NCBI RefSeq assembly: GCF_004010195.1
Contig: NC_057745.1
Span: 8,467,591 to 8,531,590 of the forward strand
DNA: 64,000 bases
Direction: 5' to 3'
Source: Chiloscyllium plagiosum
Taxonomy: Eukaryota
In this document: piece by piece, positions 1 to 64,000 of the stretch
How the letters are laid out: every line of letters begins with the position of its first letter
Position numbering within the stretch: position 1 is the first letter of the stretch
Made by a program: the position numbers and the translations under genes
Notes under the pieces: generated by a model
What the model saw: only the letters and a program-made list of their open reading frames with translations
The model's database searches: none
Told to the model about the DNA's origin: nothing

Positions 1-80
1 AGAGACACACAGAGAGAGAGAGAGAGAGAGACACAGAGAGACAGACAGAGAGAGAGACAGAGAGACAGAGAGAGACAGAC
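1..80. repeat. (GA)n/(GACA)n compound microsatellite
   Basis: Directly visible AG/AC-rich tandem repeat. Confidence 0.95.
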
Positions 81-596
81 GTCAGGAGGTAAACCAAGGT
101 TAATGTCAGTTTAACCCAACTCCTTAGCTCTGCATCAGTCACGCCCTTGTGTTCAGGATTTAGGGATTGGTGGCTTTTCCCTCCTTCTTCTTAAACAAAA
201 AAAAGGGAAAAAAAGTTATAAATTAGTTCTACAGCATTTAACCTTGTCAGAGTTTTTCCCCCAAACTAATATTCAATTTATTTAGGTGATCAGTTTATTG
301 CTTTCTCGAATTATTTTCCCCCTTCTGAAATTCATATTTCATGTTGCAGCAAACCTAATGTTTCTGAAATTTGCTCACCAAGCCCACAAGAGACCAAAAT
401 TGAATGGTGTATCCTGAATGCAAAATGTTTTGACCATCCTGATCAATACCAGTGTATAAATCAATTAAGGCAATGCCAGTTTTCCAGCCTTAACATTTTT
501 GATTTTTGCTATTATACACTGTCTGAATCACAATCCGTTTTCAGCCATGAAATGGAATAATCAATGATAATGTCTTGCCTAAATACACAATGGTAT

Positions 597-725
597 GAAA
601 AATGTGGTGCTGGAAAAACACAGCAGGCCAGGCAGCATCCGAGGAACAGGAGAATCGATGTTTTGGGCATAAGCCCTTCTTCAGGAATGAGGCTGGTGTG
701 CCAAGCAAGCTAAGATAAAAGGTAT
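597..725 (-). mobile_element. Penelope-like 3'-end fragment (single arm) with degenerate hammerhead core
   Basis: Same sequence as the arms of the palindromic elements at 10044, 19730, 38257 and 38998; GAAA core mutated to AAAA. Confidence 0.7.
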
Positions 726-979
726 TTAGTCATGTTCTAACTGGGCACAGGGCATCAAGCAAACTGTTGCGAAGACGTTGCACAAGAACGTAAAAATATG
801 CCCACCCATACAATGGATGACATTTCAAGGGAACCAACTCTTCTCTTTTCCACTCAGCAGAGAATAAGAAAAAGTTGGCTTTATTGAGGGCGGAGGGGAT
901 TGGAATTTGAGGCTTCAAAGTTCAACTTGCATATCAACAGGCAACAGTTCAACAGGTAGGCAGCCCAGGATTCACTTAC

Positions 980-1158
980 CGTGGGACAAACCTCTGGCCC
1001 AAGAGTAGCTATTCCTTTCTTTTCTGCATTTTGAACAAACATCACAATGTGTTTGTAGGTATGGTTGTAGAGTTTAGAGACCAAAAGATGCACCTTCATG
1101 TATTTCCCGATTGGCAACTTGGAAGAGTTGATGGTTTCTTCACTAGGTATAGCCTCAT
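980..1158 (-). CDS. PLIN1: Perilipin-1 coding exon 5 (DEAIPSEETINSSKLPIGKYMKVHLLVSKLYNHTYKHIVMFVQNAEKKGIATLGPEVCPT); gene continues beyond the left edge
   Basis: tag acceptor and gtaagt donor; 179 nt, phase 1 to 0, continues the frame of the 7338-7599 exon; overlaps ORF 881..1117; sequence similarity is weak. Confidence 0.7.
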
Positions 1159-2764
1159 CTACAGTTCCGAAGAAATAGGAAGTGAGAATGAAACTACAGG
1201 TTTTGCTTTGATAAACGTTGTGTAACTATAAGCTCTGGAGAGTGGCTAGAATGCAACTTTCCCCATTTTGTAGGTTCCAGAGCAAAAGAAAGTAACTCAA
1301 GTACAACAGAGAAGAGATATTCGTGGTCAGAATCTCCTCTTCAATGTCAAAAAGGTAACAGCACACCATATTCAGGTGGTGCCTTGTGGTAGCCAAAATA
1401 TCTACTGATAGATGGGATTCTGTGGTAGGATTGTTCAGCAAGTGCTGTCCAAAGTGTGCAAACGACTACATTAACAATCAATTTAAGGTAAATCAATTGT
1501 GTTCATAGCCTGGCTCATTTACAAATGCTAGATGGAACATGCACAGAGACCTGTTTTCTGTAAAAGGAATATGTTCAAGGTTTGCACCTCTTAAAATAAA
1601 CTTAGAACTGGGGAGCCTCTAGTTCCCATTGCTTTCTCCACAGCAATACCTTGGCCACAGCTGAATTACCTACCAACCAGCACTTTTTTCTCCAGGAGTG
1701 CAGATAGTTACAATCGTTTCATATTAACAATCCTGCCATTTGCCCCAATGACAGCAAGACTCCAAACCTTAGCAACATCCCTCTTTTCAGCAAGCTTTTT
1801 AAACAGATTCCAATTAGTTGTTATAATAATTGGTTGTTCTGCACTTTGAAAGTGATATCAGTATTTTACTGCTGCTTTCATCATCAATGAAGGACAGACA
1901 GTCCATTACAGATTTCACTTAATAGAATGTATCGTTCTTTTAGTTCTCATGCAGCTTGTAAATGATTCACTCACAGGGTATTTCATGTTTATGCAAGTTA
2001 CTAATATTACTCAAGTCTCCAAGGAAGTCCTTCAAGACAATTATGGTATACACATGGAACCAAAGTGTTATAGTGACTTTTAAAATACATTTTCTTCCAT
2101 CACACTAGAGAAATGCCTCATAAATATGCATGCAATTCAAAAGGATACATCATCCATCTCTCCTCAAATCACTGGAGATTTAATAATGATGCTAGATAGA
2201 TTATTTCATGTTGCATTAGAACTCCCCCTGGTTTTGCTCAACGTTGCAAAATTACAAACAACATTTTGTAACCTGTTAGCACATTCTCAACAAGCTTTGT
2301 AACTTGTGAATGCTTTAGGAGCAAATCCCAGTGGGAAACTGGCATGGAGCAGGACTAAAGAACTGGCAAAAATGAAAATCTAATTTGGTGGAGGTAGAAA
2401 ACATTGGATCAACTCTTTGTTCACCAGTTACTAGTCTTGCATCCCCCTGATCAGAGAAACAGGGCCATAATATCAAACACAAATGACAGTATCTCTGGCA
2501 ATGCAATACATCCTCAATGTTGTATCGAGAAGTCCAAAAAGGATCAAAAATAAAGGTAAATGGAAGATTAGGACAGCACATGGTTGGCATAAGGACAAAA
2601 TACAGGCAAATGGGATTAAATTAATTGTGAAAATTGGGCATCATTGACAGGTTGGGCTGAAGGACCTGTTTTCATGCTGTAAACCTTCATGATTCTTCGG
2701 TTTTAAAAAGGTCCAGATTGCAATTATTCTTAATCAAGCAGTTCATAATGGTTAGAACATACCT

Positions 2765-2905
2765 CTGGACTAGGTGAGAGTTGAACCCTGACCTTCTGGC
2801 CCAGTCTACAATGCCCCAAATAGCCCTGACTGCACCGGATATTCCCAGGTAGTCTCCCACATCAGAGTCTGCTTATGTTCAGAGCTCAGGGGTATCAGAC
2901 GAGTA
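2765..2905 (-). mobile_element. Degenerate 5S rRNA-derived segment followed by a tRNA-like B box (SINE3/AmnSINE-like head or 5S pseudogene)
   Basis: Minus strand reads CTCGTCTGAT...AAGCAG...TGGGAGACTACCTGGGAATATCCGGTGCAG, matching vertebrate 5S rRNA CTCGTCTGAT...AAGCAG...TGGGAGACCGCCTGGGAATACCGGGTGCTG; GGTTCAACTC follows at 2778-2787. Confidence 0.55.
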
Positions 2906-5495
2906 TGACAATAGCCAAACCGCAGTAAAAAATTAACCAAGGTCAATTTGCCTCAAATACAAAATTTTAAGTTGTCATCTAATTGGAGGTGATTATTTAC
3001 CCTCTCAAAACCTTTAATCATCTTAAACAAAAAAGCTCTTTCCTACAGTGAGGGGGATATCCAGAGCAAAGAGTCTGTTCAGCGGATAGTATCAGAATGC
3101 ATTTCTTCAAATAAAAAGATGTGGAAATTGGAACTCCCTCCCCTCAAAAAGCCCTTGAAACAAGGATCAATAGAAGATTTCAAAATAGAGTATTTTGTTA
3201 AGGGCTGTACAGGTCACTGGACTAAGGCAGGCAAATAGAATCAAAATAGAAACAGAATGGACAGGATGAAATATCTACTTTTGGTCTTCAGTGACTGGAG
3301 TTTAAACCTCAGATACATTGTGTCTCAACGTCAAAAAATTCCTATGGATGGTATTTTAACCCTTTGAGCCAGAACTTCCTTGTCTAAATTCTGCTCCTGT
3401 CTAAATGAATGCAGGTGCCACATTGCTAATATGGGCACACAGTACTGTGTGCACAATGCAATGATTTCTGACCTTTTTCTTATCAGGAGAAAGACAACAG
3501 TTGAAAACATTGGTCAGCATATCTGAGCCATATGCGTACTCTGATGTAGCTAACAGGGGTGACGGTAGTACAGTGATAGTATCATGAGAAAAGTAATCTA
3601 TAAAGCCCCATGTAATGCTATATGAACACTGGGTTTAAATCTGATCACTGTTGGAACTTCAATTCAATTATTTAATCTAGAAATGAAAGGTAGTTTCATG
3701 GTCTCTATTACTGGATCAAGCATGGATTGTCATCATTGAAAAAACATAAACTAATTTGGTTCACCAAATTCCTTTCAGGGAAGGAAATCTACCTACTTTA
3801 CCTGGTTTGGCTTAATGTGACTCCAGATCCAAAGACGACTCTTAACTGTCCTCTGAAATGCTATAAAAACCACTCAGTTCAAGCACAAGGAAGGGATGGA
3901 CAAGGTGCTGGCCTTACCAACAGTACGCACATTCCAAGAAAGTAGAAAAAAAAACTGGGATTTTTGATTGGAGAAACCCTCTGATTGTAGATTAGACTCA
4001 AGCACAATGACAACACAGGAAGCCATTCAGTCTATGTTGGCTCTCCAAAAGAGCACTATCCCACACTCTTGTACTTTTTAACTCTGCAAACTTTCTCAGA
4101 TAATTTCCCTTTGAAAGTCGCAACCGATTCGGTTTCCACCAACCAGTATATTTCTAACCCAAAATATGTACTTTAAATACAGCTAGATGAAAACTGCAAG
4201 AAATGTTTGAATACTATATCTGCCCAAAAATAAGAAGAGACAGTAGCTCTAGAGTTAATTATGATATTTGCATTCAGATGAAGCATCAATTCATCATTCG
4301 ATTCCTAGAAGATATCACCCTCTTGTGGAAGGTCAAGGGATTTGGCTTTTCTCCTCCAAAGTTTGATGATAAGGTATAAGAGGCAAGGACTGATGTGAAA
4401 TGCTATACAAACCAGACAAGGATAGATCACACCAATGTCATTCAGAGAGGCTCAGCCATGTTTGTACCTCAGTGTCACCTATCAAAAATACAGCATCAAA
4501 TTCAGTTTGCATACTTCAAAAAAAATTGTTAACCAGCATCATATTTGATGTTAGTTCAAATGCAACTGAGGAGTTAGTTCTACTCCTGATATTGGATAAA
4601 GCACAGAAATTTTGTTTGCTTGTCAAAGTAGCAATCCCATTTTATTTTCATTCATTTTAAAAATGTTTCTTTTTGGTCTTAGCACTCCACTGGTTTTCAT
4701 TCAAAAGGGACAACATTCCATAAGCAATCTTAGGATAGTTTAGACAAAAATCTATATCCACATCAACATTTAAATAGTTTTACAAATGACACTCCAGTTT
4801 GAACAACTTGCACAATAGCGCCATATCCATAGGAATAATCCATTCAATCCACATTGGCATATAGAACATCAACAAAAAATATTTGAAGTGTGAAGATTAC
4901 TAAAATCAATTTATATTTATTAGTTTTTTCAGATCCCACGGCATATGCCTACTTTGATTATAATGATGTGGAAGCCTGCTGGGATTTCATACCCCACTCA
5001 AATTTGTCTATTGTGCTTCATGAAATCTTAGACTGAAAGGCCTATTTCTGCAGTGTATCAGATCAGCACCAGTGCTTCTCCACTCCACAAATCACCCAGT
5101 TTAATTCTATTCTTCAGGTCCAACCTCATACCCATCATCATGCCAGGTTAATTTAAGAAGCTGGTTTGCTTTTATATAGCGTTTCTGGACTTTGTTTCAA
5201 AAATAGTTACATTTCACTATATCCTTAAATTGAAGGAGAATATTTCGCCAAGCAACCCCATAAATTGTTTGTGCATTTTAGTCTAAACGGGAGTCTTGCT
5301 GCTATGAAAATGTTTTGCATTTCCCTCAGTGTAACCCGTATGATACACAAATTCCTTTCCAGCTCCACTGAAGACATTTTTTTCTGGAATATCCAAATAC
5401 ATATGCTCATCTGTGATGAATCAACACTGAACATTTTCCACTTCATTTTCTTCACATAATGGGTATCCAATATTGGACTCAAAGGTTTTATTTTA

Positions 5496-5800
5496 AATTC
5501 ACTCATGAGATGTGGGTGTTGCTGACTAGTCAGCATTTATTGCCCAGCCTTATTTGCCCTTGAAGGTGGTGGTGAGTTGCTTTCTTCAACTGTTGCAAGT
5601 CCATGTGCTGTAGGTTGACCCACAATGCCCTTTAGGGAGAGAAGTCCAGGATTTTGACCCAGTGACACTGAAGAAATGGCAACAGATTTCCAAATCAGGA
5701 TGGCAAGTGGTTTGAAAGTGGCTCATGGTGGTGGTTTTTCCCATGCATCTGCTGCTCTTCTCCTTCCAAATGGGAATGGTTTTGGTTGTGGAAGGTGCTG
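5496..5800 (-). mobile_element. Old LINE (L2-like) 3'-end fragment
   Basis: Reverse-complement similarity to 43540-43948 (..tcaagggcaa..aataaatgctg..cccacatc..atgaatgaat tail). Confidence 0.5.
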
Positions 5801-6119
5801 GGCACGATATGGACAAATGCAACATTATTTTCTCCCCTCTTGTAATGTAAGCCTAGAGATCAAATTTTTTTAAAAAAAAGACCTATTTGTTTGTGCTGCA
5901 ACCATTATGCCTCCTGTATCTGGTCACCATGCTTCTAATTTTTCACCCAATTTAAAAGCTTAATATTTAATAAAAGGTTACCGTGGTTTCCTTTTTCACA
6001 TTACATGGCACATTGTATGGAAGAAACTCAACAGAGATATAGGTTAAGAAATAGAAGTCTGTTTGTTCTGCAAGGTACTGTATTGAATAAATGGTAGCAG
6101 CTACGTAAATATCCATAGG

Positions 6120-6960
6120 AACATAAGAAAAAGAAGCAGGAATAGGTCAACTGGCCCTTCAAGCCATTCAATAAGATCATGGCTGATCTTTGTGGCCTCA
6201 GCTCCACTTACCCACCCTCTCACCATAACCCTTAAATTCCTTTACTGTTCAAAAAAAAAAAATCCTAGCTTGAAAAACATTCAATGAGGAAGCCTCAACG
6301 ACTTCACTGGGCATGGAATTCCACAGATTCACAACCCTCTGGGTGGTGAAGTTCTTTCTCAATTCAGTCCTAAATCTGCTCTCCCTAATTTTGAGCTATG
6401 CCCTCTCGTGCTACTTTCACCCACCAGTGGAAACATCCTCTCTACTTCTATCTTATCTATTCCCTTCATAATTTTAGATTTCTTTAAGATCCCCCTCATT
6501 CTTCTAAATTGCAACGAATATAACCCCGGTGTACTCAGTCTCTCCTATTAAGCTAACCCCCTCAACTCCAGAATCAACCTAGTGAACCTCCTCTGCACCC
6601 ATTCTACTGCCTGTACATCCTTTCTTAAGTAAGGAGACCAAAACTGCTCACATTACTCCAGGTGTGGCCTCACCAGCATCTATACAGCTGTAACATAACC
6701 TGCTTTTAAACTCAATCCCTTTTGCAACGAAGGACAAAAAATTCCATTTGCCTTTTTACATGTTACATGTACACACCAACCTTCTGTGATTCTTGCACAA
6801 TGACACCCAGGCCCCACTGCACAGCAGCATGCTGGAATGCTTTACCATTCAAATAATAGTCCATTTACTATTATTCCTAACGAAATGGATGACTTCACAC
6901 TTACTAGCATTGTACTCCATCTGCCAGACCTTTGCCCATAACTCCCTAAATACTAAGGTC
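6120..6960 (-). mobile_element. CR1-type LINE 3' fragment
   Basis: Degenerate RT C-terminal coding on the minus strand plus CR1 3' end (ttcttatgtt); a similar copy lies at 59645-60000. Confidence 0.7.
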
Positions 6961-7337
6961 CCGAAATGTGATCAGTACAGGCCAGATGCTTCATATTTCT
7001 GCACAGGGAGAGAAAGAAAATTGCTCGGAACCTTCCGGATTTTGAGCAGTAAAGGCCCTTAAAATCATTGAATGATACAGTACAGAAGGAGACTACTTAA
7101 CGTGTTTTGCTAGCTCTTTGGTAAAGTGATCCAATGAAGACCACACCCCTGCTCTTTCCCCATACACCAGTGTAAGATTTTTTATTTAAAATCTTCAAGT
7201 ATTCATTTAATTCTTTTTTAAAGACGTTACTATTGAAGTTTCCCAAGAGTGAGTAGTCCATGAAATCTTGAGATCAAATGTAAGAAAGTGACAAGGAAAT
7301 GATTTTTGTGAAAACACTGAATAAAACGGATTCCTAC

Positions 7338-7599
7338 CATTTCCATCTTCACTTGGCAAATAAAAGTCAGCTCGCTGCTGCGATCGGGATAAAGCAGCAT
7401 TCATGTTGTTGGTTATTGATCTTCCAATTCCACTGCTCAGGACCAAAATCACACTTTCGTTAACAAAGACTTTCATTTTCTCAAATCTGCAGACGGCCAC
7501 ATTTACTGCTTTGTCAGAGACATGAAGGAAAGGATTGGTGACTTTATCCTTTATGCTTCTCATCTTCCCAACTGCCATTTCTTTCAGATCAGATGCAAT
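7338..7599 (-). CDS. PLIN1: Perilipin-1 coding exon 4 (IASDLKEMAVGKMRSIKDKVTNPF...ADFYLPSEDGN)
   Basis: cag acceptor and gtagg donor; 262 nt, phase 0 to 1; IASDLK start and ..DFYLP end are typical of the perilipin 11-mer-repeat exon. Confidence 0.85.
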
Positions 7600-8444
7600 C
7601 TGCAACAATATCACATACAGATATTGCCACATTCTAAATCCAAGTTAGTGCCATAAACAGAAGGAAATAATGGAAACAAGCAGAAAACAAAAAAAAAAAT
7701 AAAAAGACCAAACCGAGTTTCTAAACGAATAGGGAAAGAAATGGGCTTTTCCAAAATGTTAATCTTTCTTTCCATTTTTTTCTATTATATGAATTATATG
7801 TATTTGCAGGATTTATTCTATCATTCCTTTTCCTTAATCCTACTTGTGATTCCTTGAAATTATACTTGTCAAAAACCACTAAATCCCCACAGAAGATCAA
7901 TATTTGCAATCTTTCTTCTGTAAGAAATTATATTCTTAAGTGCAACTAAAAATGCTTCGCCAACCCCCCCCCCCCCAATCTTCTGGTGGACTTGGTTATG
8001 TTATGGATCCACCTGACCGCCATGTACATTCCTATATTCACTATTAAGTCAAACCCTTCAAAACGTAGTACATACACTGACACTGAAAGTGCGTTGATGT
8101 ACTACAGTCCATCTAGGAAGCCCAAGTTGCTGTGGCAATGTGCTATTTTACATGCATACTGTAATATGGAATTATGATTAGCAGTAGTAGAGGATCCAAC
8201 ATAACTTACATCGGAACTGACTCCTGTTCTTACCACCTGCTGTTGCAAGGATTTACGGAGTCCTAATCCACGCACTCAACTGTGTTATGAATGTACCTTC
8301 TTTGACCATCATGTCCTGGGGGATGACTCAAACTCTGAGCTTCTGGCTCAGAAGCAGGGACACTACTCACTGCATCATAATGCAGTTTTTCAAATGTATA
8401 GGAGCCTTCATGTAAAACAAAAGGGAGACTTTCAGTTTTGGTAA

Positions 8445-8773
8445 GGGTGACACGGTGGTTAGCACTGCTGCCTCAGTGCCAGGGATCTGGGATTAATTCC
8501 ACCCTTCAGCAACTGTATGGACTTTGCACATTTCCCCTGGGTCGGTGTGGGCTTCCTCCAGTTCCTTCCCACAGTCCAAAGATGTGCAGGTTAGAGTGGA
8601 TTGGCCATGCTAAATTGCCCATAGTGTCCAGGGATGTGCAGGTTAGGTAGAGTATGGGAAATGCAAGGTTACAGGAGTAGGGGTGGGTCTGGGTGGGATG
8701 CTCTTTGGAGGGTCAGTGTGGACTCAATGGGTCGAATGGCCTGCTTCCACACCATAGGGATTCTATGATTCTA
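8445..8773 (+). mobile_element. tRNA-derived HE1/V-SINE-like SINE
   Basis: Degenerate A/B boxes, conserved gatgtgcaggttag core, CR1-like tail ttctatgattct. Confidence 0.8.
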
Positions 8774-8859
8774 AAAACTATGCAATATTTGAAATTTCAA
8801 AACTCTCAATAAGTTGTTATTGTTTATAGCTGTGATCATATTGAAAGACTGATACTCAC

Positions 8860-8942
8860 TTTTGTGGAGTCCTTGTGAACTACAGGAAATTTCTCCTCGA
8901 GATGGTCAAGTCCTTTACAGGCATAATCATTGACAACTGCAA
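8860..8942 (-). CDS. PLIN1: Perilipin-1 coding exon 3 (IAVVNDYACKGLDHLEEKFPVVHKDSTK)
   Basis: Hallmark PAT motif N.YACKGLD.LEEK.P; 83 nt, cag/gtgagt, phase 1 to 0; not in the ORF track. Confidence 0.93.
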
Positions 8943-10142
8943 CTGTAAGCCATAATATTCCTGGTCATCACATGTATGGGACTCTATTATACCAAAACTC
9001 AGCATTATGTATGGGTAATACTTATTCTAATGTTAAAAGGAGCAGATTTGGAACTAAAAGTATTCTTGGACAATTATGTGTTGCGTCTGCGTGATGTGGG
9101 AGCTGTTGGATCCCACCGTGGTTCATACTGGCCACACTTGTAGCAAGTGTTGGTTACTTGAGGAACTTCTGCTCAGGAGTTGATGAGCTGGAGTCTGAGC
9201 TTTGAACATGGCAATTCACCAGGGAGGGATACTGTGCTTCAGGAAGCAGTCATATCTCTTAGGTTAACTACCTCGAATTTGGTCAGGAGTCAAGGACAGA
9301 AGGGTGTGACTACAAGCGAGGCAGGTGGAGGGATCCAGGAAGTGAACCTCAGCCATTGAGCTTGTCTAATAGATTTAAGATTCTTCCCCTGTATGGATGA
9401 GATGGGTGCTGCAGGGAGGATAGGCAAACTGACCACAACGCCATGGTATAGGGAGTTATTCAAGATGGAAAAAAAAAAAGTGGAATGTAGTTGTAATCAG
9501 GGAAGGTGTAGTCAGGGGAATAGACAAAGGTCTCTGTGGGAAGGATCAAGAATCCCAAAGACTGTGTTGCCTGTCTGGTGACTGGGTTCAGGATTAGATT
9601 CCCTACAGTGTGGAAACAGGCCCTTCAGCTCAACAAGCCCACACAGACCCTCAGACAAGTAACCCGGCGTCACGGTGGCTAGCATTGCTGCCTCACAGCA
9701 CCAGGGACCCAGGTTCCATTCCCACCTCTGGTGGAGTTTGCACCTTCTCCCAGTGTCTGTGTGGGTTTCCTCTGGGTGCTCCAGTTTCCTCCCACAATCC
9801 AAAGATGTGCAGGTTAGGTGAACTGGTCATGCTAAATTGCCCATAGTATTAGGTGTATTAGTCAGGGGTAAATATAGGGCAAGGGAATGGGTCTGGGTGG
9901 GTTACTCTTCAGAAGGTCGGTATGGACTTGGGTCAAATGGCCTGTTTCCATACTGTAGAGAATCTAATTAACCCACCCAGACCCACTTCCATCTGACTAA
10001 TGCACCTAACACTATGGGCGATTTAGCCTGGCCAATTCACTTGGAGGAGAAAGTGAGGACTGCAGATGCTGGAGATCAGAGCTGAAAATGTGTTGCTGGA
10101 AAAGCGCAGCAGGTCAGGCAGCATCCACGGAACAGGAGAATC

Positions 10143-10170
10143 GACGTTTCGGGCATAAGCCCTTCTTCAG
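10143..10170 (-). ncRNA. Minimal hammerhead ribozyme core (CTGAAGA-A-GGGC TTAT GCCC-GAAAC-GTC)
   Basis: CUGANGA and GAAA boxes, 4-bp stem II, GUC triplet; activity untested. Confidence 0.65.
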
Positions 10171-10182
10171 GAAGGGCCCTTC

Positions 10183-10210
10183 CTGAAGAAGGGCTTATGC
10201 CCGAAACGTC
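10183..10210 (+). ncRNA. Minimal hammerhead ribozyme core
   Basis: ctgaaga a gggc ttat gccc gaaac gtc. Confidence 0.65.
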
Positions 10211-12789
10211 AATTCTCCTGTTCCCTGGATGCTGCCTGACCTGCTGCGCTTTTCCAGCAACACATTTTCAGCAATTCACTTGACCTGCACATCTTTGGAA
10301 ACTGAAGCTCCCGGAGGAAACCTCACGCAGACACTGGGAGAATGTGCAGTCACCCGAGGCTAGAATTGAACCTAGGTCCCTGGTGCTGTGAGGTAGCAGT
10401 GCTAACCACTGAGCCACCATGCCACTCCTAGGCTAGAGGGGGAAACAGGAAAGATCTAATTGTCAAGATCCACATAGGAACGAAGAACATAGGTAGGAAG
10501 AGGAAAGAGGCTCTGCTGTGGAAAAATGAACAGCTTGGGGCTAAATTAAAAAGCAGAACCAAAAAGGGTAATCATCTTGGGATTACTTTCCGAGCCATGA
10601 CCTAATTGGCACAGGGTCAACAAGATTAAAGAGGTGGTATGGGAGAAATGGATTCAAATCCATGGGATATTAGCACAAATACTGGAGAAGGAAGGAGCTT
10701 TACTTTTTAAAATGGGACAGGCTCCACCTGAATCATGCCAGGATCAGAGTCCTGATGAATTGCATAACTCGGGCCGTGAATAGGGCTTTACACTAAATAC
10801 CCTATAGTGGGGAAAGGGTTGGGCAGAGTGGGAGGGTGGGGCAGGGTGGTCTCGTTACTTGGAAAATTACAAAAATCAGAAGATAAAAGAGAAGATAAGA
10901 TTGCAGGTCAGCACTGGGGTTGATTGTAAATAAAAAAGGACGTGACCAAACACGTGAAGGGCATTGTATCAAGAAACCATAGAAGTGTAGGGAAACTCAA
11001 TAATAGAACAAACTTAAAGGCTTTGTGTCTTAATGCACAAAGCACTCGTAATAAGATAGATGAACTGACAATGCAAATTGAGGTAAATAAAAAGGATCTC
11101 ATAGCCATTATACAAACATGGTCTGGGAACTTACCATTCAGGGATATTTAACATTTTGGAGAGACAAGAGGGATGAAATGGGTGGTGCGGTAGCACTGTT
11201 AGTAAGAAATTAAATAAGGATGATTGAGAGAAATGATCTTGGCTTGGATGATGTACAGTCCCTCAGGGCAGAGGTAATAAACAGCAAGGAAACGAAGGCA
11301 TTGATAGGAATATAGTGTACAGATCCCAAAACAGTAGTCGCACTCTGGGATAGGCTATAAAAATAAATAAATAGGAGGATGCAAGAAGAATACAGGAATA
11401 ATTATGGTGACTTTAATCTTCATGTTGATTGGGTTAATCAAATTGCAAAAGGGTAGTTATGACAGCAAATTCAGAGCGCATTAGGAATAGTTTCCTAGAG
11501 CAAAATGTCATTGAGCCAACCAGGGAACAGGCTGTCCTAGACCAGATAATGGGTAACGAGGCAGGTTTAATAAATGACCCAAGTAAAAGACTGCCTAGGA
11601 GATAGTGATCATAACATGATTAATTTAATATTCTGTTCAAGAGTGAGAAGCCAGTGTTGGGAACTACTGTGTTTAAGTTAAAGAGAAGGTAATTACAATG
11701 AAATGAGGATGGAGCTAGCTAAAATGAATTGGGTGGATGGATCGGCAGGAATGGCAGTAGGTAAACAGTAGCAAATACATGGGGAGTTAATTAATGACTC
11801 TCAGCAATCAATTTGCATAGACATATTGATAGTTTAAGTACTGAGCAAAAAGTTGGCAAATGGAGTATACATGAGGGAAAATGTAAAGTTTTCATTTTGG
11901 AAGGGAGAGCAAAATAACAGAGTCTAAAACAGAAACAGAAGAGAGAAAGCAGAGCAGTGACCTCCATTCTGAAGTTCAGGAGTACTGAAGAAAGGTAGTT
12001 GAACCTGAAAGTTTAACTGCTTTCTTTCCACAAGTGCTGCCAGACCTGCTGAGTTTCTCCAGCTATTTCAGATTTCCTCATCTACAGCGTTTTTGTTTGA
12101 AGAACAGAATATTTAAATGGAGATAAATTACAGAAAGCTGCAATATAAAGGGACATGGGGGTTATTGTGGACAAAACGCAGAAAGCTAGCAAAGGTGGCA
12201 GGTACTCAGGGAGGCTAATGAATGTTTGCCCTCATTTCAACGATGTTGGAGTGTAAGAATAGGGAAGGCTTACCATGTTTATACAAGGTGCTGGTTAGAC
12301 CACACATTGAGTAATGAGCAGTTGTGGTCCCCTTATCATTTCATTGGAGACATTCAGAGAAGGTTCACTAGGATGATGTCTGACATGGAGGGATTGTCTT
12401 ATAGGCAAAGGCTAAATACAGTGGAACACTACTTACTGGAGTTTAAAAGAATGAGAGGTGATCTCATTGAAGCATATAGGATTTTTAAGGGGCTTGACAG
12501 GGTAAATGCTGAGATTTTTCCAAGAGGGGAAACACTTTAGAACCAGATGGTGTAGTCGCAGAATAAAAGGGGCATCAATTTAAGACTCAGGTAACTTGAA
12601 GAAACTGCTTTTCTCAGAAAGTGGAGTGTCTTTGGGACTCCTTGTGACAAACAACTGTAGAGGCTATGTCCTTCTGTATATTTAAGTCTGAGGTCAATAG
12701 ATTCTTGATCAGTCCGAGATTTCAAAGATTATGGGGGAAAAGGCTGGAAAGTAGACATCAGGAGTGTTGGATCACCCTTGATCCTACTA

Positions 12790-13080
12790 TAGAACCAGAA
12801 TCATAGATTCACTGCAATGGGGAAGCAGGCCATTCAGCCCATCAAGTCCACACTGACCCTTCAAAGAGCATCCCACCCAGACCCACCCCAGCTCTATAAC
12901 CCTGTGGCCAATCCATTTAACTTGCACATCTGTGGGAGGAAACCAGAGCACCTGCAGGAAACCCATACAGACACAGAGAACGTGCAACTTCCAAACAGAC
13001 AGTCACTGGAGAGTGGAAGTGAACCCAGGTTTCTGGCACTGTGAGGCAGCAATGCTAACCATGGAGCCACTGTACCACCC
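12790..13080 (-). mobile_element. HE1-like tRNA SINE
   Basis: Reverse-complement match to the other SINE copies. Confidence 0.8.
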
Positions 13081-13254
13081 TATTGCGTTGTGGAGCAGGC
13101 TCAAGGGGACGAAAGATTACCCCCATTCCTATTTTTCATGGCGACTTACAATGGTTAAGAAGTTAGAAGAACTTTGTTCACTAAGAATACACGCAGGGCC
13201 ATGGACAGAAGTCATGTGCCCTAGTACTGTTCATGGCCAAGACCCTCAGCCTGA

Positions 13255-13556
13255 CCCCAGAACAGTGCTAGGGACCCCGGGTCAATTCCTGCCTCAGGCT
13301 GCTGCCTGAATGGAATTTGCACGTTCTCCCAGTGTCTGCATGGGTTTCCGCCAGGTGCTCCGGTTTCCTCCTACAGTCCAAAGGCGAGCAAGTTAGGTGG
13401 ACTGGCCGTGATAAATTGCCCGCAGTGTTCAGGGGATACGTAGGCTAGTTGAATTAGCCATGAGAAATGCAGGGTTACAGGGATAGAGTGGGGGATGGGT
13501 CTGGGTGGGATGCTCTTCAGAGGGTTGGCCTGTTTCCACACTGTAGGGATTCCATA
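13255..13556 (+). mobile_element. HE1-like tRNA SINE (5' degenerate)
   Basis: SINE core and gcctgtttccacactgtaggg tail. Confidence 0.75.
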
Positions 13557-13908
13557 AAACAACAGAGAGCCGCAGGGCCTGATTTTGGGAGCCCGGAGTT
13601 TCTGTTATTATGTACTCTGAGGAATCCTGAGGAAAGTAAGGCTTTAGCACACAGGCCTTGTAATATAAAAGGTGAGGTTCACCTAAAAGTTGATAAAGTC
13701 AAAAACCAATCAAGGTAGCAAGTGGCAAAACCCAGTTATATCTGTTCTAAACAGATAATTCAGTTCAGTCAAAATCAACCAGAACAAAATAAAAGCATCA
13801 CTACTTGTTTCTGAAGAAATCAAAGGCTGACAACACTCTGAAGACAAGCAGAAGTGTGAGGGAGAGAGATTAGAAACGCAAGACTATTAATTCAGGCAGA
13901 TTCCTATA

Positions 13909-14130
13909 CAGTTAGTTTTTCTATAACGTGATGGTTGTGTTCTTGCACAACGCTACATTATAGGAAAAATCACGCTTTAGAAACAGCACTTAAAGTGTTG
14001 GTGATGTAATCGCGTTACAGCCAGTGCACATTTTAAAAGTTGACGCTTTCCAAATAGTATCTGTAATTTGTCAATCACGTTACAGCAGGTTCACGTTGAG
14101 AAAATGCACATTATACAGCAGAATGACCTG
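13909..14130. mobile_element. MITE, Tc1/mariner-Tigger-like
   Basis: TA|CAG...CTG|TA ends with imperfect TIRs; related copy at 15109-15325. Confidence 0.6.
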
Positions 14131-14171
14131 TACTGAGCACAAGGTTTGTTTCATAATTCGTATCACCTTAC

Positions 14172-14370
14172 TTTGAGGTTGAAGCTTCTCAAGAACTGGT
14201 CGGATGCTTTTCAGAGCTATAACTGCGGTTCTCTTTATTCCTTTCTCAGAAACCTCCCAAACTGATGCAACAACAGGATACTTGTCCTTGGTTTTGTTAT
14301 AAACATTACGGAAGGAGTTGCAAGTGGAACTTACTGCCATCAGGCTGCTGAACCTCTGTATGAAGTTCCT
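14172..14370 (-). CDS. PLIN1: Perilipin-1 coding exon 2, PAT domain (RNFIQRFSSLMAVSSTCNSFRNVYNKTKDKYPVVASVWEVSEKGIKRTAVIALKSIRPVLEKLQPQ)
   Basis: PAT motifs VSSTC..Y..TK..P.VASV....EKG; ttttag acceptor, gtaag donor; 199 nt, phase 0 to 1; assignment to PLIN1 rests on synteny with PEX11A/WDR93. Confidence 0.92.
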
Positions 14371-14399
14371 CTAAAATGTAAAAAAGGAACGAGAGACAA

Positions 14400-14897
14400 G
14401 TTTCATTGATTTATTACTGTCACAAGTACCGAGATATCGTGAAAAAGTATTGTCTTACGTGTTAAATAGGTAGTTTATACTATAAAAGTGCATCAGGGTA
14501 ACAGAACAGAGTGCAGGATACAGTGTTACAGCTACCAAGAAGGTGCAGAGAGAGATCCTTCTTAACATTAAAAGAGGTTGATTCAAAAGTCTGATAATAG
14601 CGGGGAAGCTGCTCTTTCTGAATTTGTTTGTACGTGTACAGAAACATTTATATTCTCTGCCTGATGGAAGAGGCTGGAAGAGAGTATAATCAGGATGGGA
14701 GGGGTCTTTGATTCTGTTGGTTGCTTTCCCCAGGCAGTAGGAAGTACCAATGGAGTCCATGATCAATGGGAGGCTGGCTTGTATGATGGATGGAGCTGTG
14801 TTCACAACTCTCTAGTTTCTTTGGTCTTGAGAAGAACGGTTGCCATACCACACTATGATGCAACCAGATAGGATGCCTTCTATGGTGCATCTATAAA
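14400..14897 (-). mobile_element. Rex1/Babar-like LINE 3' fragment
   Basis: Minus strand encodes (with frameshifts) YRCTIEGILSGCIIVWYGN..IKDPSHP.YTLFQPLPSGR..RTNKFRKS.FPAIIRLLN, typical of the C-terminus of this clade. Confidence 0.7.
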
Positions 14898-15108
14898 AAT
14901 GAGGTGTTATGTTTTGATATGCAAATTGATTACTTTTAACATTTAAACAACTGTTAATGCTACATATAGTTGTTTAGGCTGGGACTTGAGAACCAATTTA
15001 CTATTAATAATGTCAGAAGTTCCTGCTACAACACCCCCATTGCACTTCAAGCATTAAGATGGTTTACTCAAGCTCGTGGTGAAGAGCTAATGCTAATCGA
15101 AATATCAA

Positions 15109-15325
15109 CAGTCGATTTTGCTTTAATGTGGTAGTTCCATTCTCATGCAACCGTGTGATAAGAAAATCGCATAATCACAGCACCATTTAAATCAATGGGG
15201 CTGGAATCGCGTTATAACCAATACATACTTGAAACATTTGTGCTTTGGAAACAGTGTCCCTAATTCATCAATCATAATACAGCAAATTCACATTAATGAA
15301 ACACATGTTGTAGCGGAACGACCTG
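15109..15325. mobile_element. MITE, second copy of the 13909-14130 family
   Basis: Colinear similarity (aatcgcgtta, acagca..ttcac, gacctg end). Confidence 0.55.
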
Positions 15326-15379
15326 AATTTCTTCCCTGGCATCCAGTGACAGTGTAGCTTGTATAATGTTCTTTCTTAC

Positions 15380-15418
15380 CCGACTTGTCATGCAATTGCT
15401 TTGCCCATCTTCAGACAT
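15380..15418 (-). CDS. PLIN1: Perilipin-1 first coding exon (MSEDGQSNCMTSR); exon begins at 15427
   Basis: tttacag acceptor, 9-nt UTR, ATG, 39 nt phase 0, CGG|gtaaga donor; matches the short first coding exon of perilipins. Confidence 0.75.
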
Positions 15419-15843
15419 GATGGTAACCTGTAAATAGTAAGTGCACATCCTTTTTAAGTCTAAAAGCAAACTTCGATGGATGCAGGAGATTTGAAACAGA
15501 AACATGATAATACAGAATTATGGTCTGTGGAGGGAGAAAGAGAGTTAATTTCTCAAGTTACATGACTTTTTCAGAAATCTACATCTATGTCCTATTACCA
15601 ACATCTGAAGCAGAGAGAAATAACATCACTGGACATATTTAAATGACTACATCCTTAGAAGACAGTACCATAGCAATGAGATTAGTCTGCAATTGCTAGG
15701 TAAAATAGTGCGCAGTTTGCAGAGGCTGACGCCTAAAATAAAGGTGAAGTAAATTAAGGTATAGCATTCCAGTGTGGTATTGTACTGGTGACGAAAAGAT
15801 GTATGTGGATTATAACCTTCTAATCCATTGTAACGGGGGACCC

Positions 15844-15846
<3 letters not shown>

Positions 15847-15881
<35 letters not shown>
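15847..15881. repeat. (GA)n microsatellite
   Basis: Direct. Confidence 0.95.
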
Positions 15882-15884
<3 letters not shown>

Positions 15885-15898
15885 AGATAGCATGTTAG

Positions 15899-17253
15899 TT
15901 GAGACCACCAGTGAGCCTGATGTCAGTGGTGGGCAAGTTGTTGGAGGGAATCCTGAGGGACAGAATGTACATGTATTTGGAAAAGCAAGGACTGATTAAG
16001 GCTAGTCAACATGGCTTTGTGTGTGGGAAATCACGTCTCACAAACTTGATTGAGTTGTTTGAAGAAAGAAAGAGGATTGATGAGGGCAGAGCGGTGGAAG
16101 TGATCTAAATGGACTTCAGCAAGGTGATAGACAAAGTTCCCCATAGGAGCCTGGTTAGATCTCAAGGAATACAGGGAGAACTAGTCATTTGGATACAGAA
16201 CTGGCTCAAAGGTAGAAGACAGAGGGTGGTGGTGGAGGGTTGTTTTTTCCTGTGACGATGTAGAGTGCCACAAGCATCAGTGCTGGGTCCTCTACTTTTT
16301 GTCATTTATATAAATGATTTGGATGTGAACATAAGAGGTATAGTTAGTAAGTTTGCTGATGACACCAAAATTGGAGGTGTAGTGGACAGCAAAGATTACA
16401 ACAGGATCTGGACCAGATGAGCCAATGGACTGAGAAATGGCAGATGGAGTTTAATTTAGATAAATGCGAGGTGCTGCATTTTGGGAAAGCAAATCTCAGC
16501 AGCACTGATACACTTAATGGTAAGGTCCTAGGGAGTGTTGCTGAACAAAGAGATCTTGGAGTGCAGGTTCATAGCTTTTTGAAAGTGGAATCACAGGTAG
16601 ATAGGATAGTGAAGAAGGCGTTTGGTATGCTTTCCTTTATTGGTCAGAGTATTGAGTTTAGGAGTTGGGAGGTCATGTTGCGGCTGTATAAGACATTGGT
16701 TAGGCCACTTTTGGAATATTGTGTGCAATTCTGATCTCACTCCTATCGGAAGGTTGTTGTGAAACTTGAAGGTGTTCAGAAGAGATTTACAAAAATGTAG
16801 CCAGGGTTGGAGGATTTGAGCTATAGGGAGAGGTTGAATAGGTTGGGGCTGTTTTCCCTCGAGCGTCGGAGGCTGAGGGTGACCTTATAGAGGTTTTTAA
16901 GATCATGAGGGTCATGGATAGGATAAATAAACAAAGTCTCTTCCCTGGATGGGGGAGTCCAGAACTAGAGGATGTAGGTTTAGGGTGAGAGGAGAAAGAT
17001 ATAAAAGAGACCTAAGGGGCAACTTTCTCACGCAGAGGGTTACGTGTATGGAATGAGCTGCCAGAGGAAGTGGTGGAGGCTAGTACAATTGCAACATTTA
17101 AAAGGCATTTGGATGGGTATATGAATAGGAAGGGTTTGGAGGGATATGGGCCGGGTGCTGGCTGGTGGGACTAGATTGGGTTGGAATATCTTGTCGGCAT
17201 GGACGGGTTGGACCAAAGGGTCTGTTTCCATGCTGTACATCTCTATGACTCTA
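15899..17253 (+). mobile_element. CR1 LINE, 5'-truncated RT-3'UTR copy
   Basis: RPVSL.SVVGKLLE, SQHGFV.GKS.LTNLIE, KFADDTK, WQMEFN.DKC.VLHFG, LVRPLLEYCVQF; ctctatgactct tail. Confidence 0.92.
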
Positions 17254-17515
17254 CTGCAGGGGTAACTAAGGGATTTATTCCTTTTTTTTTTAATTTATCT
17301 GTTATCAATCTAGGGTTGGGGAGGGCGAAGGTGAGTGAAGTAAAAAGAGGGGTCATCATTAATGAAATTATTTTATGCATCAGAATCATAGAATCCTTCC
17401 AGTGCAGATAGAGGCCCATCAAGTCTACACTGACATTCTGACAAGCATCCCACCCAACCCTGTCCATTTCCCATTGGTGAGGGGAGCAGAGGTTGGTGGC
17501 ATACTGATAATTTCA

Positions 17516-17645
17516 GTGGGCAAAAGGAAGTACTATAGATGCTGGAGATCAGCCCTTCAGTCCTGGAGGCCTTTTGCCCGAAACATCGATTTTCCTGCTC
17601 CTGAGATGCTGCATGACCTGCTGTGCTTTTCCAGCACCACACTCT
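17516..17645. mobile_element. Internally deleted fold-back Penelope-like terminal element
   Basis: Tail (agatgctggagatcag) plus opposite arm (gcccgaaacatcgatt..); TSD tgataatttca at 17505-17515 and 17646-17656. Confidence 0.65.
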
Positions 17646-18873
17646 TGATAATTTCACTAATCTAGTAATCCAGAATCTGAGTTTATAGGTCATAGCATAT
17701 CAAGTGATGAAACCTGAATCCAAAGATCTGGAATAAAAAAGCTGATGACCACTATTAATTGTTGTAAAAACCCATCTAGTTCACTCATATCATAGAATCA
17801 ATCGTAGAACCCTTACAGTGTGGAAGCAGGCCATTTGACCCATCAAGTCTATAGTGTCCCTCAGAACAGCATCCCACCCAGACCCATGGATTAACTAGTT
17901 CATTCAAATCATTGTGCTTTCTAGGACCATGTCATGTGCAAACTTTGCAGTTGATGATGGCTACACTTTAAAAGTAATAATAGGTTAAGAAGAAATTTGA
18001 AACAGCCAGGGACATACCAGAAAGCATTTTATGAACACAATATATTTCACTTGATGGGGAATGGCCGCCACAGAATCAAAATTGGGATTGGTTCACCATA
18101 AATTTGGAGGAGGTTAGAACTTTGACGAGTTGAAAAAATGGTCAAAGTGGGGCATGCACAGAGTACTCAAATAGGACCTTTGCATTGAGAAAGATTGAAT
18201 GGACTAGAACCAATCTGCTATTGTAATGGAGGTACAGAGCAAGGAAAGGGACAAATAATCAAAGTTAATAAAGTGGACGTCGAGCAAGCCAAACACTCAA
18301 AATGGAGAGACATCAAGGAGTAGTGATAGAGCATCCAAATGAATTCAACAACTTGTCTTACCATAGCAGCCCCGCAGGTCAAAAATATTGGCTGTTTGTG
18401 GACTCTATTTAAATATATAATTAAGAACATTAAAATAGACAATTTGAGCCGATGGCTGTATGCTCCAAAGTCCTTAAGCTTCATCATTTAATCACTATTT
18501 TGCACGCACCCCTTTGAGGAATTCTGACTTCGATCAAACGCAGGCAACTTCAAGGATTGTAGACACAAAGCTATTCCCAAGCTTGCAGAGAAATATTTAC
18601 AAAGCTTTGACCCTAAAAGAAGCCCACGCGAATGGAATCAGCGCCGTACAGTCCGGCAAACTAGATATCGTTAAAGGCAAACTCACTTCCCTTCAGAAGT
18701 TGGGGCAATCTCATTGCACAAAAGCATGCAACTGGAAAATAACAGAGAAATGTTCAGTAGTGTTTAAATCATGGATTTACTCAACAGTGGGGATGGGAAG
18801 GACTGAGCCCACAAAACCGGACGCTTGCTTTGTTTTTGCTCCTAAAAGGTTCTGACTGTCCCCAAATACTCAC

Positions 18874-18925
18874 AGTTCAGCGATATCCCAGCAAGGAATT
18901 ACAATCAAACCGTGCGGAGTAACGA
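18874..18925 (-). other. PLIN1: Putative non-coding first exon of PLIN1
   Basis: gtgagt donor at 18873-18868, just downstream of a TATA-like box; TSS position is inferred. Confidence 0.5.
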
Positions 18926-18949
18926 AAGAAACCTCCCTCCATCCTGAAA

Positions 18950-18990
18950 TTAAATAGCATGTGGAGCCCACCCCTCCACGCCCATTGGAC
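18950..18990 (-). promoter_or_regulatory. Putative PLIN1 core promoter: CCAAT (18984-18988), GC/CACCC boxes (18967-18983), TATA-like TATTTAA (18950-18956)
   Basis: Minus strand gtCCAATGGGCGTGGAGGGGTGGGctccacatgcTATTTAA, canonical order. Confidence 0.6.
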
Positions 18991-19544
18991 AGCACCGCTA
19001 TCTGTTACAATTGCTGGCAGGGCTGCTCTTCAAATAAAATCATTAATTATTGCTATTATAATCCTACACAGAAGGAATAAAAAAGGTGATGTCCTTACTT
19101 CTGTGTTTATATCTCACCCTGGCCTGGAGGGGTGTTAAAATTAAAGCGCTGTTGAAGTAGAGTCCCTTCCTCTGGGCTAGAAGGTCGAGGTGTCAGTCTA
19201 GCCTCTGTATGTGATGGAAACTGAGGTGTCATACAGGTTGAATAAAATAAAGCAGTGAATAATTAATAATCAATAATTTTTATCATTCTAATTCTTCTCT
19301 TGAATTGTGTGCGTAAGAAATAAAGGGGATATTGTGGCAAAGTAATACTGTCCCTGCTTCTGGGTTCAAGTCCCACCTGCAATGAAAACATTTCATGACC
19401 TGCCTGAACAGGTCGATAAAGTTTTTTGTTTTAAAATGAGGGATGTAAACTTGATGCTGTCAAATTAGACAAAAACAAACAGTGGAGAATGGGAAGCAGG
19501 TTACATTTTGAGTACCAGTGCAATTTCCGGAGATCAGTTAGCAA

Positions 19545-19729
19545 GAAATAAAAACAGGACGTGCTGGTTTGGCAGCATCTGTGGAGAGAGGAATAGAGTT
19601 TATTGTTTAGGCCTGTGATCTGAAACATTAACTCTTTCTCTCTCCACAGATAGGTGTCACATCTGACCTGCTAAGGGTTTCCAACATTTTCTGCATTTGT
19701 TTCAGATCCCCAGTATCCATAGTACTCTT
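19545..19729. mobile_element. Older fold-back Penelope-like terminal element (family 2)
   Basis: Inverted ggcagcatctgtggagagag / ctctccacaga arms; relatives at 11926-12100, 21325-21470, 25435-25770 and 28367-28575. Confidence 0.55.
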
Positions 19730-19952
19730 TGAGGAGAAAGTGAGGTCTGCAGATGCTGGAGATCAGAGCTGGAAATGTGTTGCTGGAAAAGCGCAGCAGG
19801 TCAGGCAGCATCCAGGGAACAGGAGAATAGACGTTTCGGGCATAAGCCCGAAGAAGGGCTTCCTGAAGAAGGGCTTATGCCCGAAACGTCGATTCTCCTG
19901 TTCCCTGGATGCTGCCTGACCTGCTGCGCTTTTCCAGCAACACATTTCCAGC
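19730..19952. mobile_element. Fold-back Penelope-like terminal element; intact hammerhead core at 19863-19890 (+)
   Basis: Inverted arms; TSD tccatagtactctt at 19716-19729 and 19953-19966. Confidence 0.85.
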
Positions 19953-20910
19953 TCCATAGTACTCTTAGCTAACAAGTTACGAGGGCATTAGAAGATGGAA
20001 AACAAAATGCTAGGTAAAGGAACATTGTTTTCTTTTCATTCATACACAGGATGTGGATAACACTGGCTTGACCAGCATTTATTGCGCATCCCTAATTAAC
20101 CAGACAACAGTTAAGAGTCATCCATATTGCTGGTGGTCTAGAGTCACATGTAGGTCAGACCAGGTAAGGATGACATTTCCAAAATGACAGCAAATTGTGG
20201 CAACAGAACATTTCTCACTGTGTTTCCCTAATATATATGACAATAAATCATTCATTCCCTAATGGACATTAGCGAACTAGATGAGTTTTTTCTCCAACAA
20301 TTGACAATGATTTCCTAATCATCATTAGATTATTAATTCCAGATTTTTTATTAAATTCAAGTTCCACTATCTGCCATGGCAGAATTGGAACCCAGGTTCC
20401 CAGGACATTACCTTAGTCTCTTGATTAATAATATACCAATAATAGCACTGGGTCGTTATTTCCCATTATTCTTCCCTATCAGAGGAAAGGGTATCATCAA
20501 TAGACTTTTCCAGCGGCCATTCTGATATGCCAGCTCAGTTAAACTGATACAGAAATATTGCAGCTGAAGATACACAGACCCACAGATGCTGACAGGCCTG
20601 CTGAATAATTCCATCGTTGACCCTTTTTACAGCTCAAAACAACATTGCCAGGGAGATTGAAAGATTGTATTCCCCTCCAATTTCATTTCTATGGGTATCA
20701 TCTGTCATGAGAATAGATCATGAAAACAAATTACTTATGGAAAACAAATTACTTATGGATGTACTGAAATCTTAAGTAGAAAATGTTTTTAAAATGATGG
20801 ATATATAGGTGAAAAGATGGCTGAGAATGTGAATTCAGAGGCTGTTGGAAACACCCCCTGGTGATTACATTGCATCCTGAAAGGAACCATGAAATGTCAC
20901 AGCTGACTAA

Positions 20911-21127
20911 TTAGATTAGATTACAGTGTGGAAACAGGCCCTTCGGCCCAACAAGTCCACACCGACCCGNNNNNNNNNNNNNNNNNNNNNNNNNNNNNNN
21001 NNNNNNNNNNNNNNNNNNNNNNNNNNNNNNNNNNNNNNNNNNNNNNNNNNNNNNNNNNNNNNNNNTGAACCCGGATCTCTGGCGCTGTGAGGCAGCAGTG
21101 CTAACCACTGTGCCACCATGCCGCCCC
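20911..21127 (-). mobile_element. Young HE1-like SINE spanning an assembly gap (N 20970-21065)
   Basis: Both SINE ends visible. Confidence 0.8.
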
Positions 21128-21972
21128 AAATGTCAAGGGAATTTTAGACAGCAGCTGTTCAAGGGGAGAGATGTCATCTAAAAAATGGAACTTTGATCTC
21201 CTGTGGTTACAGAGATAATGAGGGGCTGATTAGTGACTCTCAGCAGAAAACTATCTCCTGTAGGTTGTGTTGCAGACTGTAGTCATATGTAAGTTGAAAG
21301 AAAGGTAGTTCTGACTAAAAGGCAGTTCATGTTTTGAGCATAGTGACCCTTCTTTAGAACAGGGTTAGGGTTCTAAAGAAGGGTAATTGCATTTCGAATG
21401 TTAACTCTGCTTTCTCTCCACAGATGCTGCCAGACCTGCTGAGTTTCTCCATCAATTTCTAATTTTGTTAGAGTCCCTGATTGCTGAAAATGTCATCCAT
21501 TGCTGGGGAAAACTGGATAAATTCCTTTGAGTCAAATGCAGAACCAATAATCTCTAAATAACCACTCAACTACATTACTGAATTCACCCACCTGAATAGC
21601 CTCAATGTTTTACAATATGTTCATCACAGCCAAGCCAAAGACTGGCTCATACATTTTTTATTTTCTCATTTCTAAGCTCTGTGTATGTTTGTCACACTAT
21701 TATATTTTCTTATGTTTTAGTAACTAATAAGCTAAGATTTTAATTCAAGAAAGCTTGGCTTAATTGGATGCTTTTAAAACAGAAATACATTTTTGTTGGG
21801 AAATGAAATTCGTAAGGGAATGGATTCTTTTATAAAGTAACCCTGTTGTCAGCAACCAAAGGAGGGGCTGTGTAAAGAAAGAGAACCACTTCATCGCATA
21901 GCCCCCCCCAGAGCGTAGCCATTTCAGGGAATCTCATCCAGAATCATAACCGATTGATGTCACTTGCCCGTA

Positions 21973-22317
21973 TAGAATTAGAATCAGAATCCCAACTGTG
22001 TGGAAACAGGCCCTTCAGCCCAAGTCCACACTAACCCTCCGAAGAGTATCCCACGCAGATCCATTCCCCTATATTTACCCCTGACTCATGTAGCTAACCT
22101 ACACATCCCTAAACACTATGGGCAATTTCGCAGGGCCAATTCACCTAACTTGCACATCTTTGGGTTGTGGGAGGAAACCAGAGCATCTGGAGGAAACCCA
22201 CGCAGACACTGAGAGAATGTGCAAACTCCAAACAGACAGTTGCCAGAGGGTGGAATTGAACCTGGGTCCCTGGCACTATGAGGCAGCAATGCTAACCATG
22301 AGCCACCGTGCCACCCC
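21973..22317 (-). mobile_element. HE1-like tRNA SINE
   Basis: Full-length reverse-complement copy. Confidence 0.85.
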
Positions 22318-24836
22318 TTGTAGACCAGTTACAACCTCTGATAATGTTCAGAGCAGCAGACATCTAATGGGCTATGTGAAAGTTTGTGTGAAGTTGTATT
22401 AAAAGTGGTCACCGTAGTCCTACGGGACTATAGTGTTGCTCTGTCATTAGAGAAAGACGACTGGTTGTGATTTAAAGTAAGGGTCACCATACCTCAGGTG
22501 AGGTGAGAAGGTGAGGAGAGTTCTTCATAGTAATCTCAGCTGGTGGGGAAATTGATTCCACTCTGTTGGCAACACTGTATCATAAACCAGCTGTCCAGCC
22601 AACTAAGCTAATGGACCCTGATGAAGTTGTAATAACTTGTTATGGAATGCAGTTTGGTCATTGATCAGCGTGCAAAACTATTAGAAGATATACTTAAGAG
22701 AATTTACAAATGCTGAGATGTAATTTAATGGTTATATCATATTCAGGGAAATTGAAAACTGATGATTGTGTCAGTTAGATAGCTTTAGTATATAGTTGCC
22801 CAATAGCACAAGAGCTATGTTACAATCTTTGTTCAAATGACTTAATCACTGAAGCATTCTGGATTAATGATTATATGTTTAGTTCAACTCCCTGACAGAA
22901 TAAATAGTTCTTTGACGCCAATTTCTCAATTACATCACTGTTTAAACATAAATATTCAGAAAAAACATCAACACAGACAGAAAATAAATAAAGCAAAGAC
23001 CTATCGGTAACTACTTCATATTTCAAAAGGTTACTGAACTTTATGATCTTGATTTAGAAAGGAAATAATATGCACATTGGCAAAATACTAATTGGAAATC
23101 TATTTTTCTTTGTTATCATTGTATTATATCTGATACTTGAAATAGATAAGAGAATCTAGCTTATTATGTAAAAACTGAATATTTTTCATTCACTGAAGAG
23201 AGATTAATAACTTGCATACACCCACGAAGCAAGTGGGTGATGGTGATAGATAGGTTTTCCTGTCTGGATTAGATTTGAATGCAGACTGAGAAAAGTCAGA
23301 GAATTAAGGATGGCTGCTGATTGTCCGTGGATTCAACATACAAGTTTTCTGTGTCATGGGGAACTCAGATTGAGGCACCTGGAGTCATTGTTCCTGAAAG
23401 GCTTATCCTGTGACTCCCTGTCATCATAGATACAAAGTCAAATTGGGTATTTTGCACATGTTGATTAGATTTGCATGTCACAATGTTCGTTATAGGTTAG
23501 CATCCCACAGATCTCCACTCCTGCTGCCTCCTTCAGGGCCTTGGTAGCTTGGTTGGGTGACCAGAGAGGAAAGCGAGATAGGTCACACTTGTACAGAATT
23601 ACAAAACAAAGCAGTGAAGCATGGCTTCAGTTAAAAATCCTTTTGCACACACATTTTAGGATGCTTGTTTTTTTCCCCACATTGATCGGGGAAAGAAGGA
23701 TGCACACCTGATTGTGTCGCTGAAAAATTTAGACAAGTAATGCTTTGAAAGAGTGAATGATAGAAATGGAAGAGATATAGCAAACATGGTTCACATGGCA
23801 AGTTCATTCACATTAGCCATCTCTGCACCTGTAACAATCTCTAATTTCCTAACTCTAGAGTAACATCTCCTTTGATAGAAATCACACCTACCTTGTACTG
23901 ATATTGCCAAATAGAACAGCCATGTTCAAGAGGATTACATATTGGGGGAGATGAAATACATCCTTATTACTATTGTAACAAACTATGTATTTTGAATGTT
24001 TATTCACAAAGGGCAAAGCAACTCATCCTTTGTTAATATATTATTTCAACATACATGGCTGTCCTCCACTGAATGACAAAATGCAGCAAAGTCCTTGTTG
24101 TGAACTGAATTGACATCTTCCTCTGCCAATGATGTGGACACGTGTTTGCCATGATCAAGGACTGATAATCCGTGGACAGATCTCTCAGTCAGAAGAATTA
24201 GGATGAGTAGAATTACAATGTGTAAAGCACATATTACATGACATGACATTGCCTGGGTCCAGAATAAGGATTAAAAACTTTAAAGATGACAAAATGAGGG
24301 GGGGGGGAAGGGCACAAAATATATTCTGTTCTCAATAGTTGAACATTCAAGATATTTTTTATCCTGTAAAACCCTTCAGAGTATATAATGTCAGTGTCAG
24401 CAAATCCTATCTAAAGCTCAAACAAGGTCTTATTACCAATTCAGACAGGATTCAAGGCACCGATCATTGTGTCTTAGATCTTGCTGTTTGTGATTGGCAG
24501 TTTTAAGCTCTGGACTGGGCAAGCTGATTTTAAATGTGACAGTTGGTGACGACTGCTTCACTTCACAGTTGTGAAGTGAACAATGGACACTGAATCTAGT
24601 GTCTTACATATGACTTAGCAAAGACAGCAAATGAGAATTTAGAGCTTTTATAGGTTTGGTACATATACTGCACATTATGTCATTTATACTTTGCACCTTT
24701 TATTCTCTTGTACTTCATATGAATTTTATTAAATTTCCAAGTGATCTGACATGCTTAGAAATTAGGTGAAAAATAATACAATCAGTTCTGGTGGAATTTG
24801 GAATATTCAAACATGCAGTCCAAAGGTAAGAGTTCA

Positions 24837-25260
24837 CTTTAGTTATGAAGAGAGATTGGCTAGACTAGGGTTATTTTCCTTGGAGCAGAGGAGACTTTGT
24901 GGGTGGGTGGGTGGAGGGGGGACATGACTGAAATGTACACAATTATGAGAGACATAGACACGAAGAAACCTTTCCCATTGGTGGAAGGATCAATGACCAA
25001 CAACATAGATTTAAGGTACGGGGCAGGAGGTTAAGAGTTTTTTTGTGAGGACATTTTCCCCCCACTCAGTGGGTGGTGAGAATCTGGAACTCTCAGTCTG
25101 CATAAGCCCTCATAACATAAGAGGGATTTAGATGCACACTTGCGATGACAAGGCATAAAAGGCTCTGGGCTGGAAAATGGGTTAGGACAGATGGTTGTTT
25201 TGGTTGGTGCAAACTCAATTAGCTGAAGGGCCTCTTTCTGTGCTGTGGAACTCTATGATT
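24837..25260 (+). mobile_element. CR1 LINE 3' fragment (old)
   Basis: SYEERLARLGLFSLEQRR motif and ctctatgatt tail. Confidence 0.7.
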
Positions 25261-27860
25261 GTGCACACAGATGTGCTTTACCGTAAATATGCTCTGCATA
25301 AGGTCCATGTTTAGTTGTGCTTCCACATGAGTATGACTTACCTAACAGCAATAAAAGGTGAGGATTATAAAACAACCCAAATCATAAAGGCGTCCACTCT
25401 AAAACGGTCTCTCGGGTTTACTTACAGAAATAAAAGCAACATATTTTGAATTTTGTACATCAATAGCAAGAAAAGTGGTGAAAATACTTAACAAATCTTA
25501 CAGCATCTGCAGAGAGAAAATAGTTAGGGTTCAGGCAAGTATGTGCATGATATTTGACTCGACCCACTAACTCTGTTTCTCTCTCCATGGATTATAAGAG
25601 ACCTGTTAAGCATTTCCACCACTTAGCTGTTATTGATTACTTAAGCACTGGACTCGAAGATACCTCATGCGTGGGAATGAAAACAGAAACTGCTGAGAAA
25701 ACCCAGCAGGTTTGGCAGCATTGTGGAGAGAAACACTTAACATTTCAAGTCAGGTATGACTCCTTTTAGAAAAAGATGATGTTATGCTATTGACAAAGGG
25801 GAAGGAGAATCAAGTGGAACAAATGGTGAGCGCGAATAGAGTTAAGGACAAATAGAATGCTAACGGTAATATAGAAGAGATATAAGTGCAGAATAGGGGT
25901 TCAAAGGTGCTTTCATTGTATGGAAATAACTTGCAAGACTTTTTTCCAGACAAGTGACAAGGTGCTGAAGGAATGCAAGCTTTTCTGGGTTGTCAAATAA
26001 GCAGAATTTCAGCTTCACATTAACATTTAGGATTAAAACATTTTGTATAATCTACACAGTATGTTTCCAAACGTTTAATGCTAACTTTATCATATGGCCT
26101 ACCTAAATTCTAAAGATGTTGACTTTGAAATATTTCTTTCTCCCTGCACCAACCTTGCTTAGATTTAAGACACAGTGTCCAACTCAACTTCACTTTACCT
26201 GCTCCCTCAATCTCCTCTTTCTCATTAAATGTGCATTCATTTTAAAATCGGCATTTGCAATATGACTAAAATGAATGCATTTAAAAATGTAAAACAAGAC
26301 AATTCCATAATTAATATATTAGTTTATTAGAGTTCACAGAAAACACGACAGTGTAATTTTCCGGTTACAGCAGCATTGGTTTGCAGTAGTCACTATAAAC
26401 TAGTGGTTTTATAATTTATTTTACAGAAATAGTAACTTCTCAAACATGGTTTAGTCTGAGAAATTTCGCAGGGAAAAAAGTTATTTTACTATATGAGGAA
26501 TCAAATTGCATAAATAGTCCAAGTCTTTTCAAGTCATCTCTCAACTTAAGCCCACATTTCTTTCAGGCGAAGTTCCTTGCCAAGAGTATCCCATCACAAA
26601 ATTCCCTTTCATATTTTTAAACAAATGTTCAAAATGTCACATTGGTTTGCATAGTTTTTTTTTTAAAGAAACAAAATTATTCAGTATACATAGTTTTTGT
26701 TTCTAAATTCAGTTGCTATAGCTTCCATTAAACAGCCTCTAAAATGCTCAAGTTAAATATATTTTCATTTTCATAAACTTTACCATTTTTGATAAAAAAA
26801 CAATGCATTTTCTAGCCACTTAATTTACTATTTCAATTGTTACCCTAACTGACCTAACTGTTTTTTCTCCCAAAACATCTTACCTTGCAGTTATCTTGCA
26901 ACACGAACTACCCTGCATTTATGTAACACTAAGGCACGGAAAACAGTAGTGCGAGACCTAGCTAATAAATCCTGACTTGAAGTGGACTGGTGCTGGCTGT
27001 AAATTACATCTAATGTCCAGATAAAAGCATTAATAATAGGTTTTCCTTAATATTCTGGTGGGTACGTGCACTGTGTAATTATTGTATGTAGTCACACAAA
27101 ACCCACGTTCAATTCTCAACCTGGGCTGAGGAAAGGGATCTCAAACAGAGTAATATTGAAGATAATCATATGCTGAGCTTAATGTCCTCCTATTTCAAGG
27201 ATCGAAAGGGTAAAATGTAGTTAGCCTATCACTTGAGCCTTGCAGGAAAAGACTTATGTGAAAATCAGGTGATGTTAGGAACTGTGATGCATCTTCTCTT
27301 CACCAGTTTAAGAAAGTCAAAGAAAAAGCTGGGCCAAAAACAAAATATAGGGATTGTTGGAGAGGCTAGCATATAAAATAAACTTTTATTTACAGCCAAC
27401 ACTGGGATGTGGAGCAAGTCAAGATTCTAACAGCTTATAGCACTCAGTTTAGGAAAGCATGTCGAGCACCAGAGATAAAAATACAATCCTGTTGGCGAGT
27501 TTCAAAGCTTTACGCTTTGGAGTTAGAAGAAGATTTTAATACAAGTCTGACAAGCACCTGAACAAACTGCCTCACTCCTTCTAGAATCCAGGTAATACTT
27601 CTTAGACTGCATTCATCTAAATTTTGAATTTGGTTCTCCACGCTGTTATCTAAATAATCCAGGAAGACAGGTAAAAAAAAATGATTTAAAAAATCACAAA
27701 CTAGAAAGTAATTATTGATTGACTTCAGTCAGAAAATTTAGTTCTGCAAAATTTAGCCTGAATTTTATGTTTGTCAGGAATATTCCACAATAAATTGGAA
27801 TTTAACAGCACCACATCCTTGATGTCAAAAACTCTGTCTCAAAAGCAAATATTCTTCTCA

Positions 27861-28010
27861 NNNNNNNNNNNNNNNNNNNNNNNNNNNNNNNNNNNNNNNN
27901 NNNNNNNNNNNNNNNNNNNNNNNNNNNNNNNNNNNNNNNNNNNNNNNNNNNNNNNNNNNNNNNNNNNNNNNNNNNNNNNNNNNNNNNNNNNNNNNNNNNN
28001 NNNNNNNNNN
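27861..28010. other. Assembly gap (150 N)
   Basis: Direct. Confidence 1.
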
Positions 28011-28366
28011 CAGCTCAGACTTTCATCACATTTCTTGCCCTTGATCAACTTCAAATCAAACATGCAGCCGTTCTTTATTCACGAACCAAGAAAAAATGTT
28101 TTAGTTGACTATATAAGCATGGATAAACTACAGAACAGTCTGGAGGTATCATTCAATATCTGTGAAGAGACATTTTCCAACTGAACAAAGTAGTTTAATA
28201 CAAATTAAAAATTCAGAAAAAGTAAACAAAGCCTCAGTTCTTCAAATAGGGCACTGAGTGCTAAAAAATTAGAAGTTAAAAGATCTCTTTTCAGCAAGTG
28301 ATGTTATAGACAGAATTCGGTTCAAAATAGTTAACAGTTTGGTAACTGAACTGTTTTCTTAGATGA

Positions 28367-28575
28367 AAACCCAAAAGAACTGCAGATGTTGGAAACCAGA
28401 AACAAAACTAGAAATTGCTGGAAAAAAACTCTAAGTCTGGCAGCATCTGTGGAGAGTTAAAGTTTTGGGTTCAATGACCTTTCTGCAGAAGTTCTGAACT
28501 CAATGTCAACTCTGATTTCTCCCCATTGATGCTGCCAGACCTGTTGAGGTTTTCCAGCAATGTGTGTTTCTGTTT
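28367..28575. mobile_element. Older fold-back Penelope-like terminal element (family 2)
   Basis: ttgctggaaaa..tctggcagcatc / gatgctgccaga..ttttccagcaa inverted arms plus ctgcagatgttgga tail. Confidence 0.6.
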
Positions 28576-29317
28576 TCTCTGATTGCCTGATTGAAATAGT
28601 ACAAAAAAAGTCCACTTTTATTGTTATATCTATGCCAGTGCTAGGAATGAACTGGAGTTCACATCCTTTCCCATTGCAAATATTTAATTCAAACCCATTT
28701 GAGACAATATCACTGTCAACAACTGCTTGAATGTATTATACAGAATTTAAAATGTCTTCCTCTTTTTTTCTTCATGTGGTAATCCTTAATCTACAACCTG
28801 TGGTTACCCAGCCAGAGGAAATCATCTTACACTATTTATTCTTGAGACAGATATTTAAAAGACACAGGGGAATCATGTTCATCATATACAGACTTGTTAG
28901 TGTCATAGAGCTTAAGTTAAGAGAGGCAGATATATTTAGTTTTATAATCTCATTGTGCTAGTCAGGACACAAATTATAGATAGGGTCATTTTAGCTTGCT
29001 CAAATATTGAGTGGCATGCCAGAATCAGTCCAGAAGTGTCCTGTTTGTAGATGGTAGATTTCATAAAGAAGGTTCAATGTTCAAAACCAACAGCACATGT
29101 TGGAAGTCAATGCCTTAACCTTTGGCACTCTAAAACACAGCCAAGAAAACAACTGAAGTTGTCATGTTGAGGGCAAAACATTAAAATACACCACATTAGA
29201 TTGCTTACTTTCAGAATCCACAGCCTGCATTTTGAAAGTAATTGATTTAATTTTTCAAAAATTCTCTGATAAACAGATTAAAGAATAAGACTTTTGTTCA
29301 TGGTGCAGGTGGTTTGT

Positions 29318-29895
29318 TTATGGTCTCAATTTCAGTGCTGGGTGCGTCAAAGTTAAAATTGACACAACTGATGAAATAAGACCACAAAGACTCACCACTC
29401 CAGGATTGATTCTGAAAATGCCGAGCTTGTCTAAGGGGAGGGATAGATCACAGAGGTTTTTAATGAGGTCGAGTAATACAGGGGGGTTGTTTTTAAGGCT
29501 TTGATAAAGCAACATGAAGAAATCTTCAGAACTGATCTTTAATGCCCAGCCAAAGTCTCTTTGCACATGACTGGTGTTCAGGTGGTTTATGGATTTGCAC
29601 TGTTGGCCCTTTTGGGCCAGTGCTTCTTCTCTCAGAAGCAGGGTAATCTCATAGACATCTCTGCTCAGACTGATAATCAATGAGAAGAAATAGTAGTGGT
29701 TGCACCGCTTATTCCATTTCTCCTTGTCAATACCACCAAGTCCCACTGCTCCCATCCAGAGAATATTATCGCAAATGAAGTACACAGCCCGACTGAGAGG
29801 AATGATGGTAAGGCAAAATCGAAGAATTGGGTCCGAAAGGTGTATGTTTCTTCTGGCTGCCTGAACTGCATCCACTGTGTTGCCCAGTCGGAATA
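29318..29895 (-). CDS. PEX11A: Peroxisomal biogenesis factor 11 alpha, exon 3 (LFRLGNTVDAVQAA...HPALKLRP*)
   Basis: FRLGN, YFICDNILW, LSRDVYEI, PPVLLDLIKNLCDL..PLDKLG motifs; tttcag acceptor; 578 nt, phase 1. Confidence 0.96.
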
Positions 29896-30823
29896 CTGAA
29901 ATAAAGCAGAGATTTAATACTGTAACAGCTTTTACCTGTTGACAACAGTTGAAATATAATTAAATTGTTCTGGATGAGGCACCAGCAATTTAACTAGAAA
30001 CAAGTTCTCTCTCTCTCTGGCCAAACTTTCAAATGGTAAATCTCCTCTATCTTGGGGGAATCACCCCATTGATTCTGCACATCATGTAGTCACTGATATA
30101 CAAGGCTGAGGTTGCTATGAATGCGAAGAGCAGGAAGAAAACAGACTTCATTCTCCTGCAACAGGAATCGGTTGTTGTCTAAAGGTGGTGCTGCAGGATG
30201 AACAACAAAATCAATTTTATACTCACCTAGGAGGCTCACCCTGCCCATTTTGCCAGTAGTCTCCCAATCACACCCAGGCAAAACAAAAACTGATCCTCAG
30301 TGTTGGCCTCCCTGACGCCACTCCTGATGCGGGCATCTACTCGCTGCCTTTATCAGGCTCCACTTTCACTCTTGGCTTTTGTACCATTGCAACTGGGGCC
30401 AAAGCCTCTGCTTTGCCTCTCTGACTCCTCATGTGTGGCTTCAGCACTGATGTGGATGTCACAATGCATGGAAGATATTGGTGTGTTGTCAGAGCATATG
30501 CATCTGTGCGCACATAGTGATCCAACTGCACTATGGACAATCAAATCAAATACATAAACAGCCTCTACCAACTAGCTACATGTAACCATTTAAAAAAGGC
30601 AGGTATGATCCCATTGTAACAGAATTCACAGATGGAAATATACCATTAGAAATGCTGCTTACAGAAAATGGAGCAGACTATTTTGTGCCAACATGAAAGG
30701 ACAATCTTATTTACTTACAGCATAATCAATTTCTATTGTATTTACAAATATTGCTTGGAAAATTTTCATTATTAGAATTGAATAGAGAATTTTCTCCCAA
30801 AACTACACAAACATGAATCCCGT

Positions 30824-31120
30824 GGGCGGCACGGTGGCACAGTGGTTAGCACTGCTGCCTCACAGCACCAGAGACCCGGGTTCAATTCCCGCCTCAGGCG
30901 ACTGACTGTGTGGAGTTTGCACATTCTCCCAGTGTCTGCGTGGGCTTCCTCCCACAGTCCAAAGATGTGCAGGTCAGGTGAATTGGCCATGCTAAATTGC
31001 CCGTAGTGTTAGGTAAGGGGTAAATGTAGGGGTATGGGTGGGTTGCGCTTCGGCGGGTCGGTGTGGACTTGTTGGGCCGAAGGGCCTGTTTCCACACTGT
31101 AATGTAATCTAATCTAATCT
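30824..31120 (+). mobile_element. Young HE1-like tRNA SINE
   Basis: A box TGGCACAGTGG, B box GGTTCAATTCC, (AATCT)n tail. Confidence 0.9.
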
Positions 31121-31879
31121 AAAATTGTAGGGGTCTGAGCAATGATGGCTATGGTGAAATGTGTAGCACAACTGAACAAGAAGTGTGGGTTGAGCAGGAG
31201 CATCTTCCACCATTTAAAATACTCTCCGCAAGTTGAGCCAGGCAGCTGCAAGTTGCTATTTAAGGGAGATTATTATTTGTTAAACATCTTGATAACAGCC
31301 CAACTCATTCATTAATATTCAGATTTCTATCTTAGCAAAACCGCCAAACAAGCTTGGCATCAAGAAAACACAGCACGGAAATCAGAGAACCAGGCAGATT
31401 CAACTCACCACCTCCTCCAAATAAGTCCTATGCTGGACACCGGATACCAACATCTCAGGGCATGGTCCATGGGCAGCAACCACACACTCCATAGGCATCT
31501 GACATGTGCCAGTCTCTATGAACCCACATCACACATCTCCGATCCACTTACAGAATACATCTGTACTTCAGTGCTGCACCGGCCACTCTCATTGTAGCAC
31601 TACAGCAAGGATGCTATGTACTCAGGGACAGACCCCAAAATCAGGAACTGGACTAGGTTGCATTCTGGGCTTTTTGCTAGCTGTAATATCACTCACTCAC
31701 TCGGAGCTTACCTGCTTGCACACAGATTCCTTGCCATCCATAGTCTTGTCTTTTTGCACTTCTCCCCCCCTCAGCCAGATACTAGCTTCATATTACTTCT
31801 GTCTTGCTTTACCATTAAGCACAGACACAAAGCTTGCCATGTCAGCATGCCTCAGTGGAGTCAACAGGCATAGCCTTTA

Positions 31880-32853
31880 CTCAGAGGGTCCCAGCATAGT
31901 AATTTAAAGGCATGTCAATCCAGGACCTGCTCAGTTAGTCAGATTTAGAATTCTCTCCACATTAGTGTTGAGGAGCCAAACGTTGGGCAGCACATCACCA
32001 TTTTGACGCTTTCCGCTCTACTATGGGTTATTTTTCTCCTAAAACAGGCAAAAATAAAGGGAAATGAAAGTGGGTGGCACAACTGTTCCCTTTGTTGCAA
32101 GATGGTGTCCGAAGCAAGTGAGTAGGCAGCACAGAGGACGTGCAGACTCAGTGATGTCACAGGTTGGGGGTAGGTGACAGTGAGTATGGAAGATGCTGCG
32201 GGTGATAATGAGAGTGGCAAAGCATGAATCTTAGAGAGATGGGTGCAATAACAGAGACAGAGTGAGTGTGAAGTATCAGAGAGAAAATGGTGCCATTTAT
32301 GCTGGCAGAGTGGAGGGCATTTTCCTTTTCCTGCAATGCTGTACATTAATCCAGAAATGTAAGACTACTTTATTGCAAGTGGCAACATCAGAGCTGCCTG
32401 GCATGGTCTGTCAGGACCTCCACTACTGATCCTGGGAAAGAGGAAGTCAAGCCTGTGCACCACCTCATCCAGTAAGAATTCCAGGTCTAGCCTATAAACC
32501 TGGGTACACATTTTCCCCTTAACCTTATCTGCCATATTAGGGGAAAAATGTCAGCAATCATGCAGGGCAACTCCAGACTGACGGTGTTTCTCTGGGTGCA
32601 CAATGGGTTTTCAAAAATTGCACGGATGCAAGGAATACTTGTGAAATCTGGAATATCTGCTGAGTGCCAAGTTGTTTTAGGACCAGTGCATCGTAAGATA
32701 GGGCTGGAATCAGATGTGAGTGACACCATAGGGGCAAGGGGTGTAGTTACTTCTAGTAAGATACAGCAAGAAAACAGCTAGACCTACCAATGAATAAGCC
32801 TCCATTAAACTTGGTGCAACTTCCACTTGCTCAAAAAATGTCAGATTCAGCCC
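31880..32853 (-). mobile_element. Possible decayed PIF/Harbinger transposon (Myb/SANT-like gene remnant)
   Basis: Minus-strand fragments LDEVVHRLDFLFP, QHCRKR and KITHSRAES resemble Harbinger Myb/SANT proteins; GGGCTGAAT-like end at 32853. Confidence 0.35.
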
Positions 32854-33489
32854 TTTAGTTTCATTTCAGAATAGAGGTAAATCGGATAACTGTCACTTGG
32901 TAGCACTGTCACTTCTGAAACATAACAGTTAGAGGTTCAATCCTTGTTATAGGCTTGGGAACAAAATCTGGGCTGATATTATCCTGCATTACTGAAAAAA
33001 GTGCTACATTCTCAAAGCAGCTGTCCTATGGAAGTAATTTAAACAGAATTCTTTTCCACGTATTCAGGTGGATGCAACATCAGTCGTTCATTTGCTATTT
33101 GTGGAATCATGCTGAGTACACACTTGGTGCCATAGTTCCCAATGGATCCCCATGACTGCACTTCAAAAAAAGTGATCATAACATAAGAAAAGTATGATTA
33201 GGTTCTTTTTCCAATCAATAGAAAAAAAACTTTTCTATGTATCAGGACAAACAAAAACAAACTAAATGCATGCAATTGCTTGGCACTTTTATACTACAAG
33301 CTGCTGTTAGCTTATCTATAAGACTTAGCCCTAGGTCTACTTGGACTGGGTTCCACAGGCTGTGTTAGAGCTCTGCTCCCTGTCTATTTACTTCTCACAG
33401 ATGACTAGCAAGAAGTGTCCCTTCAGAATCAATCCTGTTTTTCAGTAAGACAAGTAAAATTAGACACTGATGACTAAGAAGGGGTGGAG

Positions 33490-36400
33490 AAGACAAACTA
33501 AGAGCTTAGTAAAAAATAAAAAGAGAGAGGCATACATAAGGTTTAGGAGACTGAAGCCAGACACAGCCCTCAGAAAATACAAAGATAGCAGGAAAGAACT
33601 CAAACATGCATCAGGAGGGCCAAAGGGAGCCTTGAAATGTGCAGGTGGAGACACTGCTGGGGCCTTGTACGAAATCTTCATATATGCTTTAGCCACATCA
33701 GAGGACTACAGAATAGCCAATGTTGATTTGTTGTTTAAGAAGAACAACAGGAATAATCCAGGAAATTATAGGATAGTGAGCCTAATGACAGTGGAAGGGA
33801 AGTTATTAAGGATTCTTAGGGATAGAATTTCTTCAAATTTGGAAAAATACAGTTATTAGTGCTGGGCAGCAATGCTTTGAGAGGGGAAAGTCATGTCTCA
33901 CAAACTTGATTGAGATTTTTGAGGAAGCACCAAAAATGATTGATGAGGGCAAGGTGGTAGATGTTGTCTATTTGGACTTTAGTAAGGCCTTTGACAAGGT
34001 CCTTTATGGTTTTGGCAGGCTGATACAAAAGGTGAAGTCACATGAAATCCACAGTGAGGTGGTATGGCAGATACAAAACTGGCTTAGTCACAGAAGACAG
34101 TAGCGATGAAAGGTCCTCAGTGCTGGGATCCCGGTTGTATAACAAACAAAATATGATTTGGAGGAGAATATACGTGGACTGATGCTATACCTCTAGTACG
34201 TCAGATGGATCAGTCTTTGTCCAATGTGTGCAGGAGGGTTTCCTGATACAGTATGTTGAAGGGCCGACAAGACGGGAGGCCACCCTCAGTCTAGTGCTTA
34301 GTAATGAACCGGGCCAGGTGTTTGATTTAGTAGTAGGTGAGCACTTTGGAGAGAGTGACCATAATTCGGTTATGTTTAATTTAGCAATGGAAATGAATAG
34401 GTACATGCCACAGGGCAAGAGTTATTGATGGGGCAATTATAATGCAATTAGGCAAGACTTAGGATGCATAGAATGGAGTAGCAAAATGCAGGGAATGGGG
34501 ATAATCGAAATGTGGAGCTGGTTTAAGGAACAGATAGTGTGTGTCCTTGGTAGGTATGTCCCTGTCAGGCAGGGAGGAAGTGATAAGGTAAGGGAACCGT
34601 GGTTAAGGACAGAAATTGCATCTCTTGCTAAGCGGAAGGAGGCTTATGTGACGATGAGATGAGATGGTTCAGATGAGATGATGGAGAGTTACAGATTAGC
34701 CAGAAAGGATTTGAAGAGAGATAAGAAGAGCAAAGAGAAGACATGAGCAGTCTTTAGCAGGTAGAATAAAGGAAAACCCTAAAGCTTTCTATAGGTACGT
34801 GAAGAATAAAAGGATGACTAGGTTAGGAATAGGGCCAGACAAAGAGAGAAGTGGAAAGTTGTGTGTGGACTCTGTGGAGATTGGAATGGTGCTAAACCAA
34901 TATTTCTTATCGGTTATCACTCAGAAAAGGAGAATACTGTAGAGGAGTAGAATGAGATACCAGATATTAGACTAAAAAGGATAGAGGTTAGTAAGTGTTA
35001 TCAATTCTAGAAGGAGCGAAAGTAGACAAGACCTCTGGGCTGGATGGGAATTAACTGAGGATTCTTTGGTAAGCTAGGGAGGTGGTGTTGGAGCCTTTGG
35101 CTTTGATCTTTGTGTCATCGTTGTCTACAGGTTTAGTACCACAGAACTGGAGGATTGCAAATGTTGTGCCCTTATTCAAGGGCAGTGGAGATGTTCCAGG
35201 TAATTATAAACCAGTGAGCCTTACGAGGAAAGGTTTTGGAAAGGATGATAAGAAATAGGATTCATAATTATCTAGCAAGCAACAATTTTATTACAGATAG
35301 TCAACATGGTTTGTCAAGGGCAGCTCATGTTTCACAAACCTCTGAGTTTTTTGAGAAGGTGACCAAGCGTGTGGATGAGGGTAGGGCAATTGACGTGGTG
35401 TACATGGAATTCAGTAAAGCCACACGGTAGCCTGCTGGAGAAAATGCAAAGGCATGAGATTGAGGATGATTTAGCAGTTTGGATTAGAAACTGGCTTTCT
35501 GTAAGAAGGCAGAGAGTGGCAGTTGATGGAAAATATTCAGACTGGAGTCCGGTTACTAGTGGTGTGACACAAGGATCTGTTTGGGACCACTGCTGTTTGT
35601 CATTTTTATAAATGACTTAGACGCAGATATAGGTGGATGGTTTAGTAAGTTTGCAGATGAAACTAAAGTCGGTGGAGTAATGGACAGTGTAGAAGAATGT
35701 TGCAGGTTGCAGGGGGGCTTGGATAAACTGCAGAATTGGACTGGAAGGTGGAAAATGGAGTTCAATGCTGATAAATATGAGGTGATTCAATTTGGGAAGA
35801 ATAACTGGAAGCTTTAATTTTGGGTCAATGGAAAGATTCTTGGTAGTGTGGATGTGCAGAGGGATCTTGGTGTCCATGTACACAGATCACTGAAAGTTGC
35901 CACCCAGGTTGGTAGTGCTGTTAAGAAGGCATACGGTGTGTTAGGTTTCTTTGGTAGAGGGATTGAATTCAGGAGCCATAATGCCATGCTGCAACTATAC
36001 AAACTACTAGTACGGCCGCACTTTGAATATCATGTACAGTTCTGGTCGCCCCATTACAGAAAAGATGTGGAAGCATTGGAAAAGATGCAGACGAGATTTA
36101 CCAGAATGTTGCCTTGTCTGGAGGGAAGGTCTTAGACAAAACGCTGAGACACTTGGGTCTGTTCTCATTGGAAAGAAGGCAGCTAGAGGGGATTTGATAG
36201 AGACATACAAGATGATCAGAGGATTAGATAGGGTAGACAGTGAAAGTATTTTTCCTAAGATGATGAGGACAGCTTGTACATGGGGGCATAGCTACAAATT
36301 GAAGGGTGATAGGATTTAAGATAGATGTCAGAGGCAGGTTCTTTATTCAGACTGTTAAGGGCATGGAATACCCTGCCTGCCAATGTAGTTAACTCAGCCA

Positions 36401-36525
36401 CGAGGAAGATTTAAACAATCCTTGGATTAGCACATGGATGATGATGGGATAGTGTAGGGGGATGGGCTTAGGTTAGTTGACAGGTTGGCGCAGCATCGCA
36501 GGCGCCAACATTGTTCTATGTTCTA
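33490..36525 (+). mobile_element. Two juxtaposed CR1 LINE fragments (33490-34185 and 34186-36525)
   Basis: PGNYR.VSL, DVVYLDFSKAFDKV; second copy restarts in the endonuclease (QEGFLIQYVEGPTR, GESDHNSV) and runs to the ttctatgttct tail. Confidence 0.9.
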
Positions 36526-38256
36526 AGTGGGTGGGGATGATATTCATATGGGAATGTGGATGACTTCCACTTCATTTGGGCAGCCATTTACTGCTACTCT
36601 CCTGTTATTATCAAATTAAACTCTCATTCACTCCCTTCCATTCAGAAATGCTTTCATAGCCATCCCCTGAAACTAGGACATATCATACCTACATTGTCTT
36701 GGGGAATCACTGAGTCAGGAAATCATCTGCATAACGATTCCCCAGGATCATGGCATTTACATTTACATTATTTCCAAGGATGACCTCATCCTACTAATAG
36801 ATCTGAGGTAACATGCGATTATTGGGGTGGGGGTGAGTGGCCAGAATACCTGTAAGCCAACTGACCTGTATAAAGGGGATGAATTTCCTTGATTCTGGAC
36901 CTCTTTTGACTTGACTTCACACAACTGCGAGGAGGGTCAAAAGAGAGTCACCTAGCTTGTACAGGCTTTAACTGTTTGCAGAAGCTGGCGTGTGCGCATT
37001 GCATATCGTGTGAGAAACCTCGGGAAAAAAAACCTAACACCTGTCCAAATGTTGTAACTGTACCTGCATCCACAACTTCCTCTGGCAGTTCATTTCACAT
37101 ACAAATCATGCTGAATGTGAAAACATTTCTCCTCAGGTCCCTTTCAAATCTTTCGCCTCTCACCTTGTCTATGTCCCTCATGATTATATAACCCTCCACA
37201 TATAATCAGGGATACCCTTCAGCCTCCTATGCTCAGGGAAAATTGTCCCATGTTCTTCACTATCCACCCTCCTTTCCTTTGTCTGCCTGCACTATGAGTG
37301 ACTTTGCATGTCAGCTCTGATATTCAGTCTACATTACTCTTACCTCAGAGCAAGATGTTGTAGGTTCAAGCCCAATTCCAAGGATTTTGGGCACAAAAAC
37401 CTCAGCAAACAGCCCTGTGATAGACTGATGTACAGACAGAGATGCTGCCTTTTGAATGAGATGATAAAGCATGGCCCACAATTTATTCACAATGAAAATT
37501 TGAAATGTATACCACCTTACTCTCCTTCTACACTAATGCTAATACATGTCACTTTATAAGCGTTCAATAAAGCATCCAATTGCTGCCCTCTAGCTGTTTA
37601 TACTTGACCATAATTTATATAATTAACAGCCTTGTCTGTTGTCTCAGGTTGACATAAAACTCCTATGGCAATAAACAGAAGAGCAGCAGGGGAATAATCT
37701 CCGGTGTCCTGATCAGTACGCATCTTCTAATCATCCACACTAATCCCGATTACCTAATCATTTTCATACTGCTATTTGTGGAGATTTGGTGAACACAAAC
37801 AAACTACTCAGTTGCCGATATGTCAACAACTGTACTCATAGAACATTACAGCGCAGTACAGGCCCTTCGACCCTCAATGTTGCACCAACCTGTGAAATTA
37901 ATCTGATGCCCATCTAACTTACACCAGTCCATATGTATGTCCAATGCCCATTTAAATGCTCTTAACGTTGGCGAGTCTGCTAATGTTGCAGGCAAGCCAT
38001 TCCACCCCCCCCACTACTCTCGGAGTAAAGAAATCAGCCCTGATATCTGTCCTAAATCTATCACCCTACAACTTAAAGCTTTGTCCCCTTGTGTTAGCCT
38101 TCACCATCTGAGGAAAAAGGGTCTCGCTGTCCACCCTAGCTAACCCCCTGATTATCTAATAGGTCTCAATTAAGTCACCTCTCAATCTTCTTCTCTTCAA
38201 CCAAAACAGTCTCAGTTCCTCAACCCTTTCCTTGTAAGACTTTATTTCCATACCAG

Positions 38257-38773
38257 AGTTGAAAAGTGTGGTGCTGGAAAAGCGTAGAAGGCCAGGCAGC
38301 ATCAGAGGAGCAGGAGAATCAACGTTTCAGGCATAAGCCCTTCTTCAGGAATGAGGCTGGTGTGCCATGCGGGCTGAGATAAAAGGTGGCTGGATGGGTG
38401 GGTGGGAGTTTGCAGGAGGGGCACTGGGAATACAATAGATGGAAGGAGATGAGGGTGAGGGTGATGGTGATTGGCCAGAGAGGTTGGGAAGAAAATTGCA
38501 GGTCAAGAGGGTGGTGCTGAATTCGGGTGTTATCTCAGCCCCAACCCCCGAATTCAGCACCGCCCTCTTGACCTGCAATCTTCTTCCCGACCTCTCCGCC
38601 CCCACCCCGTCTCTGGCCTATCATCCTCACCTNNNACCAGCCTCATTCCTGAAGAAAGGCTTATGCCCGAAACGTCGATTCTCCTGCTCCTCGGATGCTG
38701 TCTGGCCTGCTGCACTTTTCCAGCATAATTTTCAACTCTGGTCTCCAGCATCTGCAGTCCTTACTTTCTCCTC
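38257..38773. mobile_element. Long (about 517 bp) fold-back Penelope-like element; hammerhead-like cores at 38321-38348 (-) and 38649-38676 (+)
   Basis: Inverted arms centred near 38535; 17-bp TSD ctttatttccataccag at 38240-38256 and 38774-38790. Confidence 0.85.
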
Positions 38774-38997
38774 CTTTATTTCCATACCAGGCAACGCCCT
38801 AGTAAATCTCCTCTGTATCCTTTCCAAAGCTTCCACATCTTTCCTATAATGCATTGACCAGAACTGTATGCAATACTCCAGTGCAGCCTTACCAGTGTCT
38901 TGTACAGTTGAAGCATGACCTTGTGTCTCCAAAACTCAATCTCCCTACTAATAACGCCAACACACCATATGCCTTCTTAACAACATTATCAACTTGG

Positions 38998-39217
38998 ATG
39001 GAGAAAGTGAGGACTGCAGATGCTGGAGATCAGAGCTGAAAATGTGTTGCTGGAAAAGCGCAGGTCAGGCAGCATCCAAGGAACAGGAGAATTGACGTTT
39101 CGGACATAAGCCCTTCTTCAGGAATTCCTGAAGAAGGGCTTATGCCCGAAACGTCGATTCTCCTGTTCCTTGGATGCTGCCTGACCTGCTGCGCTTTTCC
39201 AGCAACACATTTTCAGC
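38998..39217. mobile_element. Fold-back Penelope-like element; hammerhead cores at 39094-39121 (-) and 39128-39155 (+)
   Basis: Palindrome centred on gaattc; TSD tatcaacttgg at 38987-38997 and 39218-39228. Confidence 0.85.
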
Positions 39218-42200
39218 TATCAACTTGGGTGGCAACTTTCAGGGAACTGTGCACCTGGACACCAAGATCTCTCTGTTCATCTACACTGCCAAGAATTTTA
39301 CCATTAGCCCAGTACTCTGCAGTCCTGTTATTTCGTCCAAAGTGAACTACATCACAGTTTTCCACATTAAACTCCATTTGCCACTTTTCAGCCCAGCACT
39401 GCATCTTATCTATGCCCCTCTGTAACCCACAACATATTTCTGCACTATCCACAAATCTGCCTCCCTTCGTGTCATCTGGAAATTTACTAACCCATCCTTC
39501 TACGCCCACATCCAGATCATTTATAAAAATGACAAACAGCAGTGGTCCCAAAACAGATCCTTACGGCACACCACTGGTAACGGAGCTCCAGGATGAACAT
39601 TTCCAATCAACCACAACACTGTCTTCTTTCAGCTAGCCAATTTCTGATCCAAACTGCTAAATCACCTTTAATCCCAAAACTCCGTATTTTGTGCAATAGC
39701 CTACCGTGTGGAACCTTATCAAACACCTTACTGAAGCCCATATACACCATATCAACCGCTTTACCTTCATCCACCTGTTTTGTCACCTTCTCGAAGAACT
39801 CAATAAAAGTTAGTGAGGCACGACCTACCCTTCACAAGACCATGTTGACTATCCCTAATTAAATTATTCCTTTCCAGATAATTGTAAATCCTATCTCTTA
39901 CAACCTTTTCCAACATTTTACCCACAACTGAAGTAGGGCTCACTGGCCTATAATTACCAAAGTTGTCCCGACTCTCCTTCTTAAACATTTGCTATCCTCC
40001 AGTCTTCTGGCACTACTCCCGTCGACAATGGTGACATAAAGATCAAAGCCAAAGGCTCTGCAATCTCCTCCCTGGCTTCCCAGTGAATCAGAGGACAAAT
40101 CCCATCTGGCCCAGGGGTCTTATTTATTTTCAGATCTTCCAAAGTTGCTAAAACCTCCTCTTTCTCAACCTCAATCCCATCAAACTTGTAGCCTGTATCT
40201 CCGTATTTTCACTAACATTGCCTTTTTCCAATGTGAATACTGACGAAACGTATTCGTTAAGCACATCCCCTATGTCTTCAGATTCCAAACACAACTTCCC
40301 ACTACTTCTTTGATTGGCCCTAATCTTACTCTAGTTATTCTTTTAGGATGCATATACCTATAAAAGGCCTTAGGGTTTTCCTTGATCCTATCCACCAACA
40401 ACTTCTCACGTCCTCTCCTGGCTCTTTTTACCCCTCTCTTTAGATCTTTTCTGGCTAACAGACAACTCTCAAGCCCCCTAACTAAGCTTTCACGCCTCAT
40501 CCTCACATAAGACCTCTTCTTTGTCTTGTCAAGAGCTTCAACTTCTTCAGTTCCCTCTCTTGACAAATACCTCCCTGCATGATAGATACATACTTATCAA
40601 TGACCCACAGTAGCTTTTTCTTGAATAAGCTCCACATTTCAAGTGTGTCCATCCCCTGCAGTTTCCTTCCCCATCCCATGCATCTAATCACATCATAACT
40701 GCCTTTCCCCCAGTTATACCTCTTTCCATACAGTATATACATATCTCTGCCCATTGCTATTGTAAATATAACCAAATTATGGTCACTATCGCCAAAATGC
40801 TCACATACCTCCAAATCTAACACCTGGCCGGGTTCATTCCCCAGTACCAAACCCAATATGGCATCACCCCTTGCACACATTGTACAAAAACTGACCCATC
40901 TAAATTACTTGAACTATAGTATTCCCAGTCAATATTGGCGAAATTAAAGACCCCATAACAACTACCCTGTTACTCTCGCTCCTATTGAGAATCATCTTTG
41001 CTATCCTTTCCTCTACATCCCTGAAACAATTTGGAGGCCTATAGAAAACTCCCAACAGTGTGACCTCTCCTTTCCTGTTTCTAACCTCAGTCCAAACTAC
41101 CTCAGTGGAGGAGTCCTCAAACGTTATCTCAGCTGCTGGGATACTACCCTTGATTAACAATGCCGCAACCCCATCTCTTTTACCATCTTCTCTGTTCTTG
41201 CTGAAACATCTAAATCCTAAAATCTACAACAACCATTCCTGTCCTCCCTCTAGCCATGTCTCTGAAATGGCCACAACAAAAATCCCAGGCACCAACCCAT
41301 GCTGCAAGTTCACCCACCTTATTCCAGATGCTCCTGGCACTGAAGTACACACATCTCAGACCAACACCCTGATTGCCGGTGCCCTCTCATGACCTTGTAA
41401 ACCTATCCCTGACCTCATTACCGACAACCTCCTGTACACTGGAACTACAATTCAGGTTCCCATCCCTCTGCTGCATTAGTTTAAACACCCCCCAACAAAG
41501 AGTATTAGCAAACTTCCCGTGCCCCAGGATATTGGTACTCCTCTGGTTCAAATGAAGACCATCCTGTTTGTAGAGGTCCCACCTTCCACAGAAAAAGCTC
41601 CAGTTATCCAAGAATACAAAACCCTCTCTCCTGCACCATCCTTGCAGCCACGTGATCAGCTCCACACTCTCCCTGTTCCTCGCTTCACTAGCATGTGGCA
41701 TGGGCAACAAACCAGAGATAACAATGCTGTTTGTACTAGTTCTAAGCTTCCATCCTAGTTCCCTGAATTTCTGTCTTAGATCCCCAACTTTCTTCCTACC
41801 TAGGTTGTTGGTGGCTACGTCAACATGTCTTGGGGCTTCTCCCCCTCAAAGATCCCGAAAATAAGATCAGAGACATCACGACCCCTGGCACCTAGGAGGC
41901 AACACATCAATCATGAGTCTCTCTCGTTCCCACAAAACCTCCTATCTGTCGCCCTAACTATGGAGACCCCAATGATTAAAGCTTTGCTCCTCTTCCCCCT
42001 TCCCTTCTGAGGAACAGGGACAGACTCTGCGCCAGAGACCTGTGTCCCATTGTTTACACCTGGTAAATCGTTCCCTCCCCCCACAACAGTATCCAAAATG
42101 GTATACTTGTTGTTGAGGGGAACCGCCACAGGAGATCCCTACACTACCAGCTGGTTCCCTTTCCTATCCCTGATGGTAACCCATCCACCTTCTTCACGTG

Positions 42201-43539
42201 GCTGTGGAGTAACTATCTCCCTGTAACTCCTCTCAATAACCCCCTCCACCTCCTGAATGATCCAAAGTTCATCTAGCTCCAGCTCCTTAATACAGTTCTT
42301 GAGGAGCTGGAGTCGAGTGCACTTACTACAAATGAAGTCAGCAGGGACACTAGGCGGCCTTACGTCCCACATACTGGAGGAGGAACATTCAACTGCCCTA
42401 ACCTCCATTCCCACTATTCTAAACTCCCAAATAGACTGCTGAAAAAAAACATTGAAACACTTGAAAGAAAACACTTGTCACCTTACCAACTGACGCACAA
42501 AACTTTTATTTTAGTTAGGGAAGGAGGATGGGTGGGAGAAACTACCCAAGTAGTAAAACGACTGCCCCAAATATGTGACCTCCTGACCTCTCCAAACACC
42601 TCCAGGAACTGAAGAAAACCAGTACTAAAAGCAATTTAAGCTGTATACTCACATATCCCGACAGATTTCACTTCAAAGGTGAAATGTTAACGGTAAAGCA
42701 CTCTGCGGCATCCTGAGATTGAGAAAGGTGCTATTAAAATGTATTCTTAATTATTTTAATCCTTACTTCTGTTTCCCATGTTTGTTATCCTCCAAGTTCA
42801 CTTAAACTACTGCTCCCGCAATACAAATTTCTCTACCTTAACTTAATAGGCACTGCGCTTGATATTACTCATGGCTTCTCTAACCTGATCATTTGTAGAA
42901 CTGACAAGGTCATTTCTGACGACCTCTTGATATATCACAGCACTTGCATGCATCTTATGCCTTTTCAACCACATTTCACATTGTATCAGCCACCAGAATA
43001 GACAAGTTGGTTTCAAGGGCAATTTCAATTGCCCAATTTTCCAACTTCAAGGATGAAATCAAACAAAACAAAACAAAAAACTTAAAAGGTATTGACTCGA
43101 AGCTTCAAATTTAAAGTGCTCTTTAACTGACCTTAGATTTAGTCAGATTACGACGTAGAGCTTTAATCCATTGTCTCCGCTCATCTGGCTGCGACTTTGG
43201 CTGACTTCTCCAGTCAGATCTTTACCATTTGTAAAGATCACATCTTTCTCCTTTCCTTCATTTTTGAACTGATAAATGACATTATCTAGCAGACTGTGCA
43301 AATAACACTGCTGTCATTTTAAAAGTCATTTTACTGATGCACATTGTCGGTTGTATTCAATTATCTGTTTCTCCTGGAACAGTGAGAGTAAAAGCAGATA
43401 TTATGGAGCTGCTAAGTTCTGAGCTAAGGGACAAATGCTTGACAGGTGACCATGGCTTGTAGTGGGCCTGCGCAGCAAAGAAAAATCAAGAAAACTCTCT
43501 CTCTTTCCTCCCATCCAGGACAAAGAATTACATTTTCTT

Positions 43540-43948
43540 GGCAACACATCCACACAATTCAGTCCCTCCACCACCAATGCTCAGTAGCAGTACTGAGTAC
43601 TATCTACAAAATCCACTGCACAAATTCACCAAAGCTCCTTAGACAGTACCTTCCAAACCCACTACCTTTACCAGCTGGAAGGACAATGGCAGCAGATAAA
43701 TGGGAGCATCATCACCTGTAATTTCCCCTCCAAGCCACTCACTATCTTTACTTAGAAATATCTGGCCATTCCTGTGTTGCTGGGAGAAAATTTGGAGTTT
43801 CCTTCCTAACAGCAGTTGGGGGAATACAGAGACACCAATGACTGCAGCGGTTCAAGAAGGCAGCTTACCATCTTCTCAAGGGCAATTAGGGACAGAGAAT
43901 TAGGACTTAGCCAGCAACGTCCACATCCCATGAATGAATAAAATAAAA
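43540..43948 (+). mobile_element. Old LINE (L2-like) 3' end
   Basis: IQSLHHQCSVA...IYKIHC remnant; tail cccatgaatgaataaaa; relatives at 5496, 47430 and 50385. Confidence 0.55.
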
Positions 43949-44913
43949 GTTTTGTTTTCGACTCTCTTCAGTGATTTTATAGTAGGGTGCTTAACTGTTG
44001 AACTTTAGCGGTAAACCCATTTTCAGCTGTACTTTTAAAAACAAAAAAAATGAATAATTACATTATACTTGTTATGATCCCAGCTGATTATAATACTGGA
44101 CACGTCAGATGTGAAAGTGAAACCTGGTTTGATAGATAAGTTTTATTTTTCTTTTCTATTTGTATAGGATGGTGGTTTAGAAATATATTCATACAAGTCT
44201 ACCAGTATACTTAAAGAGCAAAGTTTATTTTGCAAAATAAACATTAAAAAACTGTAAAGAAGATAACTTAGAAAAGTCTTATTATAAACAATAAGAAGAT
44301 TCAGTCGTTTTCCCAGTGTTACCTTTCACAGAAGCTGAAACCCAATCAAGTGTCACCCCTATCTTTACACCTTAACTTCTTACTCAACAAACTCTTTCTA
44401 GCCACACTTGCTGCTGAAACAGCTCAAGACTTCTTCCCAGTTCTGATGGATTGGCGATTTCTGCAAACTCTCAATCCAGACACATCTACAAACTAAAACC
44501 TGAACTTCTTCTGAACTCAACCGGCTAGTGACCATCCATATCTGTAGATCATAAAACTTAACTTTGTATACATTCAGCATTTAGCTCGAGTCATTTGGCT
44601 TAAGTCATAGCCTTTCCAAGAAATAATAAGTTCATCATTCCAAATGACTTTTTGAGCCTCTCTTAGAAAAGCAAGTCACTTTCATGGAATTGACGATTAA
44701 AGTACATTTCTTTCCTTCGGTTTTGGGATCCAAGTTCATAAATATTCCTTTGCTCACCTGCGCACACTCATGGAAGATTTGACATTTGTAAATCTGAAAA
44801 TCAATTTTAAAGGGAAACTTGAAGTTTAACAAGTGCAATTTCAAGCCAATTTCAGACTCAACTTGTCAATGGTGCAGAAATTCTATTCCCTAACCTCAGT
44901 TGACAATCAAGTG

Positions 44914-46034
44914 GATCTTATGGAATACAGGGAGAACTAGCCATTTGGATACAGAACTGGCTCAAAGGTAGAAGACAGATGGTGGTGGTGGAGGGTTGTT
45001 TTTCAGACTGGAGGCCTGTGACCAGTGGAGTGCCACAAGGATCGGTGTTGCGTCCTCTACTTTTTGTCATTTACATAAATGATTTGGATGCGAGCATAAG
45101 AGGTACAGTTAGCAAGTTTGCAGATGACACCAAAATTGGAGGTGTAGTGGACAGCGAAGAGGGCTACCTCAGATTACAACAGGATCTTGACCAGATGTGC
45201 CAATGGGCTAAGAGGTGGCCAATGGAGTTTAATTCAGATAAATGCGAGGTGCTGCATTTTGGGAAAGCAAATCTTAGCAGGACTAATACATTTCTTGATA
45301 AGCTCCTAGGGAGCGTTGCTGAACAAAGAGACCTTGGAGTGCAGATTCATAGCTCCTTGAAAGTGGAGTCACAGGTAGATAGGATAGTGAAGGCGACGTT
45401 TGGTATGCTTTGCTTTATTGGTCAGAGTATTGAGTATAGGAGTTGGGAGGTTATGTTGTGGCTATACAAGACATTGGTTAGGCCGCTGTTGAAATATTGC
45501 GTGCAATTCTGGTCTCCTTCCTATCGGAAAGATGTTGTGAAACTTGAAAAGGTTCAGAAAAGATTTACAAGGTTGTTGCCAAGGTTGGAGGATTTGAGCT
45601 ACAGGGAGAGGCTGAACAGGCTGGGGCTGTTTTCCCTGGAGCATCGGAGGCTGAGGGGTGACCTTATAGAGGTTTACAAAATTATGAGGGGCATGGATAG
45701 GGTAAATAGGCAAAGTCTTTTCCTTGGGGTCCAGGAGTCCAGAACTAGAGGGCATTGGTTTAGGGTGCGAGGGGAAAGATATAAAAGAGACCTACGGGGC
45801 AACGTTTTCACACAGAGGGTGGTACATGTATGGAATGAGCTGTCAGAGGAAGTAGAGGAGGCTGGTACAATTGCAACACTTAAAAGGCATTTGGATGGGT
45901 ATATGAATAGGAAGGGTTTGGAGGGATATGGGCCGGGTGCTTGCAGGTGGGACCAGATTGGGTTGGGATATCTGGTCGGCATGGACGGGTTGGATTGAAA
46001 GGTCTGTGTACATGCTATAAATCTCTATGACTCT
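44914..46034 (+). mobile_element. Young 5'-truncated CR1 LINE with uninterrupted 339-aa RT C-terminal ORF (44979-45998)
   Basis: [27 protein letters not shown]; possible TSD aagtg. Confidence 0.95.
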
Positions 46035-46939
46035 AAGTGCTGGAGTATTTATAGACGAAACCTCTTCTCGAGTAAATGCAAAAGGATTCCTTGACACTAC
46101 CTTCTGCAATCAACAACCAATCTTTTCCATTCACTGTTTATGGGATCTTCCTGGTTCCTATTGGCTACCAGGCTCCTCTTTATATCAGGGACTGTTCTTC
46201 AGAAGCAACTTTTGAAAAACAAATGGTACAAACCACCTTGGAATAGTCTGAAAATTGGAAAGTGCCAAGTAAATATTAATTATTTCTTAACAATACAGAC
46301 CCAAGGTAGGAGGTAAATATCACAAAGGTGCTCCAGTCTCAATGTTGTGGTGGATACACACCGGAAGAATTTTTTAATTGTGATAGAGAACAGGAATTTT
46401 CTATTATCAAATGGTTTTGGCACGCTTAGTGATATTGTTTTATTTGTTTAAAGCAGCATTCGCTCTAAGTTATTTGGCTGTGCATGCACATAGAACCTTT
46501 GAACGGCTATGCATGGCAATCTGCAACTGCGTGTTGATCGTGGTACTGACATTCAGTTCTAGAGGTGGCTGCTATGCAGCCAGAGACAAAATTAAAGGGA
46601 GCGCTGTTCATGGGAGGTGAGCTTTCTTGACTAGGCCAGGATTTAGCATCCATCCCTAATAGCCCTTGAGAAGTTGGTGGTGAGCTGCCAACCTTTCTAA
46701 ACAAAAAGCTGGTCATCAGATAAGGATGTTGCTAGCTAGACCGGTGTTTATCACCCATCCCAAACTGCCCCAGAGAACGGTTAAGAACCAACCACTTTGC
46801 TGTGGGTCTGGAGTCATATGTAAAGGTAATGGTAAAGGTAAAGTCACCAAAGTCTCAGAGGATCATAGAGCTGTCCAAACCAAGTAAAGACAGTAGATTT
46901 CCTTCCCGAAAGGGCATTAATGAACCAATTTTTATGACA

Positions 46940-47270
46940 GGGTGGCATATGGCTCAGTGGTTTGCACTTTTGCCTCACAGCACCAGGGACTCAGGTTCAA
47001 TTCCAGCCTTGGGTGACTGCGTGGAGTTTGCAAATTCTCCGTGTCTGTGTGGATTTTCTCCAGGTTCTCCAGTTTCCTCCACAGTCCAAAGTTGTGCAGG
47101 CTAGCTGAATTGGCCATAGTCCTCAAGGATGTGTAGGTTAGGTGCATTAGTCGGGTAAACATATAATAATAGGGTAGGGGAATAGGTCTGTGTGGGTTAC
47201 TCTTCAGGGGGTCAGTGGGGATTTGTTGGGTTGAAGGGCCTGTTTCCACATTGTCGGGATTCCATGATTC
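46940..47270 (+). mobile_element. HE1-like tRNA SINE
   Basis: A/B boxes and CR1-like tail. Confidence 0.85.
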
Positions 47271-47924
47271 TCTGAATCAATCTTGACTGGATTGCATGTT
47301 TGCCATTAGACTAGTCTTTTATTGCTTTACTGATCCTATTGAACTAGCTGCCATGGTGAAATGCAAATTCATACCCAGAACATTAGCCTGTATAGCAGAC
47401 TGCTACTTCCATAACATTACCACCATGCATTTCCTCCTTTCTAAACGGCTGTAGTTCTTGGGTTATAGGGACACCCACTATGCTGTTAGAGAGTGCCAGG
47501 TTCTTGACCCAGTGACAGTCAATGAAATAGCTCCAAATCAGGATTGCGAGTGGTTTGGGAGGAGAACTGGCAGGTGGTGCTGTTCCCATGCATATGCTGA
47601 ACTTGTCCTTCTCGGCAATAGAGGTTGCAGGTCTGGAAGACGCTGTCAAAAGATACTTAATGCATTCTGCAGCACATCTTGTATGGTACATATTGCTGCA
47701 ACTATGTGTGAGTGGTGAAGTATGTGAATGTTTCAGGGAAATTAATGCATTCACATTAAACGTATTCATTGCTGAACTGATTCAACACAAGAAAAACATT
47801 TTATATTAACTTGTTAATGTAATTATAAAAACCTCAGAGTAATTTCACCTTATTGGTTATTAAACAGAAAAGTGGAAGTGCTGCTTTATATCCCTCCCAC
47901 CTCCAGAGTTAGTTATATACTTAC

Positions 47925-48040
47925 ACTTGCGTCCTGAACTCATGTTAGATTCCAACTGTTTGAGCTTTGAAACCAGCTCCTTGTTGCTATCATTCTTGTG
48001 AATTAGATAATTAAGTAACATGCATGCATACTGAATGGTT
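47925..48040 (-). CDS. PEX11A: PEX11A exon 2 (TIQYACMLLNYLIHKNDSNKELVSKLKQLESNMSSGRK)
   Basis: QYAC and LES..SSGRK motifs; tttcag/gtaagt; 116 nt, phase 2 to 1. Confidence 0.95.
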
Positions 48041-48919
48041 CTGAAAGAAAACAAAATGCAAGAAGCACACAACTTATTTTCTGCTACATGCAGTGTTCAC
48101 TATTAAACAATTTAGCAAATGCACTATCCTTAAATGTGTTGCATCAAAAAAAAAATGATAGCTCTTCTAAACTGATTTAAGTTCTGTTATACAGTGATTT
48201 CTCACACTAACCCTGCAACAGGAGAGAAATTGCTATCCTGGGGTGGATTCAAAACCAGACTCTTGAGGTGAAGCAATAGCAAGTAACAGTTCTAGCTCTA
48301 CAAATGTTGTAGGATTTATGAAGAGGCACTTGATGGAACTTAATTTAGATAATGAATGTCTAGCAGGAATCACTAATAAGAATTTTGTAATTGCTACACT
48401 TCTACAAAGCCACCAATTCAAAACTATCTTTAAAGAGAGTGAGAAGAGAGGTCGTTATGATGAGCACAGAAGCTTTGCTGGAGTAAACTGAAGCAGATAG
48501 TTAACCTTGTAAGGAGAGTAAAATAGATATAAAATTTTAAAGCCGAAGAAGATATAGGCCTATTAGAGAGAGCAGAGCAGTGGAATTATTTTTAGGATTG
48601 CAATCGCAAAAGCAAAGCACAGTCATGATATGCCAAATTGAATCCTCCTGTGTTGTAAATTTCTGTGGTTCTCTGGTCACATGTGATCATCAATATTATT
48701 ACTGCAGGGTTCAATGGAGCTGTTCTTAAAATAATTTGTAATGAACAAGGAGACTTTGCTCCTCTGGTGTATATCTAGACCTGTAACAAAACTGAAAACT
48801 GAGGGGATCTGAGAACTTATCAGCTTCCAAAGCAAGAGAGAACCTGCATATGGGTTGAAGTTGCAGCTCCTCATCAATTCTGTCATTTTTATTTATCAGG
48901 CGACCTTTCTCCGACTAGT

Positions 48920-50280
48920 TATAGGAACACAAGTAAGCTTGTTCACCCCTTCAAGCCTGTTCCACCATTCAATGAGACCGTGGCTAATCTGTGGCCTGAA
49001 TCCATAAACCTCCCTTTGGCCTATTTATCAATCTCAGATTTAAACTTAATTACTGATACTGTATCCTGTATCCATACTGTTTGCAGAACAGAGTTCCAAA
49101 CCTAGTGCTTTCTAACATCTCTCTGAACAGCCTAGCACTAATTCTGAGACTATGCCCCATGGTTAAGAATCCCCAATCAATAGTTTCTTTTTATCTACCC
49201 GGTCGTTTCTTGTTAATATCTTGAAGACTTCAATCAGATCACCCATAACCTTCTAAATTCTAGAGAAAACATGCCTAATTTGTATAATCCCACCTCATAA
49301 CTTAAACCTTGACGTCCAGATATCATTCTTTTAAACCTATGTTGTACTCCCTCCAAAGCCAATGTAGTCTTTTTAAGGTGTGGTGCTTGAATTTGCTCAC
49401 AGTAGATGAGGTCTAAACAAGGTTTTGTATAACTGTAGCATAACGTCTGTACCTTTGCATTCCAGTCCTCTTGACATAAAGGCCAGCACTTGATAAGCTT
49501 TGATTATTTTCTGCACCTGCTCATGCTATATTAAAGATCTATGTGCCTGAACACCAAGTCTCTTTGGACATCCACTATATTTAACTTCATACCACCCAGA
49601 AAATAACGTGCTCTTTCCTTTCTCGGTCAAAAATAGATGACTTCATACTTGCTGACATAGAATTCTATCACAGTTTTGCCCATTTACTTAGTCTATCGAT
49701 ATCTTTTTTGGATTTAATGTTATTATCTAACGCTATCTGCACTGCTGCCTAACTTTGAGTCATCAGCAAATTTGAATATATGACTTTCTATGTCAATATC
49801 AAAGTCATTAACAAATAGATGTGAATAATGAAGCCGTAATACAGATTCTTGTGGGATACCACTGGTCAAATCATGCCGATTTGAGTAGCTATCCACTATC
49901 CCTACTTTCTGTTGCCTGCCATTCAACCAGCTTCCCAGCCATGTCAATAATTTGTCTTCAATTCCATGGGTTCTACCTTAATTAATAAAATTTCATGTGG
50001 GAATTATCAAATGCCTCTTGAAGCCCATATAAACAACATCCGCTGTAGACATTCCTCTGTCCCCTCAGTCACCTTGTCAAAAAATTCAATTAGGTTTGTC
50101 AGGCATGACCTACCTATCATGAATCCATGCTGCCTCTCCCTTATTAACAGAAAATTTTCAAGGTGATCATTTACCCATTCTTGAATACAGATTCTAACCA
50201 TTTCCTCACCACGGATATTAAGCTAACTGGTCTGCAATTCCCTAGTTTTCTTCTCTCGCTCTTCTTAAATAAAAACAGAG
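48920..50280 (-). mobile_element. CR1 LINE 3' fragment (old)
   Basis: QHGFMIGRSCLTNLIEFF, SGIPQESVL, KFADDSKL. Confidence 0.85.
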
Positions 50281-50819
50281 TGGTCTCCTCACCAATTGAA
50301 AATACACAGGCATTTTGAGGATTTTGGTGGCAAATTCCCTGATATATTTGAGTCCTGTTACAGTGCATCTTGAAAATGCATATTTTGCTTCTACACTGCA
50401 TCTGAGTCAACAGAAATGAATGATGAAAGTAGTGAATAGGGTGCCAACCAAAGGCGACTGTGACCTGGATGCAGTCAAGCTTATCAAATGTTATTGGAAC
50501 TGCACTCTTCCAGGCAAGTGAAGAGTATTGCATCACACTTCTGTCTTGTGCCTTGAGGTAGTGAACAGGCATTTGGCAGACAGGAGGTGAACAAAATTCC
50601 CAGCTTCTGAACCTTTCCTATATTCACAGTATTTATATGGCATAATGCCTTAATAATGCAGTTAGTGAAGTACAGCATTACATGACAAATTTGAAAAACT
50701 TCCATATTTGGCAAAAGAAGCCAAGTTAAAGAGGGCAACAATGTAGGATATGATTTGCTGTCCAAGTACTGAAAAACGTTCCCTCCTTCAGCCCCAATGT
50801 GTGTTTATTGATTTTTTAA

Positions 50820-51830
50820 GCTACATATCAATATAGCACTCCCAGGTCTGAGCTCCCATCCTTGCTGTGTCTTCATCATTCCCCAAGATCTCACCTGCAC
50901 TGAGGATGAATGTTTAATCCTCAGGAAAGGCCTCACCTTTATCCCTTTACTGTCCCAGATTAATGAGTTTGACATACGCCGCGACCTTGAACGTTTCTTC
51001 CGCCACCTCCGCCTCTGTGCCCACTTTTTCAACTAAGACACCCGCCCACACACTGAGGACCCCTTCTTCTGCCTCCAACACACCCCATCCACCTGGACAC
51101 CTAGTGCTGATCTGTTACCCACCCTTGATCTCCTAATTTCAAACTGCTGCTATGACATTGACCGCCTCAACCTGTCCACCCCCACAAACCCACTCCAACC
51201 TCCCGCCCTCACAACACGCAGCCCTCCACTCCAACCCCAACATCACCATCAGACCCACAGCCAAGTGGGGCGCACCAACCTCTACACTGCTAAAGCCAAC
51301 TCGCAAACACCTCCTCTTACTGTCCTCTTGATCATGACCTCACCTCCCATCACCAAACCATCCTATCCCAGACCATCCATAACCTCACCTCTGGGGATCT
51401 CCCATCCACAGCCTCCAACCTCATTGTCCGTGAACCCCGCACCGCCTGATTCTATCTCCTTCCCACGACTGACAAACCTGACTGCCACGGTCGACCCATT
51501 GTTTCAACCAGCGCCTGTCCCACCAAACTCACCTCCTCCTACCTCGACACCATCCTGTTCCCCCTTAGTCCAGGAACACCCCACCTACGTTCAGGACACC
51601 ACCTTCACCTCCTCCAAGATTTTTGTTTCCCCGACCCCCAACACCTCATCTTCACCATGGACAGCCAGTCCCTGCACACACTGATCCGCCACGATGAAGA
51701 TCTCCAAGCCCTCCGTTTCTTCTTCTCACGCCGTCCCAACCAGTACCCTTCCACCGACACCCTCAACTGCCTAGCTGAACTGGTCCTCACCCTCAACAAC
51801 TTCTCCTTCCAATCCTCCCACTTCCACACT
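50820..51830 (+). mobile_element. Penelope-like retroelement RT remnant
   Basis: C-rich strand; LRKGLTFIP..RRDLERFFRHLRL, FTMDSQSLHT.I.H, LAELVLTLNNFSF. Confidence 0.8.
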
Positions 51831-52309
51831 ACACATCACATATAAACCATATGAGTATATTCCCTGTGATTTCTTTCCATCTCAGCTTCCAAAGTTCACA
51901 TTTATAATGGAAAATCAAATTGATTTATAAGGTTTTAGCTCACGACACTTTTACTTCTCTAAGCTCCTCAGGTAAACAGCAGAAAAAAATTATATGCTCC
52001 AATTGACTCTGCTTCTCAAATTACGAAAGGTTTTACTACTTCATCATTATTAGTAATGCCAATCAAACTCCTTTGGCATTGCACATTGAAGTCAAGAATG
52101 AATGCAGCCTTCACTTTAAATGGAATTAGAGTGTGGGGAAAATTGGACCAGAGCATGTAGTCACAATTTACACAATTATACATTCTATTCTTAATTACTG
52201 AATCCTATTGTAAATTTGCAGAATCATATTTAAATAGAAAATGCTTCTCTAAAATTGCCATGCTGTAATGACACCAGCCTGTCATTCAATTATTGGTACC
52301 CAATATGCG

Positions 52310-52980
52310 CAGACCACCGATTCCTGCACAACAAACCTAAACAGGAAGACATAACAAGCCCAGAGACTCTAGTCACCCTGCCATACATCAAAGACACCTC
52401 GGAGATGACAACCGGACACTCCGGGCCCTAGGCATCACGGTAGCCTACAAACCTATCACCATACTGAAACAGCTCCTGATGAATTTAAAAGGACCCCATA
52501 CCAACAACCAGCAGAATGAAAGTCATAAACAAAATACCCTGCAAGGACTGCAACAACATTACATTGAACAGATGGGCAGGAAACTAGCAACAAGAGTACA
52601 TGAGCTCCAACTAGCCACCAAAAGACATGGGCAACTATCACTGGTATCCATACACACAGACGAAGATGGTCATCCGTTCGACTGGGACAATACATCCATC
52701 CTGGGACAGGCTAAACAAAGACACGCATGGGAAATCCTAGAGGTCTGGCATTCAAACCAGAACTCCATTAACAAACAGAGATTTTGACCCCATTTACCAA
52801 CCTCTCAGAAACACAACTGGAAATGGCATCACCCACCACGACAAACCCAGACAGATAACTAGCAAGCAGGAAGAACACCAGCGCTTCACCGGAGACTTGC
52901 TGATGATGTTACCTAGCATAGTGACGAAACGTCTGAGAGCAAATCTACCAGCTCAGTGAGCAAACTTACAACTTGATCCA
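52310..52980 (+). mobile_element. Penelope-like retroelement 3' remnant (thumb + GIY-YIG endonuclease + pLTR)
   Basis: VTLPYIK, KIPCKDC..YIEQMGRKLATRVHEL, H.FDWDNTSIL. Confidence 0.85.
52896..52937 (+). ncRNA. Minimal hammerhead ribozyme
   Basis: CTTG-CTGATGA-T-GTTAC ctagcata GTGAC-GAAAC-GTC-TGAG: core boxes, 5-bp stem II and wobble stem I. Confidence 0.7.
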
Positions 52981-53934
52981 CAAAATCACGTGGATATTAA
53001 AATCAGGTTGGGCGAGCTCAATTCTAAACTAACAGGGGTACAGGCAGGTTTGATCAATTTAGGCTGCATATATACTTCATGCTTCCCAACTGCCTGGAAC
53101 TTTTATATTTCAACAATGTAGAAAATCCTGCAGATTCCTGGATGTGCCATATGCTTAAATGTCTAACATTAATTAAAATGTAGATATTTGACAAAAGCAA
53201 AAAGATGTTCACTAAAGTTTAAGTTGAGACAAGGGGGTACTGGCAGGGCTTGGAGCCCTCAAAAAAGTTTCCAAGTAAAGTTTGACACACAGCAAAAAAA
53301 GTGCACTACCTTCTCCATTTGGTTCATATGGATTCCAATACAACACTAGTTCCAATGCAACAATGCAACTACATACTCGGTTACCACTGAGGATGAATTT
53401 GCACTATAAAATAACAGAAAAGGACTGAAACACCAAGCATTTGGGTACACATCTAGCATCTCAGACACAAAATAGTCTAACCTCCAAAATCCAAATGGAT
53501 TCTCAGTTTATAAGCAGCATAAGCAGATCAATCTGATTAATTCTGTCTAACTTACTTTGAACAATTACTGCATTAAGAAACAAAACAGCATGCAAAAGCA
53601 CATGTTAAATACATGCATTAAGCCACAAATAATACAGCCTTTGGGATAATGAAATTAAACATGAAGAACTGAAATCTTTCTGACAGACCTCAGGGGAAAT
53701 GCTGCCAGTCATAAAAAAAGGCAAGGTTCAAATAATATTTGCTTTCTTTACAATGTTGTTAAACCTTTAAATTGTGAAGCAAGTTTAGAACATTAAGCAC
53801 AGATATCAAAATTAAAGCTGTGCAGCTTGGCAAAAATACCCCGAGTTAGTAAATGAAGATACAACACTTATACTATCAGAAAGGGGGAGGGAGTAAAAAT
53901 AGTCAGTATGAATGCTTCATTGCAGAAGTCTTAC

Positions 53935-53990
53935 CTGAAGATTCTCTCCCTGCCTTGGCTGAGGGAAGTAAATTTCACAAAAGAATCCAT
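53935..53990 (-). CDS. PEX11A: PEX11A first coding exon (MDSFVKFTSLSQGRERIFR)
   Basis: Matches the PEX11A N-terminus MD.F..FT...QGR.R.FR; 56 nt, AG|gtaaga; spliced CDS 56+116+578=750 nt. Confidence 0.95.
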
Positions 53991-54199
53991 AGCAAGAAAG
54001 GGGTGGCAGCAAAGAGCTGAATTTCTTGGACCTGGGATTAATTGTGAAAGAGAACCTTTGAACCCAGAGGGAACGACTCAGAAAACTCAATAACTTGGCC
54101 ACAGGCTGACACTGCAAAAAGCAGGGAATGCAAAGAGAAGAGGAACACAATAAATAAAAAATTAAAAAAGACAAACACACAACAAATGGTGCAACTTTC

Positions 54200-54760
54200 A
54201 GATGTTACAAGTGTTGCTGCCTCGGGCTGAGGTCACGCAGGTTTAAGTTATTAAATAAAATTGGATTTGTTCCTTTATTTCGGCTGAGGCCTGAAGCTCA
54301 GCTCACTCCAGGAGCCTTGAAGTCTCCATAGCAACTGGGAAACATATCCCTTACAAATTTAACATTTTAACACATTAGACTGCTGCATTCGAGAATTTGC
54401 TTTAGCATTTTAAAAGATGACTTAGACTATATTCTCAATAGATTATAGTCACTCAAACAAAAAGTGATTGAAAAAGTTTTAAGGACATTCTCCTTCCCTT
54501 CCGCCCAGTTTAAACGAAGACCCCGGACACTTTCAAAGGACGGACCGCACTTCCGGTCCCGGTATCCTAGCAACCAGTGAGCAAGCAGCATCAAACACAA
54601 TTGCTTCATCCTTGAAGAGGTTTTAATCAGCTTGTCGAGGACGTTTTGCATTCACCACCCCGCCTTTTATTTTACTTTGGTGCAAGTTTCTTCCTGATCT
54701 TTTTCCTCAACTATTTTAACTTCTTTATTTTCCTCATCCATCCCATTGGCTGAGCTGGAA
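54200..54760. promoter_or_regulatory. Putative bidirectional PEX11A/WDR93 promoter with two RFX X-boxes (54322-54335, 54562-54574), ETS site (54548-54556) and CCAAT (54744-54748)
   Basis: GTCTCCATAGCAAC, GTATCCTAGCAAC, CACTTCCGG; local CpG enrichment between divergent genes. Confidence 0.65.
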
Positions 54761-54947
54761 GCAACAGTCAAAACTGCTCTGAACCTGTGGCTTTGAATTT
54801 TAGAAAGTTGTAAGTTTTTGTTTACAAAATAATATTCTTAAGAATGTTGGTTGATATGATGCTGATGTCACTCGAGTAAAGGAGACCATGGAATATATTG
54901 ACGTTTATATATAGAATAGTACAGCTCCTTTGGCCCTTGATGTTGTT

Positions 54948-55209
54948 TAGATTAGATTACTTCCAGTGTGGAAACAACAAATCTACACTGACCCGCAACG
55001 ACCCATTCCCCTAACACTATGGGCAAATTTAACATGGCCAATTCACCTAACCTGCACATTTTTGGATTGTGGGAAGAAACCGGAGCACCCGGAGGAAACC
55101 CACACAGACATGAGGAGAATGTGCAAACTCCACACAGAGAGTCACCTGAAGTGGGAATTGAACCAGGGTCTCTGGCACTGTGAGGCAGCAGCTAACCACT
55201 GTGCCACCC
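54948..55209 (-). mobile_element. HE1-like SINE
   Basis: Reverse-complement copy with internal deletions. Confidence 0.8.
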
Positions 55210-56276
55210 TTTTATCCTACTCCAAGATAAAACTAATCTACACATCCTTCATTTTACTATCATCCATTTACCTATCCAAGAGTTGCTTAAATGTCCCACT
55301 GATTATAGTATATCAGATTAGTTTAACCTCCAGGTCTATGCCTGTGTTTATGCTGCCATGGGCCTTCTTGCATCCAACTCTGTCTCACTGCATTAGAATA
55401 TTGTAGGATTTCAGAGTGAGGTCTCACCTTTTTGCATGCTTATCCAGTGCCTGTGAAGGTTGGGGCATTAGAAATGAGGGCACAAGACCAAGAATTGGGT
55501 CTTTCCTGCCACTTGTCATTGCTCTCAGTCCTTCTAGCACCATGTAAATTTGACCCACAGTGTCAGTATCATGGATTGTCATGTCAGGTACAACACAGTT
55601 AGGTGTAGAGTAAAGCCCCAATTAACATGGCTGAACAAAAGAGTCAATTCTCATTTCAGAATAACATTCTCAAGTTTGTTAGTGTGAAACATTTCTGTGT
55701 TAAGTACAAGCCATTTTGTGGTGATATGAGTGAGATTACTAATTTGAAATATATTATAAATTGCCAATAAGGACTGGATTTAGACTGTCCAAATTCATTT
55801 CAGCTAAGATTCATATGGTCGGTAGACAGAGGAAACTATCTATGCCAAATTGAATATAAATCCCAAAAAAGAAATCTCAATCCTTAAGTCTTTAACCCAA
55901 GAGTGCAAGAACATGAGATATAGAAGGATGAGTAGATCGTGTGGTTCATCAAACCTGACCTGCCTTTCAATATGATCATGGTTGATCTCCGCTTTCATTT
56001 CACTTCTCTGACTATTCCTCAAATTTCTTAATTTTGTGATAAGTTTACTGTAGAAGGGGAAATACTCCAAGAGTCAGGGAATTTTGAGACACTGGGAAGT
56101 ATAAATTAGTGCTTGAAGGAGTGGATATGAGGTCTGAATTAAATTGAGAATGTAGAAAAATGTAGAATTTGATTGCTGGATGGAACAAGAGAAGGAGAAC
56201 TGATAAATTCTCTGGGCTGACTAATAAATGGTTTTGTTCATGTTGAAGGACTGTGAGACTGTGAATATTAAAGAGA

Positions 56277-56537
56277 ATGCTAAGCTACAATCAAAAACAT
56301 CTACAGATTCCAACTCCTTCTGAACATAATTGGATTGAAGATCACAGAGATGACTATTACCTGAAGGATCCGGATCAGTGGCTCGATGAATTGCCTCAAC
56401 CATTCAGAATGATTGATAAATTAATTGGACACATCATCGACAATGCTTGGGAAAACATTGAGAAAAGAGAAGCAGAAAGAGAAGCTGAAAACTTAAAGAT
56501 AAAACCTCCGACTCGTGAAGCAATAGAGGAAGTTCAG
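56277..56537 (+). CDS. WDR93: WD repeat-containing protein 93, first coding exon
   Basis: DPDQWLDELPQPFRMIDKL...AWE.IE.R resembles WDR93 DPD...D.LPQPYRMINKL; CAG|gtcag donor, phase 0; head-to-head with PEX11A. Confidence 0.9.
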
Positions 56538-56819
56538 GTCAGCAAATGTGCTGTAATCCAACAAATACCACAATTCAATTCAATTTTCTGTACTCATTAG
56601 CAAGGTATTGTTTGTGATTGCATCATATAACTCTTCAATGCCAGAAATACAAAGATCATAAATTCTGTACTTGATTGACGTTACAACACAAAATTAAGCC
56701 AATAGTTTATCAAGTCTACTTTATTTTTTTCTTCCCATGGGCCATCTATCCCACTTTCTTTCTTCTCTCCTTTTTATCTTTAATATTTGTTTACTTTTTG
56801 TTTCTTTTGCATATTGTAG

Positions 56820-57375
56820 CCGTTCAGAACATTGGTTAGGCCACTTTTGGAATACGTGTGCAACTCTGGTCTCCCTGCTATAGGAAGGATGTTGTGAAAT
56901 TTGAAAGGGTTCAGAAATGGTTTACAAGGATGTTGCCAGGGTTGCAGGGTTTGAGCTATGGCGAGACACAGTTTAGGCTGGGTTATTTTTCTTGGGGTGC
57001 CCTTATAAAGGTTTATAAAATCATGAGGGGCATGGATAGGGTAAATAACCAAGGTTTTTTTCCTGGGGTGGGGAAGTCCAGAACTAGAGGGCATAGGTTT
57101 GGGGTGAGAGGGGAAAGATTTAAAAGGGACCTAAAGGGCATCATTTTCATGCAGAAAGTGTGTGTGTATTGAATGAGCTGCCAGAGGAAGTGATGGAGGC
57201 TGGTCCAATTACAACATTTAAAAGGCATCTGGATGGTTATAGGAATAGGAAGGGATTTTGAGGGATGTGGGCAAAATGCTGGCAAATGGGTCTAGATTTA
57301 TTTAGGATGCCTGGTCAGCATGGACGAGTTGGATCAAAGTGTCTGTTTCTGTGCTGTATGTCTCTATGACTCTAT
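56820..57375 (+). mobile_element. CR1 LINE 3' fragment
   Basis: WSPCYRKDVVKFERVQK, ctctatgactct tail. Confidence 0.9.
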
Positions 57376-57732
57376 TTGCTAAAAGATACTGGTTGTTAAT
57401 GGAGTATAGTGCAATGGGCACACTCAGTCTTGCGGTATCTCACCAATGTGTCTGTCATGTGTGAGATAGATAAGAGATAGCTGTAATTATTGTTATGACT
57501 TGTTATATACTGGAGATATTACTGGAATATTTTTTTGAAGTGGATTATATTTTGATTCATCAATGTGGGGAGAGGCATTGCTGGAGACAATGGCAGGCAG
57601 TAGTTGACTTAGTAACTTTGAATCCTGCTTCTGATTTCTGTGCAGTAAACTTTAGAGCAACAAAAATATCTTTGGGCAGAAAAATATTCAATGATAACTT
57701 AGTTTCTGTTATTTCTCTCTCTTCTTCAACAG

Positions 57733-57934
57733 TTTCCTGGCAATTTAAATTGTTTTGCAAATATTGTGGATGGAAAAAATATTTTTGCTGGCATGTCTGA
57801 AGGTGTGGCCATTCTGAACCAGGAGGATCATACTATAAAATCTCTTTGGAGGATGGAAAGTGTGGAGATTATTGCCCTTCAAGTAAGGCATGTTGGAGGT
57901 CAACTGTACCTGCTTGCTGCTCTAGATGACATGG
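57733..57934 (+). CDS. WDR93: WDR93 coding exon 2 (FPGNLNCFANIVDGKNIFAGMSEG...LLAALDDMG)
   Basis: Pyrimidine tract + cag, G|gtatt donor; 202 nt, phase 0 to 1. Confidence 0.85.
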
Positions 57935-59644
57935 GTATTTACCTGAAAATATTTATCATTTATAAGTTTATTTGCTTGAATTTCTCCTGTTCTCTTTGCA
58001 AGGTCTTTTTTTTTTAAATAAGAGTTGGGGTCTGTTCTGTTCCCCTTGTTATTTTTAATATATCTTTATTCCCTGAATATCTGAAGGCTGTTTACTTGTG
58101 GGTTATTTTTCGTAGCTCCACTAAGGTTGTTCATAAACTGAGGGTCCAGCACAGTTTGAAGTAAAAGAATATCTAATTTCTAACCCTGAGTCTTGTTAAA
58201 TCCTATCAGATAAGGTAAAGGATGTGCTCATCTCTGGAATAGAGCACCAATCCTGCAGTCTTGCAAAGGAAAATTATGATGCTATTAATACCTGATTGCA
58301 CCCCTTAAGTTATTCTTTCACTCGTTGAACATATGCTACAACTGATCACAGTTATGCATTGTACAGTAATTCTATATGCATTCCAAACTTGTAACAAAGC
58401 TGACAGAGGCACCACCAGATGTGTACTTTTCTCCAAGCTGTTTTCCACACCTCCCATCATACAAGTGACTGAGTACAATTTATTTTCATTATTCTTTCAT
58501 GGGTGTCACTGTGTTATGAGCCAAGTTGATGGTAACACTGGAAAGACAAATCCCAAAGTGCAACCTGGCTGCACAGACTATAAATTTCATTTTTCCTATT
58601 TGTTTATTGTGACTTCATATACTCACAAGATGGTGCCAGTGTACTTTTAACAAAGAACATCAAAGTTTATTACCCACAAGGGAAAAAAGTCTGGTTTACA
58701 TTATTGAAGAACTACTTGAAATGATCTAATTATGAATATCAGAATTAGAGATGAAAACTTTTAGCCTCAACAACAACCAACAGATACTCAGAGTACCAGT
58801 GAAAGGTTTCCCTATCTTCATTTTAATGTTCCTTGTTCTAATGACTTGGCTGTATTTGATTTCTGCAGCTTTCTTCTTGCTGACATTCAAACATTTTCAG
58901 AGAAAACACAGGGGTTTCCATACCTTGAGCTTCTTGCAATCTTCTACTTCTGGAGTTTCCTTTTAAGCTACATTATTTTCCCAGCCTGCTCTTTTGTAGA
59001 CCACTAAACTAATAACACACTTTGTTCTCACTTACCCGACACACACCCTGAAAGAAACCAGCACTTTGCCTTTCTAAATGAACATGTATCATTGCATACT
59101 TTCTTGCTAGACAGCAATCCAATATTTTTCCCTCATTTACCCTTGTTTCTACGTTTTCACCTCAATGGTTTTAAAAGGCTCATTTAAATGCATGTAAAAC
59201 TCCTGATAACCTATTCACAGAAGTCAAAATGAAACTTAAAAGGAATGTCCTTCAATGTTTAACTCATACAATATAGAAATATAAATCAAACTTGATTTCT
59301 TCACTTTAAAATTTAAGTTCTTAAACAATCATCATGTATTATGAACCTACATCACAGCTGGAAAGATCAAAATTGGTTACTCATCCATGATCACTCATCA
59401 GTTATGTGGTTACTGGACCATTTGGAAGGCAGTTAAAAGTTAACCACAGTGCTCTTGGTCTGAAGATGTATGTGCGACCAGACCAAGTAAGGATGGTAGA
59501 TTTCCTTCCCGAAAGAAAAGGCAGTAGTGAACCACATAGGATTTTACAACAGTCAGTGATGTTTTTGTTGTCACTGTTTGGCTTTTAATTCCAGATGTTT
59601 TATTCATTGAATTGAAATTCTACCAGCTGCTGTAATAGGATTTG

Positions 59645-60000
59645 AACATAGTACATAAGAAATAGAAGCAGGAGTAAGCCATTTGGGCTGTCAAGTCTGC
59701 TCCACCATTCAATAAGATCATAGCTGATCTTTTTCATAGACTCAGCTCCACTTACCCGCCCACTCACCATAATCCTTAATTCCTTTCCTGTTCAAAAATC
59801 TACGTACCTATACCTTAAAAACATTCAACGAGGTGGCTTCACGGAGCAGGGAATTCCACAGATTCACAACCCTTTGGGAGAGCGTTGTGCTCAGTCCTAA
59901 ATCTGCTCCCCCTTATTTTGAGGCTATGCTCCCCAGTTCTAGTTTCACCAGCCGGTGAAATCAACCTCCTTACTTCTTTCTTATCTATTCCCTTCATTAT
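59645..60000 (-). mobile_element. CR1 LINE 3' end
   Basis: Similar to 6120-6480. Confidence 0.7.
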
Positions 60001-60614
60001 TTTTCCCAAAGCATTAGTCTGGCATCTGGATTACTGGTCCTGTGATGTTATCACTACACCATCTCCAACATGGGGTGAGTTCTCTCAAAGGCCCGCCGTT
60101 TGCTATTAACATCAAAGCTGAGAAAAGGAAATATGCAGTAAGAATATAATTATTGTATTTGTTCATGAAAACTGCCAAACTTAGCATTTGTTCCCCAGTT
60201 ATCATTGCTCTTAAGAAAGTGATGGTGAGCTGCCTTCATATTTCGCTGCAGCCCATGTGGTTTATGTACACCTGCAGTGCTACAGTATGGAGGGAGCTCC
60301 AAGGTTTTGATGAAGGAGCTGTGATAAAGGCAGAATATTTTGAAAGAAAATATGTTTTCTTACAATATACATTTTTCTCTGTCTGATGTGGCTGACCTGC
60401 TGCAAACTACCAACATTCATGTTTTCGTTGTTGATTTACTGTGTTTGCAGGTTTTCTCGACATGCATGCATTTATAATACATTACTAATATTGTATTATT
60501 CTAATATTATTAATTATAATACATTATTAGTGCATCACATCCACCACACATTCTCTTCAAGAATAGGTTCATATGTCACTGATAACCCTATTTACTTTTC
60601 CTTTTGTGTTTCAG

Positions 60615-60679
60615 GTGTTGCACGTCTTCTTTTTTCTTATGGGGATCTCACTTCCCTGATAAAAGTTTTCAATGCATTC
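60615..60679 (+). CDS. WDR93: WDR93 coding exon 3 (GVARLLFSYGDLTSLIKVFNAF)
   Basis: tttcag/gtaagt; 65 nt, phase 1 to 0. Confidence 0.85.
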
Positions 60680-61617
60680 GTAAGTCATCTTCCAAGATTC
60701 CAGTTATGGACTTAGAGTGTTCATAGCGATCAGGAAAATATCAGGTTTGCTACTGATATGTGTCGAGTCATCTGAATCCATTTTGAGGCATTACAAGTTT
60801 GGTTTCAACACACCCACTTTAGGAGGTGTTGTCTCATGGGCTTGTATATGTTAATATTTCCTGAATGAAGTCCTTCCATCAGACATTAGAACTACACTAC
60901 CATCTTTCCGTATTGCTTATTGTGAGATTAATTAAATATTAGTCAAGACTAATTAAAATTAATTAATAGATAATTAATTTGGGTGACCCAGTAGAAAAGT
61001 TTTAGAGCAGTTTTCATCTGTTTTAGTTGAACTGCCAACTAGCATCAAGGTTTCATATGCCAATGATGCAATCTGCGCTTTGTACCTGGGTCCTCTAATC
61101 AGTAAGACCATGGATTGCAAACAATTGTTAATATCACAGTCACCTTTATCAACATGAACCATTGGTAGGACTGTGTGTCAGGGTACTCGGCTTGAAAGTA
61201 GGAGTGCATGTAATGAAAGTTCGCAGAATATCGTCTTCCAAGAGTTGGCAACCTCTACCTCCATTATAATTCTAAAGCTTGTGATACTTGTCCCCTGCAA
61301 AGAAATAATATACTTCCTCAGCTCTGTTCTAAATAAAAACCTCTTATTCCATAATATTAAATTTCATCACCTTAAATTTTTTAAAACATTCAGGAAAAGC
61401 ATTGGATGTAATATGTGCATTGGATCAACTGTCTGAGGATAACAGTCTAGTTAAATGGCCTGAGATTTAACTTTGATAGTGAACTTTCCTTCCTATGTTT
61501 CCTTGTTGCTTGTTGTTACTTGACTCTTTTAATGCAGTGAAATCGAAAATAAATAAACATGAATAAGGTATGTCTTCTGTTTTCATGAAACAAAATAGAT
61601 TTTTTTCTTTTCTTTAG

Positions 61618-61696
61618 GACAACGTAAGTGAAAAAGTCATTTGTAGTAAATTTGAGATATCAGAAGGTGGAGATTATGCTGGTTTAACTCTTGAAG
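61618..61696 (+). CDS. WDR93: WDR93 coding exon 4 (DNVSEKVICSKFEISEGGDYAGLTLE); gene continues beyond the right edge
   Basis: ctttag/gtaaag; 79 nt; C.K.EIS.GGD.A motif. Confidence 0.88.
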
Positions 61697-61774
61697 GTAA
61701 AGGTTTCTCTAAATTCTTGAATGTTCCTAAATGTTTACATTTGTTTATATTAGCTGATTATTCAACAGATTGTT

Positions 61775-62193
61775 TAGATTAGATTAGATTTAGATTACAT
61801 TACAGTGTGGAAACAGGCCCTTCGGCCCAACAAGTCCACACCGAACCGCCGAAGCGCAACCCACCCATACCCCTACATTTACCCCTTACCTAACACTACG
61901 GGCAATTTAGCATGGCCAATTCACCAGACCTGCACATCTTTGGACTGTAGGAGGAAACCGGAGCACCCGGAGGAAACCCACGCAGACACGGGGAGAACGT
62001 GCAAACTCCACACAGTCAGTCTCCTGAGGCGGAAAATGAACCCGGGTCTCTGGCGCTGTGAGGCAGCAGTGCTAACCACTATGCCACCATGCCGGCCACA
62101 AACTCCACACAGTCCACTGCAAACTCCACACAGTCAATTCCCGTCTCAGGCGACTGACTGTATGGAGTTTGCACGTTCTCCCTGTGTCTGCGT

Positions 62194-62224
<31 letters not shown>

Positions 62225-62389
62225 ACAGTCCAAAAGATGTGCAGGTCAGGTGAATTGGCCAAGCTAAATTGCCCGTAGTGTTAGGTAAGGGGTAAATGTA
62301 GGGGTATAGATGGGTTACGCTTCGGCGGGTCGGTGTGGACTTGTTGGGCCAAAGGGCCTGTTTCCACACTGTAATGTAATCTAATCTAA
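61775..62389. mobile_element. Head-to-head pair of young HE1-like SINEs (61775-62095 minus; 62136-62389 plus, 5'-truncated)
   Basis: Near-identical inverted copies with tails pointing outward. Confidence 0.88.
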
Positions 62390-62536
62390 TTGTTCTTTGT
62401 GACCGGTTACTTAAGCATGTTGACAATACTTCAAAATAATTCATTAATTTATTTTAGGAGCAGAAAAATCATCATGTATGTTTCGTCTAATATTGTAAGA
62501 GATGCATCAGCAAGATCTTTAGCTTTGGAAGTAATA

Positions 62537-62697
62537 CAGAGGAAGCTCGATTATCCGAATATCAGATTATCCAGCAAGATTGCAAGGTCCTGATGCTTGG
62601 CTAAACAATGTTATCCGGCATTCGATCATCCAGAATTTGATTAACCGAACAAAATACTTCCCTCGCCCATGTCCTTCGGTTAATCGATGTTCCTCTG
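62537..62697. mobile_element. 161-bp MITE (Tigger/pogo-like)
   Basis: TA|CAGAGGAAGCTCGATTATCCGAA ... TTCGGTTAATCGATGTTCCTCTG|TA; internal ttatcc repeats. Confidence 0.8.
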
Positions 62698-64000
62698 TAT
62701 TCATGTCTTGAGCAGACTTGGGCTTCATAGAGTTAAAAAGCCCAAGTCTTCTGGGGCATGTCAAATTCAAATGCAATGGTGGAAGTAGCAGACTGATTTT
62801 TGTTTTATTGACTTTAATAGCAAGGAATCTCAAGCAGTGTGTATATATTAGGTTGATCCAATACTGCTTGTTTTGTAACCCCACTGATGGGGTCAGATTG
62901 CTTCTACATCTTTTGTACCCACTCTCTATATTAAGCACTCCCAGTTCAAGTACTGCACAGGCCAGATGCATCAATGTAAGAAAACTGTCATGGGAAGGAG
63001 AAAGGACAAACAGTCATTTGTATTGTCAATTTGACATAAAATGCAACTTTTATAACTCACCAAATTAATAGGTGGGTGGAAATTGCACTGTACGTTAAAT
63101 GTAACTTTGCAAAGCAATGCTTGAGTTAAAGGTATTTCAATGATGTCTTTCTTATTTATACTTCTCACTCATGGGCCAGGATGTTTTTTCAATTCCAGAG
63201 ATTTTTCTCCATTGTTACCAAAAATTAAAGAGAAGCCTGACAGCTATGAGTATCACCCCAACCGATTTTGCAGGTGTGGGGAAGGGTCGCATTTCACATC
63301 TGCATGTTTCATGGATGCAGGTCCTCATATAAATTTGCAGTCACCTCCAATCAGGTCTAATTTTGGTGACCTAGGCGTATGAAATATAACAGATTAGGAG
63401 CTGGTCTACATTTTGTGCAGTACTTTAGTGAGGTGGGGGTACTCTTTTGGAGAGGTAGAGTATGCCTTTGGATATGGTTCTGGAATACCTTTGGGAGATG
63501 TAAGCTTCACTTTGGGTAGTTGCCTTTTGAAATGTTAAACAGAGATATGAATATGCATAAAAAATTAGTACATATAGTGAATATGCATAAAAAAATCTTT
63601 AACTGTCAAGTTAATTGGAACAGTCAACAAATTGTTAGAAGCAATTGTTAATACTAATTGTCAAGTTGTCCAGACATTTAAAATGTTTGAAAAAAACTGG
63701 ATTTCTTGAAAAGATTATTTCTTGCTATTTTCAGTACTGGATAAATGCTAGATGACTGTTTTCATAAATCTCCATTATCACAGTGAGGTTTCATCCAGTA
63801 CATAGTTTGATCAAATCTCCTTGATTTATAGATCCTTTGAAATGGCACAATAAGTTCCCATGTTTGTTATACAAGAGATTAAGAGATTTGAAATATAACT
63901 TGTTTTTTTAAATCAGGGCTTATTTGGTTGAATTAATGTAAATGTATTGAGCTTTTTTCTATGTTTTTTTTAGATTAAGTCTTCAATAGACATTTTGAAA

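What the first reader, a model, noticed from the sequence alone, without database searches (positions are those of the whole stretch)
10044..10271. Small TSD-flanked palindromic elements carrying a hammerhead ribozyme core on each strand
Seen: a 228-bp fold-back with CTGAAGA-A-GGGC-TTAT-GCCC-GAAAC-GTC on both strands (10143-10170 minus, 10183-10210 plus), no real ORF and an 11-bp TSD. Near-identical independent insertions occur at 19730-19952 and 38998-39217, a longer one at 38257-38773, and relics at 17516 and 597. Established: Penelope-like elements carry minimal hammerheads with a loop-less palindromic stem III (ACGT) that need dimerisation, and an extra A after A9 is tolerated in some natural hammerheads. 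Inference: this is a recently active non-autonomous, retrozyme-like population whose transcripts would be rod-like and ribozyme-bearing in either polarity. Caveats: stem I is weak, and in a fold-back RNA the core may be sequestered as dsRNA.
Basis: partly seen in the sequence, partly recalled or inferred. Interest (0 to 1): 0.75.

Follow-up and report, generated by a model that had tools for sequence, protein, structure and literature searches.

The report
Fold-back Penelope stubs in shark DNA
This 228-base mirror-image insert is one of thousands of short stubs of what is very likely a Penelope-type jumping gene in shark-like DNA; the stubs mostly start at one base just before the hammerhead ribozyme motif, so they are likely two short DNA copies that ran off the front of the element's RNA and were joined head to head, not a separate ribozyme-driven RNA replicon.

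Summary
The anatomy (inverted pLTR, one-sided 37-nt tail, TSD, minimal hammerhead) matches published Penelope-like element (PLE) insertions, and opposite-strand hammerhead pairs are already in print. In public contigs thousands of insertions exist. Their 5' ends pile up 0-4 nt upstream of the core, mode on the A of an initiator-like TCATTCC, often followed by an extra C on the cDNA strand, and not at the predicted ribozyme cut. Centres differ between copies, and in two copies each arm holds sequence the other lacks. Best reading: both target strands prime reverse transcription at the two tail-defining sites, the cDNAs run off the capped RNA start and are joined. In fold-back RNA the core is predicted sequestered (22-45 kcal/mol). 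The same layout occurs in non-shark animal contigs. The scan has noted this many times on other DNA (45 findings by words; the same cap reading elsewhere in this genome). Cleavage, start site and the shark ORF link are untested.

The parts
10033..10043 (+). Copy A, left target-site duplication (11 bp), inside a SINE-like host repeat
   Evidence: empty-site overlap in paralogue 30975-30985
10044..10080 (-). Copy A, 37-nt one-sided tail
   Evidence: read/contig ends pile at 10044-10047
10044..10173 (-). Copy A, tail-bearing arm (pLTR-like segment)
10143..10170 (-). Minimal hammerhead core; predicted cut between 10143 and 10142
10174..10179 (.). Copy A centre, 6-nt filler GGGCCC
10180..10271 (+). 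Copy A, tail-less arm
10183..10210 (+). Minimal hammerhead core; first stem I pair lost
10272..10282 (+). Copy A, right target-site duplication
19730..19952 (.). Copy B, 14-bp TSD; tail-bearing arm stops in stem II (no minus-strand core), tail-less arm reaches the common 5' boundary; 10-nt templated-looking filler
38998..39217 (.). Copy C, 11-bp TSD, in a CR1-type LINE relic; centre GGAATTCC reads as two boundary-length arms overlapping by AT
38257..38773 (.). Copy D, long fold-back of another subfamily, 17-bp TSD, tail on the right arm, arms reach about 180 nt upstream of the core; NNN at 38633-38635
38348..38354 (-). Initiator-like TCATTCC (A at 38352); modal 5' boundary of family copies in public contigs
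17516..17645 (.). Copy E, 11-bp TSD; left arm is a 37-nt tail only, right arm runs from the boundary region to the tail border
598..722 (-). Copy F, single tail-less arm with about 35 nt of upstream sequence, decayed core, no TSD found
28376..28563 (.). Older, related-family fold-back with one-sided tail and centre near the core's 5' edge
21330..21455 (.). Older related stub with fold-back centre just 5' of a decayed core
11935..12088 (.). Older related stub with short fold-back centre 5' of a core with stem II AGGT/ACCT

Best explanation
These are short, dead-end insertions of what is very likely an abundant Neptune-type Penelope-like retrotransposon, likely built afresh at each landing from two short cDNAs joined head to head. 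Shown: TSD-flanked fold-backs, one arm with a 37-nt tail, different centres, and a genome-wide 5' boundary just upstream of the hammerhead core. Inferred: the element's protein cuts both target strands and primes reverse transcription at the two internal start sites that define the tail (as shown in vitro for the anole PLE, PMC11167929). When this happens on the pLTR at the front of the transcript, each cDNA runs off the capped RNA 5' end after about 95 or 130 nt. The two cDNA 3' ends are then joined by microhomology or a few added bases. The template was uncut by the ribozyme; the second core is a by-product of the inversion and is predicted inactive in fold-back RNA.
For: Architecture matches published PLE insertions: inverted pLTR, 31-bp tail, 9-10-bp TSD (PMC3846280 passages); 30-40-bp tail (PMC8557442). 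Same core pattern in 120 metagenome loci: 30 of 120 hold a PLE ORF match and in 26 of those 30 it ends 59-169 nt upstream of the core on the same strand; 21 of 120 are fold-back-like. Boundary: loose ends with long mixed flanks at 38348-38352 are among the six top rows in 4 of 4 runs (X13 214+300+317 contigs, X1 123+269, X15 24+36+45, X21 91 reads), mode 38352 in the three contig runs; depth falls about 10-19-fold past 38356 in X1, X13 and X21. 38352 is the A of the only initiator-like match upstream of the cut in D's left arm; such matches cover 1.3% of positions. The first loose letter after 38352 is C in 4 of 4 runs and in 4 of 4 shown joints from that place. Two templated arms: in B and E each arm holds sequence the other lacks, and E's left arm is exactly a 37-nt tail; contig joints 10079-10170 and 10080-10165 on opposite strands repeat the E layout. 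Centres of A, B, C differ.
Against: No shark contig or protein links this pLTR to an ORF (negative or spurious); the PLE relic at 50869-51824 is not joined to it. The depth drop could partly reflect divergence of copy D's upstream part or other subfamilies, and summed word depth is no copy number. G is excluded as first loose letter by construction, and only the top rows of each table were shown (430 and 618 loose-end rows hidden). No start-site data: table 6 was empty in both lays. B's and E's asymmetry could come from deletions at a palindrome centre after insertion. Arm-sharing of copy-specific letters is thin (1 column in B, 1 in C). A fixed boundary is also what a short non-autonomous source would give.
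Confidence: 0.62

Rival explanations
1. A discrete non-autonomous mini-retroelement (about 130 nt, or the whole fold-back) with its own transcript, mobilised in trans by the PLE protein; the first reader's idea without the circular-RNA step.
For: Fixed 5' boundary and great excess of short over long copies. A, B and C form a tight subfamily that is 1 nt shorter than D and F, which closes the frame that opens from the AUG in loop II. Family reads occur in RNA: 2,772 of 12,955,460 reads in X21. Non-autonomous PLE derivatives exist (PMC8557442 passages; bioRxiv 10.64898/2026.07.22.740005).
Against: Centres are not shared between copies; short copies lack the two bases upstream of the initiator-like A; RNA reads lie in both orientations and mostly run on into mixed flanks (share 0.95), as read-through would; the loop-II AUG is not shown to start an ORF.
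Confidence: 0.15
2. Same origin, but the second arm is made by snap-back: one cDNA folds on itself and primes its own copy (described for R2 insertions, PMC11371274; antisense self-priming proposed for PLEs, PMC3846280).
For: Near-symmetric centres in A, C and D; arms of one copy share letters; D's tail-bearing arm is the longer one, as snap-back allows.
Against: In B and E neither arm is a subset of the other; the tail-less arms of A-D stop within a few bases of the tail border, which snap-back does not explain.
Confidence: 0.13
3. The boundary is set by something other than a transcription start: an RT stall at the edge of the folded hammerhead, a processing site, or a splice junction at helix I as reported for Drosophila virilis Penelope (PMC4209133).
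For: Ends coincide with the 5' strand of stem I; older families in the window and a non-shark family also end within about 20 nt of the core.
Against: RT meets structure from its 3' side, whereas the ends lie past the whole motif; the extra C and the initiator-like match point to a cap; a spliced RNA would carry a fixed upstream exon, but flanks are mixed (agreement about 0.3).
Confidence: 0.07
4. Retrozyme-like rod RNA that self-cleaves in both polarities and replicates through circular RNA.
For: Intact core on both strands in A and C; family variation shown in reads concentrates at N7 and loop II, as expected of a motif under constraint in source elements.
Against: One transcript holds one sense core, paired to its complement (P of G10.1-C11.1 pair 0.0 in 5 of 5 fold-back strands against 0.94-0.98 in single arms); no tandem sense cores in these copies; ends are not at the cut; minimal hammerheads were inactive as monomers and weak as dimers (PMC4209133), and 8 of 9 Xenopus dimers did not cleave (bioRxiv 10.64898/2026.07.22.740005).
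Confidence: 0.03

Closest known systems
Insertions of endonuclease-bearing Penelope-like elements with inverted pLTR, tail and TSD (Pen2a_Av and others, PMC3846280; general scheme in PMC8557442)
   Same: Head-to-head inverted pLTR, palindromic junction, 30-40-nt tail on one side only, TSD of 9-17 bp, initiator-like motif in the pLTR.
   Different: Here both arms are usually only the last 95-130 nt with no ORF, in thousands of copies, and the 5' ends pile at one base; this boundary was not found described in my searches.
Minimal hammerheads of metazoan PLE pLTRs (PMC4209133)
   Same: No loop III, palindromic ACGU, extra nucleotide between 9 and 10.1, G10.1-C11.1; that paper already notes pairs on opposite strands 100-700 bp apart in Schistosoma.
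   Different: Stem II is 4 bp and stem I only 2-3 pairs here; the two cores are 12 bp apart or closer; cleavage untested.
Poseidon_Ac (PAc) in vitro system (PMC11167929)
   Same: Two internal RT start sites that define the tail, both target strands extended, uncut RNA as main template.
   Different: Poseidon clade in a lizard; inverted products and cap run-off were not described in the parts I read.
Non-LTR retrozymes (bioRxiv 10.64898/2026.07.22.740005; PMC7229834 seen as listing only)
   Same: Non-coding, pLTR-related, type I hammerhead.
   Different: Retrozymes are defined as head-to-tail arrays with at least two sense ribozymes; these copies are dispersed head-to-head pairs with one sense core per strand.
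L1 twin priming (recalled, no call) and R2 snap-back junctions (PMC11371274 passages)
   Same: Inversions made at integration and joined by microhomology.
   Different: Here the two priming sites are fixed and 37 nt apart, and the arms usually overlap on the template.

Membership tests
EN+ Penelope-like element insertion | Inverted 5'-truncated pLTR adjacent at the 5' end | tested here: met
   5 of 6 loci have an inverted arm
EN+ Penelope-like element insertion | 30-40-nt tail at one end only | tested here: met
   37 nt in A and E; one-sided in A-E
EN+ Penelope-like element insertion | Target-site duplication | tested here: met
   11, 14, 11, 17, 11 bp at 5 of 6 loci; empty-site paralogues for A and C
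EN+ Penelope-like element insertion | pLTR contiguous with an RT + GIY-YIG ORF | tested here: inconclusive
   Not shown for the shark family; shown for the same core pattern in 26 of 120 non-shark loci
Neptune/Nematis clade | CX2-5CxxC linker before GIY-YIG in the partner ORF | tested here: inconclusive
   Present in shark proteins P0033 and P0027 related to the window's relic, but that ORF is not linked to this pLTR; no tree built
Minimal type I hammerhead | Conserved core CUGANGA, GAAA, UH, extra nt 9/10.1, palindromic 15.2-16.2 | tested here: met
   features as listed in PMC4209133
Minimal type I hammerhead | Stem I of 4-5 bp | tested here: not met
   2-3 of the first 4 pairs in shark copies, 1-2 in A+ and C-; relatives have paired, covarying stem I
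Minimal type I hammerhead | Covariation in stem II | tested here: inconclusive
   None within the family among 40 variant rows shown (55 hidden); across families the fourth pair is paired in 49 of 66 contexts against 27 shuffled, with related sequences
Minimal type I hammerhead | Self-cleavage after GUC | not testable with these tools
   Needs in vitro assay; copy ends do not pile at the cut in shown rows
Non-LTR retrozyme | Head-to-tail array with at least two sense hammerheads | tested here: not met
   All window copies are head-to-head or single; some head-to-tail joints exist elsewhere in contigs
Non-LTR retrozyme | Circular RNA product | not testable with these tools
   Only a poly(A) single-cell run had reads on the element

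The most novel reading that the evidence does not exclude
The young A/B/C subfamily is a true non-coding mini-retroelement: a capped RNA of about 130 nt from its own initiator, carrying a hammerhead and the two tail priming sites, that is copied in trans from both target strands and has outnumbered its coding parent by more than tenfold; a PLE counterpart of a SINE, with fold-backs as its standard product, and with parallels in non-shark animals.
Probability: 0.15. Interest if true: 0.62.

Novelty: new variant of a known kind. Interest (0 to 1): 0.33.

Why it matters
How PLEs form inverted ends is described as unresolved (PMC8557442, PMC3846280). Thousands of short natural junctions with two fixed 3' ends and one fixed 5' end give direct predictions: the transcript starts at the edge of the hammerhead, the ribozyme does not cut the template, and both target strands are primed. 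These can be tested with the existing in vitro PLE system and cap mapping. As a mobile ribozyme RNA the finding is weak; for annotation, these stubs look like MITEs or miRNA hairpins and should be masked as PLE ends.

Tried and rejected
No whole genome is held for this window, so no genome-wide BLAST. Rfam: 0 hits at gathering score; MIR6136, RRE and other sub-threshold hits are generic hairpin matches, rejected. Run search: no RNA holder listed; X22 had 0 reads laid, no test; no place of many molecule starts or ends in either lay. ORF link: tblastn of 42 proteins and short blastp against 157 proteins gave no significant match to copy D's upstream part; the 31-aa pLTR frame found 2 proteins, one a chance repeat, one a 96-aa protein ending in the pLTR frame, so the loop-II AUG as ORF start is unsupported. 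Pfam found nothing on the two PLE relics. The pairwise table failed (0 columns) and was redone. In one search, 5 rows with failed local alignment (value 0) were dropped, and family F4 and F6 were uninformative. A DNA-transposon (MITE) reading was rejected: the ends are unequal and TSD length varies 11-17 bp. Seven literature searches found no paper on shark fold-back stubs or on a cap-coincident boundary; Repbase, Dfam, subscription papers and the preprint's supplements were not seen and may hold this family.
Full report
Setting. The window is vertebrate DNA with a PEX11 frame at 29321-29959 and a CR1-type RT at 44904-45995 (CR1 label recalled). A retroelement relic has its best named relatives in Chiloscyllium, Stegostoma and Rhincodon, so the host is shark-like.

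Observation. Copy A (10044-10271) is a fold-back with an exact 11-bp TSD and a hammerhead core on each strand. Five sister loci exist: B 19730-19952, C 38998-39217, D 38257-38773, E 17516-17645, F 598-722. Five of six have TSDs (11, 14, 11, 17, 11 bp). The flanks of A and C map onto another copy of the host repeat with an 11-bp overlap, so these are independent insertions. A strict core descriptor gives 7 hits in the window, 6 from this family, and 0 in 200 resamples. A, B and C arms differ at 1-4 of 77-82 columns. Three older related stubs also fold back just 5' of a decayed core.

What it is. The combination of inverted pLTR, one-sided 30-40-nt tail and TSD is the published insertion pattern of endonuclease-bearing PLEs (PMC3846280, passages; PMC8557442, passages; PMC8969392, passages). 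The core fits the minimal hammerhead of metazoan pLTRs, including the extra base after A9, and that paper already mentions pairs on opposite strands 100-700 bp apart (PMC4209133, parts 1-2 of 4). I could not join this pLTR to an ORF in shark sequence. The same core pattern was found in 120 metagenome loci that look like animal host DNA. In 30 of 120 there is a PLE ORF match, and in 26 of these 30 it ends 59-169 nt upstream of the core on the same strand; 21 of 120 are fold-back-like, 11 with the centre gap at most 60 nt, two of which look like one insertion. In these relatives stem I covaries (pair 2 paired in 60 of 66 distinct contexts against 36 shuffled; pair 3 in 51 against 27) and so does the fourth pair of stem II (49 against 27); the sequences are related, so these are not probabilities. 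Shark proteins related to the window's relic carry the CX2-5CxxC linker of Neptune/Nematis elements. PLE origin is therefore very likely, Neptune type likely.

Abundance and ends. Laid on A's tail-bearing arm, 83,055 (X2) and 80,997 (X13) contigs matched; the three tail-end rows alone hold 2,286 and 2,653 contigs with long mixed flanks (lower bounds, 618 rows hidden). Laid on D's left arm, which includes about 180 nt of upstream sequence, loose ends with mixed flanks pile at 38348-38352 in 4 of 4 runs, with the mode at 38352 in X1 (269), X13 (317) and X15 (45); in X21 that row has 91 reads and two other rows with uniform flanks are larger. A further row at 38343 (270 and 354 contigs) reads as an N7 variant that runs about nine more letters to the same boundary. 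Summed depth falls from 7.9M to 0.42M (X1) and 7.3M to 0.72M (X13) across the boundary; this is no copy number and D is diverged, but the step is sharp. No shown row lies at the predicted cut, about 30 nt downstream. Position 38352 is the A of TCATTCC, a full match to the initiator consensus (recalled), which covers 1.3% of positions. The first loose letter on the cDNA strand is C in 4 of 4 runs and in the 4 shown joints from 38352, 3 of 6 shown joints from the same boundary read TC. G is excluded there by construction, but AT-rich flanks would favour A or T. An extra C opposite the cap is recalled behaviour of reverse transcriptases. In one non-shark family 11 rows end 12-21 nt upstream of the core, 5 at 3-11 nt (possibly other subfamilies), 6 at 110 or more, none between, 1 failed; two other families show the same tendency more weakly and one is spread.

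Mechanism. For the anole PLE, both target strands are cut and extended, RT starts at two internal sites whose spacing is the tail, and uncut RNA is the main template (PMC11167929, parts 1-2 of 4). Applied here (inference): one cDNA starts at the tail end, one at the tail border, both run to the RNA 5' end, and their 3' ends are joined. C's centre reads as two boundary-length arms overlapping by AT. In B the tail-bearing arm stops 11 nt short of the other; in E it is only the 37-nt tail while the other arm covers the rest, and contig joints 10079-10170 and 10080-10165 repeat that layout. One arm cannot then be a copy of the other, which argues against simple snap-back (known from R2, PMC11371274 passages) unless centres were deleted later. 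Copy-specific letters shared by both arms are few (one column each in B and C).

Ribozyme. In a single arm stem II forms (probability 0.94-0.98); in 5 of 5 fold-back strands it does not, and opening the core costs 22-45 kcal/mol. Because arms diverge from the centre, the complement is always made first. Read variants shown fall at N7, loop II and CpG positions, with a minor A15.1 change and no compensatory pair (40 rows shown, 55 hidden): consistent with constraint on the motif in source elements, not with activity in stubs. RNA reads exist (2,772 of 12,955,460 in X21, both orientations, mostly running into mixed flanks; X22 none), as expected from read-through. Retrozymes are defined as tandem arrays (bioRxiv 10.64898/2026.07.22.740005, parts 1-3 of 5; supplements not seen), which these are not.

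Results against my reading: no direct start-site data; no shark ORF link; a 1-nt difference closes the loop-II AUG frame in A/B/C, which would fit a non-autonomous subfamily if that AUG were the start; a joint between the boundary and a position 2 nt past the predicted cut recurs in both lays (10173-10140, 38352-38318), which may be stem I microhomology or a minority of ribozyme-cut templates.

Prior notes. The scan holds 45 findings with these words in at least 9 genomes and several notes from this genome with the same cap run-off reading. I recorded the boundary and cap idea before seeing them; the test on B and E followed one of them. They are unreviewed and are not counted as support.

Verdict. 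Real, recent and abundant, but a short form of a known PLE insertion pattern. The fixed 5' boundary and twin-primed look are useful, testable clues that seven searches did not find in print. Interest 0.33.

Noticed in passing
window 50869-51824 (+): Broken PLE RT N-terminal relic, 74% identical over 179 aa to a Chiloscyllium protein (P0001); candidate partner clade, not linked to a pLTR here.
   Followed up: partly
window 52341-52975 (+): 3' end of a different PLE-like element with an intact minimal hammerhead at 52900 (5-bp stem II GTTAC/GTGAC); family assignment recalled, not tested.
   Followed up: partly
window 21359-21371: The centre of an old fold-back stub holds a telomere-repeat-like filler (AGGGTTAGG); one case only.
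   Followed up: no
window 19610-19729: Copy B landed directly at the 3' end of an older related stub, and another lies at 19519-19597 on the minus strand; possible preference for PLE ends.
   Followed up: no
window 33464-36122 and 38774-41845: Two long LINE-like relics in inverted orientation (72-85% alike); copies C and D both inserted into the second one.
   Followed up: partly
window 61790-62384: Inverted pair of SINE-like copies, 95% complementary over 152 nt, 291 nt apart.
   Followed up: no
joints 10173-10076/10077 and 10173-10045: Head-to-tail joints of the short unit exist in contigs; the tail end CTC joined to ATTCC would rebuild the initiator-like motif, so tandem units could be transcribed.
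   Followed up: no
L015 1642-1722, L018 3476-3564, L028, L035, L093, L103, L117: Short head-to-head hammerhead fold-backs of the same layout in non-shark animal-like contigs.
   Followed up: partly
window 29321-29959 (-): PEX11 coding frame (PF05648, E 1.7e-40); position of the stubs relative to its introns not worked out.
   Followed up: no
P0159 residues 72-95: A 96-aa database protein ends in the pLTR-derived frame, probably a gene call running into such a stub.
   Followed up: partly
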